Shown here in pieces: positions 1 through 64,000 of a DNA stretch of 64,000 nt (its first letter is position 1; each line of letters begins with the position of its first letter). Under the pieces are notes generated by a model. That model saw only the letters and a program-made list of their open reading frames with translations. It had not been told where the DNA came from and ran no database searches. The position numbers were made by a program, and so were the translations under genes. Where the stretch lies: positions 160,001 to 224,000 of the forward strand of contig OZ251518.1 of assembly GCA_965242965.1 (NCBI GenBank). The letters are read 5' to 3'. The DNA comes from Candidatus Poribacteria bacterium. Lineage in GTDB: Bacteria; Poribacteria; WGA-4E; WGA-3G.

Positions 1-769
1 AAATAAATTCGTCTTCGTTGAGGTGGACACCGGCTTGCAGCCTGCACATGACTCCCCAAGCCCCCACCTCCGTTGCACCGGCGTGGTCAAACGCGCGTGC
101 GCCCCAGCACGTCTCAATGCGTTGTTTCGTGGCAGGTAAACTCGCTCCTGGCTCACCAGCGTGAATCGTGACGCGGACGCTTGAGGAACTGGCAAGTTCG
201 ATGCCATTTTCCTCCGCTGCAGCGGCGAGCCGCAGTGCATAGGTAGGCGTGCAAACTAGCACCGTCACGTCATTATAGAGCATTGCGCGAAGACGCTGCT
301 CCGAGGATAGCCCACCGTTCGGGATTGTCAACGCGCCGAGTTGCCTCGCGCCGTGATGCGCACTCCAGAAACCGATAAACGGTCCGAAGGTGAACGCAAT
401 CATGAGCCGGTCGGCGGCTGTTACGCCCGCTTCACGGTAGATGTCTCGCCAACATTTCCCCCACCAATCCCATGATTCGGCGGTATCCAACCACCGTATC
501 GGTTTTCCGGTAGTGCCGGAAGTTTGGTGGAGACAGATATACTTCTCCAGAGGAAAGGTAAGATTTGTGCCGTAAGGCGGGTGCGCCCCCTGGTCTGCGC
601 TGAGTTCCGATTTTGTCGTGAAGGGCAGCCGCTGGTAATCCGCGAACGTTTGCACATCGTTCGGATGCGTTATTCCTGCTTCGGCGAATTTTTGTCGATA
701 GAAGGCATTCGTTTTCAATACCGGTGCAAGCATTTTGCGGAGCCTGTGCAACTGTTTTGTTGTTTGCAT
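1..769 (-). CDS. Phenylacetate-CoA ligase family (PaaK-like) AMP-dependent ligase, runs off left edge
   Basis: Manual translation (not in ORF track): MQTTKQLHRLRKMLAPVLKTNAFYRQKF...LPFTTKSEL...HQTSGTTGKP...FTFGPFIGFW...VCTPTYALRL; P-loop TSGTTGKP. Confidence 0.85.
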   Translation of the reverse strand, partial: MQTTKQLHRLRKMLAPVLKTNAFYRQKFAEAGITHPNDVQTFADYQRLPFTTKSELSADQGAHPPYGTNLTFPLEKYICLHQTSGTTGKPIRWLDTAESWDWWGKCWRDIYREAGVTAADRLMIAFTFGPFIGFWSAHHGARQLGALTIPNGGLSSEQRLRAMLYNDVTVLVCTPTYALRLAAAAEENGIELASSSSVRVTIHAGEPGASLPATKQRIETCWGARAFDHAGATEVGAWGVMCRLQAGVHLNEDEFI

Positions 770-799
770 ATTTTTGTTTTTAACCGGTCTGCTCACGGT

Positions 800-900
800 A
801 TGGCGATGGCGAGGGACAGGCCCTCGCTCTACAGGCCGGGGAGACGGTATCGCGAGGGACAAGTGAGGAATCGAGACCGGGAGGACTCGCCTACCAGGCC
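800..900. repeat. REP-like hairpin cluster
   Basis: ggcgagggacaggccctcgctctac and cgagaccgggaggactcgcctac, reverse complements of the GTAG-REP modules found across the window. Confidence 0.75.
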
Positions 901-915
901 CCTCACACGACAGGC

Positions 916-2277
916 CTAAGTATAACGCGTGTTTTGATACTCCGGCGCGTAGAATGCCGGGAGCAAGGCATCTACCTGCAGCAACCCGCGTTGCGTCAAG
1001 CGGATTTCGTCTGCCCCGCGGTCAAACGTTAACATGCCATCATCGCGCAAGTTCCGGTAGGCATCGGCGAACTGCGTGAGGATATCCGCTCCAAATTTCT
1101 CCTCAAAATAGGAGGGACAGATTTCTCCGAGTTTAAGCTGCAAGATCATCTCACGTGTCAACCGTTCCTCGTCCGTGGGCATCAATGCACGGGAAATAGG
1201 CAGTCTATTTTCTTCAAGGTGCGCGAGGTAGTCTCCCCACGATGGCGCGTTCTGGAAGTGAATCCCCCTCAGATGCGAGAACGATGCGACACCTGTCCCG
1301 AGCATATCACTCCCCTGCCACACCGCGTCCCGATAGACAAATTGTTGCGTCAGTTCTCCTCCATCCTTCACCATCGTATAGGCACTGGAGCGACGATACC
1401 CGGCTTCTGCAAACTGCTCATTCGCGTACTGATGCCATTCGCGCTTCAGTTTCCAATCCGCCACCGGCAGCGAGTCACCGCCGAGAATGTCTTTGGAATA
1501 GACGGTATTGAAAGGTAATTCCAGTTGATAGACGGTAATGCTGTCGGGCTCCAACGCAATCGTCTTTTTGACGGTTTCGCGCCAACTCTCCCACGTTTCG
1601 CCTATCATGCCAGAGATGAGATCGATGTTTACCTGCCGGAAGTCCAACGCCTTTATCCACGGTGCAATGCGATAAACCTCTTTGGTGAGGTGTGCCCTGC
1701 CGTTTTCGGCGAGGATTTCATCGTTCAAGTTTTCCACGCCGAGGCTGAGACGGGTTACGCCGATCGACTTAATAGCCTCCAACTTCGTTTGGGTGAGGGT
1801 GCCGGGTTCACACTCAAACGCGACTTCCTCTGCGTCGTCCCACGGGAGCACTGCTTTCACCCGCGATACCAACGTCTTCAGGTGCTTGACGCTGATATAG
1901 GACGGCGTGCCGCCGCCGAAATAGACGAATTTCAACGGGCGATTTGCGATTGCAGGTTGCGCACTATAGAGCTCCACCTCTTTCGCCAGCGCGTTTAAGT
2001 AAACGTCAATCTCCGAACTATTCTTATCGGTGTAAACCCGAAAATAGCAGAACTTGCACCGCTTGCGGCAAAAAGGGATGTGCATATAAAGTCCGAGCGT
2101 TGCATCCCGACGCGGCGGCGCATCCAACGCCTCCCGAACTGCCGGCACATCCTTATCACCCCAAGCCGAATACGGCGGATAGTTGGATACGAAAACGCTC
2201 CCTACCGTCGTCTGTTTGGATTCTATGCCTGCCGTTGCAGGTTCCGGTTTTGTCTTGTCTCTCGTATCCAAGTTCAT
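916..2277 (-). CDS. HemN/coproporphyrinogen III oxidase-like radical SAM protein
   Basis: HIPFCRKRCKFCYF (CxxxCxxC), YFGGGTPS, RLSLGVEN, NIDLISG; likely start MNLDT overlaps the upstream stop (ATGA). Confidence 0.85.
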   Translation of the reverse strand: MNLDTRDKTKPEPATAGIESKQTTVGSVFVSNYPPYSAWGDKDVPAVREALDAPPRRDATLGLYMHIPFCRKRCKFCYFRVYTDKNSSEIDVYLNALAKEVELYSAQPAIANRPLKFVYFGGGTPSYISVKHLKTLVSRVKAVLPWDDAEEVAFECEPGTLTQTKLEAIKSIGVTRLSLGVENLNDEILAENGRAHLTKEVYRIAPWIKALDFRQVNIDLISGMIGETWESWRETVKKTIALEPDSITVYQLELPFNTVYSKDILGGDSLPVADWKLKREWHQYANEQFAEAGYRRSSAYTMVKDGGELTQQFVYRDAVWQGSDMLGTGVASFSHLRGIHFQNAPSWGDYLAHLEENRLPISRALMPTDEERLTREMILQLKLGEICPSYFEEKFGADILTQFADAYRNLRDDGMLTFDRGADEIRLTQRGLLQVDALLPAFYAPEYQNTRYT

Positions 2278-3425
2278 TTCCTTTTTCCTCCGAAGCAGTA
2301 GAGGGTGCCATCCTCTGTCCCGATATATACTTTTCCATCGGCAACACTCGGTGAGGCGACGATGGCGGAGCCCGTTGTGAACTCCCACACCGGTTCGCCT
2401 GTCGTGACATCTAAAGCGATGAAATTTCCGCGGGTTGTGCCGACAAAGGCGCGCATCCCGGCGATGACAGCGGAAGATTCAATACGGGATTTGGCGGCGT
2501 AAGTCCATTGCGATTCACCCGTGTCAGGCATGAGCGCGTGCACCATCTTATCGCGTCCACCGATGATAACACGTTCGTCAGTCACAGCAGCGGAGGCAAA
2601 GAAAGGAAATCGACGTTTCGGATGTTGATACCGCCACTGAATCTCACCGGTTTGGACATCAATTCCCAACACTTCGCTCCCATACGTTCCGACATAAACG
2701 TGGTTTCTCCAGCACGCGGCACTCGCGCCGACATACGCGCCGAGAGGCACCTGATGTGTCTGTGTGCCATCCGCAATAGAGAGGACGCGCAGATAACTGT
2801 CGCACCCCGTGACAATCACCGAATCACCGACAATCGCAGGGGTACCGTGGACGTAACCCTCCGTCTCAAATTTCCAGACTAGGGTGCCATCTCTCCTATT
2901 GAGGCAGTAAAGAAATCCATCATAGGAACCGAACAGCACCCGTTCTCCAGAAAAATTCGCGGATGAGATAATCTCGCCTTCGGTGTGAAACTGCCAGTTG
3001 ACTTGCCCGTTGCCGATGTCGATGGCATAGAAAACCCCCGTACCGTCGCCAAAGTATAGGTTTCCATTTCGGATGGAAGGCGATGCTTTAATCTGTCCTT
3101 CTGCCTGAAATTTCCATTTCAACTGTCCGTTCTGCGCGTCAACGGCATAGAGGTAACCGTCCAATGCGCCGAAATACACGGTGCCATCAACAACCGCCGC
3201 CGTGGATTCAATGATATCCTCCGCCTGAAATGTCCAGAGAAGTGTGAGTTCATCGGGAAGTTCAGTGATTGCAACGCCGGTGAGTTGCGGATTGCCCCGG
3301 AAACTGGGCCAGTCGCCAAAAACGGGCACCCCAACGAAGGACAGCGTCTGAATCAGGATGAACAGACTGATAGGATTCACCTGATGCCGCCAGCCGAACC
3401 CGGTTCTGTCAATAAGTCGCTTCAT
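2274..3425 (-). CDS. PQQ-like/BamB-like beta-propeller repeat protein
   Basis: DWPSFRG N-terminus and about 8 repeats of the type VYFG..DG.LYA.D...G...WKF. Confidence 0.85.
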   Translation of the reverse strand: MKRLIDRTGFGWRHQVNPISLFILIQTLSFVGVPVFGDWPSFRGNPQLTGVAITELPDELTLLWTFQAEDIIESTAAVVDGTVYFGALDGYLYAVDAQNGQLKWKFQAEGQIKASPSIRNGNLYFGDGTGVFYAIDIGNGQVNWQFHTEGEIISSANFSGERVLFGSYDGFLYCLNRRDGTLVWKFETEGYVHGTPAIVGDSVIVTGCDSYLRVLSIADGTQTHQVPLGAYVGASAACWRNHVYVGTYGSEVLGIDVQTGEIQWRYQHPKRRFPFFASAAVTDERVIIGGRDKMVHALMPDTGESQWTYAAKSRIESSAVIAGMRAFVGTTRGNFIALDVTTGEPVWEFTTGSAIVASPSVADGKVYIGTEDGTLYCFGGKRK

Positions 3426-4536
3426 AAAGCCTCACAAAATCTTGCAGTGCTAGCGGACGTGGATTAAACTGTGCTGTCCATTGCGCCGCCGCTTCTTCCG
3501 CCAATGTGGGGATATCGCTTCGCGCAATGCCGAAATCTCGGAGGCAGTGTGGTAATCCGGTGGCATCCTTGAGTGCCACAATCTGCTCAGCGAGCTCTCT
3601 GTCAGGCGACAACTCCCGATATAAATCTGCAACGACGGTGCTATTGAACCTGATGACGTGCGGTAACATGAGTGCTACTGCAACGCCGTGCGTGATGTCG
3701 TATTGCGCAGTCAACGGATTAGCGCAGGCGTGCGCTGCACCGAGCATCGAATATTCGATGGCCGTTCCTGCGAGGTAAGCACCGAATAGCATGTTACCAT
3801 AAACCGAGCATTCTGCATCGAGTTGCACGCCGCCCTCTGCAACCGCCGCTTCAAAATTTGCCGTTAACAACCGCCACGCCTGATGCGCGAACAGACTTGA
3901 CATCAAGTTTCGGCGCGTGGAGACGAAACTCTCCACGGCGTGCGCGATAGCATCTATCCCTGTGGCTGCTGCTACCGGTTTCGGTACGGTGGTGATGAGG
4001 CCCGGGTCTAAAATTACGGTTGCGAATTTCGCTTTTCTGTCACCACACGCCATTTTGATATGCGTTTCCACTTGTGAAATCAAGGCAAAGGACTGCGCTT
4101 CGCTGCCGGTGCCGGCGGTTGTCGGAATTCCGATGGAAGGAAGCATTGCGCGCGTGGCGCGATTTGAGCCCCAATAGTCCTCCATTTTTCCGCCGTTTGT
4201 GAGCAAGAAGTTGACACCCTTAGCGCAATCCATCGCGCTACCGCCGCCGAGCCCGATGATGATGTCAATCGGCGCGTTCGCCTTCGCGAAAGCGTGGGCG
4301 GCTTCAACGTGCCGCGTCGTCGGATTCGGCGCAACATCGGCAAAAGTGTGACAGACGATTCCTTCGCGTTGTAACGCCGCAATCCCCTGCGCGACGATGC
4401 CGGCATCTTGCACACCCGGGTCCGTCACGATAAGCACCCGATATCCATTGAGTGCCTTGGCTGCCTCACCGAGTCTCTCTACGGCGTTCTTTCCAAAGAT
4501 GACGCGCTGCGTCAGTTCGGATTCAAAGTTTTGCAT
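3409..4536 (-). CDS. Iron-containing alcohol dehydrogenase
   Basis: GLGGGSAMDCAK, IPTTAGTGSE, GIDAIAHAVES, H...H Fe ligands. Confidence 0.92.
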   Translation of the reverse strand: MQNFESELTQRVIFGKNAVERLGEAAKALNGYRVLIVTDPGVQDAGIVAQGIAALQREGIVCHTFADVAPNPTTRHVEAAHAFAKANAPIDIIIGLGGGSAMDCAKGVNFLLTNGGKMEDYWGSNRATRAMLPSIGIPTTAGTGSEAQSFALISQVETHIKMACGDRKAKFATVILDPGLITTVPKPVAAATGIDAIAHAVESFVSTRRNLMSSLFAHQAWRLLTANFEAAVAEGGVQLDAECSVYGNMLFGAYLAGTAIEYSMLGAAHACANPLTAQYDITHGVAVALMLPHVIRFNSTVVADLYRELSPDRELAEQIVALKDATGLPHCLRDFGIARSDIPTLAEEAAAQWTAQFNPRPLALQDFVRLYEATY

Positions 4537-4629
4537 GAATGAAAGTTTGGACGATTCCTAATCAAAAAGGTGTTAATGACATTAAACCTTATTTCGCGAC
4601 TTTTGTCAAGCAAAGAGGATGAAGATTAC

Positions 4630-4812
4630 CGTAACGCGGGGGACAGGCCCCCGCGAACAATGGTTACCGTAGCGCGGGGGCCTGTCCCCCGCGATCTCTC
4701 CGCGCGCGATAACCCAGGCGAGGGACAGGCTCAAGACCGGAACATCGAGACCAGGAGGTCTCTCCTACCCCGCGAACGTTGGCATGGCGAGGAACAGGCC
4801 CTCGCCCTACGG
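4630..4812. repeat. REP-like hairpin cluster
   Basis: GTAGCGCGGGGGCCTGTCCCCCGCG at 4669-4693 plus inverted modules. Confidence 0.8.
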
Positions 4813-4831
4813 ATTTCCAACGGTTTCAGGA

Positions 4832-7800
4832 CTACTCAGCCTTCGCGCGTTTGATGACTACCAGCGTTAAATCATCATACTGCTCCGTTTCGCCGACAAA
4901 TTCGTGGACATCCTCAACGATGCGGTTAATTATCTCCTCTGCGGTGTAGTCTGCCGGCATGTCGGAGACTAACTCCATTAACCGCTCCGTGCCATACATC
5001 TCGTCCTCGGCATCAAGTGCCTCGATGATGCCATCGGTATGGAAGATGAAAGCATCCCCTTCTTCCAACGTGAAGGAAACGGCATCGTAACGTGCTCTAC
5101 GCATGCTGCCGAGCGGCAGATCGCTGCTCTCTATTTCTGTCGTCTCTGCGTCCCGTTTCAGGAGAGGATAAGGCTGTCCGCCGTTGGCGTAGTCGATTTT
5201 TCCACTATCAGGATCCAGCACGACGAGGTTCAACGCGATGAAACTCGGTCCGTAGAGTCGCGGTGCCAACCCGATGTTCAGTTCATGGAGAATGACATCT
5301 GCCTCGGAACGGAAGCGCGTGACTTCATAAAGCATGCCGTTCGTCAGCACTGCACTCATTGCGCCGCGCAACCCCTTGCCCGCGGCATCGGCGACAGCGA
5401 TGACGGTTTGTCCGTCAGCAACGGTGAGGTAATCGAAGAAGTCTCCGCCTACCTGTTTTGCGGGGACAGACATCCCGGCGACATCAAACCCTGGAATATC
5501 GGGTGCTTCCTCTGGCAGCAATGCCATTTGTATGGTTTGCGCTTCATCCAACTCGGCGCGAATACGCGCAATCTCCGCTTCTTCCTGTTTGCGCACCTCA
5601 GCTTGCAGCTGCATCGTGCGCCGCCGAGTCATGTAAAGGCGCACCAGCAAGGTGATGACTGCGGTGATGAAGATAAGCGTCGGCAGATAACTCCGCCATT
5701 TTGTCCAAAACGGCTGCGAGATGGTAACGTTTAACACCGCCGGGCGCTGCGTATACGGCGTGCCATCGCGCAGTGCTTTGATAAGAAACGTGTAAGTGCC
5801 GGATTTCAATCCCTCATAATGGACTTGCAATGCCCCTGCCGTGCTTTGCAACTGCTGCGTAATCCCACCGTAGGATGCCTGTTGATGCGTTTGGACAGAA
5901 GATGCCGCTGTATCTGTCAACTGCGCCGCGGTCTCCGCCGAAATGTCTGTCCACGCGTTCGTGTCTAAGCCGACTAACTTAAATTGATAGCCGAGTGCCT
6001 CTCGCAGCGGGCTGATGCCTTGGAAATCGATGGTGATAGCATCAGCGCGCGATGGAAGCGTCACACCCGAAATTTCATCTACATCACCGTAACCGGAAGG
6101 TTTGAGGTGACTCGCAACCCCCGGTCTTCTAGAAAGCGAGTAGGTTCTGTCCGCCTCAATAGACGCTAAACGACAGAACGGAAGTCCGCCGCGCTCCGGC
6201 GTATAGCGTGTAGCACCGCCTTCCGTCGCGAACCACATCTCCTTCTCTTTGGATTCGTAAACATGAGAGACGTTGTTATGCCGGAGTCCGTCCTTAGTCG
6301 TGATGACATAAAAGGTTTCGCCGTCATAGCGCACGACCCCACCGCCCCACGTGGCGAACCAGATATTACCCCAACTATCCTCCTTGACATCACGCACGTC
6401 GTCGACAAGAAACCCATCTTTCGCTGTCGCATAAGTCATGACGTTTTTGCCATCGTATTTGACGGCACCGTGCTCCGTTGCCAACCACAAATCGCCAGAC
6501 TTTGATGCCAGTCGCGCGCGGACAGGGGCAACGTCAATGTCACTGTTGGTGATGGGCACGGTTTCGTCATCGCTGATGCGGTAAGTCGTCAACTGTTTTT
6601 CAAAGAGGAAGGTTACTTCTTGGGATACCTCCAACGGGTTCATCCCTTCGCTGGCGTTCCGTGTTTGCCAGACTGCAACTGGGAGCGAACGCGCAGCATG
6701 CTCTGTTTCCACCCATCGCTCTTCATCGCTTTCTGTCCACATCCACCGCGTCAATTTCCCGGTAGCACTGCTGAAAAACCATTTGATTTCAAAATCGGAT
6801 GCGAAGGATTTGCCCAGCCTTTCAGGACTGCTGGTATGCACCAATGCGGCGGCGTTCAACGGCAAGATTTCCGGTTGTAGGTTGCGTCCGCCTGTTGCTG
6901 AATAACGCTTCACCTGTCCGTTGTCAAAGTGGCACCAAAGTCGGCCCAGCTTATCCGTGTGGAGAGACGTAATCGCCGAGGGTGCATGGCGCATCTCGCG
7001 AGTCTGCTGAAACAGAACCTTGACGAACCCTGCTTCCGGCGAGAGCCACTGCAACCCGGTTGCATCCGGTTTGAAGAGCCATCCGCCTAAAGCAAGCCAC
7101 GGTTTCTCGCCTTCGGACAGGAGCACCTCAACGTTACGCGTATTGAGTCTTTCGCCGCCGGGCCCGATTTCAACGGCGACAGAGAGAGAAACCTGGTCAA
7201 ATTTGCCGTTGGCATATCGGAAGAAGGTGTATCGCGTTGCATCGCGGCCGGGTGCCGGGCGGTTGATGAACCAGACATGCTCATCAACTTCAAAGATTTT
7301 GATAATCTCCGTGCGTCTTCTAAAGTTATTGAAACTTTCTGCGCGTCTTCTTCCGATTGCGTTCGCCGCTCTCCTCCGTCGCGGTTCACCCGATGTCTCT
7401 ATCCGCAATCGATGCGTTGATAGCGCGGTTATTCCCTCTTCAGCGAGTGCTTCGTCGGCTGTGGCGGCTGCGTCGTAAAGCGCGACACCACCGGGAATGC
7501 TAAACCAGAGTCGTCCGCGGCTATCCTCATACACGTGTCGGATGCTTTCCCCACCGATGCCGGCGCGGGTTGAATAATTCCTCATCGCCGGTCTGGGGTT
7601 GTAGGCAGTCACACCGTTATCGTGTCCAAACCAGAGCGTGCCGTCTATCGCCTCGAAAATAGAGAGAATCCGGTCGCTGCCGAGTCCATCATCGGCATAA
7701 TAGTCGGTTTGGACAAGGTCTGCATCGTATTGATGCGCGCCACGCTGGCCGGCAAACCAAAGATTCCCGGTTCTGTCTTCCATTGCGAGGAAGCCGCGCA

Positions 7801-8938
7801 GATATTCAGGACGTGCGCTGATATCCCCGTTAGTGGCGGTTCTAAGGGCCCGGAGGGTTGTTCCGTCCCACTGTCGGAGGCTGCCGCGGGCACTAAACCA
7901 GATTCTCCCTTTTGTGTCACTCTGAAGTGAAACCCGCCTGTCGGGAGGTGGTGGTGCTCCCGGCGTTTGAGGGGCTGCCTCGCCGCCGCGCTGCGCCCTA
8001 GGTGGTGGAGGAGCTTCCCCACGTCCCTCGCCTCTCCCGGGTCGCGTTCTCCTTGGATGGATGCGTTCAAAGGTTTCGCCTTGCATCCGGATGAGGAAAT
8101 TTTCTCCGCCAAACCAGAGCGTATCGGATGCATCCTGTGCGATGGCGTGAATTGCTGTGCCGTGTTGCAGTTCTGGTGCACTAACGCTGTCAAACGCCCG
8201 CGTCTCTCCAGTTTCACGATGAACGTTCAGCACTACTGCGTTCTCCCCATCGCTTCCACCGAGCCAGAGATATCCATCTCCGCTCTCAAATATCACGTTT
8301 ATCGTGAGGGGATTTTGCCATGAGGGCCGGTCTGGCCGCACTTTGGCTGCAACAGGGACGCTTCGCAGTTGCGGTGCCTGTTGCACGCCGGCGGTGGTAT
8401 ACTGCACCAGTTTTATGCCATCGCCGCCGGCTACCCAGATATCGCCGTGCCGGTCGGCGAGGAGCGCGTTCCCTGTAGTAATAGGTTCAAACAACGTGCC
8501 GTCAAACCGGGTCACGCGTCCTACAGCCTCAGTAGGGACGCGAGACAAGAACCAGATATGTCCCCATTTATCTTCGACGATATGTTGCGTATAACCGAGC
8601 AGCGCGCCTGGTGCAACGGCAGCTTCACGGGGAGGTGTCTGGCCGTCCGAACTCCAGTAGAAATAGAAGCCGCTCTCAGCCTGTTCATCTGTTGTGGTTC
8701 CCTCGCGTATTCCGACGTAGGCAACGAAGGTGTTTCCATCAAATCGGGTTACGCCGCCGCGGTTAGAACCGAACCAGAGTATGCCGCGGCTATCCTGAAA
8801 AATAACGGGGACAACGGGCGCGACCAGGCCGTCTGCAACCGTGTAGGTTTGCATCTGCTCTGCGTGGGTGGCAGTCCCCGTTGTGAGCAGGACGAGACAA
8901 ATTACCCAAATGGGTGCATGAATTGAAAATGTTTTCAT
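4832..8938 (-). CDS. Membrane sensor phosphatase: two-component-regulator propeller repeats + Y_Y_Y-like domain + TM + SpoIIE/PP2C domain
   Basis: Signal peptide; repeated DSRG.LWF/DG L..N.V repeats; TM LPTLIFITAVITLLV; PP2C motifs VGGDFFD, ADAAGKG, HTDGIIEA, DDLTLVV. Confidence 0.85.
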   Translation of the reverse strand: MKTFSIHAPIWVICLVLLTTGTATHAEQMQTYTVADGLVAPVVPVIFQDSRGILWFGSNRGGVTRFDGNTFVAYVGIREGTTTDEQAESGFYFYWSSDGQTPPREAAVAPGALLGYTQHIVEDKWGHIWFLSRVPTEAVGRVTRFDGTLFEPITTGNALLADRHGDIWVAGGDGIKLVQYTTAGVQQAPQLRSVPVAAKVRPDRPSWQNPLTINVIFESGDGYLWLGGSDGENAVVLNVHRETGETRAFDSVSAPELQHGTAIHAIAQDASDTLWFGGENFLIRMQGETFERIHPRRTRPGRGEGRGEAPPPPRAQRGGEAAPQTPGAPPPPDRRVSLQSDTKGRIWFSARGSLRQWDGTTLRALRTATNGDISARPEYLRGFLAMEDRTGNLWFAGQRGAHQYDADLVQTDYYADDGLGSDRILSIFEAIDGTLWFGHDNGVTAYNPRPAMRNYSTRAGIGGESIRHVYEDSRGRLWFSIPGGVALYDAAATADEALAEEGITALSTHRLRIETSGEPRRRRAANAIGRRRAESFNNFRRRTEIIKIFEVDEHVWFINRPAPGRDATRYTFFRYANGKFDQVSLSVAVEIGPGGERLNTRNVEVLLSEGEKPWLALGGWLFKPDATGLQWLSPEAGFVKVLFQQTREMRHAPSAITSLHTDKLGRLWCHFDNGQVKRYSATGGRNLQPEILPLNAAALVHTSSPERLGKSFASDFEIKWFFSSATGKLTRWMWTESDEERWVETEHAARSLPVAVWQTRNASEGMNPLEVSQEVTFLFEKQLTTYRISDDETVPITNSDIDVAPVRARLASKSGDLWLATEHGAVKYDGKNVMTYATAKDGFLVDDVRDVKEDSWGNIWFATWGGGVVRYDGETFYVITTKDGLRHNNVSHVYESKEKEMWFATEGGATRYTPERGGLPFCRLASIEADRTYSLSRRPGVASHLKPSGYGDVDEISGVTLPSRADAITIDFQGISPLREALGYQFKLVGLDTNAWTDISAETAAQLTDTAASSVQTHQQASYGGITQQLQSTAGALQVHYEGLKSGTYTFLIKALRDGTPYTQRPAVLNVTISQPFWTKWRSYLPTLIFITAVITLLVRLYMTRRRTMQLQAEVRKQEEAEIARIRAELDEAQTIQMALLPEEAPDIPGFDVAGMSVPAKQVGGDFFDYLTVADGQTVIAVADAAGKGLRGAMSAVLTNGMLYEVTRFRSEADVILHELNIGLAPRLYGPSFIALNLVVLDPDSGKIDYANGGQPYPLLKRDAETTEIESSDLPLGSMRRARYDAVSFTLEEGDAFIFHTDGIIEALDAEDEMYGTERLMELVSDMPADYTAEEIINRIVEDVHEFVGETEQYDDLTLVVIKRAKAE

Positions 8939-9003
8939 AAGTTCCTCGCTCCCGAAAACCGTTCCCGGTGCGTCCGGCACGGATTCGTTTTCGTGTTTAT
9001 CCT

Positions 9004-10173
9004 TTACAGATTTGAAATGCGCGATATTGCCTCTGAAATTACCGCGTCCGGATAGGTGAGGGAGATGCGGAAGTATCCCTCACTCCATTGTCCATAGCCG
9101 AGTCCGGGCGTGACGACAACTCCCGCTTCTTCGAGAAGTGCAGTAGCGAATGCCCGACTTGAGCCGTTAAATCGCGGCGGGACCGGTGCCCACACATACA
9201 TCGTCGCCTTTGGCGTTTCAATGTTCCATCCGTTTTGCCGCAGGCCATCGACGACGATATCGCGGCGTTTCTGATAGACAGCGTTCAGTGCTGGCGTGAT
9301 TTCATCCGCGAGTGAGAGTGCCTTCGCGCCCGCGAATTGAAGCGCGCGGAGGCAGCCGTTATCAATATTGTCTTTCACCAATGTCACCGCTTCAACCGCG
9401 GTTCGGTTGCCAGCGACGAATCCCAATCTCCACCCTGTCATATTAAACGCTTTGCTCAGCGAGAAGAATTCCACGGCGACTTCGTCGGCACCGTCAACTT
9501 GCAAGATGCTCGGTGAGCGGTAGCCATCGTAGGTATTTTCGCTATAGGCGTTGTCGTGCGCGATGAGGATATCGTTCTGCCTGCCGAATTCCACGGCGCG
9601 GGCGAAAAAGTCCAAATCGGCGGTAGCTGTCGTCGGGTTGTTTGGATAGTTAATCCACAGCACCTTCGCGAGGCGTTTTACCTCATCGGGGATTGCGTCA
9701 AAGTCAACGTAGAAATCGTTTTCGCGGCGTAGCGGCGCGTAGTAAGTCGTCGCACTGGCGAAGACGTGGCCGATGTTGTAAGTCGGGTAGCCTGGGCTCG
9801 CCGCGATGCCGATATCGCCGGGGTTGAGCAGCCCCAATGCCATTTTGACGATGGCATCTTTGCTGCCGAGCGTTGTGACTACTTGTTCTTCTGCCAGCAA
9901 AACGCCGAAACGGTGTTGATAGAAATCGCGCACCGCCTGCGGAAAATCCGCGACCGGATTGTCGCATCCGTAGCGGTGTCTGTCTGCATCGGTGACATCT
10001 TGCACCGCGCTGCAGAGTGCTGCCACAACCGGGTCGGGTGTAGGCAAATCCGGGTCCCCGATACCGAGGCTAATGACATCAACACCGCGCGCTTTCGCCG
10101 CCGCCATTTTCTGCCGCAAATCTACGAAAAGATAGGGTGGAAGTTTTTGTAAACGTTCTGCAAATGTTATCAA
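9004..10173 (-). CDS. dapL: LL-diaminopimelate aminotransferase-like (class I/II PLP aminotransferase)
   Basis: ISLGIGDPD, NYPNNPT, HDNAYSE, EFFSLSKAFNMTGWRLG; TTG start. Confidence 0.75.
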   Translation of the reverse strand: MITFAERLQKLPPYLFVDLRQKMAAAKARGVDVISLGIGDPDLPTPDPVVAALCSAVQDVTDADRHRYGCDNPVADFPQAVRDFYQHRFGVLLAEEQVVTTLGSKDAIVKMALGLLNPGDIGIAASPGYPTYNIGHVFASATTYYAPLRRENDFYVDFDAIPDEVKRLAKVLWINYPNNPTTATADLDFFARAVEFGRQNDILIAHDNAYSENTYDGYRSPSILQVDGADEVAVEFFSLSKAFNMTGWRLGFVAGNRTAVEAVTLVKDNIDNGCLRALQFAGAKALSLADEITPALNAVYQKRRDIVVDGLRQNGWNIETPKATMYVWAPVPPRFNGSSRAFATALLEEAGVVVTPGLGYGQWSEGYFRISLTYPDAVISEAISRISNL

Positions 10174-10251
10174 ATTGTTTGTCCTCGTTTTTTGCGCGCT
10201 TCCAAAGCGTGCCCCGCGTAGGGACAGTTTGAAACCGTGCTTACTTTAACT

Positions 10252-10639
10252 GAGGGTGTTTCATAAATGGCTCAACGTCGCGGGGGACAGGCCCCCGCGC
10301 TACGGTGAAAAAAACGCCGCCCCTTCACGTAGGGCGAGGGCCTGTCCCTCGCCATCGTTTTGGTGTCAGACTGCATCACTCCTGTAGGTCAAGATCGCCT
10401 GATCCTGACCCGTTCGGGAGCGGGTGCTCCCGAACTACAGAGGTGGGCCCGATGCGCCTCCCCATCGCTTTTCTATCGGTATTCGCCCTCCCCGCAAGGG
10501 AGGAAACGGATTTATGAAACTTGACGATGACGATCGCGGGGGACAGGCCCCCGCGCTACGGGCACATCGAGACCGGGAGGTGGAAATCGAGCCCCGAGGT
10601 CTCTCCTACCGGGAAATCATCGATTTATGAAACACCCTC
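10252..10639. mobile_element. TIR-bounded non-autonomous element (copy A), REP-mosaic interior
   Basis: 17-bp perfect TIR GAGGGTGTTTCATAAAT; 9-bp direct repeat ACTTTAACT at 10243-10251 and 10640-10648. Confidence 0.85.
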
Positions 10640-11381
10640 ACTTTAACTGAAGAATTGCCTGCTGCGTCTCGTTCAACCCCTCCATCACGTTTGAACTGAA
10701 ATGCAACCCCTGACCGCCCCAATCCGGCATGTAGCCGATGCTGTAGCAATAATAAAGCGTTCGGCGCGGTTTGCCAGAGACGTTGGTGACAGAACCGTGC
10801 GTGAGTGCTTCCGTGAAGATGATGGCATCGCCAGCTTCCGCAGGAATCGGCGTAAGCACCGGGTTCTCGTCCGGATGATTTCCCCACGGTTTGGGAAAAT
10901 TGCTCTTATGCGCGCCGGGAATGGCGGCGAAGCATCCATCCTCTACATCACAATCCAGCATTGGGAAAACCGCTTTCGTCAGCGTGGATACCATCTGTCC
11001 GTTCTTGCAGTGATATTGGCACTTCGGAATAATCGGCGTGCCGTGCATGTGCAAGCCGGTATAGCCGCCGCCCCACCGATAAATCGTGTAGGTATGATTG
11101 AGGCGATACGGCCCACCTGTCACGCCTTCAACTACCTCAAGCACCTCCGGAATGTCAATCAGCGCGTTGAAAACGCTGTCCGCCTCTAAGATGTTGGAGA
11201 TGTAGAGCTCCTTCTCCGTGCGTTGCGTGCCGAGGCACAACGGCGGCGGATAGTCGTCCGGCGGCATCTCCTCAAACGTGTCAAGGACGCGATTGCACGC
11301 ATCAATCACGTCAGGCGGTATGATACGTTTTAACACAATATAGCCTTGCAAGTCAAACAAATATTTTTGTTCGTCTGTCAT
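10638..11381 (-). CDS. Phytanoyl-CoA dioxygenase (PhyH) family protein
   Basis: MTDEQKYLFDLQGYIVL start; IPGAHK and GDAIIFTEALTHG motifs; the upstream ORF extension runs through repeats and is likely spurious. Confidence 0.85.
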   Translation of the reverse strand: MTDEQKYLFDLQGYIVLKRIIPPDVIDACNRVLDTFEEMPPDDYPPPLCLGTQRTEKELYISNILEADSVFNALIDIPEVLEVVEGVTGGPYRLNHTYTIYRWGGGYTGLHMHGTPIIPKCQYHCKNGQMVSTLTKAVFPMLDCDVEDGCFAAIPGAHKSNFPKPWGNHPDENPVLTPIPAEAGDAIIFTEALTHGSVTNVSGKPRRTLYYCYSIGYMPDWGGQGLHFSSNVMEGLNETQQAILQLK

Positions 11382-11406
11382 TTGCCAATTTCTCCTCTTT
11401 TTTCGG

Positions 11407-11515
11407 GTAGGAGAGACCTCCCGGTCTCGATTCCTCCCTCCAGTCCCGATTCCTCCCTCCCGGTCTCGATGCCTCTCTCCCGGTCCCAATTCTCTCTCCC
11501 GGGCCCGATTCCCTT
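11407..11515 (+). repeat. GTAG-REP followed by about five degenerate 19-20 bp tandem units
   Basis: GTAGGAGAGACCTCCCGGTCTCG then repeats like CTCCCGGTCTCGATTCCT. Confidence 0.7.
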
Positions 11516-11517
11516 CC

Positions 11518-13140
11518 CTACAAATCCAAAAGCGTCTGCGCTGTCCGGTCTTTGTAGGGATCGACGAGGGGCGGCAGATTCGGGCGTGTGCCGTGCGCGT
11601 AGAATTCTTGGATGGACCAGAATTGCAAGCGCGGATACGTCGCATTCCCAATAGTAATCCTGCCGAACTTGCCAGCCGTCGCATGGACACTACTCCGCTT
11701 GCCGATAGGCCGCAGCGTAATGAATACACCACACGCCGCGTTCCGATCTGTCAGCGTATAACAGAACCGCTCTACAGCAGCGGCGTAACTCCGCGTTTTC
11801 CCACCCTTCACTTGCGCCAGAGTGAGTGCGGTGTATCCTTCCTCCGGTGTCGCCACCAAGACACCTTGGCCATCAACGCCGCTGTCACCGGTCTGCCGGA
11901 CGTTCGGCATCATCCCGGTTTGCCACACAGCCCACTTCTCAAACTGGAACGGATTCGTCTGTGCGAGGCGTTCAGCCGAGTCGAAATCGGTGGGGATGCC
12001 TTTTATCGGCAGCGCGGGATACTTTCCAGCGAACCGCACGTTGTTGACAAGATCCAGCGCGAACATCGAGACATCTATGCCGACAACCTGTCTGCCGAGT
12101 TTCAAACCGGCTTCCATCGTCGTGCCGCAACCACAAAACGGATCGAGGATAAGTTCCCCTTCGTTTGAGGACATAGTCACAATGCGTTCAAGTAACGCCA
12201 ACGGTTTCTGCGTCGGGTAGCCGAGAGTCTCTCGACTCCTCGGTCCTAACGGGCCAATATCTCCCCAAAAGTTATCAAGGAGTATGCCTTTGTCCTCATC
12301 CATGTAACGGATGCGGGAAGGGGTTCCCTTTTCGCTGAAGTAGACGCGTCCCTGTTGATAGAGTTGTTCAAGGTTCTCCTTTGTCACGCGCCATCCACTG
12401 GGGTGCGGATTGGTATAGCCGCGCCACTCGTAGCAGAGGCTGGGACGTGGGCCCATGCGTCGACCGCTCCAGAGAGGCGTTAACGCGAACCGTCTCCCTT
12501 TTTCATCAACCTTGGGATAACGTTCAGCGACATCCGGGTCCGGGACATAAATCCCGTTGAATCGATGTTTCGGCATACCGTAAGACAGAATGTAATCGGT
12601 ACTCCTTCCGAGTCTCCTCGGCGCGAATTGATTGCCTTTTGCCTTGCCGCCGGTCCGGTGCCACGCAATACCGCATTGGAAATTCTCCGGACCGAATATG
12701 GTATCCATGAGCACTTTAAGGTGGTAGCCCGCGGTTTCGTCACAGTGGAGGTAGATGGCCCCTGCCGGTTTGAGGACTCGCTTCATTTCGGTGAGCCGCT
12801 CTGCCATATAGATGAGATACGCCGCCATACCGGAACGTTCCGGAACAGCACGGATAGCCCGTAGCGCGGGATGTTTGTCCCTCACCATGCGCCTAAGGCG
12901 TTGCTCCGCCTCGGCTCCCCATGTCCACATATCGGTGAATGCGTCCAGTTGCGCCTTCTGTTTACTGGCATCTTCGCCCCAAAGCACGGAATAAGTCGCC
13001 TTGGAATTGAACGGCGGATCGCCGTAGACGGTATCCACGGATGCATCCTGCCAGTGTCCCATCACCTCAAAACAATCGCCGTAGTAGAGGTGATTAGGCG
13101 CAAGTGCCAAGTCTAATGTGAGAGGTGTATTAAAATGCAT
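11518..13140 (-). CDS. Beta-class N6A/N4C DNA methyltransferase fused to C-terminal Mrr-like PD-(D/E)xK domain (paralog 1)
   Basis: DPPF motif IV before DPFCGCGTT motif I; GYPTQKP; C-terminal FEKWAV...GDSGVDG...AQVKGG; start MHFNT after a GGAG RBS. Confidence 0.85.
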   Translation of the reverse strand: MHFNTPLTLDLALAPNHLYYGDCFEVMGHWQDASVDTVYGDPPFNSKATYSVLWGEDASKQKAQLDAFTDMWTWGAEAEQRLRRMVRDKHPALRAIRAVPERSGMAAYLIYMAERLTEMKRVLKPAGAIYLHCDETAGYHLKVLMDTIFGPENFQCGIAWHRTGGKAKGNQFAPRRLGRSTDYILSYGMPKHRFNGIYVPDPDVAERYPKVDEKGRRFALTPLWSGRRMGPRPSLCYEWRGYTNPHPSGWRVTKENLEQLYQQGRVYFSEKGTPSRIRYMDEDKGILLDNFWGDIGPLGPRSRETLGYPTQKPLALLERIVTMSSNEGELILDPFCGCGTTMEAGLKLGRQVVGIDVSMFALDLVNNVRFAGKYPALPIKGIPTDFDSAERLAQTNPFQFEKWAVWQTGMMPNVRQTGDSGVDGQGVLVATPEEGYTALTLAQVKGGKTRSYAAAVERFCYTLTDRNAACGVFITLRPIGKRSSVHATAGKFGRITIGNATYPRLQFWSIQEFYAHGTRPNLPPLVDPYKDRTAQTLLDL

Positions 13141-13154
13141 GCATTCTCCTTTAA

Positions 13155-14663
13155 TTAATGTGATAGATTTAAGAGCGTCTGCGCCGTCCGGTCTTTGTAG
13201 GGATCGACGAGAGGTGGCAGATTCGGGCGCGTGCCGTGCGCGTAAAATTCTTGGACGGACCAGAATTGCAAGCGCGGATACGTCGCATTGCCGACGGTGA
13301 TAGTGCCGAGTCGAGCCGCTGGCGCGTGGACACGGCTCCGTTTGCCGATAGGCCGCAGCGTAATGAATACGCCACACGCCGCGTTATTGTCGTTCAGAAC
13401 ATGACAAAACGCCTCAACGTCGGAGGTGTAACTTCGCGATTTGCCACCTTTGACTTGGGCGTAGGCGAACTCTGTCCACTCCCTTTCCGCGTCATCGCCG
13501 GCACCTGATGTAACCGTCGGCTTGTTGAGGAGTATCCCTTTCCCATCAATGCCGCCATCGTTCGTCTGCTTGACACTCGGCATCATGCCGGTTTGCCAGA
13601 CAGCCCACTTCTGGAATTCAAACGGCTTCGTCTGCGCGAGTCGTTCGGCAGATTCAAAATCTGTCGGTATCCCCTTAATTGGCAACGGTGGGTATTTTCC
13701 CGCGAACCGCACGTTGTTGACGACATCTAAAGCGAACACGGAGATGTCAATGCCGACAACCTGTCTGCCGAGTTTCAAACCGGCTTCCATCGTCGTGCCG
13801 CAGCCGCAAAACGGATCCAGCACGATGTCGCCTTCGTTGGATGATGCCTTAATCAGCATCTCCAGCAGTGCCAGCGGTTTCTGCGTCGGGTAGCCGAGGC
13901 GTTCTTTGCTCGTTGATGCCAGCACGGGGACATCAATCACGTCACCTTGAAGTTTGCCTTTCGGATAGGTTTTCCCGTAGTAGACTTCGCCGTTCGCGCG
14001 CCGCCTTTTGACAAGCGCGTATTTGTTCCCCTCGTCGTCTATTTTGTTGTAACGTTTCAAATCGGTGTCTCGGTATTCGCCGAAGACATCGTTCCATGTG
14101 TAGGTGCCGCTCTTGGTATAGAAAAGCACGGTTTCGTGTTCCTGCTGATACCTATTTTTGCGTGGCGTGCCGCGATACCCCTTGAACCACACGATCTCTC
14201 CCCTGAAGTTTTGCGGGCCGAAGATGCAATCTAAAAGCATTTTGAGATAGTGGTTTGCTGTCTCATCGCAATGCAGATAGAGCGTGCCTGTCGGTTTCAA
14301 GATGCGTTTCATTTCGGTTAACCGCTCTGCCATATACGTCAAATAGGACAGCATGCCGGTTCTACCGGGATATGTCAGCACGGCGCGAATTACGCGCTCA
14401 GCGGGATGCCCAGGGCGAAGCAAGGTTTCCAGACGCTTCTCTGCCTCCGGCCCCCAGTGCCACATATCGGTGAAAGCGGCCAACTGCGCGCTCTGTTTGC
14501 CAGTGTCTTTCCCCCACAAAATGGAGTAAGTCGCCTTGGAATTGAACGGCGGATCTCCGTAGATAGCATCCACTGATTCATCTGGCCAATGTCCCATCAC
14601 CTCAAAGCAATCACCGTAATAGAGATGGTTGGGGGCAAGTGCCAAGTCTAACGTTAAACTCAT
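13155..14663 (-). CDS. Beta-class DNA methyltransferase-nuclease fusion (paralog 2)
   Basis: Same motifs (DPPF, GYPTQKP, DPFCGCGTT, DGGIDG, AQVKGG) but an unrelated central region. Confidence 0.85.
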   Translation of the reverse strand: MSLTLDLALAPNHLYYGDCFEVMGHWPDESVDAIYGDPPFNSKATYSILWGKDTGKQSAQLAAFTDMWHWGPEAEKRLETLLRPGHPAERVIRAVLTYPGRTGMLSYLTYMAERLTEMKRILKPTGTLYLHCDETANHYLKMLLDCIFGPQNFRGEIVWFKGYRGTPRKNRYQQEHETVLFYTKSGTYTWNDVFGEYRDTDLKRYNKIDDEGNKYALVKRRRANGEVYYGKTYPKGKLQGDVIDVPVLASTSKERLGYPTQKPLALLEMLIKASSNEGDIVLDPFCGCGTTMEAGLKLGRQVVGIDISVFALDVVNNVRFAGKYPPLPIKGIPTDFESAERLAQTKPFEFQKWAVWQTGMMPSVKQTNDGGIDGKGILLNKPTVTSGAGDDAEREWTEFAYAQVKGGKSRSYTSDVEAFCHVLNDNNAACGVFITLRPIGKRSRVHAPAARLGTITVGNATYPRLQFWSVQEFYAHGTRPNLPPLVDPYKDRTAQTLLNLSH

Positions 14664-14699
14664 GAGTTCTCCTTTCAGGCATCCCAGTGAAATGACAGA

Positions 14700-16724
14700 T
14701 TACTGAATTTGCGTTTTTCGTGTATACCTGAGAATCGTCCCGTATTGTCCCACCACCCATCCACTCTCCGAGCTGCTCATGTGGATAGCTTTCAGATCGG
14801 TGCGAGTATCGGTGCGCTGTGGCCTCCAGTTTTTACCGGCATCCCGCGTATGCAACACAAGTCCCGCTTTCCCGACAACCCATCCCTCCGTTTCAGAGAT
14901 GAAAAAGACATCGTCCAGATTGTTTTGTGTGTGCGATTCTTGATGAATCCACGTTCTTCCGCCATTTTCTGTATGCAAGATTAGTCCGTCAATTCCAACA
15001 ACCCAACCTATGTTGTCCGAGACGAAATAAACGGCATCAAACCAAGCCTGACTGTAGCGGGTATCCTTGTGTTTCGCGATGCTCTCGTCAAGATGCCACG
15101 TCTTTCCTCCATCGCGCGTGTAAAGAATAGTGCCGAGTATCCCGACTGCCCACCCGCGCAGTTTTGAGGTGAAGTGAACGTCAAAGAGATTCGCGTTGGT
15201 GCCGCTTCTTTGCGGTTGCCACGTCTTCCCGCCATCATCGGTGTGGATAATCTCGCCGCCACTTCCGACGCACCAACCGGTTTCTTCGTCTATAAAGAAG
15301 ACAGCGAGGAGCTCTTGCTTCGTATCGGAACGTTGACGTTGCCAGAGACTGCCGCCGTTCGTGGTATGTAAGATAACGCCAGCCTCGGCGACTGCCCACC
15401 CTTTCTGTGGGGAGACAAAATGCGTCGCTCCAAAACACTCGGTGGTGCGGCTATCTTGCGCTTGCCACTTCTCCGTGCCATTGCCAAACTGCAGAATCGC
15501 ACCCCGGTCTCCGACGACGTATCCTTTATTTCGCGAAACGGCGTAAACATCAACGAGAAGATGACTCGGACTGGATTGCGATTCCCATGTCACGCCGCCG
15601 TTGCGGGTGTGCAAAATGGTGCCGTTTTCACCGACTGTCCATCCCAATTGCGCCGAGATAAAGTCAACGCCGAGCAGGAGTGCATCCGCGCTGTTATGAA
15701 AGCGCGGGCCGCCGCGTTGATGCTTCCACTTCTTCCCATCCGTGTGGAGGATTACCCCCAAGTCGCCGACAATCCAGCCGCGTAAGTGGGAATCAACATC
15801 GGCATTGACGAAATCCACATCGTAGAGCGCAAAGGTATGGAGTTGTTCGTTACCGAGGTATTCGGGTTGTCCGTAACTCTGTTTGTGGCGTTGGTTGCTG
15901 CCAGCCGTCACCAATTCCCAAGTTTTTCCACCATCGGTTGTTGCGAAAAGACTGCGCTTGTCTCCGACTACCCATCCCCTCATTCTGTCCGCAAAGTGCA
16001 GGCTAAACAACGCTTGTTCCGTTGCAAACTGCTCTGTCCACGTTTCGCCGCTATCTATCGTCGCATAGATATGTCCTGATTCTTGGCTGCTTGAATAGGT
16101 GATAACCCATCCGTGGGTATCGTCAACAAAATGGATGCCGCGCAGGGCCCTGTTTCGGAACAAGGCGGTTCTCCCTATATCTCTCCACGTTTTGCCGCCA
16201 TCGGTGGACTTCAGCAGTGTGCCCCAATCGCCGACTACCCATCCGGTGTCTCCTAAAATAGAGACATCGTGCAGGTTATTTTGCGTGCCGGTTTCAAGCC
16301 GTTTCCATGTCTGTCCGCTATCGGTTGTAGAGATGAGGGTGCCTCCATCACCGACTACCCATCCCTCGGATGCATTGCGGAAGTAGACTTTCCGTAGCGG
16401 TTTCCCGAAGATGCCGCTGTGTTGCCGATGCCAGTTTTTGCCACTATCGTCAGTAGAAATGATAAGGCTCTCCGCGTCCCTCATTTCACCGTGCCGCGGC
16501 GGTTCAAAATTCCCGACTGCCCATCCTCGGTTTTCCGAGACGAAGTGGACATCGTAGAGGTGCGCGCTCCAATCGCCTTTGACAACGGTTTTCCACTCCC
16601 CCCACTGTTTAAAATGCTTCGATGGTGCATCGCCACATGCCAACATGAAGCAGCAGGGCAGCAGGACAGCCATGAAGTAAATCAGGTAAATCCTATGCCG
16701 TTTCAAACAGGACTTCGCTGACAT
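14700..16724 (-). CDS. YCF48/BNR-repeat beta-propeller protein, probable lipoprotein (start 16724 or 16673)
   Basis: About 14 repeats of L.DV.F....GW.VG..G.IL.T.DGG.TW; MLAC lipobox-like. Confidence 0.85.
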   Translation of the reverse strand: MSAKSCLKRHRIYLIYFMAVLLPCCFMLACGDAPSKHFKQWGEWKTVVKGDWSAHLYDVHFVSENRGWAVGNFEPPRHGEMRDAESLIISTDDSGKNWHRQHSGIFGKPLRKVYFRNASEGWVVGDGGTLISTTDSGQTWKRLETGTQNNLHDVSILGDTGWVVGDWGTLLKSTDGGKTWRDIGRTALFRNRALRGIHFVDDTHGWVITYSSSQESGHIYATIDSGETWTEQFATEQALFSLHFADRMRGWVVGDKRSLFATTDGGKTWELVTAGSNQRHKQSYGQPEYLGNEQLHTFALYDVDFVNADVDSHLRGWIVGDLGVILHTDGKKWKHQRGGPRFHNSADALLLGVDFISAQLGWTVGENGTILHTRNGGVTWESQSSPSHLLVDVYAVSRNKGYVVGDRGAILQFGNGTEKWQAQDSRTTECFGATHFVSPQKGWAVAEAGVILHTTNGGSLWQRQRSDTKQELLAVFFIDEETGWCVGSGGEIIHTDDGGKTWQPQRSGTNANLFDVHFTSKLRGWAVGILGTILYTRDGGKTWHLDESIAKHKDTRYSQAWFDAVYFVSDNIGWVVGIDGLILHTENGGRTWIHQESHTQNNLDDVFFISETEGWVVGKAGLVLHTRDAGKNWRPQRTDTRTDLKAIHMSSSESGWVVGQYGTILRYTRKTQIQ

Positions 16725-17499
16725 CGTGGAGCCCCCTAGGTGCGTCCAGCACCCATCTCGCCGCCCGAATCGCGCCTTTGGCGAATGCCTCTGGACTGTG
16801 CGCGCGATGGACAACGCTGAGCTGCTCGCCTTCCGTTGCGAAGAGCACGGTGTGGTCTCCTGCAATATCGCCGCCTCGGACTGCATGCACGCCGATTTCC
16901 TTCTGGCTCCGCGGGCCGACGATGCCGTGGCGGCCGTAAACGCCTACCTCTGCCAGATCTCGTCCGAGTGCCGAAGCCACGGTTTCCGCTAATCGGAGTG
17001 CTGTGCCGCTCGGCGAGTCTGCCTTGTGGTTATGGTGCGCCTCAATTATCTCAACGTTGTAGTCATCGCCGAGTGCCTTTGCAATTAATTCTAATGCCTG
17101 TATCATCACGTTTACGCCGAGGCTCATATTCGGTGCCATGACGCACCGGATTTTCGCTGCGAGCTCCCGCACGGTTGCGAGCTCTTCCGGATTAAACCCC
17201 GTTGTGGCGATTATCATCGCTTTATCTGCATCGACAACCTGTCGCAGGTGTTGCAGCGTTGCTTCGGGTTGCGAGAATTCAATGACAACGTCGCCGCTGT
17301 TAAGCACGTCGCCGAGTTCACCGGTGATGGGGACACCGATGTCGCCGATGCCCGCGACAACGCCGACATCGCTTCCGATTTGCGGGTGCGCCGGGTATTC
17401 AATCGCACCGACGATTTCCATATCTGTTTGTTGGGCAACGCCTTGGGTGATGAGTCGTCCCATGCGGCCGGATGCCCCGTTGACTATGACTCCAATCAT
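16693..17499 (-). CDS. dapB: 4-hydroxy-tetrahydrodipicolinate reductase
   Basis: GASGRMG, EAHHNHKADSPSGTAL, RGGDIAGDH. Confidence 0.96.
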   Translation of the reverse strand: MIGVIVNGASGRMGRLITQGVAQQTDMEIVGAIEYPAHPQIGSDVGVVAGIGDIGVPITGELGDVLNSGDVVIEFSQPEATLQHLRQVVDADKAMIIATTGFNPEELATVRELAAKIRCVMAPNMSLGVNVMIQALELIAKALGDDYNVEIIEAHHNHKADSPSGTALRLAETVASALGRDLAEVGVYGRHGIVGPRSQKEIGVHAVRGGDIAGDHTVLFATEGEQLSVVHRAHSPEAFAKGAIRAARWVLDAPRGLHDVSEVLFETA

Positions 17500-17574
17500 T
17501 TTTTGTTTCTCCGAATTAGTTTTTTATTGGGACAGCTGCGGAAATCTGGCATTTGCATCTGTCATATTTTTATT

Positions 17575-17826
17575 GAGGATGTTTCATAAATCCGTCGCCA
17601 GGCCCTGTAGGTCAAGATCGCCTGATCTTGACCTGTTTGTGATCAGGCGATCACAAACTACAGAGAGGGGGCCGTAGGACCTAAAAACATAACTTGACGA
17701 CGGCCAACGCGGGGGACAGGCCCCCGCGCTACGGGAACATCGAGACCAGGAGGTCTCGCCTACCCGAAGAAATCGAGACCAGGAGGTCTCTCCTACCGAG
17801 AAGACATTGATATATGAAACACTCTC
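17575..17826. mobile_element. TIR-bounded element (copy B)
   Basis: GAGGATGTTTCATAAA ... ATATGAAACACTCTC; REP interior; TSD not convincing. Confidence 0.7.
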
Positions 17827-17829
17827 AGT

Positions 17830-17859
17830 ATTATACACGGACTTTCCCAAAGATGTCAA
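17830..17859 (-). promoter_or_regulatory. Sigma70-type promoter for dapB
   Basis: TTGACA-N18-TATAAT on the minus strand, inside the lipA 3' end. Confidence 0.7.
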
Positions 17860-18769
17860 GTTTTTTCGGCGCAGGTTCAGAAAGCGACGCTTGTTCCGCT
17901 GCATGATAAGAGCTCCGCACCAGCGGTCCCGATTCTACGTGCCGAAATCCCATCTCCAAACCTGCCGCTTTGAGTTCCTCGAATTCTGCAGGGGTGTAGT
18001 AACGTTGGATTGGCAGGTGGCGCGGCGAAGGTGAAAGATACTGTCCTATCGTCAAAATATCGCAGCCAGTATCGCAGATATCCTGCATCGTCTCTAAAAG
18101 TTCGGTGACGGTTTCGCCTAACCCTACCATGAGTCCTGATTTCGTCAGGAGGCGCGCGTTGAACTGTTTACCCATTCGGAGCAGGTTGAGCGTTTGTGTG
18201 TAATTCGCGTAAGGACGCACGCGGCGATAGAGCCGCGGCACCGTCTCCGTGTTATGATTTAGCACCTCTGGCTTCGCTTGGACGATGACTTGGAGTGCAT
18301 CCCAGTTTCCCTCGAGGTCTGGGATGAGCACCTCCACTGTGCAATCGGGCTGATGTTTCCGCGCTTCAGCGATGCACGCCGCGAAGATGCCGGCACCGCC
18401 ATCTGCTAAATCGTCGCGGTTAACAGAAGTAATCACGACATGCTTGAGTTGCAAATACCCGACTGCTTCTCCCAGTCTGCGCGGCTCATCGGTATCGACA
18501 TGAGTGGGATTCCCTTTTTTCACTGCGCAGAACATGCATCGGCGTGTGCAGACATCGCCGAGTATCATGAAAGTAGCCGTGCGGCTGTTCCAACATTCGC
18601 CGATGTTCGGGCATCGCGCCTCTTCACAAACGGTGTGGAGCGATAAGTTTCGCATTAACTTTTTCAGTTCGGCGTAGTGGCCGCCCCCCGGAATGCGCGC
18701 TTTAATCCATGAGGGGTGTCTGCGTTGCTGTGTTGTTGCTGAATCAAATATCGGAAGCGGTTTGAGCAT
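17831..18769 (-). CDS. lipA: Lipoyl synthase
   Basis: CEEARCPNIGEC and CTRRCMFC motifs, C-terminal RSSY. Confidence 0.97.
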   Translation of the reverse strand: MLKPLPIFDSATTQQRRHPSWIKARIPGGGHYAELKKLMRNLSLHTVCEEARCPNIGECWNSRTATFMILGDVCTRRCMFCAVKKGNPTHVDTDEPRRLGEAVGYLQLKHVVITSVNRDDLADGGAGIFAACIAEARKHQPDCTVEVLIPDLEGNWDALQVIVQAKPEVLNHNTETVPRLYRRVRPYANYTQTLNLLRMGKQFNARLLTKSGLMVGLGETVTELLETMQDICDTGCDILTIGQYLSPSPRHLPIQRYYTPAEFEELKAAGLEMGFRHVESGPLVRSSYHAAEQASLSEPAPKKLDIFGKVRV

Positions 18770-18866
18770 TTTTCTGTATGATGTGCTAAGTGTTCAATAG
18801 CGTTTGTCTTTGCGAGGCATCGAGACCAGGAGGTCTCTCCTACCGGGAAGAACTGAGTCAATTAAC

Positions 18867-19160
18867 GGAGGTGTTTCATAACTCCGTTTCGGTATTTATC
18901 CCGCCTTGGAGGGCAGGCGAATACCGGAAGGCATTGGGCCACCTCTGTAGTTCGAGATCGCCCGATCTCGAACGGGTCAGGATCAGGCGAGCCTGACCTA
19001 CAGGGGTGAGAAGGTCTGCCAGCCAAACGCATGGCGAGGGAAACCCTCTCGGATGCGCGTGTGGCATCCGAGGCCCCTCGCGCTACGGGAAGGGGCGGCG
19101 TTTTTTCGCCGCAGCGCGGGGGCTGTCCCGGCGACGTTGAGCGATTTATGAAACACCCTG
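18867..19160. mobile_element. TIR-bounded element (copy C), inverted homolog of copy A
   Basis: GGAGGTGTTTCATAA ... TTTATGAAACACCCTG; 19081-19160 is the reverse complement of about 10252-10335. Confidence 0.7.
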
Positions 19161-19168
19161 AATAAAAA

Positions 19169-19262
19169 TGGCGGGAGAGGGTGGGAGTCGAACCCACCTA
19201 TCCACTTGCATGGACAAGCCGGTTTTGAAGACCGGTAGGGCCACCGGACCCTATCCTCCCCC
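19169..19262 (-). tRNA. selC: tRNA-Sec (UCA anticodon)
   Basis: 94 nt; 8-bp acceptor stem GGGGGAGG/CCTCTCCC, anticodon loop CT-TCA-AA, long variable arm, T-arm GTGGG-TTCGACT-CCCAC, G discriminator + CCA; directly downstream of selB. Confidence 0.95.
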
Positions 19263-19275
19263 ACAATGATAGTCA

Positions 19276-21237
19276 CTACTTTTGCAAGCGCGGATGCAAT
19301 CTACGGACATTGCCGTCCCGAATCGTGATGTTATCGCCATCGCACGCCTCTAAAAAAGGCACGGCATATTTCCTTGAAGTTTGCGCCAACTCGCGGAATT
19401 CTGCCACTGTCATCACCTCGTTTTTACGCAGGTAGTCGGTTAATAAGCGGACCGTTTCGTCAAAAACCTGTTTGTGAACGAAGAACTTATCGTCGATTTT
19501 GACGAACCGCCCCAATTTTACCAACGCGAAAAAGGTGGATTCAATGACGCGCGGTGTTTGATGGACAGACATGTCTGAAAGTTGCGTCAGCACTTCTTTC
19601 AACGTCGGTGTATTAATGCCAGCCTTGAGAAATAGCTGCTCCAATTTCTCCTTCGCGTTCTCCTCTTCTTCAGAGAACTGAATTTCGTGGGATGCCAACC
19701 GGAGTAGGTTTCCCTCTTTTACGAGATGCGCCTCTGCAATGAGTGCTTCTGTCAATTTCTCAAAGCCGAGTTTATCAAGCGCGAGTTGCCTGCAGAGTTG
19801 CGAGGCGTTCTGCCCGGCGAGGAGCGGCTGCGCCTCATGAAATGCCGCTAAGGCATCGCGAATCCGCTGTTTCGCTTCGGTGGCGCGCGCAGCATCCGAG
19901 ACAAGTGGGGTTCGGCTTGACGTATCCCATCGAACGATTTTCCCCTCACTCTCCAATGTCTTCAAGATTGCCGTTACGTCCTGCTGCGACTGCGGTAGAT
20001 AGTAATAGAGGACCGACTCTGGCACGCACAGCGTTGCTGTCTGCGCCAAGACAGCGTTCACCACTTGCGCATCGTCTGCCTCTTCCCATGCCGCCAGCGT
20101 GGCGACGGTTTCTTCGGTGAACCGCTTATGCTTCGGCGCGAACGGGTTAAGCACCAAGCCGCCGCCTACCGTATGTTGCCCAGAGAAATCGCGTAAAATG
20201 AGCCTATCCCCCCGGAACGTTAAGATAGGACGTTCTAAACGGAGTTGCACTTGAACGGCATCGCCGGGCAGAAGTGCCTCGTCCACGAGGAGAATCAGCC
20301 GGCAGAAGACTTCGCAGGTACCGAGGTAAGCGCGGAGCCGCGTCCAATGCTCCAAAATCCGAGGAAAAGAGGATAACACCTGCAAGGAGATGTCAAGGTT
20401 GTCTGTCACCTGCGAAAACGCTAGGGGACAAAGGACATCGCCTCGCTGGAGTTCCTGCGCCGAGGTACCGGACAGGTTCAACGCTGTCCGTTGTCCTGCC
20501 TCCGCCACCGTAGCAGGTTCATTATGCACCTGAATGCCGCGCACCCGCACGGTGTCACCGCGCGGAAGAAGCACCATCCGTTGCTCACGGTTGATAGAAC
20601 CGCCGATAAGCGTGCCGGTGACGACAACGCCGAAGCCCTGTATCGTGAAGACTCTGTCGACATACAGCCTCGGAATTCCATCGCCACTGCCGCCGCGTTC
20701 TCTTTTCAAGGAAACCTGCGTCACAATAGTCTGCTTCAACAACGCAATGCCTGCTCCCGTGATAGACGAAACGCTCACGGTAGGGATGCCTTCAAGTGTC
20801 GTGCCGACAAGCATTTCTTGCGTCATTTCCGTGGCCTCTGCCAACTCGCTTGGAGCCGCCAGGTCGGATTTCGTCATGACGAGGATGCCGTTTGAAATGC
20901 CGAGTAAATCCAAAATGGCGAGATGCTCAAGGGTTTGTTCTTGCACGCCTTCCTTCGCATCCACGACAAACAGCACCAGATCCATGCCGTAGGCACCGGA
21001 TAGCATATTCCTGATGAATTTTTCGTGCCCTGGCACATCGACAATCCCGGCGCGCGAACCGTCTGGCAAGTCAAAATAGGCGAAACCTAACTCAATAGAG
21101 AGTCCGCGTTCGCGCTCCTCTTTGAGCCGGTCCGTCTCAATGCCGGTGAGTGTGCCGACAAGCGCGGTTTTCCCGTGGTCTACGTGCCCAGCCGTTCCGA
21201 TGATGAGGTGTCTTCTGTCTTGATGCATAGGGTTCAC
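19276..21237 (-). CDS. selB: Selenocysteine-specific elongation factor
   Basis: GTAGHVDHGKT, DVPGHEKF, C-terminal winged helix with TSRKYAVPFLE. Confidence 0.96.
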   Translation of the reverse strand: MNPMHQDRRHLIIGTAGHVDHGKTALVGTLTGIETDRLKEERERGLSIELGFAYFDLPDGSRAGIVDVPGHEKFIRNMLSGAYGMDLVLFVVDAKEGVQEQTLEHLAILDLLGISNGILVMTKSDLAAPSELAEATEMTQEMLVGTTLEGIPTVSVSSITGAGIALLKQTIVTQVSLKRERGGSGDGIPRLYVDRVFTIQGFGVVVTGTLIGGSINREQRMVLLPRGDTVRVRGIQVHNEPATVAEAGQRTALNLSGTSAQELQRGDVLCPLAFSQVTDNLDISLQVLSSFPRILEHWTRLRAYLGTCEVFCRLILLVDEALLPGDAVQVQLRLERPILTFRGDRLILRDFSGQHTVGGGLVLNPFAPKHKRFTEETVATLAAWEEADDAQVVNAVLAQTATLCVPESVLYYYLPQSQQDVTAILKTLESEGKIVRWDTSSRTPLVSDAARATEAKQRIRDALAAFHEAQPLLAGQNASQLCRQLALDKLGFEKLTEALIAEAHLVKEGNLLRLASHEIQFSEEEENAKEKLEQLFLKAGINTPTLKEVLTQLSDMSVHQTPRVIESTFFALVKLGRFVKIDDKFFVHKQVFDETVRLLTDYLRKNEVMTVAEFRELAQTSRKYAVPFLEACDGDNITIRDGNVRRLHPRLQK

Positions 21238-22019
21238 TCAGCACCGCCATCTTCTGCATGGATGAGTTTGCCGATGCGGTTGAAACGCACGTTGCCCACC
21301 ATTTTCCACACTTCCCACGGCTTCACCGGGCGATTTGCGAAGGACCAGTATATCATGAACGCTTGTCCTTTGATGTCCTCTACGTCCACTGGCCCCCACG
21401 TGCGGCTGTCGCTACTCTGGTCTCGGTTATCACCCATGGCGAACACGCTTCCCGCCGGCACGGTGAACGGTTTTCCATCGGGGAACTTCCGCCGAAACTG
21501 GCTTGATGTCAGGGTATAGTCCGCGAACGCCTCGTCATCAGGTAAATACGCGGGCTGCCGAAACGGTGGGAAATCGGAACCGCGCATGAAGTGCGAATGG
21601 AACGCGACATGCTTGGCGTACCCGCTGTCCTCAATCGGCTTGCCGTTGACATAGAGCTCCTTCCCGCGCGTCTCCACCGTATCCCCCGCGACGGCGACAA
21701 TACGCTTGATAAAATTGCGTTCCCTGTCGTGCGGCGGGATGAAGACGAACACATCGCCGCGCGCGGGCTTGTGGAAATCAAACACTTTGATGTCTGTCCC
21801 CGGCACTTTTATCCCGTAGATAAACTTGCACACCAGAATCCTGTCTCCGATGAGCAGCGTGTCCTCCATTGAACCTGATGGAATCTTAAACGCCTCCACC
21901 ACAAACGGACGGATAAACCCGAAAACGAGGATGAGCGCGACGACGATGACTTGGGTGTATTCCCAGATGACGGTTTGGCGGAATTTCTGCCACGGTGATA
22001 ACTGTGTATCGGTATTCAT
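21234..22019 (-). CDS. lepB: Signal peptidase I (copy 1)
   Basis: IPSGSMEDTL, FIKRIV, MGDNRDQSSDSR. Confidence 0.93.
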   Translation of the reverse strand: MNTDTQLSPWQKFRQTVIWEYTQVIVVALILVFGFIRPFVVEAFKIPSGSMEDTLLIGDRILVCKFIYGIKVPGTDIKVFDFHKPARGDVFVFIPPHDRERNFIKRIVAVAGDTVETRGKELYVNGKPIEDSGYAKHVAFHSHFMRGSDFPPFRQPAYLPDDEAFADYTLTSSQFRRKFPDGKPFTVPAGSVFAMGDNRDQSSDSRTWGPVDVEDIKGQAFMIYWSFANRPVKPWEVWKMVGNVRFNRIGKLIHAEDGGAE

Positions 22020-22048
22020 TCAAAAAGCCTCTCTCTAAATCAGTTTCC

Positions 22049-22804
22049 TCAACGAATCAACTTGCCGATGCGGTTGAATCGGACGGTGCCTACCCATTTC
22101 CAGAACTCCCAGAGGTGCGCCGGGCATGATGAAAAGACTATCATGAACGCTTGTCCTTTGATGTCCTCTACATCCACTGGCCCCCACGCGCGACTATCGC
22201 TACTCATATCCCGATTATCGCCCATGGCGAACACCATTCCTTCCGGCACAGTAAACGGCTTTCCCTCTGGAAATTTTCGCCGAAATTGACTTGTCGTCAA
22301 CGTGTAGTCGGCAAATGTCTCGTCATCGGGCAAATATGCTGGGCGACGGAACGGCGGAAAATCCGCATCGCCGAAACGTAAACTCCGCGCAACATGTTTG
22401 GTATATCCGCTATCGTCAACTGCTTCGCCGTTGACATAGAGCGTTTCGCCGCGCGTCTCCACCGTATCGCCGGTGACAGCGACGATGCGTTTAATGAAAT
22501 GGTGCTCCCTGTCGTGCGGCGGGAGAAAAACGAATACATCGCCGCGCGCCGGTTCGTGGAAATCGAGCACCTTGATGTCCGTCCCTGGCACCTTTATCCC
22601 GTAGATAAACTTGCACACCAAAACCTGGTCTCCGATGAGCAGCGTATCTTCCATAGAACCCGATGAAATCCGATACGCCTCTACGGCAAACGGGCGAATT
22701 AAGCCGAAGACGAGGATGAGCGAAACGACGATAGGTTTGGTGTGTTCCCATGCAAACACGTGGCGGATTTTCCGCAGTGGAGATAAGTAGGTGTCTTTGT
22801 TCAT
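22049..22804 (-). CDS. lepB: Signal peptidase I (copy 2, tandem paralog)
   Basis: ISSGSMEDTL, FIKRIV, MGDNRDMSSDSR; start MNKDT by alignment to copy 1. Confidence 0.9.
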   Translation of the reverse strand: MNKDTYLSPLRKIRHVFAWEHTKPIVVSLILVFGLIRPFAVEAYRISSGSMEDTLLIGDQVLVCKFIYGIKVPGTDIKVLDFHEPARGDVFVFLPPHDREHHFIKRIVAVTGDTVETRGETLYVNGEAVDDSGYTKHVARSLRFGDADFPPFRRPAYLPDDETFADYTLTTSQFRRKFPEGKPFTVPEGMVFAMGDNRDMSSDSRAWGPVDVEDIKGQAFMIVFSSCPAHLWEFWKWVGTVRFNRIGKLIR

Positions 22805-23021
22805 GAATTTTATTTTCCTCGGGCGGCGTGGCTGCGCCCATCTTTTTAATTTACCTGAATTCCTTTTTATTTTCAAGCGAAAAATGCCGAACGATTTCGT
22901 TCTCGGAGGAGCTGCGAAGGACAGATTGACATATCTTCCTTCGCAACCCCAAGAATAGGCGGATAGAGACAGCCGCCTTTACCATCGAAAGAGACGAAAT
23001 GCCTCTGCAAAAAACCGGCGA

Positions 23022-24827
23022 CTATTCGTCAATCTCTAACATCGCCGTAAACGCCTCTTGCGGGACATCCACGCTGCCGATCTGCTTCAGCCGTTTTTTG
23101 CCTGCTTTTTGGCGTTCCAGTAACTTGCGTTTGCGCGTAATATCGCCGCCGTAGCACTTCGCCGTGACGTTCTTCCGCAGCGGCCGCACCGTCTCACGCG
23201 CGATAATCTTGTTGCCAATCGCCGCCTGAATCGGCACTTCAAACATCTGCTGAGGAATGAGCTCCTTCAACTTGCCGACTAAAGTCTTGCCTCGCGCATC
23301 CGCTGTCTCGCGCGGCAAAATGGTGGAAAACGCATCGACAGGTTTGCCGTTGAGCAGTAGATCGAGTTTCACTAGATTCGCCGGTTTGTAGTCACCGATG
23401 TCATACTCTAGCGAACCGTATCCACGTGTGAGCGACTTGAGTTTCGGATAGAAATCAGTCAACATCTCGCCGAGGGGCAGTTCGTAAAGCAGTTGCACCC
23501 GCTGGGCATCCAACTGATTCATCCGTTTATAGACACCGCGCCGTTTTTGGCAAAGTTCCATCGCATTGCCGATGTATTCGCGCGGCACGATGATGTCAAT
23601 ATTGACATGCGGCTCCTCGATTCGTTCGATGTGTTGCAGTTCTGGGAGATGCGCAGGATTGTCAACGTCAATAGACTCGCCGGATTTCAGGTAGACGCGA
23701 TACATGACACTCGGCGCAGTCCGCACCAGAGCCAGTCCGAATTCACGCTCAAGCCGTTCGTGGATAATCTCCATGTGCAGCAGTCCCAAGAACCCGCACC
23801 GGAACCCAAATCCAAGTGCGACAGAGGTTTCCGGTTCAAAGTTAAATGATGCATCGTTAAGCCGAAGTTTATCCAATGCCTCCCGTAGCGCGTGGAACTG
23901 ATTCGTGTCGGCGGGGTAAAGTCCGCTGAACACGAGTGGTTTCATTTCGCGGTATCCGGGGAGCGGTGTCGATGTCGGATTCGCGTGATGCGTAATGGTA
24001 TCGCCGATCTTCGCCTTGTCAATCTCTCGTATCCCGGCGATGATGTAACCGACTGCACCGGTGTCCAAGGCTGTAGTCCGTTGCATTTGCGGCGTAAAGA
24101 TACCCACCTCTTCCACTTCATAGGCGCGGTGCGTCTTCATGAGCCGAATTTTCTGTCCCGGCGCAACATTTCCGTCAAAAATGCGGGTATACATGATGAC
24201 CCCGCGATAGTTGTCGTAGACAGAATCGAGGACGAGAGCCTTCAGGGATGATTCGGTTTCGCCCTGCGGTGGCGGGATGCGAGCTACGATAGCGTCTAAG
24301 ATAGCCGGAATGCCGATTCCTGCCTTCGCACTGGCGAGGAGCGCGTCGTCTCCAGGAATGCCGACGACTTCCTCAATTTGCTGTCTGATTTCGTCGGGCC
24401 GTGCGGCAGGCAAATCGATTTTATTGATAACCGGGATAATCTCCAGGTCATTATCAATTGCGAGGTAGGCGTTCGCCAAGGTTTGTGCCTCAACGCCTTG
24501 CGCCGCGTCAACGATTAAAATCGCGCCTTCGCAGGCGGCGAGGCTTCGCGATACCTCGTAGGTAAAATCGACGTGTCCGGGCGTATCAATCAGGTTGAGC
24601 TCGTATTGCTGTCCATCGGTGGTATAATGGAGTTTTGCGGCGGTAGCCTTAATGGTAATGCCGCGCTCCCGTTCGAGTTCCATCAAATCGAGGACCTGGT
24701 CGCGCATTTCGCGTTCGGCGAGAGTGTTCGTGTGCTCTAGGAGCCGGTCGCTTAGTGTGCTTTTCCCGTGGTCGATGTGCCCGAGGATGCAGAAGTTTCG
24801 GATGTTTTTCAGTTGCTGTTTTGACAT
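23022..24827 (-). CDS. lepA: Elongation factor 4
   Basis: [35 protein letters not shown]. Confidence 0.98.
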
Positions 24828-24886
24828 AGTTTAAACATTTTAACACAATTTCGTTAGATTTGCCAGAAAAAACGTAAAACCGTGCA

Positions 24887-25562
24887 TTAATCGATTTCGC
24901 CTGCCTGCTGCAAAGCATCATTAATAATAGCGTCTCCGAGATACATGCCGTTATCACGTAGTTGCATTAAAAGTGAGCGTGTTTCATATTTCGATGTGTT
25001 CAGTAGGAGAGACCTCGGGGCCCGATTCGATCTCCGGTAGGAGAGCCCTCCTGGTCTTGATTTTACCGTAGCGCGGGGGTCCTCGGATGCTATACGCGCA
25101 TCCGAGAGGGTTTCCCCCGCGTTGTGCATCGTCAAAAGGTGGCGTTTTAGGTCCTTTAGGTCCTACATGTCTATAGCAGCACGTGTCAGCCCGTTTTCAG
25201 GATTCTTCGCAGACGCGCCGGCTATAGACATTAAGGTCCTACGGACCTAAGAGACGTTTTTCCGCAGCGCGAGGCATGGCGAGGGAAACCCGCTCGCATG
25301 CGCGTGTGGCATCCGAGGGCCCTCGCCCTACGATGAAGGGGAGGCGGCCTCCACACCCGTAGCGCGGGGGCCTGTCCCCCGCGATCGTTGGGTAACCCGG
25401 AGCACGGCGAGGGACAGGCCCTCGCCCTACGATGAAGCGGGGGCTTTCAACTTCCTCAGGAATCAATACTTTTGTATAGAGTTCCCGTAACAGAGCGAGA
25501 TGGCCGAGTTGCCAGAGCGCGACAAGTGGGCTATTGTTGATAATTACTGGCTTTTCGGGCAT
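24887..25562 (-). pseudogene. DUF3368-family PIN-domain toxin, middle replaced by repeat element
   Basis: N-terminus MPEKPVIINNSPLVALWQLGHLALLRELYTKVLIPEEV (25562-25450) and C-terminus LLMQLRDNGMYLGDAIINDALQQAGE (24974-24887) separated by about 470 bp of REP mosaic. Confidence 0.75.
24975..25445. mobile_element. Element with a single TIR (copy J) and REP mosaic
   Basis: GAGCGTGTTTCATATTTCGATGTG left end, matching copy E; no right TIR seen. Confidence 0.65.
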
Positions 25563-26943
25563 TTGCAACATCCTCTGCAAGTTCTTCTGCCGTCAGGCGA
25601 ATAATGGAGAGGCCATAATCCCCCATAACGAACATAAATTCGGAACGTGACATTCCAGCGAGTCGTGCCGAAAGCCCAGTGCTGAGCTCGCAGGTGTCAT
25701 AGGCTTTCAGTGCCAATTTCAGACGGAGCTCCCTTTGCTGTTTCCTAAAAGCGACATTTAACCGGCTATGCTCTGTGAGAGACGTGGTGCCTGTAAGTTG
25801 TGCCTGCAAGAGGCAGTGCAGTTCTTCGTCGGAGATACCATCGCCCTTGATAACCTCAAGTGCCTTTCCGGGGGTTAACATCGCGACGATGTGTTCCGGC
25901 ATTTGGGTGCCGACTCTTTTCTCAAAATCGGCGATGCTTTCGTATCGGGTATGAAACAACGCGCGGATGTCCACCCCTAGGAGTGCCGCGACAGTCCAGT
26001 CAGCTTTGACTTTCGTCCAATCTCCGACTTCACACCACGCGACACCACACTGCCCATACGCCACTCCTGCATCTGCATCCAGTTGAATCGCTCTGTGGAA
26101 ATCTTCGGTAGCCTTGTAAATCTCACCTTGGTTGAGGTAAGCACTACCCCGCTCGGTATAAACCGCCGCGAGTGCGGGATTTGAACCTAACCCAGGCTGA
26201 TAGTTTTGGAGGGTGTAAATTTCCTTGCCGCGCTGCCGATAAACGGTGTCACGCTGGTAATGCTCCCCGACATAATTCGGGGACAATTGAAGCACCCTCT
26301 GAGCGTCTTCAAGTGCCTGCTCATAGTTATCTTTGACGTAGTAGTGGTGACTGCGATGATAATATGCATCGGCATTATTGGGATTCAACTGAATCGCCTT
26401 GTTATAGTCTGCGCCTGCAAGGTGTGTATCCCCGCTCCGGCGATGAGCGAGCCCCCGGATGTAGTAAGCATCGGCATCATCGGGACATAAATGTATGGCC
26501 CTGTCGTAACTGGCGATGGCGAGTTTATGTGTCCCTTTCCGTGCGTAAGCGATGCCGCGATTGAGAAAGGCTTCGGCGAGCCCCCGGTTGCATCGTATCG
26601 CCGTGTTATATTGAGCCATGGCCTCGTCAATTTTGCCTCTCTGTCCGTGAGCAACACCGAGATTGACATACGCTCTAGCGTAACCGGGTTCAAGGCGTAT
26701 CGCCGTGTTAAAGTCTTCAAGTGCCTCGTCAAACTTGCGGATATTTTCGTAAGCCACCCCGCGGTTGTTATAGATTCTAGCGTCGCGCGGATTTGAGGCG
26801 ATTGCCCGCGAATATGCCGCTATCGCCTCTTGGGGTTTCCCTTCCATCATTAAGGCGTTTCCTTGTTCAAACGCCGCCGATTCAACAACGGAGAGGGAAG
26901 GTAACGCGCTTGTAGTCTGTATTTCAGTTGATGATATTCCCAT
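25531..26943 (-). CDS. TPR-repeat protein with C-terminal UPF0175-like antitoxin domain
   Basis: About 8 TPRs (AY.NRG.AY...); C-terminal LKLALKAYDTCELSTGLSARLAGMSRSEFMFVMGDYG...EELAEDV. Confidence 0.75.
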   Translation of the reverse strand: MGISSTEIQTTSALPSLSVVESAAFEQGNALMMEGKPQEAIAAYSRAIASNPRDARIYNNRGVAYENIRKFDEALEDFNTAIRLEPGYARAYVNLGVAHGQRGKIDEAMAQYNTAIRCNRGLAEAFLNRGIAYARKGTHKLAIASYDRAIHLCPDDADAYYIRGLAHRRSGDTHLAGADYNKAIQLNPNNADAYYHRSHHYYVKDNYEQALEDAQRVLQLSPNYVGEHYQRDTVYRQRGKEIYTLQNYQPGLGSNPALAAVYTERGSAYLNQGEIYKATEDFHRAIQLDADAGVAYGQCGVAWCEVGDWTKVKADWTVAALLGVDIRALFHTRYESIADFEKRVGTQMPEHIVAMLTPGKALEVIKGDGISDEELHCLLQAQLTGTTSLTEHSRLNVAFRKQQRELRLKLALKAYDTCELSTGLSARLAGMSRSEFMFVMGDYGLSIIRLTAEELAEDVANARKASNYQQ

Positions 26944-27011
26944 GATTTTCCTCGCTAATCATTAGGTGGGCGCGGGACAGGGTTCCCCTTGTCCCACGCG
27001 TAGTGCTACCA

Positions 27012-27620
27012 CTAAAGCGGCTTAACCTTAATATTCCGGCACCAGATCTTCCCACCGTGGTCTTGGATGCCGATATGTCCGCGACGCGGAAAATCTTTGA
27101 GCGCAATACCGAACTTATTCCGGCTGCCATCCGGATTCTGGTGCGGCGTATCCCATAAATCCAAATCCGCGCGCACGATTTCCTCGCCGTTGAGCTCCAC
27201 CGCTACGATGCTCTCATCACACGTAATGCACATCGTGTTCCATTCGCCTGCCGGTTTGCAGGTATTTCGCGTCGGCGCGAGAGCGTCGTAGAGCGCGCCG
27301 CAGTCGTGGTTACTCGTCGGCGACTTGCCGTGCGTGTCTAAAATCTGGATTTCAAGGCCCGACTGAACCGCATCCTCCAAATCTGCCCAACGCACGAAGA
27401 TGCCGCTGTTCACGTTCGGCTCGGTTTTGTAATCCAAAACCAAGACGAAATTGTCAAATTGCGCCTCCGTATAGAGGTATTTTCCGCCTTGCACGGTGCA
27501 GAGGATGCTGCCATCCTCAATCACCCAACCATTGACATCGCCGGTGGCTCCCCAACCGGTTAACGTCTCCCCATCAAATAGGGATATCCAGCCATCAGTT
27601 TGTTGTTTCGCTGTTGCCAT
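27012..27620 (-). CDS. DUF1080 (3-keto-disaccharide hydrolase family) protein
   Basis: WISLFDG.TL.GW, NSGIF, EIQILD, GEWN, GHIGIQDHG, RNIKVK. Confidence 0.9.
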   Translation of the reverse strand: MATAKQQTDGWISLFDGETLTGWGATGDVNGWVIEDGSILCTVQGGKYLYTEAQFDNFVLVLDYKTEPNVNSGIFVRWADLEDAVQSGLEIQILDTHGKSPTSNHDCGALYDALAPTRNTCKPAGEWNTMCITCDESIVAVELNGEEIVRADLDLWDTPHQNPDGSRNKFGIALKDFPRRGHIGIQDHGGKIWCRNIKVKPL

Positions 27621-27690
27621 TTTCTCTCCTTTTTGGTTTGGTGGCGGATCTAGTAGTCCGCCGTTACATTTCTGGTAGGCGCGGTTTTTC

Positions 27691-28809
27691 TCATGAAAGA
27701 CTCGCTAAAAAAAGCCGCCCCACATCAACGTTATCGTCAAAATCTGTTGCCGCCCAAGGGCTGTTATAGCCGATGACCGGCACGTAACTTTCGTGACGTG
27801 AACCGTGTGAACGGACAGAGACAGGTTCCTCCACCACGTCTAATTCGCCGAAGACGGTATCTTTATCCGCCAACACGAAGATGTCGCCGATGCGTTCACG
27901 ATGGAGCCGGAACTCTCGCGCAGCCTCTTCGGTGGGATAAACTTCTTCAACGCCGTGCGCTTGCAGGAGCATCTGCACAGCGCGCTCGGTATCCGAACGG
28001 TTTTCAAGGAAAATATAGGCGGCACCGCCTAAGTTACTGTGGTGTGCAACATACCGGTCTTTGATAATCGGGATGGCACTTGCAGGGACACCGTGTTGCG
28101 TCAACCATCGGCCCGGGTCTAGTGCCGTCGTCTTCGGCAACATCCCGTGGTCTGCCGTGATATAAATCTCGCGTTCTGGGTTATCATCAACGATGTCCCC
28201 AATGATGCTGTCCAGCACCGCGAGATGCAGCTGAGATAACTCAGCCTCCGGCGGGTAAGCGTGTTGCACCCAATCGGTTGTCGTGCAGTAAACCAGTTCT
28301 ACGTCGTGCTTTCGCAAGGTATGCCGCACTGCACGCAGCAGCCACCAATTGATTTCAACCGAGTAGATAGGTTCAACGGGGCCAGCGATTTCAATGAATT
28401 CCGGCGGTGGTGCTTCAGCGGCGACAGCGATATCCGCGCCTGCGCAGAGCATCCGCAACAACTTTTTCTTGGTGACAAAGAGCGCGGTTTTCTCGGCGAA
28501 CCCGGCGGCTTTGGCAACTTCAAACAGCGTTGGCGCGGACAGAAAACGTCCATCTGTGCATAAATCCTCAATAAACGTTCCGACACCGGTTTCCCTATCC
28601 ACGTAGTAATTCGTAGTGATGCCGTGTGTTTCTGGAAACGTTCCCGTCGCGATGCTAACGTTGTTGACGTTCGTCACGGATGGGATAACGGCATTAGCGT
28701 GCCGATAGAACCCGGCTTCCGCCAATTTTCGGATGTTAGGAATGTCGCTCGCCGCGAGGTAGTCGTGACTTCCTGCGTCAATGCAGAGAATGAGAATTTT
28801 CCGTTTCAT
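27691..28809 (-). CDS. Alkaline-phosphatase superfamily, phosphonoacetate hydrolase-like
   Basis: ILCIDA, PSVTNVNNVSIATG, TTDWVQH, ITADHGM, RSHG. Confidence 0.75.
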   Translation of the reverse strand: MKRKILILCIDAGSHDYLAASDIPNIRKLAEAGFYRHANAVIPSVTNVNNVSIATGTFPETHGITTNYYVDRETGVGTFIEDLCTDGRFLSAPTLFEVAKAAGFAEKTALFVTKKKLLRMLCAGADIAVAAEAPPPEFIEIAGPVEPIYSVEINWWLLRAVRHTLRKHDVELVYCTTTDWVQHAYPPEAELSQLHLAVLDSIIGDIVDDNPEREIYITADHGMLPKTTALDPGRWLTQHGVPASAIPIIKDRYVAHHSNLGGAAYIFLENRSDTERAVQMLLQAHGVEEVYPTEEAAREFRLHRERIGDIFVLADKDTVFGELDVVEEPVSVRSHGSRHESYVPVIGYNSPWAATDFDDNVDVGRLFLASLS

Positions 28810-28872
28810 GCTGATGTGCTCCTGCTTGCAAGAAATTATAGCATATCCGCGGCGAAATTGCGAAAATAAATT

Positions 28873-31800
28873 GAGGGTGTTTCATAAGCGCGGGGGCCTG
28901 TCCCCCGCGAGCGTCCCGTAGGAGAGACCTCCCGGTCTCGATTCCTCTGCGAACGTCCGATGGCGCGCCGTAGGAGAATCAGACCTCCTCACCTCTGTAG
29001 GTCAGGAGTGCCTGATCCTGACCCGTTCGGGAGCAGGCGCTCCCGAACTACAGAGTTATGAAACACCGTCCCGATTACCGTAGCGCGGGGGCCTGTCCCC
29101 CGCGAGCGTCCCGTAGGAGAGACCTCCCGGTCTCGATTCCCCCGCGAACGTCCGATGGCGAACCGTAGGAGAGTCAGATCGCCTCACCTCTGTAGTTCAG
29201 GAGCGCCTGCTCCTGACCCGTTCGGGAGCAGGCGCTCCCGAACTACAGAGTTATGAAACACCGTCCGGTTCCCGTAGCGCGGGGGCCTGTCCCCCGCGAT
29301 CGTGGCACGGCGAGGGACAGGCCCTCGCCCTACGGTGAAAAGGGCCGTTCTTCGTCCTACGCGAGGAGAGGCGGCAACTCCCCGACCAACCGCACCGTCT
29401 CTTGACTCACATGCATCACCTGCCCGACCAACCGAACAATATATTGCGCATCCGAACCATTCGGATCGGAGACAATACCACTCCCATTCGGATCGGGTTT
29501 GACGCGATACCGATCGATGAGCCATTCTAATGCCGAACGCCTCCCCAAACGATAATCGAATACCTCTGGCGGGATATCCACTATCGTCAGAGATTCATTG
29601 TAACGGAGCTGCGTTTTGTCTTTGGATAATTCCATCTTCTCAACGCGCCAATTGAGCGGCGGGGTTTCGATGAGGTTTGGCATCACATCAAGGGTTTCAT
29701 AATTGACGTGCAAATCTGCCAAAGCGCGCCCGATGTCAACGAACCCCCAGAAATCCGGGGCGAAAGGAATATGCGGCAAGTCATGCTTGAGGTTGACCTG
29801 ATACGTCTCGCGATAATCAGGATGATGCAAAACAGCGTAATTGTAGTGGAAAATGTCCCACTTTGTGATGGTTTCGTCGGCGTAATGCGCGCGGAAGTTT
29901 TGCAATGCCCAGTTGGTGATGTTCTCTCGACGGTTCGTGCCATCCTCATCGTAGGTGTAGAAGGGGAAGCACTGATTCGCATCAAGAGTAATGATCGAAC
30001 TACTCGGAAGAACGTTTGCCATACAACACCAAAAAGGCGCGCGTCCGCCAACCCCAGGGACACAGATAACCCGATTCTCCTGTTCGGTTTCTGGTGTTGG
30101 AAAGATGGATGGCATCACATAGACGCACTCGTTCATCATCCGATCGAAGTAGAGGTGCGTTTTGGTGAACGGCCGGTAAAGGGCGCGGCGCACTTTTTCC
30201 GGCGAAAACTCGGCGAGATGGCCTTGGCGCAAACGGGACATGAGACTTCGCGTCCACTTAATCCGCGTTTTATCGGTATCCACAAAATCTTTGACGTTGA
30301 TGTCCCGGTCGCGCCGCCGATCCCATCTGACTACCTCGCTGTTGTAGTTGTCCATCATCCGCGTCATGTTTTCTGCCAACGTTTCCGGACTGAAATGGTA
30401 AACCCATGCGTCGCGGCTCGTGGAAACACCGACGCTGTAAGTTTTAAAAATCGTGCCTTCTGTCTCGCCTTTCGCCGCCTTTGCCGCTTTGGTGCCCATC
30501 GGGATGAACGTGTTAAAATCGGTTTCAAACCCTTCGGTGAGCCACATCTGGCGCGCATTCGGTTGAATCTCTCGCCACTTGACATTGCCGACGTGTGCGT
30601 TTTCTGTGAGAAATTGGAACGTGCGCTCTTTCGGCAGTGCCGCCGCTGCATCGCTATAGAGAATCCGTGCAGGCCCTTGCCGAGGTCCTTTTGTCTTCAC
30701 TAAGAGATTGATACTCACGCCGACGGTAATTCCGAACACATTGGCATCGCCCGGTTGGCCCTTGCGCATGTTGCCCCCGAGGTCCAAAATGTGGAGCACG
30801 TCAAATTCCTCGGCGAGACACTGCCGCAAGCCATCAAACATCCTGCCATCAATAAAACTGTTGTTCGTGACGAAAGCGATCATGCCTTCTGGTCCGATTT
30901 TATCCGATGCCCAGCGGAGAGATTTCACGTAGGGATCGTAAACTTTATTATTGAGTTGCGCGGTGGAGGCGGCGACGTAAGTGGCGCGCACACGGTTATC
31001 CACCGCCTCATGCGGCCGATTCTTGTTATTATCGTTCTCGTTCTGCTGACTCGCATTGTAGGGTGGATTCCCGATGATGACGAACATCGGTGTTTCCTTC
31101 TGCTCTTGAACGCGCATCGTGTTTTCCGGTGTGAAATAGGCGAATTCCCCGGTCTGGTTCGGCGCGTCCATGAGCCCGAAGGTATCGAACGTATCCACAA
31201 AACAGATATACTTGAACGGTTCATACCGTCCCATTTTCTCGTAATAGGCGTGTTCGATGTTCATCGTGGCGATGTAATAGGGCAAAAGCATTACCTCGTT
31301 GCAGTGCAACTCGCCCTTATATTTCTTGTCCAGCGCGATGCCGGGGATGTCCTGCATCAGGCGCACGATGAAGTTGCCGGTGCCGACGAAGGGATCGATG
31401 ATATGCACCCCGGTATCGGATAGTGACTTCCCGAAGTGGGTTTTCAGGAGATGTTGGACGCTGTTTACCATGAAGTCAACGATGGGCTGCGGTGTGTAGA
31501 CAACGCCGTGTCTATCGGCATCCTTGACAGAAAAGTCTTGGAAGAAGCGTTGATAAAGCGTGTTGAGAAACTCCTGCTTCTGCGAGAAGTCGGACAAGGT
31601 GCTGGCGGTTTTCTCAATGGCATCGTAAAAAGGTTTGAGTTCGCTGAAAAATTGTGAGCGGTTGAGTGCCTCCCGGGTCAGGACATCAATCACCTTCTCG
31701 ATCTCGCTAGCGATGACGTTTCGTCGCGTGAAATCGGGGTTATCAAAAACGGTGCGGAAGATGCGTTCCGTCATCAGGTGCTGCGCGAGCATCCGTTCAA

Positions 31801-32792
31801 CTTCTGTCTCGGCGAGGTTGGGATTGATTGCGTCTCTGCACTGCTGATGAAAATGCGCGAATGCCTCGCGGAATTCGGGGGTATTCTGGCGTTCGGTTTG
31901 GATGAGTGCCTCCAATTTCGCGCCGAGTTCGGGAATGGTATCTTGGAAGGTATTGACGGCGGCATCCCACTCGGCGAGATTCTCCTCGGTGTAGGCGAAG
32001 AATGCTTCAAGGAGTTGGATGAGATTGCGCGGCTCGGTGATGTCCAGGTCGAGGACAAGCGCGCCGTTTTGATAGAGTATGGCGCGATGCGGCGTTTGGA
32101 AGATGATGTTTTTGGCGGGATAGCCCGTGGCAAATTTCTGTTGGGCTTCGGCGGGGAGATCATCGAGGAGATCTTTCGCCTCCCAGTGGCCGAAGATGAG
32201 TCCGAAGTCGGTGACGATTTCGCCATCGATGCGGATGTGGTTGCCGTTGGGGGTTGTGCGCGTCTTCTCGCATATCAGCGTGAGGCCGCGTAATGTTGCG
32301 TAGTGTTGCAGCAGGTTTTGGAAGGCGACGCGAACGGCACCTTCATGTTGCGCGCCGAGTTTTGTGAACTGTTTCAGTTCGGCGTAGTAGTTTTTTATGG
32401 GTTTATGTGTGGGTTTGATGTTGAGCATCGTTTTTCTCCGTGTTTTGATTGGGTTATGAGCATTTTAACGTAAGTCAAAATAAATTGCAAGGGATTAAAA
32501 AACGCCGTCCCTTACCGTAGGGCGAGGGCCTGTCCCTCGCCATGCTGCGGTCTACCGGACGATCGCGGGGGACAGGCCCCCGCGCTACGGGCCCGGATGG
32601 GGTTCTCCTCGCCATGCCGTTCGGGATCAGGCGATCCCGAACTACGGTCACTGGGGCCTGAAACGATCGCGAGGGAAACCCGCTCGGATGCGCGTATGGC
32701 ATCCGAGGGCCCACGCGCTACGGGACTCTGTAGTTTGCGATCGCCTGATCGCAAATGGCCGCGCGACGGTGAGCAAGTTATGAAACACCCTC
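28873..32792. mobile_element. 3.9-kb TIR-bounded element (copy D) carrying an R-M gene
   Basis: 15-bp perfect TIRs GAGGGTGTTTCATAA; 8-bp direct repeat AATAAATT at 28865-28872 and 32793-32800; REP mosaics on both sides of the cargo. Confidence 0.75.
29357..32428 (-). CDS. Single-chain restriction-modification enzyme (PD-ExK nuclease + gamma-class N6A MTase + Type ISP-like C-terminal specificity domain; no helicase)
   Basis: RIDG...GHWEAKD; GVVYTP; DPFVGTGNF; IIGNPPYN; YRPF; SALEWLIDRY. Confidence 0.85.
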   Translation of the reverse strand: MLNIKPTHKPIKNYYAELKQFTKLGAQHEGAVRVAFQNLLQHYATLRGLTLICEKTRTTPNGNHIRIDGEIVTDFGLIFGHWEAKDLLDDLPAEAQQKFATGYPAKNIIFQTPHRAILYQNGALVLDLDITEPRNLIQLLEAFFAYTEENLAEWDAAVNTFQDTIPELGAKLEALIQTERQNTPEFREAFAHFHQQCRDAINPNLAETEVERMLAQHLMTERIFRTVFDNPDFTRRNVIASEIEKVIDVLTREALNRSQFFSELKPFYDAIEKTASTLSDFSQKQEFLNTLYQRFFQDFSVKDADRHGVVYTPQPIVDFMVNSVQHLLKTHFGKSLSDTGVHIIDPFVGTGNFIVRLMQDIPGIALDKKYKGELHCNEVMLLPYYIATMNIEHAYYEKMGRYEPFKYICFVDTFDTFGLMDAPNQTGEFAYFTPENTMRVQEQKETPMFVIIGNPPYNASQQNENDNNKNRPHEAVDNRVRATYVAASTAQLNNKVYDPYVKSLRWASDKIGPEGMIAFVTNNSFIDGRMFDGLRQCLAEEFDVLHILDLGGNMRKGQPGDANVFGITVGVSINLLVKTKGPRQGPARILYSDAAAALPKERTFQFLTENAHVGNVKWREIQPNARQMWLTEGFETDFNTFIPMGTKAAKAAKGETEGTIFKTYSVGVSTSRDAWVYHFSPETLAENMTRMMDNYNSEVVRWDRRRDRDINVKDFVDTDKTRIKWTRSLMSRLRQGHLAEFSPEKVRRALYRPFTKTHLYFDRMMNECVYVMPSIFPTPETEQENRVICVPGVGGRAPFWCCMANVLPSSSIITLDANQCFPFYTYDEDGTNRRENITNWALQNFRAHYADETITKWDIFHYNYAVLHHPDYRETYQVNLKHDLPHIPFAPDFWGFVDIGRALADLHVNYETLDVMPNLIETPPLNWRVEKMELSKDKTQLRYNESLTIVDIPPEVFDYRLGRRSALEWLIDRYRVKPDPNGSGIVSDPNGSDAQYIVRLVGQVMHVSQETVRLVGELPPLLA

Positions 32793-32799
32793 AATAAAT

Positions 32800-32828
32800 T
32801 TGATACGGTTTTCAAAATATGGTATCAT
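32800..32828 (+). promoter_or_regulatory. Probable sigma70 promoter of argB
   Basis: TTGATA-N17-TATCAT with TG extension. Confidence 0.55.
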
Positions 32829-32886
32829 AAATATAAATACAATTTCATTCTGGACAACACTGGTTTGGAGGAGTTAACAGAAATAG

Positions 32887-33765
32887 ATGGATAGAACTGC
32901 TGATGTGCTGATAGAAGCACTTCCTTATATCCGCCGGTTTTATGATAGGCAAATCGTGATTAAATACGGTGGTGCGGCGATGGAGGAAGACGCGCTCATC
33001 CACTCTGTCATGGAGGACATCGTGCTGATGAAATATGTCGGCATGCGCCCGATTGTCGTGCATGGCGGCGGGCCGCGGATTAGCGCGTGGATGGACAAAG
33101 TCGGGAAAGAGGCGCAATTTGTGCAGGGATTGCGCGTCACCGATGCCGAAACCGTTGAAATCGCCGAAATGGTGCTTGCTGGCTCGATTAACAAAGGCAT
33201 CGTCTCGCGGATTAACCAACACGGCGGGAAAGCTATCGGGCTCTCCGGAAAAGACGCAAACCTCGTCGTCGCCGAAAAACAGGAGATGCACTTCACCGAC
33301 GAAGAAGGACACCAGACTTCGCTTGACTTGGGTTTCGTCGGGAAGATTATCGGCATCAACACGGAGCCGATTATTACGCTGGACAAAGCGGGATATATTC
33401 CTGTCATCGCGCCAAACGGCGTTGGCGTTGATGGGCAAACCTATAACATTAACGCTGATATCATGGCCGGCGAAATCGCTTCCGCGCTTCAGGCAGAGAA
33501 ACTCATCATGCTGACAGACACGCGCGGCATCCTTCGCGATGTCGGCGATGAAAACTCGCTGATGCCCACCATCCATCTCAAGGAGCTTGACTCCTTAATT
33601 GAGGCGGGGCTCATCGTCGGGGGGATGCTTCCCAAAGTCGAAGCCTGCGCGACGGCACTCGTCGGCGGCGTGCATAAGACGCACATTATTGATGGCAGGA
33701 TTCCGCATTCTCTGTTGCTTGAAGTCTTCACCGAAGGCGGTGTCGGCACCGAAATTATTAGGTAA
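32887..33765 (+). CDS. argB: Acetylglutamate kinase
   Basis: VIKYGGAAM, VVHGGGP, YNINAD, GGMLPKVEAC. Confidence 0.97.
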   Translation: MDRTADVLIEALPYIRRFYDRQIVIKYGGAAMEEDALIHSVMEDIVLMKYVGMRPIVVHGGGPRISAWMDKVGKEAQFVQGLRVTDAETVEIAEMVLAGSINKGIVSRINQHGGKAIGLSGKDANLVVAEKQEMHFTDEEGHQTSLDLGFVGKIIGINTEPIITLDKAGYIPVIAPNGVGVDGQTYNINADIMAGEIASALQAEKLIMLTDTRGILRDVGDENSLMPTIHLKELDSLIEAGLIVGGMLPKVEACATALVGGVHKTHIIDGRIPHSLLLEVFTEGGVGTEIIR

Positions 33766-33768
33766 AAT

Positions 33769-34335
33769 GAGGGTGTTTCATATTTCGATGTGTTCGGTAG
33801 GGGAGCCCTTGGGGCGCGATTTCCGGTAGGAGAGACCTCCTGGTCTCGATGTGTCCCCGTAGGAGAGCCCTCCTGGTCTCGATGCGTTTTGTTGCTGCGC
33901 GTATCGGGACAAGGATGTCCCTCCTACCGGCAGGCATCGGGCCCCTCTGTAGTTTGTGATCGCCTGATCACAAACAGGTCAGGATCAGGCGATCCTGACC
34001 TACAGAGGTGACGCGGTCTGACAGCAAAACGATGGCAAGGACCTGTCCCTCGCCCTACGATGAAGGGGGCGTTTTTTATCGTAGCGCGGGGGCCTGTCCC
34101 CCGCGATGTCGATCGTCACGATGTGTGTTTCCCCCTCTGTAGTTTGTGATCGCCTGATCACAAACAGGTCAGGATCAGGCGATCCTGACCTACAGAGGTG
34201 ACGCGGTCTGACAGCAAAACGATGGCGAGGGGAACCCGCTCGGATGCGCGTGTGGCATCCGAGGGCCCAAGCCCTACGGTGAAGGGGAGATTTTTGCCGC
34301 CCTATTGCATCGAGACCGGGAGGTCTCTCCTACCC
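33769..34335. mobile_element. Element with left TIR (copy E), REP mosaic with internal ~90-bp duplication
   Basis: GAGGGTGTTTCATAT 3 nt after the argB stop; 33945-34036 repeated at 34135-34226. Confidence 0.7.
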
Positions 34336-34351
34336 GAAGAAGGGGAATAAC

Positions 34352-35518
34352 ATGACAACTTCCAAGAAAATCGCCGCAATCATCACCACCTATTTTCCGC
34401 ACTCGCACGCCGATGTAATTGCCACGAAATACATGAAAGGCTTTCCGACAGATGCGGGCCACCAAATGCCGCGCGTGGCATTGGCTTCTGTCTATCTTGA
34501 TCAGGTGGATTCGCGAGATATCGGTGTCGGTTTGGCGGCGGAACATAACGTCCCTATCTATCCAAGCATCCGACAAGCGTTGACGCTCGGTGGAGACGAA
34601 CTCGCGGTAGACGGCGTGCTACTCATCGGTGAACACGGCGATTACCCACACAACGAACTCGGACAACATCTCTATCCGCGCCGCTATATGTTTGAGCAGA
34701 TTTGCGGCGTATTCGCGTCAAGTGGGCGCGCGGTGCCTGTTTTCTGTGACAAGCACCTTTCCTACAATTGGGACGATGCCAACTGGATGTATCAACGCGC
34801 CAATGCGCTGAACGTCCCGTTCATGGCAGGTTCTTCGTTGCCGCTCTGTTGGAGGAAACCGTTCCTTGAACACGCGCTGGATACGCCTTTGGAAACTGCC
34901 ATCGGCATCGGCTACGGCGGGATAGAATCCTACGGCTTTCACGCGCTTGAGACGGTGCAATGCATGAGCGAACGCAGGCGCGGTGGGGAATCCGGGGTTG
35001 TCGCCGTGCAATGCCTAGAAGGAGCAACTGTCTGGGAGACAGAACATCCCGCACTCGCGCTCGCTGAAACGGCGTGCGCGCAGATTGAAACCAGACTGGG
35101 GAGTCCGATGCAAGAAGGTTGTCCTAACCCCACGGTATTTCTGCTGTGGCATCGCGACGGCTTCCAGTCAGCCGTGCTGATGCTCAACGGCTATATCACC
35201 GATTTTGCTTATGCCGGACAAATGGCGGCAAAAACGAAATCCACCGAGTTTTACTTGCAAAAGGGGCCGCCGCACGCGCATTTCAGCTATCTGAGTCTCA
35301 ACATTGAGGAGATGTTCCTGACAGGCGAACCACAATATCCGGTGGAACGCACGCTGCTCACGACAGGCGTTTTGGATGCAGTGATGCACTCACGGCATGA
35401 AGGATATATCCGCTTGGAAACGCCGCACCTTGCAAACCTTGCGTATCGTTCCTACCAAAAACCGCTTATCCGTCCGACTGCAGCGCGCCCCGAAGGGGCG
35501 ACGTTGAGCACCGAATAG
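34352..35518 (+). CDS. Conserved hypothetical protein, possible oxidoreductase
   Basis: 388-aa ORF with RBS; AVDGVLLIGEHGDYP, PVFCDKHLS, YGFHALE resemble Gfo/Idh/MocA-like proteins. Confidence 0.65.
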   Translation: MTTSKKIAAIITTYFPHSHADVIATKYMKGFPTDAGHQMPRVALASVYLDQVDSRDIGVGLAAEHNVPIYPSIRQALTLGGDELAVDGVLLIGEHGDYPHNELGQHLYPRRYMFEQICGVFASSGRAVPVFCDKHLSYNWDDANWMYQRANALNVPFMAGSSLPLCWRKPFLEHALDTPLETAIGIGYGGIESYGFHALETVQCMSERRRGGESGVVAVQCLEGATVWETEHPALALAETACAQIETRLGSPMQEGCPNPTVFLLWHRDGFQSAVLMLNGYITDFAYAGQMAAKTKSTEFYLQKGPPHAHFSYLSLNIEEMFLTGEPQYPVERTLLTTGVLDAVMHSRHEGYIRLETPHLANLAYRSYQKPLIRPTAARPEGATLSTE

Positions 35519-35531
35519 ACGCAGTCCGTAG

Positions 35532-36023
35532 TTACGCTTTTTCAGCAAACGCCCGCGCGAGTTTTGCCTGCGTCGCGTTCGGTTCTTCGATGATAATCCT
35601 TGCGCCGCCGATAACGTCAACGAATCCCAATTCGCGCGGGTAACGCGGGACGACATGCACGTGCAAATGCGGAATGCTGGCACCCGATGCCTCGCCCATG
35701 TTATAGCCGATGTTATAGCCGCGCGGTTGATATACCTGTTCCAGCACCTCAACGCTGAGGCATTGCAGTTCGTGGAGTGCAGTCACCTCCGCGGCATTCA
35801 ATTCGCGCACATCCAACACATGCCGATTTGGGAAGATTAAGAGGTGGCCGGGACTATAGGGATAGAGGTTGAGCGAGAGCGTCCAGAGCTCGGCTCGATG
35901 CACCTCAAGCCGCTCAACCCTTTCATCCTTTTCCACAATTGCACAGAGGATGCAGGGCACATCCGGCCGGTTTTCGCCCCTCGCGTAGCCCATTTTGTTC
36001 GGAACAAACAAGTTTTGTCGCAT
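35532..36023 (-). CDS. HIT family hydrolase (Ap4A phosphorylase-like)
   Basis: CILC, LNLYPYSPGHLLI, HLHVHVVPR. Confidence 0.9.
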   Translation of the reverse strand: MRQNLFVPNKMGYARGENRPDVPCILCAIVEKDERVERLEVHRAELWTLSLNLYPYSPGHLLIFPNRHVLDVRELNAAEVTALHELQCLSVEVLEQVYQPRGYNIGYNMGEASGASIPHLHVHVVPRYPRELGFVDVIGGARIIIEEPNATQAKLARAFAEKA

Positions 36024-36106
36024 ACCCAAGTCTTCTCCTCAAAAAAGAGTCTGATTTTCGCTATGGCTATGATATACTATTTCCTATTGATTTGCAAGGA
36101 GGAGGG

Positions 36107-37996
36107 ATGCAGGACCGGAAACCAGAACCCGCAACAGACTTCGCCACTTGGAGACTACCCGAAGGTGCAATCGCCCGGTTAGGGCGCGGCGATGTGGGCA
36201 GCGCGGCATTCTCACCAGACGAAAAGTATCTCGCCGTTTCAACTCGCTGGACGGGAATGATGTGGCTGTATGAACTCCCAACGCTATCCCCCGTGGCATT
36301 TTGGGAAGAAAGTGGCGGCATCACCTTTTCACCCGATAGCCAACGGCTCCTCGTGAGCAAAGGAAATGGATTGAGAATATGGGACGTGCAGCAACACGCT
36401 TGCATTACTGCTCTAGAAAACGTGCATGGCGGCACGCCTGTCTTCTCTCCAGATGGACAGCGGATAGTCACATTTGATGATACAAAAATCTATGTCTGGT
36501 GCGCGCAGACTGGCAGGCAGATTCGCGAAACGGAATTGTGCGAAAAGGGCTTAACCCGTCCCGGTAACGTTTTCTCTGCGGACATCAAGTTCTTGGCGCG
36601 TCAGAATTACGATATTGAACGTGGTAGGGATAAATCCTTTTCAGTCTTCGATGTCGAAACTGGGGAACAACTTGTCTGCATCACGGATGTGCCTAAGTGG
36701 GCGCAGCTCTTCAGTTTTTCGCCGTGTGGAAAATTCCTCGCGGTAGGTGGGCTGAGTGGCAGCCTTGATGTTTGGGAGTGGCAAAGCGAACGGCTACACT
36801 TGGCCACCGAATACGGAGACGGGCCTGTCCTTCCTTACTATCCCCCAACAGGTGAACTACTCGTTGCGGCCCGCAGTCAGCGGACAACGGCCGTATGGAA
36901 TGTAACCGAGAAACTTGACACTTTTGAATGCCACGGCAATAAAGGCACCCCGGTCTGTTTCTCTCAAAGCGGCGCATTCTTGTTGGCATCTGAAAGTTCC
37001 GGTGAGCTCTACGTGTGGGCGAAAGGCGATGCGAATGCACACACGCTTTCAACCCTTGATGGATATCTTAGGACAGTTGATTCGTTAGCCTTCTCCGCAG
37101 ACAGCAAGACATTAGCCGCCGCGATTTGGGGTGGGAATATCCTCTTATGGGATGTTGCCAGTCGACATTCGCAACGGCCAGAGGTGGCAATCGGCGGCAC
37201 AGAACAGGTTGTGCATCCCACTGCCAGCGGGAAAATCCTTGCGACTTCCAGAGACAGCGAAAACGTCAAAATATGGGAACTCGGTAATAGTGAACCAATT
37301 GCCGAGTTTGTTGAACCCGATACAGGCATTCGCAAGTCGCGCATTCGCAAGTTGCGTTACGAAGCCTTATCGCCTACTGGACAACAATTTGCCTTGTGCG
37401 ATTGCCAAGGCGACTTCCATGTGTGGGATTGGGCATCGCACAAAATGCCTCAGCACACTCTATTTACAGGGCATGGGCAGGACGATGTATCGTATGCATT
37501 AGCCTTTAGTCCAGATGGAAAACGCCTCGCCGGAATAGCATGCGAATGGACAGGCCGTTTGTGGGATATCAACGCGCGGACAGAGATTGCAGAATTGTCC
37601 TTTACATTACCGTCAAAACCGGGAGTAGTGGGCATAGCGTTTTCGCCGCGAGGTGACATTATTGCCGGTGCGCAGCGGGGTGAAATCGTCTTATGGGACG
37701 CGACGAACGGAAAAACGCTGATGAGTCTGCCGCAACCGGAAGAGAATCAGAACCCGGTGGTGTTGTGCTTCTCTCCCTGTGGCCGCTATTTTGCTTCCGG
37801 TTCGTGGTATCAGCGCGGTTTGAAACAGATGCCTATCCGGTTGTGGGAGGTTGCAACCGGTGAGAATATCGTCACCTTCCACGGTCATACCAGCGATGTC
37901 CAGTGCATCGCCTTTTCGCCGGATGGCACGCTCATGGCAACCGGCGGACATGATGGTGTCATTTTGCTTTGGGATGTGAGGAATTATCTGCAATAG
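36107..37996 (+). CDS. WD40-repeat protein 1
   Basis: LPEGAIARLG N-terminus; repeated AFSPDG...LWD; RBS GGAGG before ATG 36107. Confidence 0.9.
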   Translation: MQDRKPEPATDFATWRLPEGAIARLGRGDVGSAAFSPDEKYLAVSTRWTGMMWLYELPTLSPVAFWEESGGITFSPDSQRLLVSKGNGLRIWDVQQHACITALENVHGGTPVFSPDGQRIVTFDDTKIYVWCAQTGRQIRETELCEKGLTRPGNVFSADIKFLARQNYDIERGRDKSFSVFDVETGEQLVCITDVPKWAQLFSFSPCGKFLAVGGLSGSLDVWEWQSERLHLATEYGDGPVLPYYPPTGELLVAARSQRTTAVWNVTEKLDTFECHGNKGTPVCFSQSGAFLLASESSGELYVWAKGDANAHTLSTLDGYLRTVDSLAFSADSKTLAAAIWGGNILLWDVASRHSQRPEVAIGGTEQVVHPTASGKILATSRDSENVKIWELGNSEPIAEFVEPDTGIRKSRIRKLRYEALSPTGQQFALCDCQGDFHVWDWASHKMPQHTLFTGHGQDDVSYALAFSPDGKRLAGIACEWTGRLWDINARTEIAELSFTLPSKPGVVGIAFSPRGDIIAGAQRGEIVLWDATNGKTLMSLPQPEENQNPVVLCFSPCGRYFASGSWYQRGLKQMPIRLWEVATGENIVTFHGHTSDVQCIAFSPDGTLMATGGHDGVILLWDVRNYLQ

Positions 37997-38008
37997 GAGG
38001 CACGCCAC

Positions 38009-39940
38009 ATGAACAGCAATCTGACTACGTGGGCATTACCCGAAGGCGCAATCGCCCGATTAGGACTCGGGTCTGTCGGAGATACAGCGTTCTCTCCAGA
38101 TGGACAATATCTGGCCATTGCCACCGACATAGGACTTTGGCTTTACGAATTGCAGACGCTTTCCCCTGTCGCCTTGTGGGATACAGAACGCGGGCAGACT
38201 GAAAGTGTCATTTTCTCACCTGATAGCCGGTTGATTGCCACACAAACCTTTGCAGAAGACGTGAAGGTTTGGGACACCAACAGCGGTGTTTGCATTGCCG
38301 TGATGGAAAATCAGGAGAGTCGACTACTGAGCAATTTGCGGTTTTCACCTGATGGACAGCGCGTCCTTGCAGCCACGAACGAAAACGTATGGAAAGGGAG
38401 GCAGCTCTGTCCCGGGAAGGTGTATGTCTGGTGCGCGCAGACCGGCAAACAAATCAACGAATCTGAAATACTCTATGCCCAAGAAGTCGGCTGGCGGACA
38501 GCATTTTCGCCAGATTTCACGCTATTGGCATCAACTTATTGCAACAGAGAACGTGATATACAGACTTCTATTGTGGTATGGAATATAGCGACTGGCGAGC
38601 AGATTGCCTGCATGTCGGAATGCCCCGAACGGGTGCAGAGCCTCTGCTTCTCACCGTGTGGAAAACGCCTCGCCGTTGGGGGTGAGCAAGGCACGCTCCA
38701 CGTATGGGACTGGGAAAACGAGCGGCTTGAGTGGACAGCGGCATACGGACAAGCCCGCGTCTGCCTCTATTACCCACCAAATGGCGAATTGCTTGCCGCG
38801 GTCATCTCTAAGGATACCGTTGAAGTGTGGAATGTCACGGCGAACCAGAAATTGGATACCTTTGCCTGTCGTGGTGAAAGGGCATTCGCCTGTTTCTCTG
38901 AAAACGGCACACAGATGGCAGTCGCGCGTTCTAGCGAAATCAGTGTGTGGCGGAAAGGCGACGCGAATGCACAACCGCTCTCAACCGTTCACGAACATCT
39001 TCCTACCGTTGATTCGCTTGTCTTCTCGGCTGATGGAAAGACATTAGCCGCTGGAATGTTCTGGGATAATGTTCTTTTATGGGATGTCGCGAGTCGCCAA
39101 GCACACCGTCCAAACTCGGAAGAACTTCCCGGACGTAAGCAAATGGTTCATTCAACCACTAGCGGAAAAATTCTCACCACCTACAAGGATGGAGACATGC
39201 TCAAGACCCGGGAAGTCGGTGACAGCGAACCCCTCGCCGAATTTGATGCATCCCAGATAACTTTCCTGCCGCGTCACACCGCATTATCCCCCACGGGACA
39301 GCGGGTGGCGCGTCTTGACGAGGAAGGCATTTTCCATTTGTGGGAAAGGACAGCAGAAGGAACAGAAAAGCACATCTTGCTCAGAGGTAACCCAAGAAAT
39401 CCTGACAAGTGGGCATGGAGTCCACACGGGTTAGCCTTTAGTCCGGATGGCAAGCGACTCGTGACTATCGGACGAGACCGGGTTGTTCAACTGTGGGATG
39501 TCAATACCGCCGAAGAAATCGCCGAACTCCCCCTTAACCCCCCGGCGCGCACCGATCGCCAGCAGGATATGGGGTTAGCCTTTTCGCCACGCGGAGATGT
39601 CATTGCCGGTGCGCAGGGGGGTGAAATTGTGTTGTGGGACGCGACAGACGGTAAACTACTCAAGACTTTCCCGCAACCCAAAGGAAATCAGAGGCCGATT
39701 ACCCTCGCTTTTTCTCCTTGCGGCAAATACTTAGTTTCCGGTTCGTGGTACCAGCGCGGTTTGAAACAGATGCCTATCCGGTTGTGGGAGGTTGCAACCG
39801 GTGAGAATATCGCCACCTTCCACGGCCACACCAGCGATGTCCAATGCATCGCCTTTTCGCCGGATGGTACGCTCATGGCCACCGGCGGACATGATGGTAT
39901 CATTCTACTCTGGGATGTGAGAAATTATATGGGGACATAA
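38009..39940 (+). CDS. WD40-repeat protein 2
   Basis: Paralog of WD40-1; last codons altered by element F. Confidence 0.9.
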   Translation: MNSNLTTWALPEGAIARLGLGSVGDTAFSPDGQYLAIATDIGLWLYELQTLSPVALWDTERGQTESVIFSPDSRLIATQTFAEDVKVWDTNSGVCIAVMENQESRLLSNLRFSPDGQRVLAATNENVWKGRQLCPGKVYVWCAQTGKQINESEILYAQEVGWRTAFSPDFTLLASTYCNRERDIQTSIVVWNIATGEQIACMSECPERVQSLCFSPCGKRLAVGGEQGTLHVWDWENERLEWTAAYGQARVCLYYPPNGELLAAVISKDTVEVWNVTANQKLDTFACRGERAFACFSENGTQMAVARSSEISVWRKGDANAQPLSTVHEHLPTVDSLVFSADGKTLAAGMFWDNVLLWDVASRQAHRPNSEELPGRKQMVHSTTSGKILTTYKDGDMLKTREVGDSEPLAEFDASQITFLPRHTALSPTGQRVARLDEEGIFHLWERTAEGTEKHILLRGNPRNPDKWAWSPHGLAFSPDGKRLVTIGRDRVVQLWDVNTAEEIAELPLNPPARTDRQQDMGLAFSPRGDVIAGAQGGEIVLWDATDGKLLKTFPQPKGNQRPITLAFSPCGKYLVSGSWYQRGLKQMPIRLWEVATGENIATFHGHTSDVQCIAFSPDGTLMATGGHDGIILLWDVRNYMGT

Positions 39941-40556
39941 ATCGCTCAATGTCGCGGGGACATGTCCTGCGCTACGGTGAAAAAAACGCCTCCCTTTACG
40001 TAAGGCGAGGGCCTGTCCCTCGCCATGCAACTGATGAGAGATTGCTGCTGGCTTTAGGTCTGGAAGACCTTAATGTCTATAGCACCTCGCCCTGCGAAGA
40101 CTCTTAAGGTCTGTAGGACCTTAATATGCCTCTGCACCGCGTGGCTCGCATGTTATTAAGGTCCTAACGGACCTTGAAAAGGGGCCGACACGTGTTGCTA
40201 TAGACATGCAGGACCTAAAGGACCTGAAGAGCCGCGTTTTTCAAAAGCGATTTCGCCGACACGCGGGAGAAAATCCTGCAAATCCTAGCATCTTGTAAAT
40301 CCTGATTCAGACGATTGGCATGGCGAGGGACAGGCCCTCGCCCTACGTAAAGGGAGCCGTTCCGGATACCGTAGCGCGGGGGCCTGTCCCCCGCGATCGT
40401 TGCATGGCGAGAGACAGGCCCTCGCCCTACGATGAAGGGGGGGGATTTTTGCCGCCCTATTGCATCGAGACGCGGGAGGTCTCGCCTACCGAGGAAACGG
40501 AAACGTTCGGGGTATCACGAAACCATTTTGACAACAACGAGTTATGAAATACCCTC
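39931..40556. mobile_element. TIR-bounded element (copy F), decayed left end
   Basis: GGGGACATAAATCGCTCAA ... GTTATGAAATACCCTC; flanks AATTATAT / ACTTATAC (6/8). Confidence 0.7.
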
Positions 40557-40583
40557 ACTTATACGCAATAGGAATTACGCTAA

Positions 40584-42650
40584 ATGATGAACAGCGACAT
40601 CACCACATGGGCACTCCCCGAAGGCGCGCTCGCTCGGTTTGGACGCGGTGACGTGCTCGCTTTGGCTTTCTCGCCCAACAAAACACATCTCGCTGTCGGA
40701 AGCGGTGTCGGACTTTGGTTGTATGAACTGTCAACGCAGGAGCCTGTCGCGCTTTGGGATACGGAACGCGGCAATATTATCCAGGCCGCCTTTTCGCCTG
40801 ATGGGAAATGGATTGCCACTCGCAATGGGGACGATGTTGTCAAAGTGTGGGATATTCAGCGGGGTGAATGCGTAACCCGCCTAGAATTAGATGGCTCAGA
40901 TATTGTCTTTTCGCCGGATAGCCAAGGGCTCGCGCTCGCTTACTGGCATCGTTCGCGAGTCGAAATTTGGCATCCGGAAACCGGTGAATTGCGCGCAAAA
41001 TTCTCGGGAGAACCTGAGAAGAGCGGCTATGATTGCATCGCCTTTTCACCCGATGCTCGCCTCCTAGCGGCAGCGAGAAGGGTTGATAAGCGAGAAATTA
41101 AAGACAGCGATGCTGAACACATCGAACTTTGGGATATCGCAAGCGGGCAACAAATTGCACACCTCACCGGGCACACAAACGGCGTGTCGGGAATCGCCTT
41201 TTCTCCGTGCAGTCGCTTTCTTGCATCCGGTGGCCAGGAAGACGGAACAGTACGAGTGTGGGAAGTTGAAAGCGGACAGTTGCACCAGACATCCGCGAAT
41301 TACGGTTCCTGCTCAATACTACCCGACTATTCGCAGGAAGGCGCGCTCCGCGTTGTCGCGGACGCTACCGATGCCGGGCGCGTCAACCCGTGGGATGCTG
41401 CTACCATCACTGTCTGGGACGTAGACAGCGGCAAAAAATGCTATTCTTCAAGGTGCGCGCAAAACTGCATTATCACATTTTCAAACGGTTCGCATTTGGC
41501 CTACCAAGGTGGCCGCGAAGCCATTGAGGTGTGGTGCTTCGGAGAACCTGATGCACGCACAACTATTCCTTCGCACTTCCCGTTTCCGAATTCGGTGCTG
41601 TTTTCTGCCGATGGGGAGACTCTGGCGGCTGAACATCGCTCAGATGGCAGACTCTACACGCACGGCAACGTTCTCTTGTGGGATATCGCCACGCGGCAGG
41701 CACGAAAGGCGGTTGAAGCGGAATGGGCATCTCAGTACGCCCACGCGACGTTTGATGGAAAACGCTACGTTTCAAGCTTGGACAGAAACAGCGTTGAACT
41801 CTGGGAAATCGGCGATGGCGAATCGCGGCACGTGATGACAGCAAGCGGACACGACAACAATTGGGTGCGCGCGGCACTCTCCCCTACCGGGGCACTGCTG
41901 GCATGCGCCGATGAAGAAGGCGGCCTGACTATCTGGAATGTTCACAGTCAGGATATCCGATGCACGTTCGCACATCCCCTGATTGACGAGCATGAGATTT
42001 GGACGCTAGCGTTTAGTCCAGATGGAAGACTCCTTTTGAGTGAAGCCGATATTTGGCCAAGTGCCCGGCTGTGGGATGTGGAACAAGGCAAAGCGATAAA
42101 TGCGTTCCCTGGCAACCAAATCGACAGTAAAGGTGGATTCTCACCGTGCAGCCGATATCTGGTTGGCGGTAGCAGGAGTGGACGAGAAATCATGGTGTGG
42201 GACATCAACCGTCGTGATGTCCTAGCACAAATACCGTTTTTGAACGCGGCTAAGTTTGCATACTCGCCGAGCGGCCGGTACGTCGCCTGCGGTGGTGATG
42301 TAGGCGAATCCGATGTCCTATTGTGGGATATTGAACGTCGCGAAACCTACATGCGGCTGCCGCTGCCCCATGAAGACGATTGGATACACGCGCTGGCGTT
42401 CTCGCGCTGCGGGAAATATCTCGCCTGCGGCAGCGGGTGGAATAGGGAAACGAAGCAGGTGCCGTTGCAGTTATGGGAAGTTGCAACCGGTAAAAATCTC
42501 GCCACTTTCTATGGGCATACTACTGATATTCAGGGGCTCGCCTTTTCACCCGATAGCACGCTTCTCGCAAGTGCCAGTTTTGATGGCACTATTTTACTGT
42601 GGGGGTTTCATAAATTGCTCAGCGCGCCGGGTCTCCATATCTCCCGGTAG
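40584..42650 (+). CDS. WD40-repeat protein 3
   Basis: LPEGALARFG; GHT..V..IAFSP repeats; C-terminus after ILLW is encoded by element H. Confidence 0.9.
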   Translation: MMNSDITTWALPEGALARFGRGDVLALAFSPNKTHLAVGSGVGLWLYELSTQEPVALWDTERGNIIQAAFSPDGKWIATRNGDDVVKVWDIQRGECVTRLELDGSDIVFSPDSQGLALAYWHRSRVEIWHPETGELRAKFSGEPEKSGYDCIAFSPDARLLAAARRVDKREIKDSDAEHIELWDIASGQQIAHLTGHTNGVSGIAFSPCSRFLASGGQEDGTVRVWEVESGQLHQTSANYGSCSILPDYSQEGALRVVADATDAGRVNPWDAATITVWDVDSGKKCYSSRCAQNCIITFSNGSHLAYQGGREAIEVWCFGEPDARTTIPSHFPFPNSVLFSADGETLAAEHRSDGRLYTHGNVLLWDIATRQARKAVEAEWASQYAHATFDGKRYVSSLDRNSVELWEIGDGESRHVMTASGHDNNWVRAALSPTGALLACADEEGGLTIWNVHSQDIRCTFAHPLIDEHEIWTLAFSPDGRLLLSEADIWPSARLWDVEQGKAINAFPGNQIDSKGGFSPCSRYLVGGSRSGREIMVWDINRRDVLAQIPFLNAAKFAYSPSGRYVACGGDVGESDVLLWDIERRETYMRLPLPHEDDWIHALAFSRCGKYLACGSGWNRETKQVPLQLWEVATGKNLATFYGHTTDIQGLAFSPDSTLLASASFDGTILLWGFHKLLSAPGLHISR

Positions 42651-43380
42651 GCGAGACCTCCTGGTCTCGATGCAACACTATAACCCTTATTAAGGTCCTA
42701 CGGACCTTGATAGGGTGAAGCACATTTTTCTATAGACATTAAGGTCCTACGGACCTAAAAGAGCCTGTCCCCCGCGAGTTTCCGGTAGACCGCAGCATGG
42801 CGAGGGACAGGCCCACGCACTACGGTGAGGGGGCGTTCTGCTGCCAAGAAACCCTCCCAATGTGAACCGCGCGGTGACGTTGACTTCGTCGCCCAACGGC
42901 ATTCTGCTGCCAAGAAACCCTCCCAATACCGTAGCGCGGGGGCCTGTCCCCCGCGTTGCCCATCGTTAAGAGGGGGCATCTTAGGTCCTTTAGGACCTAT
43001 ATGTCTATAGCAGCACGTGTCGGCCCGTTTTCAAGGGCCTTTAGGTCCTTAATAAAACACGCGCGGCCCTGGCAAAACCTATTAAGGACCTAAAGGACCT
43101 TAGCGTTCTTCGCGGGCGCGCAGGCTATAGACATTAAGGTCCTACGGACCTGAAGAGAACCAGAGACGTTTTTTGCGTAGCGCGAATGATGGCGAGGGAC
43201 AGGCCCTCGCCCTACGGAGGGGGACGTTTTTCGCCCAAGAACCCCTCTCGTTACGGGATCGCGGGGACCTGTCCCCCGCGATAGGATAAAAAAAAGGGAA
43301 GTGTCGGTAGGCGCGCCCTCAATACCTCCCGGTCTCGATGCAATAGGGCGGCGCGCCCCCCGGGTCTCAATGCAATACCG
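42601..43380. mobile_element. Element with left TIR (copy H) and long REP mosaic
   Basis: GGGGGTTTCATAAATTGCTC; many TAAGGTCCTACGGACCT and GTAG-REP modules; no right TIR seen. Confidence 0.65.
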
Positions 43381-43423
43381 TCACTAGAAACGCGCACGCC
43401 TGACAGATAAGGAGAAATTCAAC

Positions 43424-44164
43424 ATGAAGCAAGTCGTTTTTATCGGCATCCTTCTCGTGGTTTTCTGCACGATTTGGGTGTTGTTCTTAGAGCATGAGAA
43501 AAGACGCTTTGAGAGAAGCCTCCCGCAGGTCCCACAGACTCTCGCGCCACAATTGGAGAAGGATACCAATGCCTCTCCTACGGCGCGAGACGATGTATGG
43601 GAACCCTCGGCAGGAACGTTCACAAGCGAAGATACCGCCGCCGAGACTGCCGGTGCAGACTCAGCAAGAAGCCAAGAAGCGGCGGAAATCGAAACACCGT
43701 TCTTAGCGGAGCCGCGTGCCCTGCTGTTGGAACCCCCACCTGAGGATACCACAGCAGTCCCGCTAGGATATCCCCAACAGCCGCCGGATATGTCATTAGC
43801 CGAGTGGTTAGGGCGGCTCTCCCCTCAAGAACTAGAAGCCGTTTATATAGATAAGCCGTGGCTCAAGCCGACTTCTGAGATGACACCGCAGGAACTGGAG
43901 GCAGAGGTGGCGCGTCAGAAGCAAAAACTCCTTGATGACTATGGCACTACGCCGGAAGTAGCGATTATCAACAAATACACCACGGTTGCAATGCTAAGAG
44001 GCGAACCTGTGACATTTGAGGGTAATGAGGCGATAGAGTATATCAGAGCCATGAGTGTGCTCTGGCCCACAGCAGAGAATGTGGAGGTTTACCGAGAAAT
44101 CGAGGAAATCATTCAAAACGGGGGGCATGCCACCAGCAGTCAGGAATGGAATTTCCTGGAATAA
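43424..44164 (+). CDS. Hypothetical protein with N-terminal membrane anchor
   Basis: RBS AAGGAG; hydrophobic N-terminus; acidic/Pro-rich linker. Confidence 0.7.
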   Translation: MKQVVFIGILLVVFCTIWVLFLEHEKRRFERSLPQVPQTLAPQLEKDTNASPTARDDVWEPSAGTFTSEDTAAETAGADSARSQEAAEIETPFLAEPRALLLEPPPEDTTAVPLGYPQQPPDMSLAEWLGRLSPQELEAVYIDKPWLKPTSEMTPQELEAEVARQKQKLLDDYGTTPEVAIINKYTTVAMLRGEPVTFEGNEAIEYIRAMSVLWPTAENVEVYREIEEIIQNGGHATSSQEWNFLE

Positions 44165-44200
44165 AGTCTCCGAAACCTATCTTGTTTCTTGGGAAGAAAA

Positions 44201-44237
44201 CTGCAGCCTCAAACGCGCGAGGCTGCGGTTTTTTTTT
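44201..44237 (+). terminator. Intrinsic terminator
   Basis: CTGCAGCCTC/GAGGCTGCGG stem followed by a run of T. Confidence 0.8.
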
Positions 44238-44389
44238 CAAATTAAACTATCGTTCGGCACAGTTCCAGTTCAACCCGCATATTTTCTTGACCTATTCTCA
44301 GCGATGTGATATGTTATGCATAGCGTAGTGGATATGTCCGAAACAATCCGCTCGTTCATCGAACACAATCCGACAGGAGGTAACAAGCG

Positions 44390-45663
44390 ATGACACAGCA
44401 ACGAGAAGGAATTCGCAAGGCACCCTCCCACGTTTTTATCGTGGAGGATGAAGCCGTAGCCGACGAGGTGCGCAACATCCTCGATTTGCACGGTTACGAA
44501 GTATCACCGGCAGCATCGGAACCCGCAGACAGCAATGCGTTTCAGCAGATTTCGACGGCTGTCCCAGAGGCGACGGTTGTATCGGTTCAAGCAGCAGCGC
44601 AGCCGGACGACAGTGCTTTGTCAACATCGCGTCCCAACGCGCCTCGTTCCCGCGCCGATTTGAAGGGGACTTACTCAGACATTGTCGGCGAAAGCCGGCA
44701 GGTTTTAGAGATGCTCCAGGACATTGAGCGGTTCGCACCGCTCCCTTGCCCAGTGCTTATTCTCGGTGAGACCGGGGTAGGCAAGGAACTGGTGGCACAA
44801 GGGTTGCACAACCATAGCAAACGGCGGAAGGAGAAGTTGGTTGTTGTGAATTGTGGTGCCATTGATGCGAACCTGATGACTGGTGCCCTTTTCGGACATG
44901 AGGAGGGTTCGTTTACCGGCGCACATGAGCAGAAATCGGCTATTTTGAACAGGCTGACGGCGGCACCCTTTTCCTTGATGAAATCGGGGAAGTGCCGCCT
45001 GATGCGCAGTCAAATTTCCTCCGCGTCCTTGAGACAGGCAAATTCCATAGGATTGGTGGGACAGAAGAGGTCTCGGTGAATGTCCGACTCATCGCCGCTA
45101 CCAATCGCGATTTGCCAACGGACATTCAAGAGAAGTGGTTTCGCGAAGATCTTTATGAACGCCTCAAAACGCTGTCTATCTCTGTGCCGCCTTTGCGAGA
45201 GCGGCCAGGGGATATCCCGGCGTTGGTGCAACACTTTTTGCAGAAAGAGAGTCAAGCCCACAACCTACCTTTCGGTGGGCTCAGTGCAGCTGCACTCGCG
45301 TTGCTCAAGGCATACGCGTGGCCACGGAACATCCGGCAGTTGAAAAACGCGCTGGTAGCCGCTATTGTCAACGCGGAAGGCGACATCATTTTACCGGGGC
45401 ATCTCCCTCCAGAACTCTGGGGTGAGCCAGATTCGGAGGAAGAAGTGATTGAAGAAACTCCGACAGCAGACGCGGCTCATGTCGTGAACTTCCCGCTGGA
45501 TACAAAGTTGGGGATAGCGTTGGATGCGCTTGAGAAGGCGTGCATTCTCGATGCTCTTGCGCGGTGTGGTGACAATCGGACTCATGCCGCGGCGGCTTTG
45601 GGGATGGAGTTGCGGACTTTTAATCGCAGGTTAACCCGCTATCATCTCTTGCGGCGGCACTAA
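44390..45663 (+). pseudogene. Sigma54-dependent activator (NtrC/Fis type), split by a 1-bp frameshift near 44933
   Basis: GETGVGKE, GSFTGA then a shift to IGYFEQADGGTLFLDEIGE...WPRNIRQL...HTH; CAGAAATCGGC needs one more A. Confidence 0.75.
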
Positions 45664-45694
45664 GCATCGAAGAGCCTGCCGGGTCTTGATGTCT

Positions 45695-46040
45695 TCCCGG
45701 GTAGGAGAGACCTCCCGGTCTCGATGCAACACTATAACCCTTATTAAGGTCCTACGGACCTTGATCGGGTGCAGCACATTTTTCTATAGACATTCAGGTC
45801 CTACGGACCTAAAAGAGCCTGTCCCCCGCGATTGTCCGGTGGACCGCAGCATGGCGAGGGACAGGCCCTCGCCCTACGGCGAGGGGGGCGTTCTGCGAAG
45901 AAAATGTCCCGTTACCGTAGCGCGGGGGCCTGTCCCCCGCGATCGTTCGGTGGACCGCAGCACGGCGGGGGATAGGCCCTCGCCCTACGGTGAAGGAGTG
46001 CCGTTTTTTTTGCGTGCGCGGAGGTCTGTCCCTCGCGAAT
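45695..46040. repeat. REP mosaic without TIRs
   Basis: 45701-45870 closely matches about 42647-42815. Confidence 0.8.
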
Positions 46041-46147
46041 TTTCACGGAAAACGAATCCCTATCAAAAAAAATAATAAAAAAACGTGACTTTTTTGCAAT
46101 GTTAGTATATACTATTTTAAAACACGACGAAATAGAGGCAAAACGCA

Positions 46148-46954
46148 ATGCTCGCGCAAAATGAACTGCTGGAAATTGAGCAAATCAACACCGAACTTGA
46201 ATCCTATCTCACCCGCATCGGCAAGATAACCTATCGGTTTCCAGCGCATGACTCCGGATGCCAATCGTTCGGCGTAACAGTAGCAGGACAACCGTGGTTC
46301 GTCAAATACAGCGAAGTTCCGCAAGCAATCACGTGGCTCAAGCAGGCGGTCCGTTTCCACGCGGCGATACAGCACGCGGCACTCCCTCGGTTGCACAACG
46401 CCTTCGCCACGCCGGAAGGATTCACCCTCGTCTACGACTGGGTAGATGGCGAAACGCTTCGGCCCGAACGGGAATTGAAAGCCGATGAGATGCATCCCCG
46501 CGACCGGTTTTGCGCGCTGCCCGCCGATGAAATCGTCGCGGCGATTAATGTCATCTATGACGTGCATCTCGTCGTGGAAGAAAAGGGCTTCATCGCCGAA
46601 GACTTTTACGATGGCTGCATCATCTACAATTTTGAGGAGAAGCGCATCCACTTATTCGACTTCGACCATTATCATCCGCAGCCGTTCATCAACGAACGCG
46701 GAAGATTATACGGTTCAACCCGCTTCATGGCACCCGAAGAATTCCAGAAGGGTGAGCGCATCGATGAAACAACGAACGTTTTTATGCTCGGACGAACGGC
46801 GTTCGTGCTGCTTGCAAACAGCAGCGATGCACGGCAAGACTGGAAAGGCACCGAGGCGATGTGGCAGGTAGCCAAGAAAGCGACGAACCTTGACAGGAAG
46901 TTGCGGTATCCATCGGTGAAGGATTTCGTCACTGCATGGCACGCCGCCTATTAA
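46148..46954 (+). CDS. Ser/Thr protein kinase-like protein
   Basis: WFVK, LVYDWVDG, AEDFYDGCII, HLFDFD, RFMAPEE, TNVFMLG. Confidence 0.8.
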   Translation: MLAQNELLEIEQINTELESYLTRIGKITYRFPAHDSGCQSFGVTVAGQPWFVKYSEVPQAITWLKQAVRFHAAIQHAALPRLHNAFATPEGFTLVYDWVDGETLRPERELKADEMHPRDRFCALPADEIVAAINVIYDVHLVVEEKGFIAEDFYDGCIIYNFEEKRIHLFDFDHYHPQPFINERGRLYGSTRFMAPEEFQKGERIDETTNVFMLGRTAFVLLANSSDARQDWKGTEAMWQVAKKATNLDRKLRYPSVKDFVTAWHAAY

Positions 46955-46989
46955 GGAAATGACTCTTTATCGATAAAGTTCCGTTATAT

Positions 46990-47726
46990 GGGGGTGTTTC
47001 GTAACTCGTTGTTGTCAAAATGGTTTCGTGAGATTCCGAACGATGCCGTTTCCTCGATAGGAGAGACCTCCTGGTCTCGATGCAACAACACTATAACCCT
47101 TATTAAGGTCCGTAGGACCTTGCTAGGGTGCGGCACGTTTTTCTATAAACATTCAGGTCCTACGGACCTAAAAGAGGTTTTTGATAGCCCGCAGCACGGC
47201 GAGGGACAGGCCCTCGCCCTACGGTAAGGGGGCGGCGTTTTTTTATCGTAGCGCGGGGGCCTGTCCCCCGCGATCGTTGGAGTGCGCGGGCACGCAAAGG
47301 TCCTACTAAAAGAGGTTTTTGATAGCCCGCAGCACGGCGAGGGACAGGCCCTCGCCCTACGGTAAGGGGGTGGCGTTTTTTTTACCGTAGCGCGGGGGCC
47401 TGTCCCCCGCGATCGTTGGAGTGCGCGGGCACGCAAAGGTCCTACGGACTAAAAGAGGTTTTTGATAGATCGCAGCATGGCGAGGGACAGGCCCTCGCCC
47501 TACGATGAAGGGGGCCGTGCTGCCAAGAACACCTCACGTTACCGTAGCGCGGGGGCCTGTCCCCCGCGATCGTTGGAGTGCGCGGGCACGCACGATGGCG
47601 AGGGAAACCCTCTCGGATGCGCGGATGGCATCCGAGGGCCCAAGCCCTACGTGAAAGGGAAGGCGTTTTTTTCACCGCATCGCGGGGCCTATCACCGCGA
47701 CGTTGAGCGATTTATGAAACACCCTC
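46990..47726. mobile_element. TIR-bounded element (copy G) with about three ~140-bp tandem units
   Basis: GGGGGTGTTTCGTAA ... TTTATGAAACACCCTC; flanks CCGTTATAT / ACGTTATAT (8/9). Confidence 0.8.
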
Positions 47727-47755
47727 ACGTTATATAGGAGGAAAGCAACATCACA

Positions 47756-48613
47756 ATGCGAAAAATTACAGATAACGAAATTCAGTTTTTCAACGACAAC
47801 GGGTATCTCATCCTGAAACAGGTTATCCAGCCCGATGAACTTGCCGTTATCCAGAGCGAGAGTCAACGGCTAATCGACGAAATTTTATCGGGAGGGCCTT
47901 CGGATGCATGGTGCAACCGCGGTCCCGAAGGCATCCCCTACTATCTCACGTACCTGCACTCGCACTCGAACGAATTTTCGTTGCGGTTGCTAGCGCATCC
48001 GTTCATCGGCGATCTGCTGCATCGCATCATCGGACCGGATTTCATTCCGTGTTACGAATCGCTTGTTTTCAAGCTGCCGAAGCACGGCTCTTCTGTTCGG
48101 TGGCATCGCGATGGCAACGCGATTCGCGAGAATCATCCCATCTTCAACATCGATATCTACGTCGACGATTCCACCGTGGATAACGGATGCGTTTGGGTGA
48201 TTCCCGGCAGCCATCTCTGGGGCATCGAGGAAGCACAGGAGGTCATTGACAGAGGCGATGCGAACTTCAAGCGCGCCGATGCAGTGCCTGCCGAGGTTAA
48301 ACCCGGTGATATCCTCCTCCACCACACGAAAGTCTTGCACGGTAGCAAGATTAACACGAGCGAGACGCTACGCCGTGTCATCTACTTTGACCAGCGGACA
48401 CCGCGCTGGAACGAGACATATCAGTGGTGGAAACCCGAATTTTTGACACAGCGGTGCAAACTTTATCAACGCGCGCTCCACGAACGCCGCATCCGTCCAT
48501 ACCCATCGGATACCGAGCAGTTTGATTACAAAGTGCCGCCGGATATGCCGGTTTGGGAGGCGGATGACAACTTCGATCTGCGCATTCAGCACCGTGCCTA
48601 CGCGGCGCAATAG
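47756..48613 (+). CDS. Phytanoyl-CoA dioxygenase (PhyH) family protein
   Basis: WHRD, NGCVWVIPGSH, GDILLHH..VLHGS..N. Confidence 0.9.
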   Translation: MRKITDNEIQFFNDNGYLILKQVIQPDELAVIQSESQRLIDEILSGGPSDAWCNRGPEGIPYYLTYLHSHSNEFSLRLLAHPFIGDLLHRIIGPDFIPCYESLVFKLPKHGSSVRWHRDGNAIRENHPIFNIDIYVDDSTVDNGCVWVIPGSHLWGIEEAQEVIDRGDANFKRADAVPAEVKPGDILLHHTKVLHGSKINTSETLRRVIYFDQRTPRWNETYQWWKPEFLTQRCKLYQRALHERRIRPYPSDTEQFDYKVPPDMPVWEADDNFDLRIQHRAYAAQ

Positions 48614-48653
48614 CCGCCACCACACAGCAAACAGTGAAGACAGGAGGACAACC

Positions 48654-49418
48654 ATGAAGGTTCTACTCGTCGGAGGTTCAGGACACGTTGGAACAATGAC
48701 GCTGCCCTACATGAAGCAGCACCACGAATTCCGCGTGCTGGACATGTCACCGCCGAAAGATACGTCTGTGGAATACATCCAAGGCTCAGTCACCGACCCG
48801 GGGATTGTCCAAGAAGCGATGAAGGGCATGGACACGTTCGTCTACATGGTGATGCAACGTCCGACAAGCGACCGGTCATCCGTCGCGAATTTTGACGACA
48901 TCGTCGCAAATTACGATGTCAACGCCAAGGGACTTCATCTCGTTCTACACGCGGCGAAAGCGGCGGGCATTCGGCACGCTGTCTACACAAGCACCTTCAC
49001 AGTCCACGAACGGACGCGTAACAATTTTCCTTATGAAGATGTCGTGCCGCGGGATAATCCGGGTGTCTACGGCTTAACGAAAAGTTTTGGCGAGCAGGTC
49101 TGCGAATACTTTGCGCGAGAGCACGATATGTCGCTTATCGCCTTACGCATTACGGGCCCTTCCACGCGCGAGCAATGGTTGGAACGCCGCCCGCAAATCC
49201 TCGCGCGCTTGCAAGGCACCTCTACCGAAGAATCTGTCCATATTTGGTGGACAGATGAGGAAGACCTGGCGCGTGCATACCTCGCCGCCATTTCGGTTGA
49301 ACACCGCGGATTTGATGCTGTCTTCATCGCCGGTGATTACGAACAGCGGGAGATTAATCTCTCCAAAGCGAAACGATTGCTTGGCTGGGAGCCGCTGACG
49401 CATAAACAGATGGAGTAA
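48654..49418 (+). CDS. NAD-dependent epimerase/dehydratase
   Basis: LLVGGSGHVG, YGLTK; RBS AGGAGG. Confidence 0.88.
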   Translation: MKVLLVGGSGHVGTMTLPYMKQHHEFRVLDMSPPKDTSVEYIQGSVTDPGIVQEAMKGMDTFVYMVMQRPTSDRSSVANFDDIVANYDVNAKGLHLVLHAAKAAGIRHAVYTSTFTVHERTRNNFPYEDVVPRDNPGVYGLTKSFGEQVCEYFAREHDMSLIALRITGPSTREQWLERRPQILARLQGTSTEESVHIWWTDEEDLARAYLAAISVEHRGFDAVFIAGDYEQREINLSKAKRLLGWEPLTHKQME

Positions 49419-49517
49419 ATTGATTTCTAGCATGTTCTCCCGCTACCGGGAACCGGTGTAAAAAACTTGCTTTTAATTTACAATTAATGGTATTTTAAAA
49501 ATAGAAGGAATTTGCCT

Positions 49518-50300
49518 ATGACACATCCAGAATTAACACTCGTCGAAAACCGCCCATTCCAGACTCGCCGCCAAGACACGTGGTGGGTGCAACCCTTGGC
49601 TGTCTTCATTGGGTTGGGGGCTTTCATCGTTTACGCGACCTTCCGCGTTTTGGAAGGCGACAATTATCTCGTAGGGCCTTACCTATCGCCGTTTTATTCG
49701 CCGCTCCTTTTTAGTCCTGACGGTTCCCACAGTTGGTTCGGGACGATGCCGGCGTGGCTGCCCGCGTGGATTTCGCCAGCGGCACTGATTCTCTGGGCAC
49801 CTGCGGGGTTTCGGTTTACGTGCTACTATTACCGTGGCGCATACTACAAGGCGTTTTGGGCAGACCCGCCATCTTGCACCGTATCAGAACCGCGTAAAGG
49901 CTATCGGGGAGAGCAATCGTTTCCTCTGGTTATTCAGAACGTTCATCGATACTTCCTTTACCTCGCGCTCATTTTCATCGTTATCCTCGCATACGATGTG
50001 TGGAAAGCGATGTGGTTTGAAGGGAAATTCGGTATCGGGATAGGCACGCTTGTTTTAGCAGGCAACGTTATCTTTTTAGGAGGCTATACGTTCGGCTGCC
50101 ACTCTTTACGGCATCTCGTCGGCGGCGGCATCGATTTGCTTTCTAAGGCACCGGTGCGTCGAAACATGTATAACTGCGTCAGCTGCCTTAACCGCAGGCA
50201 CATGCTGTGGGCTTGGATGAGCCTCTCGTGGGTGGCACTGTCCGATATTTACGTTCGCGTTTTAGCGAAGACCGGCTGGCAGGATTGGATTACGTTTTAA
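49518..50300 (+). CDS. Succinate dehydrogenase membrane subunit (actinobacterial Sdh1-type)
   Basis: Multiple TMs; FRFTCYYYRGAYYKAFWADPPSC, NVHRYF, GCHSLRH; upstream of sdhAB. Confidence 0.8.
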   Translation: MTHPELTLVENRPFQTRRQDTWWVQPLAVFIGLGAFIVYATFRVLEGDNYLVGPYLSPFYSPLLFSPDGSHSWFGTMPAWLPAWISPAALILWAPAGFRFTCYYYRGAYYKAFWADPPSCTVSEPRKGYRGEQSFPLVIQNVHRYFLYLALIFIVILAYDVWKAMWFEGKFGIGIGTLVLAGNVIFLGGYTFGCHSLRHLVGGGIDLLSKAPVRRNMYNCVSCLNRRHMLWAWMSLSWVALSDIYVRVLAKTGWQDWITF

Positions 50301-50327
50301 CATTAAATCCAGAATTCTTCTATCACC

Positions 50328-50357
50328 TTGACACGAAACTGCAATTTGTGGTAAACT
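50328..50357 (+). promoter_or_regulatory. Probable promoter of the inserted ART-like gene pair
   Basis: TTGACA-N18-TAAACT with TG extension. Confidence 0.55.
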
Positions 50358-50405
50358 GATAGTGCATGGTTCAGGATTCCACGTCATAAAAAAGGAAAAT
50401 CGATT

Positions 50406-50981
50406 TTGATAGTCTATCGCGGCGCGGGCATCGGCAGTTATTGGTATGTGCATAATCCGGCAGAGACAGGGTTTACTGCTAGAGCCCCTCGCGCATCTCC
50501 GACTCCGGAACGGCTGATGCAACATATTTCTCGCGGCACGGGCAACAGCCCGTTTATATCGCTGACGCGTTCATACGCGGTGGCGCGGCACTACGCGATG
50601 CTCATCAGTACACGCACGCCTACGCCTCAAGATCCGGCCTACGTTTACGAGGTAGAGATTGAGTTCCCGCTACTCTCTGGGCTCCAACTTTTGGATCCTG
50701 TCAAAGTAGTCGCGCAGGCACTACCTGATATAGCGAGTCCGGGGCCGCCTTATCAGCACGATGGGATACCCAATTTCTTGCTCGGTGTCGTTGATTCGGA
50801 GAACATGAGGGAGTTTCTGGAAAAACATGCGCCGCAGCCTCCATCTAGCGAAGGCACCCCGCGCCCGCCAAATCTGTCAATTGAATTAGAGACGCTGGTG
50901 CGGGCCCTACGCGATGCGGAAATTCTGGCACTCGGCATCATCCCGGCTGTCTGTGTCAAAAACTGTTTTGATATCTATTAA
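50406..50981 (+). CDS. Putative R-S-E type ADP-ribosyltransferase-fold protein
   Basis: IVYRG, LMQHISRG, SPFISLTRS..VARHYA, YVYEV, DAEILALG.IP. Confidence 0.6.
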   Translation: MIVYRGAGIGSYWYVHNPAETGFTARAPRASPTPERLMQHISRGTGNSPFISLTRSYAVARHYAMLISTRTPTPQDPAYVYEVEIEFPLLSGLQLLDPVKVVAQALPDIASPGPPYQHDGIPNFLLGVVDSENMREFLEKHAPQPPSSEGTPRPPNLSIELETLVRALRDAEILALGIIPAVCVKNCFDIY

Positions 50982-51041
50982 ATTCTTATGGTTGCGCAAC
51001 TTGCAAATACTTTGCGCAGCCCTTAAGAAGAGGAAACTCCC

Positions 51042-51395
51042 ATGAAACACATAGTCGATCACGCCAATCACGTCGATTACACGCTGAAGATAATTGACAT
51101 AGATGAACGCGTGCCCAACATTGATTCCATTGAATTCCTGTGGATAGAACGTCCTTATTGGGAGGGGCAACGATACGGCCCCTTTGCACGGGTGCGCTAT
51201 GCTCTCGACGGTGTTGAGCAAGTCGACGGCTTCCCCATAGACGTGGACAAAGGCATCTTCCTTTCCGTTTACGATGATGAATTGGCCGAAAAACTCCGGA
51301 AAATCGCACCGAAAATCGTTGAACTCCTTCACGAGGATCTCAAGAAACCTCCTACCGGAGACGAGCGATTTGTCTCGCCTTTCGCGAAAAACTAG
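51042..51395 (+). CDS. Small acidic hypothetical protein (candidate antitoxin/immunity)
   Basis: RBS GAGGA; 117 aa; follows the ART-like gene. Confidence 0.6.
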   Translation: MKHIVDHANHVDYTLKIIDIDERVPNIDSIEFLWIERPYWEGQRYGPFARVRYALDGVEQVDGFPIDVDKGIFLSVYDDELAEKLRKIAPKIVELLHEDLKKPPTGDERFVSPFAKN

Positions 51396-51405
51396 GGGGA
51401 AAACT

Positions 51406-53223
51406 TTGAGCTCTTATGAAACTTACGATTACGACGTGCTAATAATCGGCGCAGGCGGTGCCGGACTTCGTGCCGCGATTGAAGCCGCCGCCGGCAATCT
51501 CTCTGTCGGACTGATTTGCAAATCGCTGCTCGGCAAAGCACATACCGTCATGGCGGAAGGTGGTGTCGCCGCCGCACTCGCTAATGTCGACGAGAGAGAT
51601 AGCTGGCGGGTGCACTTCGCCGATACGATGCGCGGCGGACAGTATCTCTCCAACGCGCGGATGGCTGAACTCCACGCACAAGAATCACCGGAACGGGTGC
51701 GCGAACTTGAAGCATGGGGCGCGCTTTTCGACCGGACGGCGGAAGGAAGCATCCTCCAACGGAACTTCGGCGGACATCAATACCCCCGCCTCGCGCACGT
51801 CGGTGACCGGACGGGATTGGAGATGATCCGGGCTCTGCAGGACCACGGTATCCATCAAGGCATCGAGGTCCACATGGAGCACACCATCGTCTCTCTCCTC
51901 AAAAACGGCGAACGCATCGCCGGTGCCTTCGGCTATGAACGCGAAAAAGGCAGATTCAAAATCTTCTCCGCGAAGTCAGTCGTTCTCGCAACCGGCGGCG
52001 TGGGGAAGGCTTTCAAAATTACTAGCAACAGCTGGGAGTACACCGGCGATGGCCACGCCCTCGCTTATCATGCAGGCGCGGAACTCATCGACATGGAGTT
52101 TGTTCAATTCCATCCTACCGGGATGGTCTGGCCCCCAAGCGTGCGTGGCATTTTGGTGACTGAAGGTGTGCGCGGCGAAGGCGGCATCCTCACAAATAGT
52201 GAAGGACGACGCTTTATGTTTGACGACATCCCCGAACTTTACAAAAACCAAACCGCTGATAACCCGGAGGAAGGCTGGCGATACACGCAAGGCGACAGAG
52301 ACGCGCGCAGACCTCCGGAATTGCTCACCCGCGATCACGTCGCACGATGCATCGTGCGAGAAGTCGCAGAAGGACGCGGTAGTCCACATGGCGGTGTCTT
52401 CCTGGATATCGCGTGGATAAAGGAGAAACTGCCGAACGCACCGGAACACATCCGCAGAAAGTTGCCGAGCATGTATCACCAATTCAAGGAACTCGCCGAT
52501 ATTGACATCACGGCGGAACCGATGGAAGTAGGTCCGACAACGCACTATATCATGGGTGGCATCCGAGTGGATGCCGATACGCAGATGACAGCGGTGCCGG
52601 GGCTCTTCGCCGCGGGCGAATGCGCAGCAGGATTACACGGAGCAAACCGACTCGGCGGGAATTCCCTCTCTGACCTGCTCGTTTTCGGCAAACGTGCCGG
52701 TGAATACGCCGCACAATTCGCAGCGGAAAACGGAAGCGTTCAGATTGACAAGGCGCAGGCAGACGCGATAACCGCCGAAGTGCTGAAACCTTTTGAGAAT
52801 AGCGCGGACGGGGATAACCCCTATCAAATTCAGGCACAACTCCAAGAGATGATGCAGGAACTCGTCGGCATCGCGCGAAGCGAGGCGAACCTGACGCGTG
52901 CGTTGGAAGAAATCCAGGGCCTCGCCGAAAAAGCGCGCAACGTTCATGCCATCGGCAATCGCGAGTATAACGCCGGCTGGCACACTGCGCTCGATCTGGA
53001 CAATCTCCTCACCGTCTCCGAGGCAATTGCGCTCGCTGCAATGGAGCGGAGAGCCAGCATCGGCGCGCATTCACGCGACGATTACCCGGAGAAGGAAGAG
53101 CCCGGGGCGGGCAAATACAATACCGTTATCCAGAAGGCACCCGAAGGCACGATGACAATCCGGCGGAATCCTATCCCCGAATTGCCGGAAGATTTACAAG
53201 CAATCATAGAGGAAATGGGATAA
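51406..53223 (+). CDS. sdhA: Succinate dehydrogenase/fumarate reductase flavoprotein
   Basis: IIGAGGAGL, AHTVMAEGG, QFHPTG, HYIMGG, HGANRLGGNSL; TTG start. Confidence 0.95.
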   Translation: MSSYETYDYDVLIIGAGGAGLRAAIEAAAGNLSVGLICKSLLGKAHTVMAEGGVAAALANVDERDSWRVHFADTMRGGQYLSNARMAELHAQESPERVRELEAWGALFDRTAEGSILQRNFGGHQYPRLAHVGDRTGLEMIRALQDHGIHQGIEVHMEHTIVSLLKNGERIAGAFGYEREKGRFKIFSAKSVVLATGGVGKAFKITSNSWEYTGDGHALAYHAGAELIDMEFVQFHPTGMVWPPSVRGILVTEGVRGEGGILTNSEGRRFMFDDIPELYKNQTADNPEEGWRYTQGDRDARRPPELLTRDHVARCIVREVAEGRGSPHGGVFLDIAWIKEKLPNAPEHIRRKLPSMYHQFKELADIDITAEPMEVGPTTHYIMGGIRVDADTQMTAVPGLFAAGECAAGLHGANRLGGNSLSDLLVFGKRAGEYAAQFAAENGSVQIDKAQADAITAEVLKPFENSADGDNPYQIQAQLQEMMQELVGIARSEANLTRALEEIQGLAEKARNVHAIGNREYNAGWHTALDLDNLLTVSEAIALAAMERRASIGAHSRDDYPEKEEPGAGKYNTVIQKAPEGTMTIRRNPIPELPEDLQAIIEEMG

Positions 53224-53224
53224 A

Positions 53225-53962
53225 ATGGCGAAAACAACGTTTAGAATCTGGCGCGGGGATGCCAACGATGCAAAATTTGTCGATTATGAAACCGACATCT
53301 CCGAAGGCATGGTAGTCCTCGATGCCATTCACCGCATCCAAGCGGAACAAGCGAATGACTTGGCGGTTCGGTGGAACTGCAAGGCGGGAAAATGTGGCTC
53401 CTGCTCCGCCGAAATCAACGGCAATCCGAAGTTGATGTGCATGATGCGCATGAGCGATTTGCCGTCAGAGCAGCCGGTAACGGTAGAACCGATGCGCGCC
53501 TTCCCACTTATCAAAGACTTGGTTACGGACGTATCCTGGAACTTCAAGGTGAAGGAACGTATGAAGCCGTTCACACCACGTCCCCCGGATGCCGATGATG
53601 GAACATGGCGCATGGAACAGGAAGACATCGATGGCATCCAAGAATTTCGGAAGTGCATCGAGTGCTTTTTGTGTCAAGATGTCTGCCATGTCCTCCGCGA
53701 GCATGAGCTCCACGAGGAATTCATCGGGCCGCGCTTTTTTGTGTATGCGGCATCGTTAGAGATGCATCCCATTGACACCGAAAACCGGCTCGCCGAATTG
53801 AAAGACACAGATGGCATCGGGTATTGCAACATCACGAAGTGTTGCACGAAGGTGTGCCCGGAGCACATCACGATTACGGACAACGCCATCATCCCGTTGA
53901 AAGAACGCGTCGTTGATGAATTCTACGATCCGGTGAAAAAGTTATTCCGCATTTTTAGTTAG
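53225..53962 (+). CDS. sdhB: Succinate dehydrogenase iron-sulfur subunit
   Basis: CKAGKCGSC, CIECFLC, CNITKCCTKVCP. Confidence 0.95.
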   Translation: MAKTTFRIWRGDANDAKFVDYETDISEGMVVLDAIHRIQAEQANDLAVRWNCKAGKCGSCSAEINGNPKLMCMMRMSDLPSEQPVTVEPMRAFPLIKDLVTDVSWNFKVKERMKPFTPRPPDADDGTWRMEQEDIDGIQEFRKCIECFLCQDVCHVLREHELHEEFIGPRFFVYAASLEMHPIDTENRLAELKDTDGIGYCNITKCCTKVCPEHITITDNAIIPLKERVVDEFYDPVKKLFRIFS

Positions 53963-54033
53963 TCGTGCGGGTGCCGCGGCGGTTCGGAATTTGTCCGACA
54001 AAAAACTTGACTATCCAATCCGGAGATGTTATC

Positions 54034-55173
54034 ATGATGAAAACCAGTAAGAACGATGTGTTACGAGTCGGCGTGATTGGCCCCGGGGGTGCAGGCCGTG
54101 GCAACACGCTCGGTTTCGCAATGCGTCCCGATGCAGAAATCGTCGCCGCAGCGGATACCCATGAAGCGAGTTTAGACGCGCTAGAAGACGCGCTCCAACA
54201 GCGTGTCGAAGGGTATCGGCCGAATAGTTTCAAACGCTACCTCGGTGAATACGAATTCGTGGAAATGCTCAACCACGAAGATTTGGACATCGTCGGCGTT
54301 TTCTCACCGCACTCGCTGCACGATATCCACACCAAATACGCGCTCCGCGCCGGATGCCATGTCATTGTAGAGAAACCGATGGCGAATATCGTCGGGGACG
54401 CTATCGCAATCACCAAGATTGCAATAGGTAGCGGCCTGCACCTCGTCGGTGGATACCAACGGCACTATGAGGATACCTACATCAGCGGTAGGCGCGCCAT
54501 CGCTGAAGGACGTATCGGCACCCTGCAGAAATTTGATGTCTACATGGCGCAACGGTGGGGAGCCGGCGGCTGGCGCGGCGACCCGAGGTTTTCCGGCGGC
54601 GGACAGCCTAATGACTCCGGCAGTCACCTTCAGGATATCTTCTTGTGGATGACAGGCGCGTTGCCGAGCCAAGTCTACGGAACGACCGATATGAAATTCG
54701 AGGACGATGATGGAAACCTCGTCCCGAAATTCGTTGAGATTAACTCCTATTCCGACGTAACGCTGGATAACGGCGCAGAAGGCACCATCACTATCCTCGG
54801 CAACACCCGCGTCGGGTTTGAGGAATCGGTTATCCTTGAGGGCGACGAAGGCACGATTGAAATCAAAAACGGCATCCGTTATACGCCTAAGGGAGGCGAA
54901 CCGCAGCCGCTTGCATATCCACGTCCCGAAGGATACCCGCACAATAAAGTAGATCAGCTCGTCGGCTTAGTGAAAGGCGATTACGAGGCGAATTATACTT
55001 CCGGCATTAATGGCGTGCGGACCAGTTGGTTAACGAACGCAATCCTAGCAGCGGGACGCGGCGCGGCGGAGAAAACCCGCGTCGATTGCGATATCCTCGT
55101 CGAAAAAGAGGGTTACAGTCGCCAGGCCGTTTTAGCGTTAATTGACGAATGCGCATCGAAACAGATGTACTGA
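54034..55173 (+). CDS. Gfo/Idh/MocA family oxidoreductase
   Basis: VGVIGPGGAG, HVIVEKPMA, GGG..ND.GSH..D. Confidence 0.9.
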   Translation: MMKTSKNDVLRVGVIGPGGAGRGNTLGFAMRPDAEIVAAADTHEASLDALEDALQQRVEGYRPNSFKRYLGEYEFVEMLNHEDLDIVGVFSPHSLHDIHTKYALRAGCHVIVEKPMANIVGDAIAITKIAIGSGLHLVGGYQRHYEDTYISGRRAIAEGRIGTLQKFDVYMAQRWGAGGWRGDPRFSGGGQPNDSGSHLQDIFLWMTGALPSQVYGTTDMKFEDDDGNLVPKFVEINSYSDVTLDNGAEGTITILGNTRVGFEESVILEGDEGTIEIKNGIRYTPKGGEPQPLAYPRPEGYPHNKVDQLVGLVKGDYEANYTSGINGVRTSWLTNAILAAGRGAAEKTRVDCDILVEKEGYSRQAVLALIDECASKQMY

Positions 55174-55191
55174 TGTAAGGAGGACAGACGA

Positions 55192-57135
55192 ATGAAACTG
55201 ACAAAACACCTCGCTTCGCTTTTCTGCGTCGCGCTGCTCGCGGGATGCCTCGGCGGCAGTGGTGCGATTCGCAACGCCGAAAAATTGGTAGAAGCGAAGG
55301 ATTACCGCGGTGCAATTGAGGCGTATCAAAGCATCGTGGATACGAAACCTGGCACACCGGCAGCGCGTCAGGCGCAACTCGCTATCGGCAAGTTGTCAAT
55401 TGAGCGGATGAATCAGCCCGCTGTCGGTGTCAAGGCATACCAAGCCGTTATTTCAGACGCGCCGGAGAGCGATGAAGCCGCCGAGGCGCACTACCAACTC
55501 GGCATGCACCACTATCGCTCAAAGGATTTTGCGTCGGCGCAGACAGAGTTTGACAAAATTGTCAACCAATTCCCGCAGCTGGAATTGAGCCACAATGCGC
55601 AACTGATGTTGGCGAAAAGTTACGAAGAAGCGAAGAATTATGAACAGGCTGTGGAAATCTTCGATAACTTCGCTAACCGCAACCCGCGGAGTGAGCGCGC
55701 CGCGCAAGCAATCGCGAATAAGGCGCGTATCCAGCGTGAGCACCTGAAAAACAGTGAGGAAGCGAAGCGCACATATCAATCGCTCGTGAAGCGGTATGGC
55801 AAAGTTGAAGGCACCGAAAAAGAGATTGAGAAGGCGAAGCAAGAACTGACAGCACTTGGGGCAAGCATCCCGACACCCGATGACCCGCTGGCAACGCAGT
55901 ACGGCAGGGCCCTCGCGCAACAGGAGGCACGCCGTGAACGCGACCGGCCCCGCGGCGGTGCAGAAAAAAGCCGCGCCATGGGTAGCGCAAATGTCCAAAT
56001 CGCGGACTCCGGATTCGGTGTCAGTGCGTCAGAGGTGATGCGCGATTTCGGCGGCCAGACTGCCATCGCCGGCGATGAACAGGGCAGTTTCCACGACGCG
56101 GAACTCATGATTGCCAACTTCTTCTACGGCGACGAAAATTATCGCGATGCGGGCGCGCTCTACTTCGATGCAATCGCGCGCGCCGAGACGAACAACGAGA
56201 AAATCGATCCTTACAGCTACCTCAAGCTGTCTGTCTGCTACCGAAAAGTCGGGATGCATCAGCGCGCGAAAGCGGTGCTGAAAAAAGCCGCTAGCCGAGA
56301 TGGCGAGGTGGTGGAGGCAGTCGTCAGCACCGGACGAAATCAGTATACCAACGAAGAATACGAAAAGGCAATCGAGACTTACAACTCCGTTGTGGGGCTC
56401 AACCGCAATCGAGATTCGGAGGTATATTGGCTCATCTCGCTTGCTTACAAAAAGTTAGGCGAACCGGAGAAGGAGCGGGAGGTGCTGGAACGTTCTGTCG
56501 CCGCGAATACGATGAACGCCGATGCGTTGCAAAGCCTCGCCGAGGTGCTGCACTACCGGCTGAAGGACCGGAAGACCGCGGCGATTTACCAAGATCTGGT
56601 TGATGAAAAAGGTGATTCTTATCTCGCTTCAAAAACCCTCGGAGATCTCTGCTATCAGTATGAGAACTACGTGCAAGCCAGATCGAAGTATCGGGCGGCG
56701 GCACGCACCGCAAAGCGGCTCCTCGACAAATCGGAAAGCCGGGCAGAGAAGCAGAAACTCCACAATCAGATCGTATACGCCACCGTTCTCGCCGCCCGCG
56801 CAACGTTCCACCTGAAAGGCGTAGACGCGGCGCAGGCGATGCTCGATGAACTCGCAGCTGAATTCCCCGAACACGCTTTGATTCCGTATGGCCGAGGCGA
56901 AATCGCGCTGCTTAACGGTGATGCAGATACCGCGGTCGCCGCGTTCAAAGAATCGATCGAGAAGGCACCTCTCTCGGACATTCCGTTGATAGCCCTCGGC
57001 GACTACTACCTCTCGCAAGGCTATAACGACGACGCAATTGCGCTTTGGGAAGAGTTCTTGAAAACGAACCAATATAACCAGAACGTTCAGCGTCGCCTGA
57101 AAAAACTGCAGAAGAGTAGTGAAACCGAGGAGTAA
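55192..57135 (+). CDS. TPR-repeat lipoprotein (BamD/CpoB-like repeats)
   Basis: LLAGC lipobox, multiple TPRs. Confidence 0.8.
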   Translation: MKLTKHLASLFCVALLAGCLGGSGAIRNAEKLVEAKDYRGAIEAYQSIVDTKPGTPAARQAQLAIGKLSIERMNQPAVGVKAYQAVISDAPESDEAAEAHYQLGMHHYRSKDFASAQTEFDKIVNQFPQLELSHNAQLMLAKSYEEAKNYEQAVEIFDNFANRNPRSERAAQAIANKARIQREHLKNSEEAKRTYQSLVKRYGKVEGTEKEIEKAKQELTALGASIPTPDDPLATQYGRALAQQEARRERDRPRGGAEKSRAMGSANVQIADSGFGVSASEVMRDFGGQTAIAGDEQGSFHDAELMIANFFYGDENYRDAGALYFDAIARAETNNEKIDPYSYLKLSVCYRKVGMHQRAKAVLKKAASRDGEVVEAVVSTGRNQYTNEEYEKAIETYNSVVGLNRNRDSEVYWLISLAYKKLGEPEKEREVLERSVAANTMNADALQSLAEVLHYRLKDRKTAAIYQDLVDEKGDSYLASKTLGDLCYQYENYVQARSKYRAAARTAKRLLDKSESRAEKQKLHNQIVYATVLAARATFHLKGVDAAQAMLDELAAEFPEHALIPYGRGEIALLNGDADTAVAAFKESIEKAPLSDIPLIALGDYYLSQGYNDDAIALWEEFLKTNQYNQNVQRRLKKLQKSSETEE

Positions 57136-57143
57136 CGAGCGGA

Positions 57144-57198
57144 TTTCGGTTTGATTGTCGGGATGGATATAGCCTGCCATCCTAACAATCAAACGAAA
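57144..57198 (+). terminator. Long hairpin after TPR gene (possible terminator)
   Basis: GTTTGATTGTCGGGATGG / CCATCCTAACAATCAAAC. Confidence 0.45.
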
Positions 57199-57260
57199 AC
57201 CCACCGTTCGCTAGCGACACGAGGGAAAACCGAGCCGTCCTGCTTTTTTTTGAAAAAAAT

Positions 57261-57289
57261 TTGACATTTTCCCGTTAATTAGGTATAAT
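57261..57289 (+). promoter_or_regulatory. Consensus sigma70 promoter of rho
   Basis: TTGACA-N17-TATAAT with A-rich UP element. Confidence 0.85.
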
Positions 57290-57459
57290 TAGTTAATAGC
57301 GAGGTTTGCAGGCTTCTGCGAGCGTCGCGCTTGAGCACAATGTGAGATATTCCCGCAGGCATCCTCGCACCTACGCCGCTTGCACCCGCATTTTGCCCAT
57401 ATCCAGATTACATCATAATCGCCTGCCGTGCGTAGGCCGTTAGAGGAGTATTAGAAATT

Positions 57460-58791
57460 ATGGAGAGCTTGGACATTGGCAAGCTCCAAGAGATGGGGTT
57501 CTCGGAACTCGAAACCCTTGCACTTGAATCCGGTGTCGGAGAATCTATCGGACTCCGGAAAGAGGAATTGATAAACCAGATTATTGAGGCGAAAGCGGAC
57601 GGAGATACGCAATTTTACGGTGGTGGCGTTCTGGAAATTTTGGATGACCGGGAGCAAAACTACGGGTTTCTCCGCTCCTCGCGCTCGAACTATTTGCAGA
57701 GCAACGAGGACATTTACGTCTCGTCGTCTCAAATCCGGCGATTCGATTTGCGGACGGGGCATGTCGTTGAGGGCATCGTCCGTCCCCCCAAGCGGGCGGA
57801 AAACAAGGCGGAACGGTATTTCGCTATGTTGCAGATTGAAAAGGTGAATGGCGAATCACCAGACCTCGCCAAGCGGAAAACCCTTTTCGACAATCTCACG
57901 CCTATCTACCCCTATCAACAACTGAAATTGGAGCACAATCCATCGGAATTCGCGACGCGCATGGTAGATTTGCTTTCGCCGATCGGGAAGGGGCAGCGCG
58001 GGTTGATTGTCGCTCCGCCTTACAGTGGGAAAACCACGCTGCTGAAGAACATCGCCGCCGGCATCGAGGCGAACCACCCGGAAACCTCGCTCATTTTTCT
58101 GCTGATTGATGAACGTCCGGAGGAGGTCACAGATGTCGCGCGCTCTGTCAAAGGCGAAGTCATCAGTTCTACCTTTGATGAACATCCGGAACGGCACATC
58201 CAAGTTGCGGAGATGGCGATTGAAAAAGCCAAGCGTGCCGCTGAATATGGACAGGATGTCGTTATCCTGCTTGACAGCATCACGCGGCTGGCAAGGGCCC
58301 ACAATCTCATGGCACCGCACAGTGGCAAGACGCTGAGCGGCGGGTTAGACGCGATGGCGTTTGTAAAGCCGCGGCAATTCTGCGGTGCAGCCCGGAAGTT
58401 TGAAGAGGGCGGCAGTCTTACCATCATGGCATCTGTCCTCGTCGGAACGGAAAGCCGCGCCGATGAATACATCTATGAGGAATTCAAAGGCACGGCGAAC
58501 ATGGAAATCCACTTGGAGCGTTCGCTGTTGGACCGGCGCATTTTCCCATCGATTAACATTGAAAAATCGAAGACTCGGCGGGAAGAACTCCTGCTTGCAC
58601 CCGATGTGCTGAACAAAGTCTGGGTGCTGCGGAAGTTCACCAGTCAAATGGACACCGCCGAATCCATGGAACTGCTCGTTGAACAATTCGGTAGAACCCG
58701 CACCAACGAGGAGTTTCTGGAGAGGTTGGTAGACAGCACAAGGCGAAGTGCGCCCGCGCGGACGCGAACCCGAACGAAGCCTACTGCATAA
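57460..58791 (+). CDS. rho: Transcription termination factor Rho
   Basis: [54 protein letters not shown]. Confidence 0.98.
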
Positions 58792-58871
58792 CCGCGCCTT
58801 CTCGGCGCACGGATCTCGCGCTTTTCGCATATCTCTTTATTCTGGACAAGCGCGCGAAAGGAGAATCTAGC

Positions 58872-59084
58872 ATGAAAACTGAAATTCACCCTGAATTGGT
58901 GGAGAGCGTTATCACCTGCGTTTGTGGGGCAACGCATAACACGCTTGCCATTCAGCCACAGATGCGGGTGGATATTTGTGGTAAATGCCACCCGTTTTAC
59001 ACAGGACAACAAGCACGGTTTATTGATACAGCCGGGCGTGTTGAGAGTTTCCGGCGGCGTTACGGCCTCACCGCTGATAAGTAG
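58872..59084 (+). CDS. rpmE: 50S ribosomal protein L31 (Zn-binding type)
   Basis: MK.EIHP, CVC...[18 protein letters not shown]. Confidence 0.96.
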
Positions 59085-59098
59085 CACGCCTTGGCTCC

Positions 59099-59337
59099 CG
59101 TAGGGCGGGGGCCTGTCCCTCGCCATGCCAACTCGCTTATTATCGTAGGGCGGGGGCCTGTCCCTCGCCATGCCAACCCACCTCGGTTCCCGTAGGGCGA
59201 GGGCCTGTCCCTCGCCATGCCAACTTGCTTATTATCGTAGGGCGAGGGCCTGTCCCTCGCCAAACTTATCTGCATCGAGACCGGGAGGTCTCTCCTACGG
59301 AGAGGCCTCGTGAGGGCCTGTCCCTCGCCATGCCAAC
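59099..59337 (+). repeat. Tandem array of about 5 direct REP copies
   Basis: CGTAGGGCG(G/A)GGGCCTGTCCCTCGCCATGCCAAC with 11-13 bp linkers. Confidence 0.85.
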
Positions 59338-59379
59338 CCCGAATGCCCAACGCAGCATTCCACGCGATAGAAATAAAAA

Positions 59380-60447
59380 ATGTTTGAAAAACTGAAGGAT
59401 ATTGAATCCAAATACGCTGAAGTGGAGAGAGCCCTGGGAGACGCGGCACAGATCTCGAACCAACAGCGGTTAATGGAACTCTCTAAAACGCATGCGGAGC
59501 TTTCCCCAATCGTCTCTGCTTATCAAGAATACCAGCAACTTGAATCGGCACTTGAGGAGACGCACTCCCTTGCCGAAACGGAAACCGACGAGGAGATGGT
59601 AGGATTGGTGCAAGAAGAATTGGAGAGCCTCACAGCGCAAAGAGAGGAACTGATGGAGAAACTGACACTCCTCCTCATTCCGAAGGACCCGAACGATGAG
59701 AAGAACGTCATCATCGAAATCCGGGCTGGCACTGGCGGGGAGGAGGCGAGTCTCTTTGCCGCGGAACTGTTCCGGATGTACGCCCGATTCGCCGAACGAC
59801 AGAGTTGGAAACTTGAACTGTTGAATTCCAACGCTACCGGATTAAAGGGGTTCAAAGAGGTAGTTTTCTCTATTGCCGGCGCGGGTGCGTATAGCCGACT
59901 CAAGTATGAGGGCGGCATACACCGCGTCCAGCGTATCCCCGCTACCGAGGCGAGTGGGCGCATACACACCTCTGCCGCAACCGTGGCGGTTCTCCCGGAG
60001 GCAGAGGAACTCGATCTGGCGATTGACGAGGCAGCCGAACTACGCATTGATACCTACCGTTCCTCCGGTCCCGGCGGGCAAAGCGTGAATACGACGGACT
60101 CAGCCATTCGGATTACGCATTTGCCGACAGGTTTGGTTGTGACGTGCCAAGACGAGAAGTCTCAGCACAAAAACCGCTCCAAGGCGATGAAAATCCTCCG
60201 GGCGCGTCTGCAAGAGCAGAAACAGGCGGAACTCAACAGCGAACGCGCCGAAACGCGCCGCTCCATGGTAGGAAGCGGCGACAGGAGCGAGAAAATTCGC
60301 ACCTATAATTTCCCACAATCCCGCGTCACCGACCATCGTATTCGATTCAGTTCCTATCAATTGGACTCGGTTTTAGACGGTGACCTCGGGGCTTTCATCG
60401 AGCGGCTGACTACCGTAGATCAGACTGAAAAACTGAAAGAGAGTTAG
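59380..60447 (+). CDS. prfA: Peptide chain release factor 1
   Basis: [14 protein letters not shown] motif, GPGGQSVN. Confidence 0.97.
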
Positions 60448-60455
60448 CACCGAAA

Positions 60456-61322
60456 ATGCCTACCCAAATCTGGACTGTGAAGCGGCTGCTTCTTTGGACG
60501 ACGGACTATTTCACGCATCACGACATTCCGAATCCACGGCTAGACGCAGAAGTTCTCCTCTCACATCTGCTTAAGAAAAGCCGGTTGCAACTCTATCTTG
60601 ATTTCGATATGCCGATTTTTCAGGAGCATCTCACGTCATTTCGCGCCCTCATCACGAAACGCATCGCCCGGACCCCGGTAAGTTATCTCACGAACCGGAA
60701 GGAGTTCTTGTCGCTAGATTTCTACGTTGATGAACGCGTCATGATTCCGCGTCCGGAGACCGAACACCTCGTTGAAACGGTTTTGACTCAGACACCGATA
60801 GACTTGCTCCCTAAGCGCGCGCTGGACCTGGGCACCGGCAGTGGCGTTATCGCCATCAGTCTCGCCGTGCAGCGGCCCGAATGGGATATCGTCGCGACGG
60901 ATATCTCCGAAGACGCTTTAGCTGTAGCGCAGAAAAACGCCGAGACGCATACCTGCATCGCTCATCTCAGTTTTCTCAAGGGCCCCTTGTTTGAGCCGGT
61001 TAACGCGCAACAATTTGATTGGATACTCTGCAATCCGCCTTATGTCAAATCAGGCGAACGGGAGACGCTCAGTGCCGATGTCCGCGACTACGAACCTGAA
61101 ATCGCGCTCTTCGCGGGCGATGATGGCCTAGCGGTTATCCGTCGCCTCATCGCCGAGGCCCCCGATTACCTTGCGCCGAACGGGAAACTCATCTTTGAAA
61201 TCGGCGACACACAGGCCGAAGAGGTCTGCTCGTTGCTTGATGAGGCGCGGCCTGCATATCGCACATATCATTTGCTAAAGGACTACGCACAGAAAGAGCG
61301 GATTGTCCTTGCGAGCATATAG
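60456..61322 (+). CDS. prmC: Release factor glutamine methyltransferase
   Basis: IPRPETE, DLGTGSG, NPPY. Confidence 0.96.
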   Translation: MPTQIWTVKRLLLWTTDYFTHHDIPNPRLDAEVLLSHLLKKSRLQLYLDFDMPIFQEHLTSFRALITKRIARTPVSYLTNRKEFLSLDFYVDERVMIPRPETEHLVETVLTQTPIDLLPKRALDLGTGSGVIAISLAVQRPEWDIVATDISEDALAVAQKNAETHTCIAHLSFLKGPLFEPVNAQQFDWILCNPPYVKSGERETLSADVRDYEPEIALFAGDDGLAVIRRLIAEAPDYLAPNGKLIFEIGDTQAEEVCSLLDEARPAYRTYHLLKDYAQKERIVLASI

Positions 61323-61359
61323 ATAGCACCTATTTTCTTTTTCAATCGTCTGAGCACAA

Positions 61360-61559
61360 CCAGGGCAGGAGCAGGTGCTCCTGCCCTACAGGCGGCGCGC
61401 ACGCTAGTCCTGTAGTTCGGGTGCGCCTGCACCCGAACGGGTCAAGATCAAGCACGCCTTACCTCATCGAGACCAGGAGGTCTCTCCTACGAGGAGGAGA
61501 AGGCATTGAGATCAGGAGGTCTCTCCTAGCGCGAAGGCATTGATATATGAAACACCCTC
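61360..61559. mobile_element. Element with right TIR only (copy I)
   Basis: ...CATTGATATATGAAACACCCTC, same end type as copy B; REP modules upstream. Confidence 0.65.
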
Positions 61560-61950
61560 ATCCTAACTTATACCGATTTGTCACCGGCTGCCATTCACGG
61601 ATGAGTGCCGTTTCAAGTTCCAACGTCTCCACCGGCTCCTCGGTAAGAGCAAAAGAGAAATAGACGAATTCGCCGAACATCCGAAGTTCAGTCCGAAGTT
61701 TCGGATTCTCCTCATTAGAGAGATGTTGTAGCAAGCGGCGGCGCACACAAGTAGTAGAAACACCGGCGTAGAGACGTTCGTAAGTTGCCTCTCCCTCAAC
61801 ATCGGTGGCGAGCCAAATTGCATATAGTCCACAGCGGTTCTTTGGTAATCGCAACACTGCCTCACGAGTGAACGGTTCGCGCGTCTTTTCTAACTGATAT
61901 TTGACGTTAAAGATTCCTGTATAGGTGGCTTGTGATTCGCGCATGCGCAT
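61558..61950 (-). CDS. GIY-YIG nuclease family protein
   Basis: GLYAIW...LYAG...RRRLLQH...LETALI...P..N. Confidence 0.75.
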   Translation of the reverse strand: MRMRESQATYTGIFNVKYQLEKTREPFTREAVLRLPKNRCGLYAIWLATDVEGEATYERLYAGVSTTCVRRRLLQHLSNEENPKLRTELRMFGEFVYFSFALTEEPVETLELETALIREWQPVTNRYKLG

Positions 61951-61986
61951 CTCCTGAAATACGGTTTTCGCTTTTGCGTAAAAACG

Positions 61987-62016
61987 TTGACATTTCTGCA
62001 CAGATTGGTGTATACT
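61987..62016 (+). promoter_or_regulatory. Promoter of rpn gene, probably leaderless transcript
   Basis: TTGACA-N18-TATACT, ATG 6 nt downstream, no SD. Confidence 0.6.
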
Positions 62017-62022
62017 ATTAAT

Positions 62023-63018
62023 ATGACACGACAAAACATCATTCAACCCGAAATTGATTGGGCAGCTATCCCTGGTCAGAAATATGACATTACCTCGAAA
62101 AGTGTGTTTCGCGCTTTTCCGCAAGATGTCGCGAGCTATCTTATGAACGATCCGACGCTTAAGTTTCTTGAATTCATTGATAGCGGACTTCCGCTCGTGG
62201 AAACACGCGAGATGGACATCTTGATGAAAGTTGAAATCCGCGGCAGGCTCACCCTGGTGCACTTTGAGATCCAGGCAGCCGAGAGCACGCATCAACGCAT
62301 GGTGCGCCGAACCGTCGGATACATCGGCAGAGTCTACGAAAAACACGGCCTGCCGGTCCGCTCACACGTTATTTACTTGCGGCCAGGTGCTGGGCGCAAT
62401 GACCCGGGGGTGTATACCCAATCGGATCCGGGGTATAGAATCCACATCGAGTATCAGGTAATTCGCCTGTATGAACTCGATGGGCAATCGGTATTAGATG
62501 CGGCGAACGTTGGTTTGATCCCGTTTGCGCCGCTGATGCAGCCGCCGGCGGGCTCGGAAGGCATCGCTTGGGTGCAGGAGTGCATCGAAGCCACGCGGGA
62601 ATTACAGCTTGAGCCGCTGAGTCGACCGGATTACTTGACATCGCTTGGGATTTTGAGCGGGCTCGCGCATGACCCGAACGTTGTCGCCACTCTCATTCCA
62701 GAGGAGGTTAGAATGGAATCAGGTTTTTATCGGCTGATGCAAGAAGAAGCGCGGCAATCAGTCGAGGCTGAAGTCCAAGCGAGGGTTGAGGCAGAAATCG
62801 AGGCAAAAACCCGCCAACGAGTCACACGCGAAAATGCTATTGAGAGCATCCTTGATGTGCTGGACGTGCGGTTTCAGTCAACTCTCATGCAACTCTTCAA
62901 GGCGCACCTGGAGCAGATTGACGATTTGCAGCAACTTAGGCAGCTGCACCGCGCAGCAGTAAGCGCACCAAGCCTTGAAGCCTTCACCGAAACTTTGGTG
63001 CAAAACGGCAACAACTAA
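62023..63018 (+). CDS. Rpn/YhgA-like PD-(D/E)xK recombination-promoting nuclease family protein
   Basis: YD..SK, EMDILM...VHFEIQ, M..R...Y, VIYL, LIPFAPL; internal SD+ATG at 62701-62715. Confidence 0.8.
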   Translation: MTRQNIIQPEIDWAAIPGQKYDITSKSVFRAFPQDVASYLMNDPTLKFLEFIDSGLPLVETREMDILMKVEIRGRLTLVHFEIQAAESTHQRMVRRTVGYIGRVYEKHGLPVRSHVIYLRPGAGRNDPGVYTQSDPGYRIHIEYQVIRLYELDGQSVLDAANVGLIPFAPLMQPPAGSEGIAWVQECIEATRELQLEPLSRPDYLTSLGILSGLAHDPNVVATLIPEEVRMESGFYRLMQEEARQSVEAEVQARVEAEIEAKTRQRVTRENAIESILDVLDVRFQSTLMQLFKAHLEQIDDLQQLRQLHRAAVSAPSLEAFTETLVQNGNN

Positions 63019-63194
63019 TTCCAAATGAGGTCGATTCGTCTTGCCTCAGTAGGACAAGATGAGTTCACTAGAACTTGATCTATTTGGAATCTGACTCCTT
63101 TGCAGGCAACCCGAAACTACTCAGGTTAATTTCGTAAATCCTGCTCGCGCATGACCCGAACGTTGTCGCCACTCTCATTCCAGAGGAGGTTAGA

Positions 63195-63581
63195 ATGGAA
63201 TCAGGTTTTTATGAGCTGATGCAAGCAGAAGCGCGGCAATCAGTTGAGGCAGAAACCCGCGCGAAAGTTGAGGCAGAAATCCGCGCGAAGGTTGAAGCAA
63301 AAATCCGGGTCGAAGTCGAGGCTGAAACCCTGGCGAAATTCATCGCAGAAATGGATGAAACCTGGACAAAGGAGTACCAGCAAGCTACCCACAAAGTTGC
63401 TGTAAAAAGCATCCTTACCGTCCTAGACATGCGATTTCAATCCATTCTGGTGCAATGCTTAAAACCAGCGATTGAGCAGATTGACGATTTGCAACAAATT
63501 AGGCAGCTGCTCCTCCAAGCATTACAAGCACCAAGCCTTGAAGCCTTCGCCGAAACGTTGGTGCAAAACGGCAACAACTAA
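63195..63581 (+). CDS. Stand-alone copy of the Rpn C-terminal domain (RpnS-like)
   Basis: SD GAGGAGG; 63143-63212 identical to 62661-62730; same C-terminus APSLEAF.ETLVQNGNN. Confidence 0.75.
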   Translation: MESGFYELMQAEARQSVEAETRAKVEAEIRAKVEAKIRVEVEAETLAKFIAEMDETWTKEYQQATHKVAVKSILTVLDMRFQSILVQCLKPAIEQIDDLQQIRQLLLQALQAPSLEAFAETLVQNGNN

Positions 63582-63590
63582 ACTTGGCAA

Positions 63591-63619
63591 GGCGCGGGCT
63601 CCTCTGTGGAGCCCGCGCC
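63591..63619. terminator. Hairpin between convergent genes
   Basis: GGCGCGGGCTCC-TCTGT-GGAGCCCGCGCC, 12-bp perfect stem. Confidence 0.6.
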
Positions 63620-63630
63620 CCCGCGCCTTC

Positions 63631-64000
63631 TCACTCCCTCAAATTCATTTCCTCCTGCACATCTTCACGCGAACGCGACGCAATGACCTCCCACGAAGTC
63701 ACAAGATTGTTGAAAAGCACCGCATTCGCCGAATCCCCGCGCCTGTCATAGTGATTATACAGAATCCGCGCCAGACGCTCAACCGACGCAACATCGCTTG
63801 ACTTAGAATCGTCCCGCATCGCACGCGCAACCCGTGCAGCACCCGACACATCATCACTCTCCTCGTTCGCAGGATTCAGTTGATATACCATCAGATAACA
63901 CGCCTCCCACGCCGTTATCTGCGACAGCGACGCATCAGCATTCCGATGCGCGGGACCATACGCCGATGGCGGCAACAACTGCACGCTTCCCTTCTCCGCC
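63631..64000 (-). CDS. C-terminus of probable DUF1156-family adenine DNA methylase (runs off right edge)
   Basis: VQLL...ITAWEAC...ERLARILY...RRG...AVLFNNLVTSWE resembles DUF1156 protein C-termini. Confidence 0.55.
   Translation of the reverse strand, partial: AEKGSVQLLPPSAYGPAHRNADASLSQITAWEACYLMVYQLNPANEESDDVSGAARVARAMRDDSKSSDVASVERLARILYNHYDRRGDSANAVLFNNLVTSWEVIASRSREDVQEEMNLRE

Follow-up and report, generated by a model that had tools for sequence, protein, structure and literature searches.

The stretch of DNA analysed here (the window) comprises 64,000 nucleotides of a Candidatus Poribacteria genome and contains, between two divergent genes, a non-autonomous element of 3920 bp (28873-32792) that carries a restriction-modification (R-M) gene. 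The left flanking gene (27691-28809, minus strand) encodes a phosphodiesterase or phosphonoacetate-hydrolase-like protein of 372 aa (Pfam Phosphodiest, 1.1e-33; the NCBIfam model hydr_PhnA gives 170 bits, under its cut-off of 407), and the right flanking gene (32887-33765, plus strand) is argB, for acetylglutamate kinase (TIGR00761, 248 bits against a cut-off of 151); both lie outside the element. A promoter-like site precedes each of them: TTCGCA-18-TATAAT for the hydrolase-like gene (28835-28864, minus strand; 10 of 12 matches, with an upstream TG) and TTGATA-17-TATCAT for argB (32800-32828, plus strand; also 10 of 12 matches, in the same arrangement as in G001, the genome of a sister species in the same genus). 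The -35 box of the hydrolase-like gene adjoins the left copy of the target-site duplication, and the argB promoter is intact because its -35 box begins at the last base of the duplication. The insertion point lies between the two divergent -35 boxes, and neither promoter is broken.

Ends and internal layout of the element

The element is bounded by 15-bp terminal inverted repeats: GAGGGTGTTTCATAA on the left (28873-28887, plus strand) and its exact reverse complement on the right (32778-32792, minus strand), with 0 mismatches in either. Outside them stand two copies of an 8-bp target-site duplication, AATAAATT (28865-28872 and 32793-32800), and no flanking repeat longer than 8 bp is found at the locus. 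The original prediction had claimed perfect terminal repeats and an exact duplication, and both can be read directly from the bases. The junctions of the locus coincide with the outermost bases of both perfect ends, and 8 bp is the duplication length proper to the family of short elements (MITEs) from which the ends come.

The left arm contains a complete mini-unit. Unit 1 (28873-29070, plus strand) is a 198-bp mini-element made up of the left end, REP-type hairpins and an internal right end, RE1 (29056-29070), while unit 2 (29071-29265, plus strand) is a tandem 195-bp copy without the left end that is closed by a second internal right end, RE2 (29251-29265). As had been predicted for these decayed ends and tandem mini-copies, RE1 and RE2 each retain 14 of the 15 bases of the end motif, and the tandem 195-bp units, compared as 28887-29071 against 29082-29266 (repeat family D1), are 95% identical. 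Further REP-type hairpins (29266-29356) lie 3' of the R-M gene. On the far side of the gene, a decayed right-end-like motif in the orientation of the true right end (RE3*, 32495-32509, minus strand; 11 of 15 bases) precedes a right arm of REP-type mosaics (32510-32777). In the right arm all end motifs are right ends of one orientation; because an inward-facing left end is missing, the element is not a classical two-copy composite. The third copy of AAAATAAATTG (32477-32487) was considered as the relic duplication of a separate right-hand MITE and rejected, since it forms the -35 box and spacer of the R-M promoter and recurs, slightly altered, in all 7 paralogues.

The R-M gene is the only ORF in the element with a family match; six other ORFs of at least 113 aa match 0 Pfam families, so no transposase is encoded inside. 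Searches of Pfam and alignment with a PDB structure confirm that the ends enclose, besides the REP mosaics, a nuclease-methyltransferase-specificity gene of 1023 aa.

The cargo gene and its paralogues

The cargo gene (29357-32428, minus strand) encodes nuclease, coupler, N6A-methyltransferase and specificity domains, and its promoter-like site (32462-32490, minus strand; TTGCAA-17-TAAAAT) lies inside the element; the stretch ATAAATTGCAAGG of this promoter recurs in all 7 close paralogues with 1-3 base changes. The protein matches the Pfam families Type_ISP_C (5e-102), ISP_coupler (4e-19) and N6_Mtase (9e-10), and aligns over residues 12-1019 with DrdV (PDB 7lo5; E 1.1e-213). Its motifs are RIDG...WEAK, DPFVGTG and NPPY: the first, as RIDG..WEAKD, is aligned to RPDG..WESKD of DrdV, and the other two are conserved. 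Judging from these matches, the product combines an N-terminal PD-(D/E)xK nuclease, an N6A methyltransferase of the gamma type and a recognition domain at the C-terminus in a single chain; it looks complete and is presumably active. Only about 170 residues lie ahead of the coupler and no ATPase or helicase match was found in Pfam, and by its predicted domains the protein is without an ATP-dependent motor, and so apart from Type ISP enzymes. The architecture and mechanism of DrdV are treated in the portions of a preprint drawn on here (10.1101/2021.01.06.425610). By homology, the cargo enzyme is expected to recognise an asymmetric site, of which it would methylate a single strand, and to cleave unmodified DNA a fixed distance away once several bound molecules have come together.

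The DrdV-like Type IIL family is represented in this genome by 22 loci, 20 of them intact, with diverged recognition domains, and the closest paralogue of the cargo gene is 85% identical. Homology common to the paralogues covers 29263-32676, starting on the left at about 29263 and reaching its right limit at 32590-32676; it stops inside the envelope at REP-type sequences. One paralogue, p2489, also shares the right arm: the last 52 nt of that arm (32726-32777), a sub-terminal sequence, are matched there over 51 nt at 94%, the only near-full-length match among 309, and the end at p2489 lies at most 3 nt from the insertion boundary seen against G001. This likeness supports a link by descent between the R-M gene and the end, and argues that the two moved together.

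The original prediction had asked whether other methyltransferase genes lie between these terminal repeats. A complete envelope was found at none of the six other close paralogues, where both an end pair and a duplication were sought (at most 4 mismatches; 8-mers within 10 kb), and p1210 is bracketed by a direct repeat of about 20 bp, TTTGTGCAAA(A)TTATTTTT, and not by an end pair. A second copy of the R-M element at another site was not found, and of 23 loci recovered from metagenomes with the R-M protein as query, the best has 60% identity and none contains the end motif.

Precise insertion and origin of the element

In a search of forty relatives, the hydrolase-like gene and argB proved adjacent in seven (G001, G002, G005, G009, G013, G015 and G023); of these, G001 and G002 were inspected at the level of single bases. 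In G001, homology with the left flank runs to window base 28872 and breaks exactly at the left end; the intergenic region holds a single AATAAATT, read straight through into the argB promoter, and no R-M gene. A single target copy between adjacent genes identifies the whole 3920 bp as a precise insertion. The related genome thus supplies what had been predicted, namely direct adjacency around one target copy and divergent promoters joined once the element is removed. In G002, G005 and G009 the genes are separated by 384-1217 bp, and among the matches listed no R-M match falls between them in any of the seven; an R-M gene at this locus without the terminal repeats, which the prediction had named as the contrary case, did not occur there. 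Parts of the stretch are contained in 13 public runs, and Logan contigs of four of these were examined. Contigs covering 28495/28550-28883 and 32788-33300 extend into the two filled junctions, and the empty-site joint is absent among the 15 joints listed; since short contigs break at repeats, they are uninformative on excision or empty alleles. Joints from 28942 to 32515/32516 were disregarded, their sides being shorter than 30 nt and within repeats.

The ends belong to an abundant MITE family. If at most 2 mismatches are allowed, the window contains 17 copies of the end motif where 0.05 are expected; genome-wide, 989 ends are found. The family prefers the target consensus A-N-T-T-A-A-N-T; exact duplications of 8 bp flank 62 of 290 short end pairs and those of 9 bp flank 25 of 290, and members whose duplications are confirmed measure 129-1094 bp and differ widely in their REP interiors. 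Two unrelated family ends carry identical 8-mers with a chance of 0.00106. Among 196 +/- end pairs 1-5 kb apart, 0.21 exact-duplication matches are expected and two are seen (Poisson P = 0.019), and both are precise insertions relative to G001. A second cargo element (G000:C1:54311-57212; 2902 bp) likewise has perfect ends, flanked by the duplication ATTTAAGT; its passenger is an ankyrin/dockerin gene of 588 aa that has a promoter of its own, and the corresponding site in G001 is cleanly empty. A gene resembling this ankyrin cargo (C1:1710129-1712343) has no flanking ends in the donor orientation.

An intact IS occurs in G022, a relative in the same family, in seven copies, all of which contain an open frame of 353 aa and match the query with an equal score. 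The copy that was read measures 1107 bp and has perfect ends identical to those of the element and an 8-bp duplication, AACTAATT. Its frame scores 39.1 bits on PF13612, a DDE transposase domain (cut-off 27), and 54.9 bits on the IS982 model NF033520, under the cut-off of 130, so that the assignment extends to the IS5/IS982 superfamily only and the exact family is not settled. The MITE family therefore shares its terminal repeats and duplication length with an autonomous DDE-transposase IS. A matching transposase was sought in the present genome (G000; assembly 94.66% complete), where NF033520 and a protein search each gave 0 matches and tblastn of the G024 frames gave only short matches of 37-50%. 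Among 173 +/- end pairs 0.9-4 kb apart (at most 3 mismatches), the ORFs of at least 200 aa listed, judged by eye from their first 60 residues, include no obvious transposase. An ORF beside an end variant (G006:C106) was rejected as a transposase partner: it is an IS605 OrfB/TnpB-type gene, and it is located outside the short MITE. As no matching transposase was found in the assembly, the R-M element is probably immobile at present.

We think it probable that 28873-32792 is a non-autonomous DNA transposon, a mobile insertion cassette on the ends of this MITE family, that moved as one unit. We infer that a DDE transposase acted on it in trans, supplied from the 1.1-kb IS5/IS982-superfamily IS with identical ends. 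Of the several right ends in the same orientation, the enzyme would have recognised the outermost, together with the one left end, and everything between these two would have travelled in one step: the two tandem mini-units, the R-M gene with its promoter and hairpin terminators, and the right arm. The segment would have landed in the AT-rich AATAAATT between the divergent -35 boxes, with duplication of 8 bp. Movement as a unit is favoured by the ankyrin element, with its same ends and empty site, and by the arm and end shared with p2489. Of the earlier proposal that the envelope captured and mobilised a defence gene, the mobilisation is upheld by the ends, the duplication, the empty site and p2489, and capture in one step would fit them; the envelope is not shown to be a general route for spreading specificities, since 0 of the 6 close paralogues have it complete.

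The homology of the paralogues ends inside the envelope at REP-type sequences, and for this reason the gene could have entered a resident MITE by recombination. A short MITE would first have inserted at AATAAATT, and the R-M module, with its REP-type flanks, would later have been copied into its interior from another R-M locus, the REP or unit sequences found at the borders of all paralogues serving as sites of recombination or gene conversion. Such a history agrees with the changeable interiors of the family and with the points at which homology with six paralogues stops (left, 29263; right, 32590-32676). The closest paralogue is only 85% identical, so neither model can point to a recent donor. 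However, the same events would be needed independently at the ankyrin element, the R-M element and p2489 would each require a MITE with the same unique 52-nt arm and then an R-M module, and no MITE-only allele was seen at the site in G001 or G002. We regard this order of events as unlikely.

It is far less probable that the transposon ends are incidental passengers at the R-M locus. The direct repeat that p1210 has in place of an end pair would suit that explanation, as would the insertion of R-M genes with long target duplications documented in the sections of PMC2853133 used here, but the junctions at this locus fall exactly at the outer bases of perfect ends, with a duplication of family length and no longer flanking repeat. 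Scarcely credible is a resident R-M gene bracketed by two unrelated MITE insertions whose matching 8-mers coincide in an AT-rich preferred target: the family's target preference is strong, chance alone should yield about 1.5 matching 8-mers in the 1377 pairs that lie 1-30 kb apart genome-wide, and a 27-kb pair with a 9-bp match (C1:3286789-3313850) is such a coincidence, rejected as an element because its interior is syntenic in G001, but the adjacent genes, break at the left end, single target and missing R-M gene in G001 contradict it, as do the 384-1217 bp intervals of the three relatives, without R-M genes among the matches listed.

A wider and more doubtful reading treats the MITE family, by now an orphan lacking its transposase, as a general gene shuttle in this sponge-associated lineage: any DNA with a left end on one side and a distal right end on the other may move, and the lineage-specific DrdV-like Type IIL expansion would have been seeded in this way. 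If that were true, transposon-driven copying followed by specificity drift would be a way to a large and varied restriction repertoire.

Significance and relation to known systems

The locus shows, unusually cleanly and to the exact base, a complete defence gene that was moved by transposon ends not its own. It offers a concrete candidate route for duplicating R-M genes within one genome, here with about 20 intact paralogues of one single-chain enzyme and diverged recognition domains, and the insertion between divergent promoters, neither of them broken, illustrates how a genome can tolerate such cargo.

Elements of this kind have been known since 2010, when Furuta, Abe and Kobayashi (PMC2853133), in the sections considered here, described transposon-like R-M units that lack a transposase and are enclosed by terminal inverted repeats; the 8-bp direct repeats flanking them occur as one copy at the empty site of a related genome. 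The units include a Type IIG single-chain gene in N. gonorrhoeae, and those sections name no matching IS. The present element resembles them in its R-M gene between inverted repeats, lack of a transposase, 8-bp duplication and empty site. It differs from the units as presented there in that its 15-bp ends come from a family of 989 ends, an intact IS with identical ends exists in a relative, and the cargo is a DrdV-like Type IIL gene of a 22-member paralogue family. End family, target preference and matching autonomous IS can be named together here, which those sections of the 2010 report could not do.

Mobile insertion cassettes (MICs), such as MIC231 of Bacillus cereus and the TnXax1-IR cassettes of Xanthomonas, are described in the relevant parts of PMC4337579 as passenger genes between IS-type inverted repeats that are mobilisable by a matching transposase in trans, with solo or multiple ends at one locus permitting alternative structures. 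The IS-type ends, the lack of an own transposase and a target duplication of the parent element's length are common to the present element and to MICs as characterised there. Its parent is of the IS5/IS982 superfamily, with an 8-bp duplication, whereas those MICs derive from IS231 or Tn3-family elements, and its passenger is an R-M gene; a matching transposase in the same cell, part of that description, was not found in this assembly (94.66% complete).

The cargo protein is close to DrdV of Deinococcus radiodurans (PDB 7lo5/7lvv) in length (1023 against 1029 aa) and, going by the parts of the preprint on its architecture, in domain order (10.1101/2021.01.06.425610). The D...ExK, GTG and NPPY motifs are conserved, but the recognition domain differs and the cargo gene sits inside a mobile element. 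With Type ISP enzymes the protein shares homologous coupler, methyltransferase and recognition domains (E 1e-143 and 1e-137; residues 190-1020), but those enzymes have 1406-1578 aa and a helicase-like ATPase motor, whereas the cargo protein has 1023 aa and no ATPase match. Integron mobilisation units are bracketed by two complete MITE copies, and short transposase-less elements provide their moving ends. There, as here, the ends of short transposase-less elements flank a gene; unlike those units, the present element has one left end and several right ends, in a single orientation.

The element and the site that it occupies

The element (window positions 28873–32792; 3920 bp) is best explained as a non-autonomous transposon carrying a restriction-modification (R-M) gene between a hydrolase-like gene and argB. 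Its left terminal repeat GAGGGTGTTTCATAA (28873–28887, + strand) has an exact reverse complement at 32778–32792, and the target duplication AATAAATT is read directly at 28865–28872 and 32793–32800; the perfect 15-bp inverted ends and exact 8-bp duplication of the original prediction are thus present as described. So is the single-chain R-M gene, which an ORF scan recovers as the sole long ORF (29357–32428, − strand; 1023 aa). Six other ORFs of at least 113 aa, which lie in other frames and overlap the R-M ORF, match no Pfam family, and no transposase is encoded anywhere inside the element. A motif search finds two right-end copies near the left end, RE1 (29056–29070) and RE2 (29251–29265), each matching at 14 of 15 bases. 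Each ends one of two tandem 195-bp units, which share 95% identity (repeat family D1), in keeping with the decayed internal right ends and tandem mini-copies proposed earlier. With RE3*, a decayed right-end motif at 32495–32509 in the same orientation as the true right end, this makes, in all, a single left end and four same-orientation right-end motifs in the element (RE1, RE2, RE3* and the true end). A third copy of AAAATAAATTG, at 32477–32487, was considered as a relic duplication and rejected; it forms the −35/spacer in the promoter that belongs to the R-M gene itself (TTGCAA-17-TAAAAT), and the stretch recurs with small changes in all seven members of the gene's close paralogue group.

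Forty relatives were searched with the 6-kb region around the element. In a same-genus relative (G001), the match to the hydrolase-like gene covers query positions 1–1182 and ends at window position 28872, the base before the left end, with argB 290 bp from the end of the match. The G001 junction reads ...gcgaaaaATAAATTtgacatagttttcaaaacgtggtatcat..., which is the window's two flanks joined through a single target copy, and the 3920 bp plus 8 bp must therefore have been inserted precisely, in the lineage of the window. The precise empty site bears out the expectation that the hydrolase-like gene and argB would adjoin across one target copy in relatives. The two genes are also close in G005, G009, G013, G015 and G023 (gaps of 384–2820 bp), with no R-M match between them among the matches listed; the finding named beforehand as contrary evidence, relatives with the R-M gene here lacking terminal repeats, does not appear among those matches. 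A promoter scan predicts −35 boxes at 28864 for the hydrolase-like gene and at 32800 for argB. The element therefore occupies a gap of a few bases between two divergent −35 boxes; its removal joins divergent promoters, as had been proposed, and the duplication keeps both predicted boxes intact.

The hydrolase–argB spacer is a repeat-insertion hot spot that has been colonised independently in sister species. Downstream of the argB promoter, the G001 spacer (L013 1430–1700, G001:C114) holds a tandem repeat of about 120 bp. A second relative, G002, has 1.2 kb of different REP mosaics at the same spot, where the end motif is absent; REP-type hairpin arrays occupy 1.1 kb of this spacer (L014 2100–3140). 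Thirteen public runs, mostly labelled sponge metagenome, contain parts of the stretch, and contigs from 4 of the 13 enter both filled junctions but are too short to bear on empty alleles. Elsewhere in the window, 25531–26943 (− strand) encodes an unusual fusion: a protein of 470 aa in which many TPR repeats are followed by a C-terminal domain of the small-antitoxin-like family UPF0175.

A DrdV-like enzyme and its paralogues

Pfam matches on the 1023-aa protein are Type_ISP_C (5e-102), ISP_coupler, N6_Mtase and Eco57I. The best solved-structure match is 7lo5, which we take to be DrdV (1029-aa chain; E 1.1e-213; residues 12–1019). Aligned motifs pair RIDG...WEAKD with RPDG...WESKD, DPFVGTG with DPATGTG and IGNPPYNASQQNENDNNKNR with IGNPPYRANQANENDNNKNR in the window protein and 7lo5, respectively. 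LlaGI and LlaBIII, both of Type ISP, align from residue 190 onward only; their ATPase motor is missing from the window protein. Because of the structure alignments and motif pairings, the window protein is read from its sequence as a complete Type IIL enzyme of the DrdV kind that lacks the Type ISP motor, and it is predicted to be active. DrdV itself is a 1029-residue Type IIL enzyme whose methyltransferase lies centrally, between an N-terminal endonuclease and a C-terminal recognition domain, and which cleaves only once several site-bound molecules have assembled (10.1101/2021.01.06.425610).

The window's own genome (G000) has a very large repertoire of this one single-chain enzyme type. A tblastn search with the protein finds 28 loci, 22 of them near-full-length; in 20 of these the ORF runs to at least 1021 aa. 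The window's gene and six others form a close group of seven, at 83–88% amino acid identity to the window protein (tblastn), the six being 81–85% identical to the window's gene in nucleotides. Within the group, the nuclease and methyltransferase domains are 87–97% identical in protein and the RIDG..WEAK, DPFVGTG and NPPY motifs are kept in all seven, while identity in the recognition-domain core (residues 700–860) is 53–75%; the seven are likely to differ in specificity, to judge from these alignments. A metagenome scan with the protein returned relatives of at most 60% identity, and the end motif is in none of their loci. One R-M paralogue in G000, p1210, is bracketed not by an end pair but by a direct repeat of about 20 bp, TTTGTGCAAA(A)TTATTTTT (G000:C1:1209975–1210005 and 1214180–1214210; L020 ~1975–2005 and 6180–6210), which may mark an insertion whose target duplication is long.

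The end family and its insertion sequence

The end motif occurs at 17 sites in the window at up to two mismatches, against 0.05 expected, and G000 (5.70 Mb) holds 989 ends, 396 of them perfect. In the 8 bases beyond the ends there is a palindromic target preference, A-N-T-T-A-A-N-T (at the 396 perfect ends: −8 A 56%, −6 T 72%, −5 T 63%, −4 A 74%, −3 A 61%, −1 T 85%), which the window's duplication matches. There are 352 adjacent +/− end pairs in G000; the 290 shorter than 1 kb include 62 with an exact 8-bp direct repeat, 36 that agree at 7 of 8 bases and 25 with a 9-bp repeat that is exact. Ends at up to one mismatch number 807 in G000, 8 in G001, 1 in G002 and 0–15 in the other 38 relatives; the MITE expansion in G000 is a lineage-specific burst. 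Most intergenic regions of the window hold family ends (33769–33783, right after the argB stop codon, and 15 other sites), and the end pairs 10252/10639, 17575/17826 and 18867/19160 resemble ordinary short members.

In the G000 assembly, which is 94.66% complete, tblastn for a matching transposase gave only short matches of 37–50%, and neither the IS982 profile NF033520 nor a transposase protein search gave any match. With its 807 ends at up to one mismatch, G000 thus holds hundreds of orphan MITEs, and no matching transposase was found there. The family's autonomous form, an insertion sequence (IS), is present in two relatives. The G024 element (G024:C222:77–1184; 1108 bp) has perfect ends identical to those of the window, flanks AGTTAATT and AGTTAAGT, and one long frame that a single in-frame stop interrupts. 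In G022 there are seven IS copies, all of which keep an open frame of 353 aa; the sole copy read (G022:C1:2765144–2766250, L061 927–2033; 1107 bp) has identical perfect ends and an exact 8-bp duplication, AACTAATT. The G022 protein, a DDE transposase, has a DDE domain (PF13612, 39.1 bits; cut-off 27), and since its best NCBIfam match, IS982, falls under the cut-off, the label is kept at the level of the IS5/IS982-superfamily. In G006, an IS605 OrfB/TnpB-type gene with a Cas12f1-like TNB domain (G006:C106, L031 545–1699) adjoins a 198-bp MITE whose ends are a G-variant of the motif.

Probable movement of the gene within the envelope

The same 8-mer is found at two unrelated family ends at a rate of 0.00106 (200,000 random pairs), which predicts about 1.5 matches by chance among the 1377 +/− end pairs lying 1–30 kb apart in G000, so a duplication alone would be unconvincing. 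An unplanned control is a 27-kb end pair that matches over 9 bp; a sister genome is syntenic across the interior of this pair, so the match is coincidence. At 1–5 kb (196 pairs), 0.21 exact-duplication matches are expected and two observed (P = 0.019): the window's element and a 2902-bp element with perfect ends and duplication ATTTAAGT (G000:C1:54311–57212; L015 811–3712).

Although the present structure alone does not separate travel inside the envelope from later entry into a resident MITE, the gene probably moved within the envelope by one-step transposition. Later entry is unlikely, even though homology with the six close paralogues runs from 29263 to 32590–32676 and ends in REP-type repeats inside the envelope, and none of the six has both a full pair of ends and a duplication. 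Against it stands the 2902-bp element, a second family member with gene cargo and a clean empty site in G001 (single ATTTAAAT). Its cargo, a 588-aa ankyrin-repeat and dockerin protein with its own predicted promoter (TTGACA/TATGAT), resembles a G000 gene at 1.71 Mb (C1:1710129–1712343; 79–86% identity). The right arm also counts against later entry, being held in common with the R-M paralogue p2489: the 52 nt inside the right end (32726–32777) have 309 matches in the genome, near-full length only in p2489 (51 nt, 94%), where the match directly abuts that locus's own end, at most 3 nt from the point where G001 homology resumes. An R-M gene and this same end therefore arrived together at two loci.

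One-step transposition is further favoured by a rare right-end type, in which the end is followed by C-N-G-N-T-N-C-C-G-T-A-G (22 of 989 ends pass a looser three-motif test), and which recurs beside the 3′ side of the window's R-M gene and its paralogues p2790, p3359 and p1356, as well as beside that of a separate 490-aa DNA methyltransferase gene (C1:5062149–5063621). Such junctions, with CCGTAG and a REP hairpin, lie at window positions 29056–29078 and 29251–29277 and at G000:C1:2793800, 3359650, 1355990 and 5061992. If a transposase used the left end together with the nearest right end, a 198-bp MITE would move; if it used the outermost right end instead, the R-M gene would move. The original observation is confirmed and its interpretation supported.

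Furuta et al. 2010 describe R-M genes that lie between inverted repeats and have 8-bp duplications, the sites being empty in a related genome; one case is a Type IIG gene of N. gonorrhoeae, and the authors note that the action of a transposase in trans could not be ruled out (PMC2853133). Mobile insertion cassettes (MICs) are likewise an established class, and the one left and four right ends of the window's element resemble the use of alternative ends that is discussed for MIC clusters (PMC4337579). New relative to these reports is the tie between an R-M envelope and a named, high-copy end family for which a matching IS exists, together with base-exact evidence and the host lineage.
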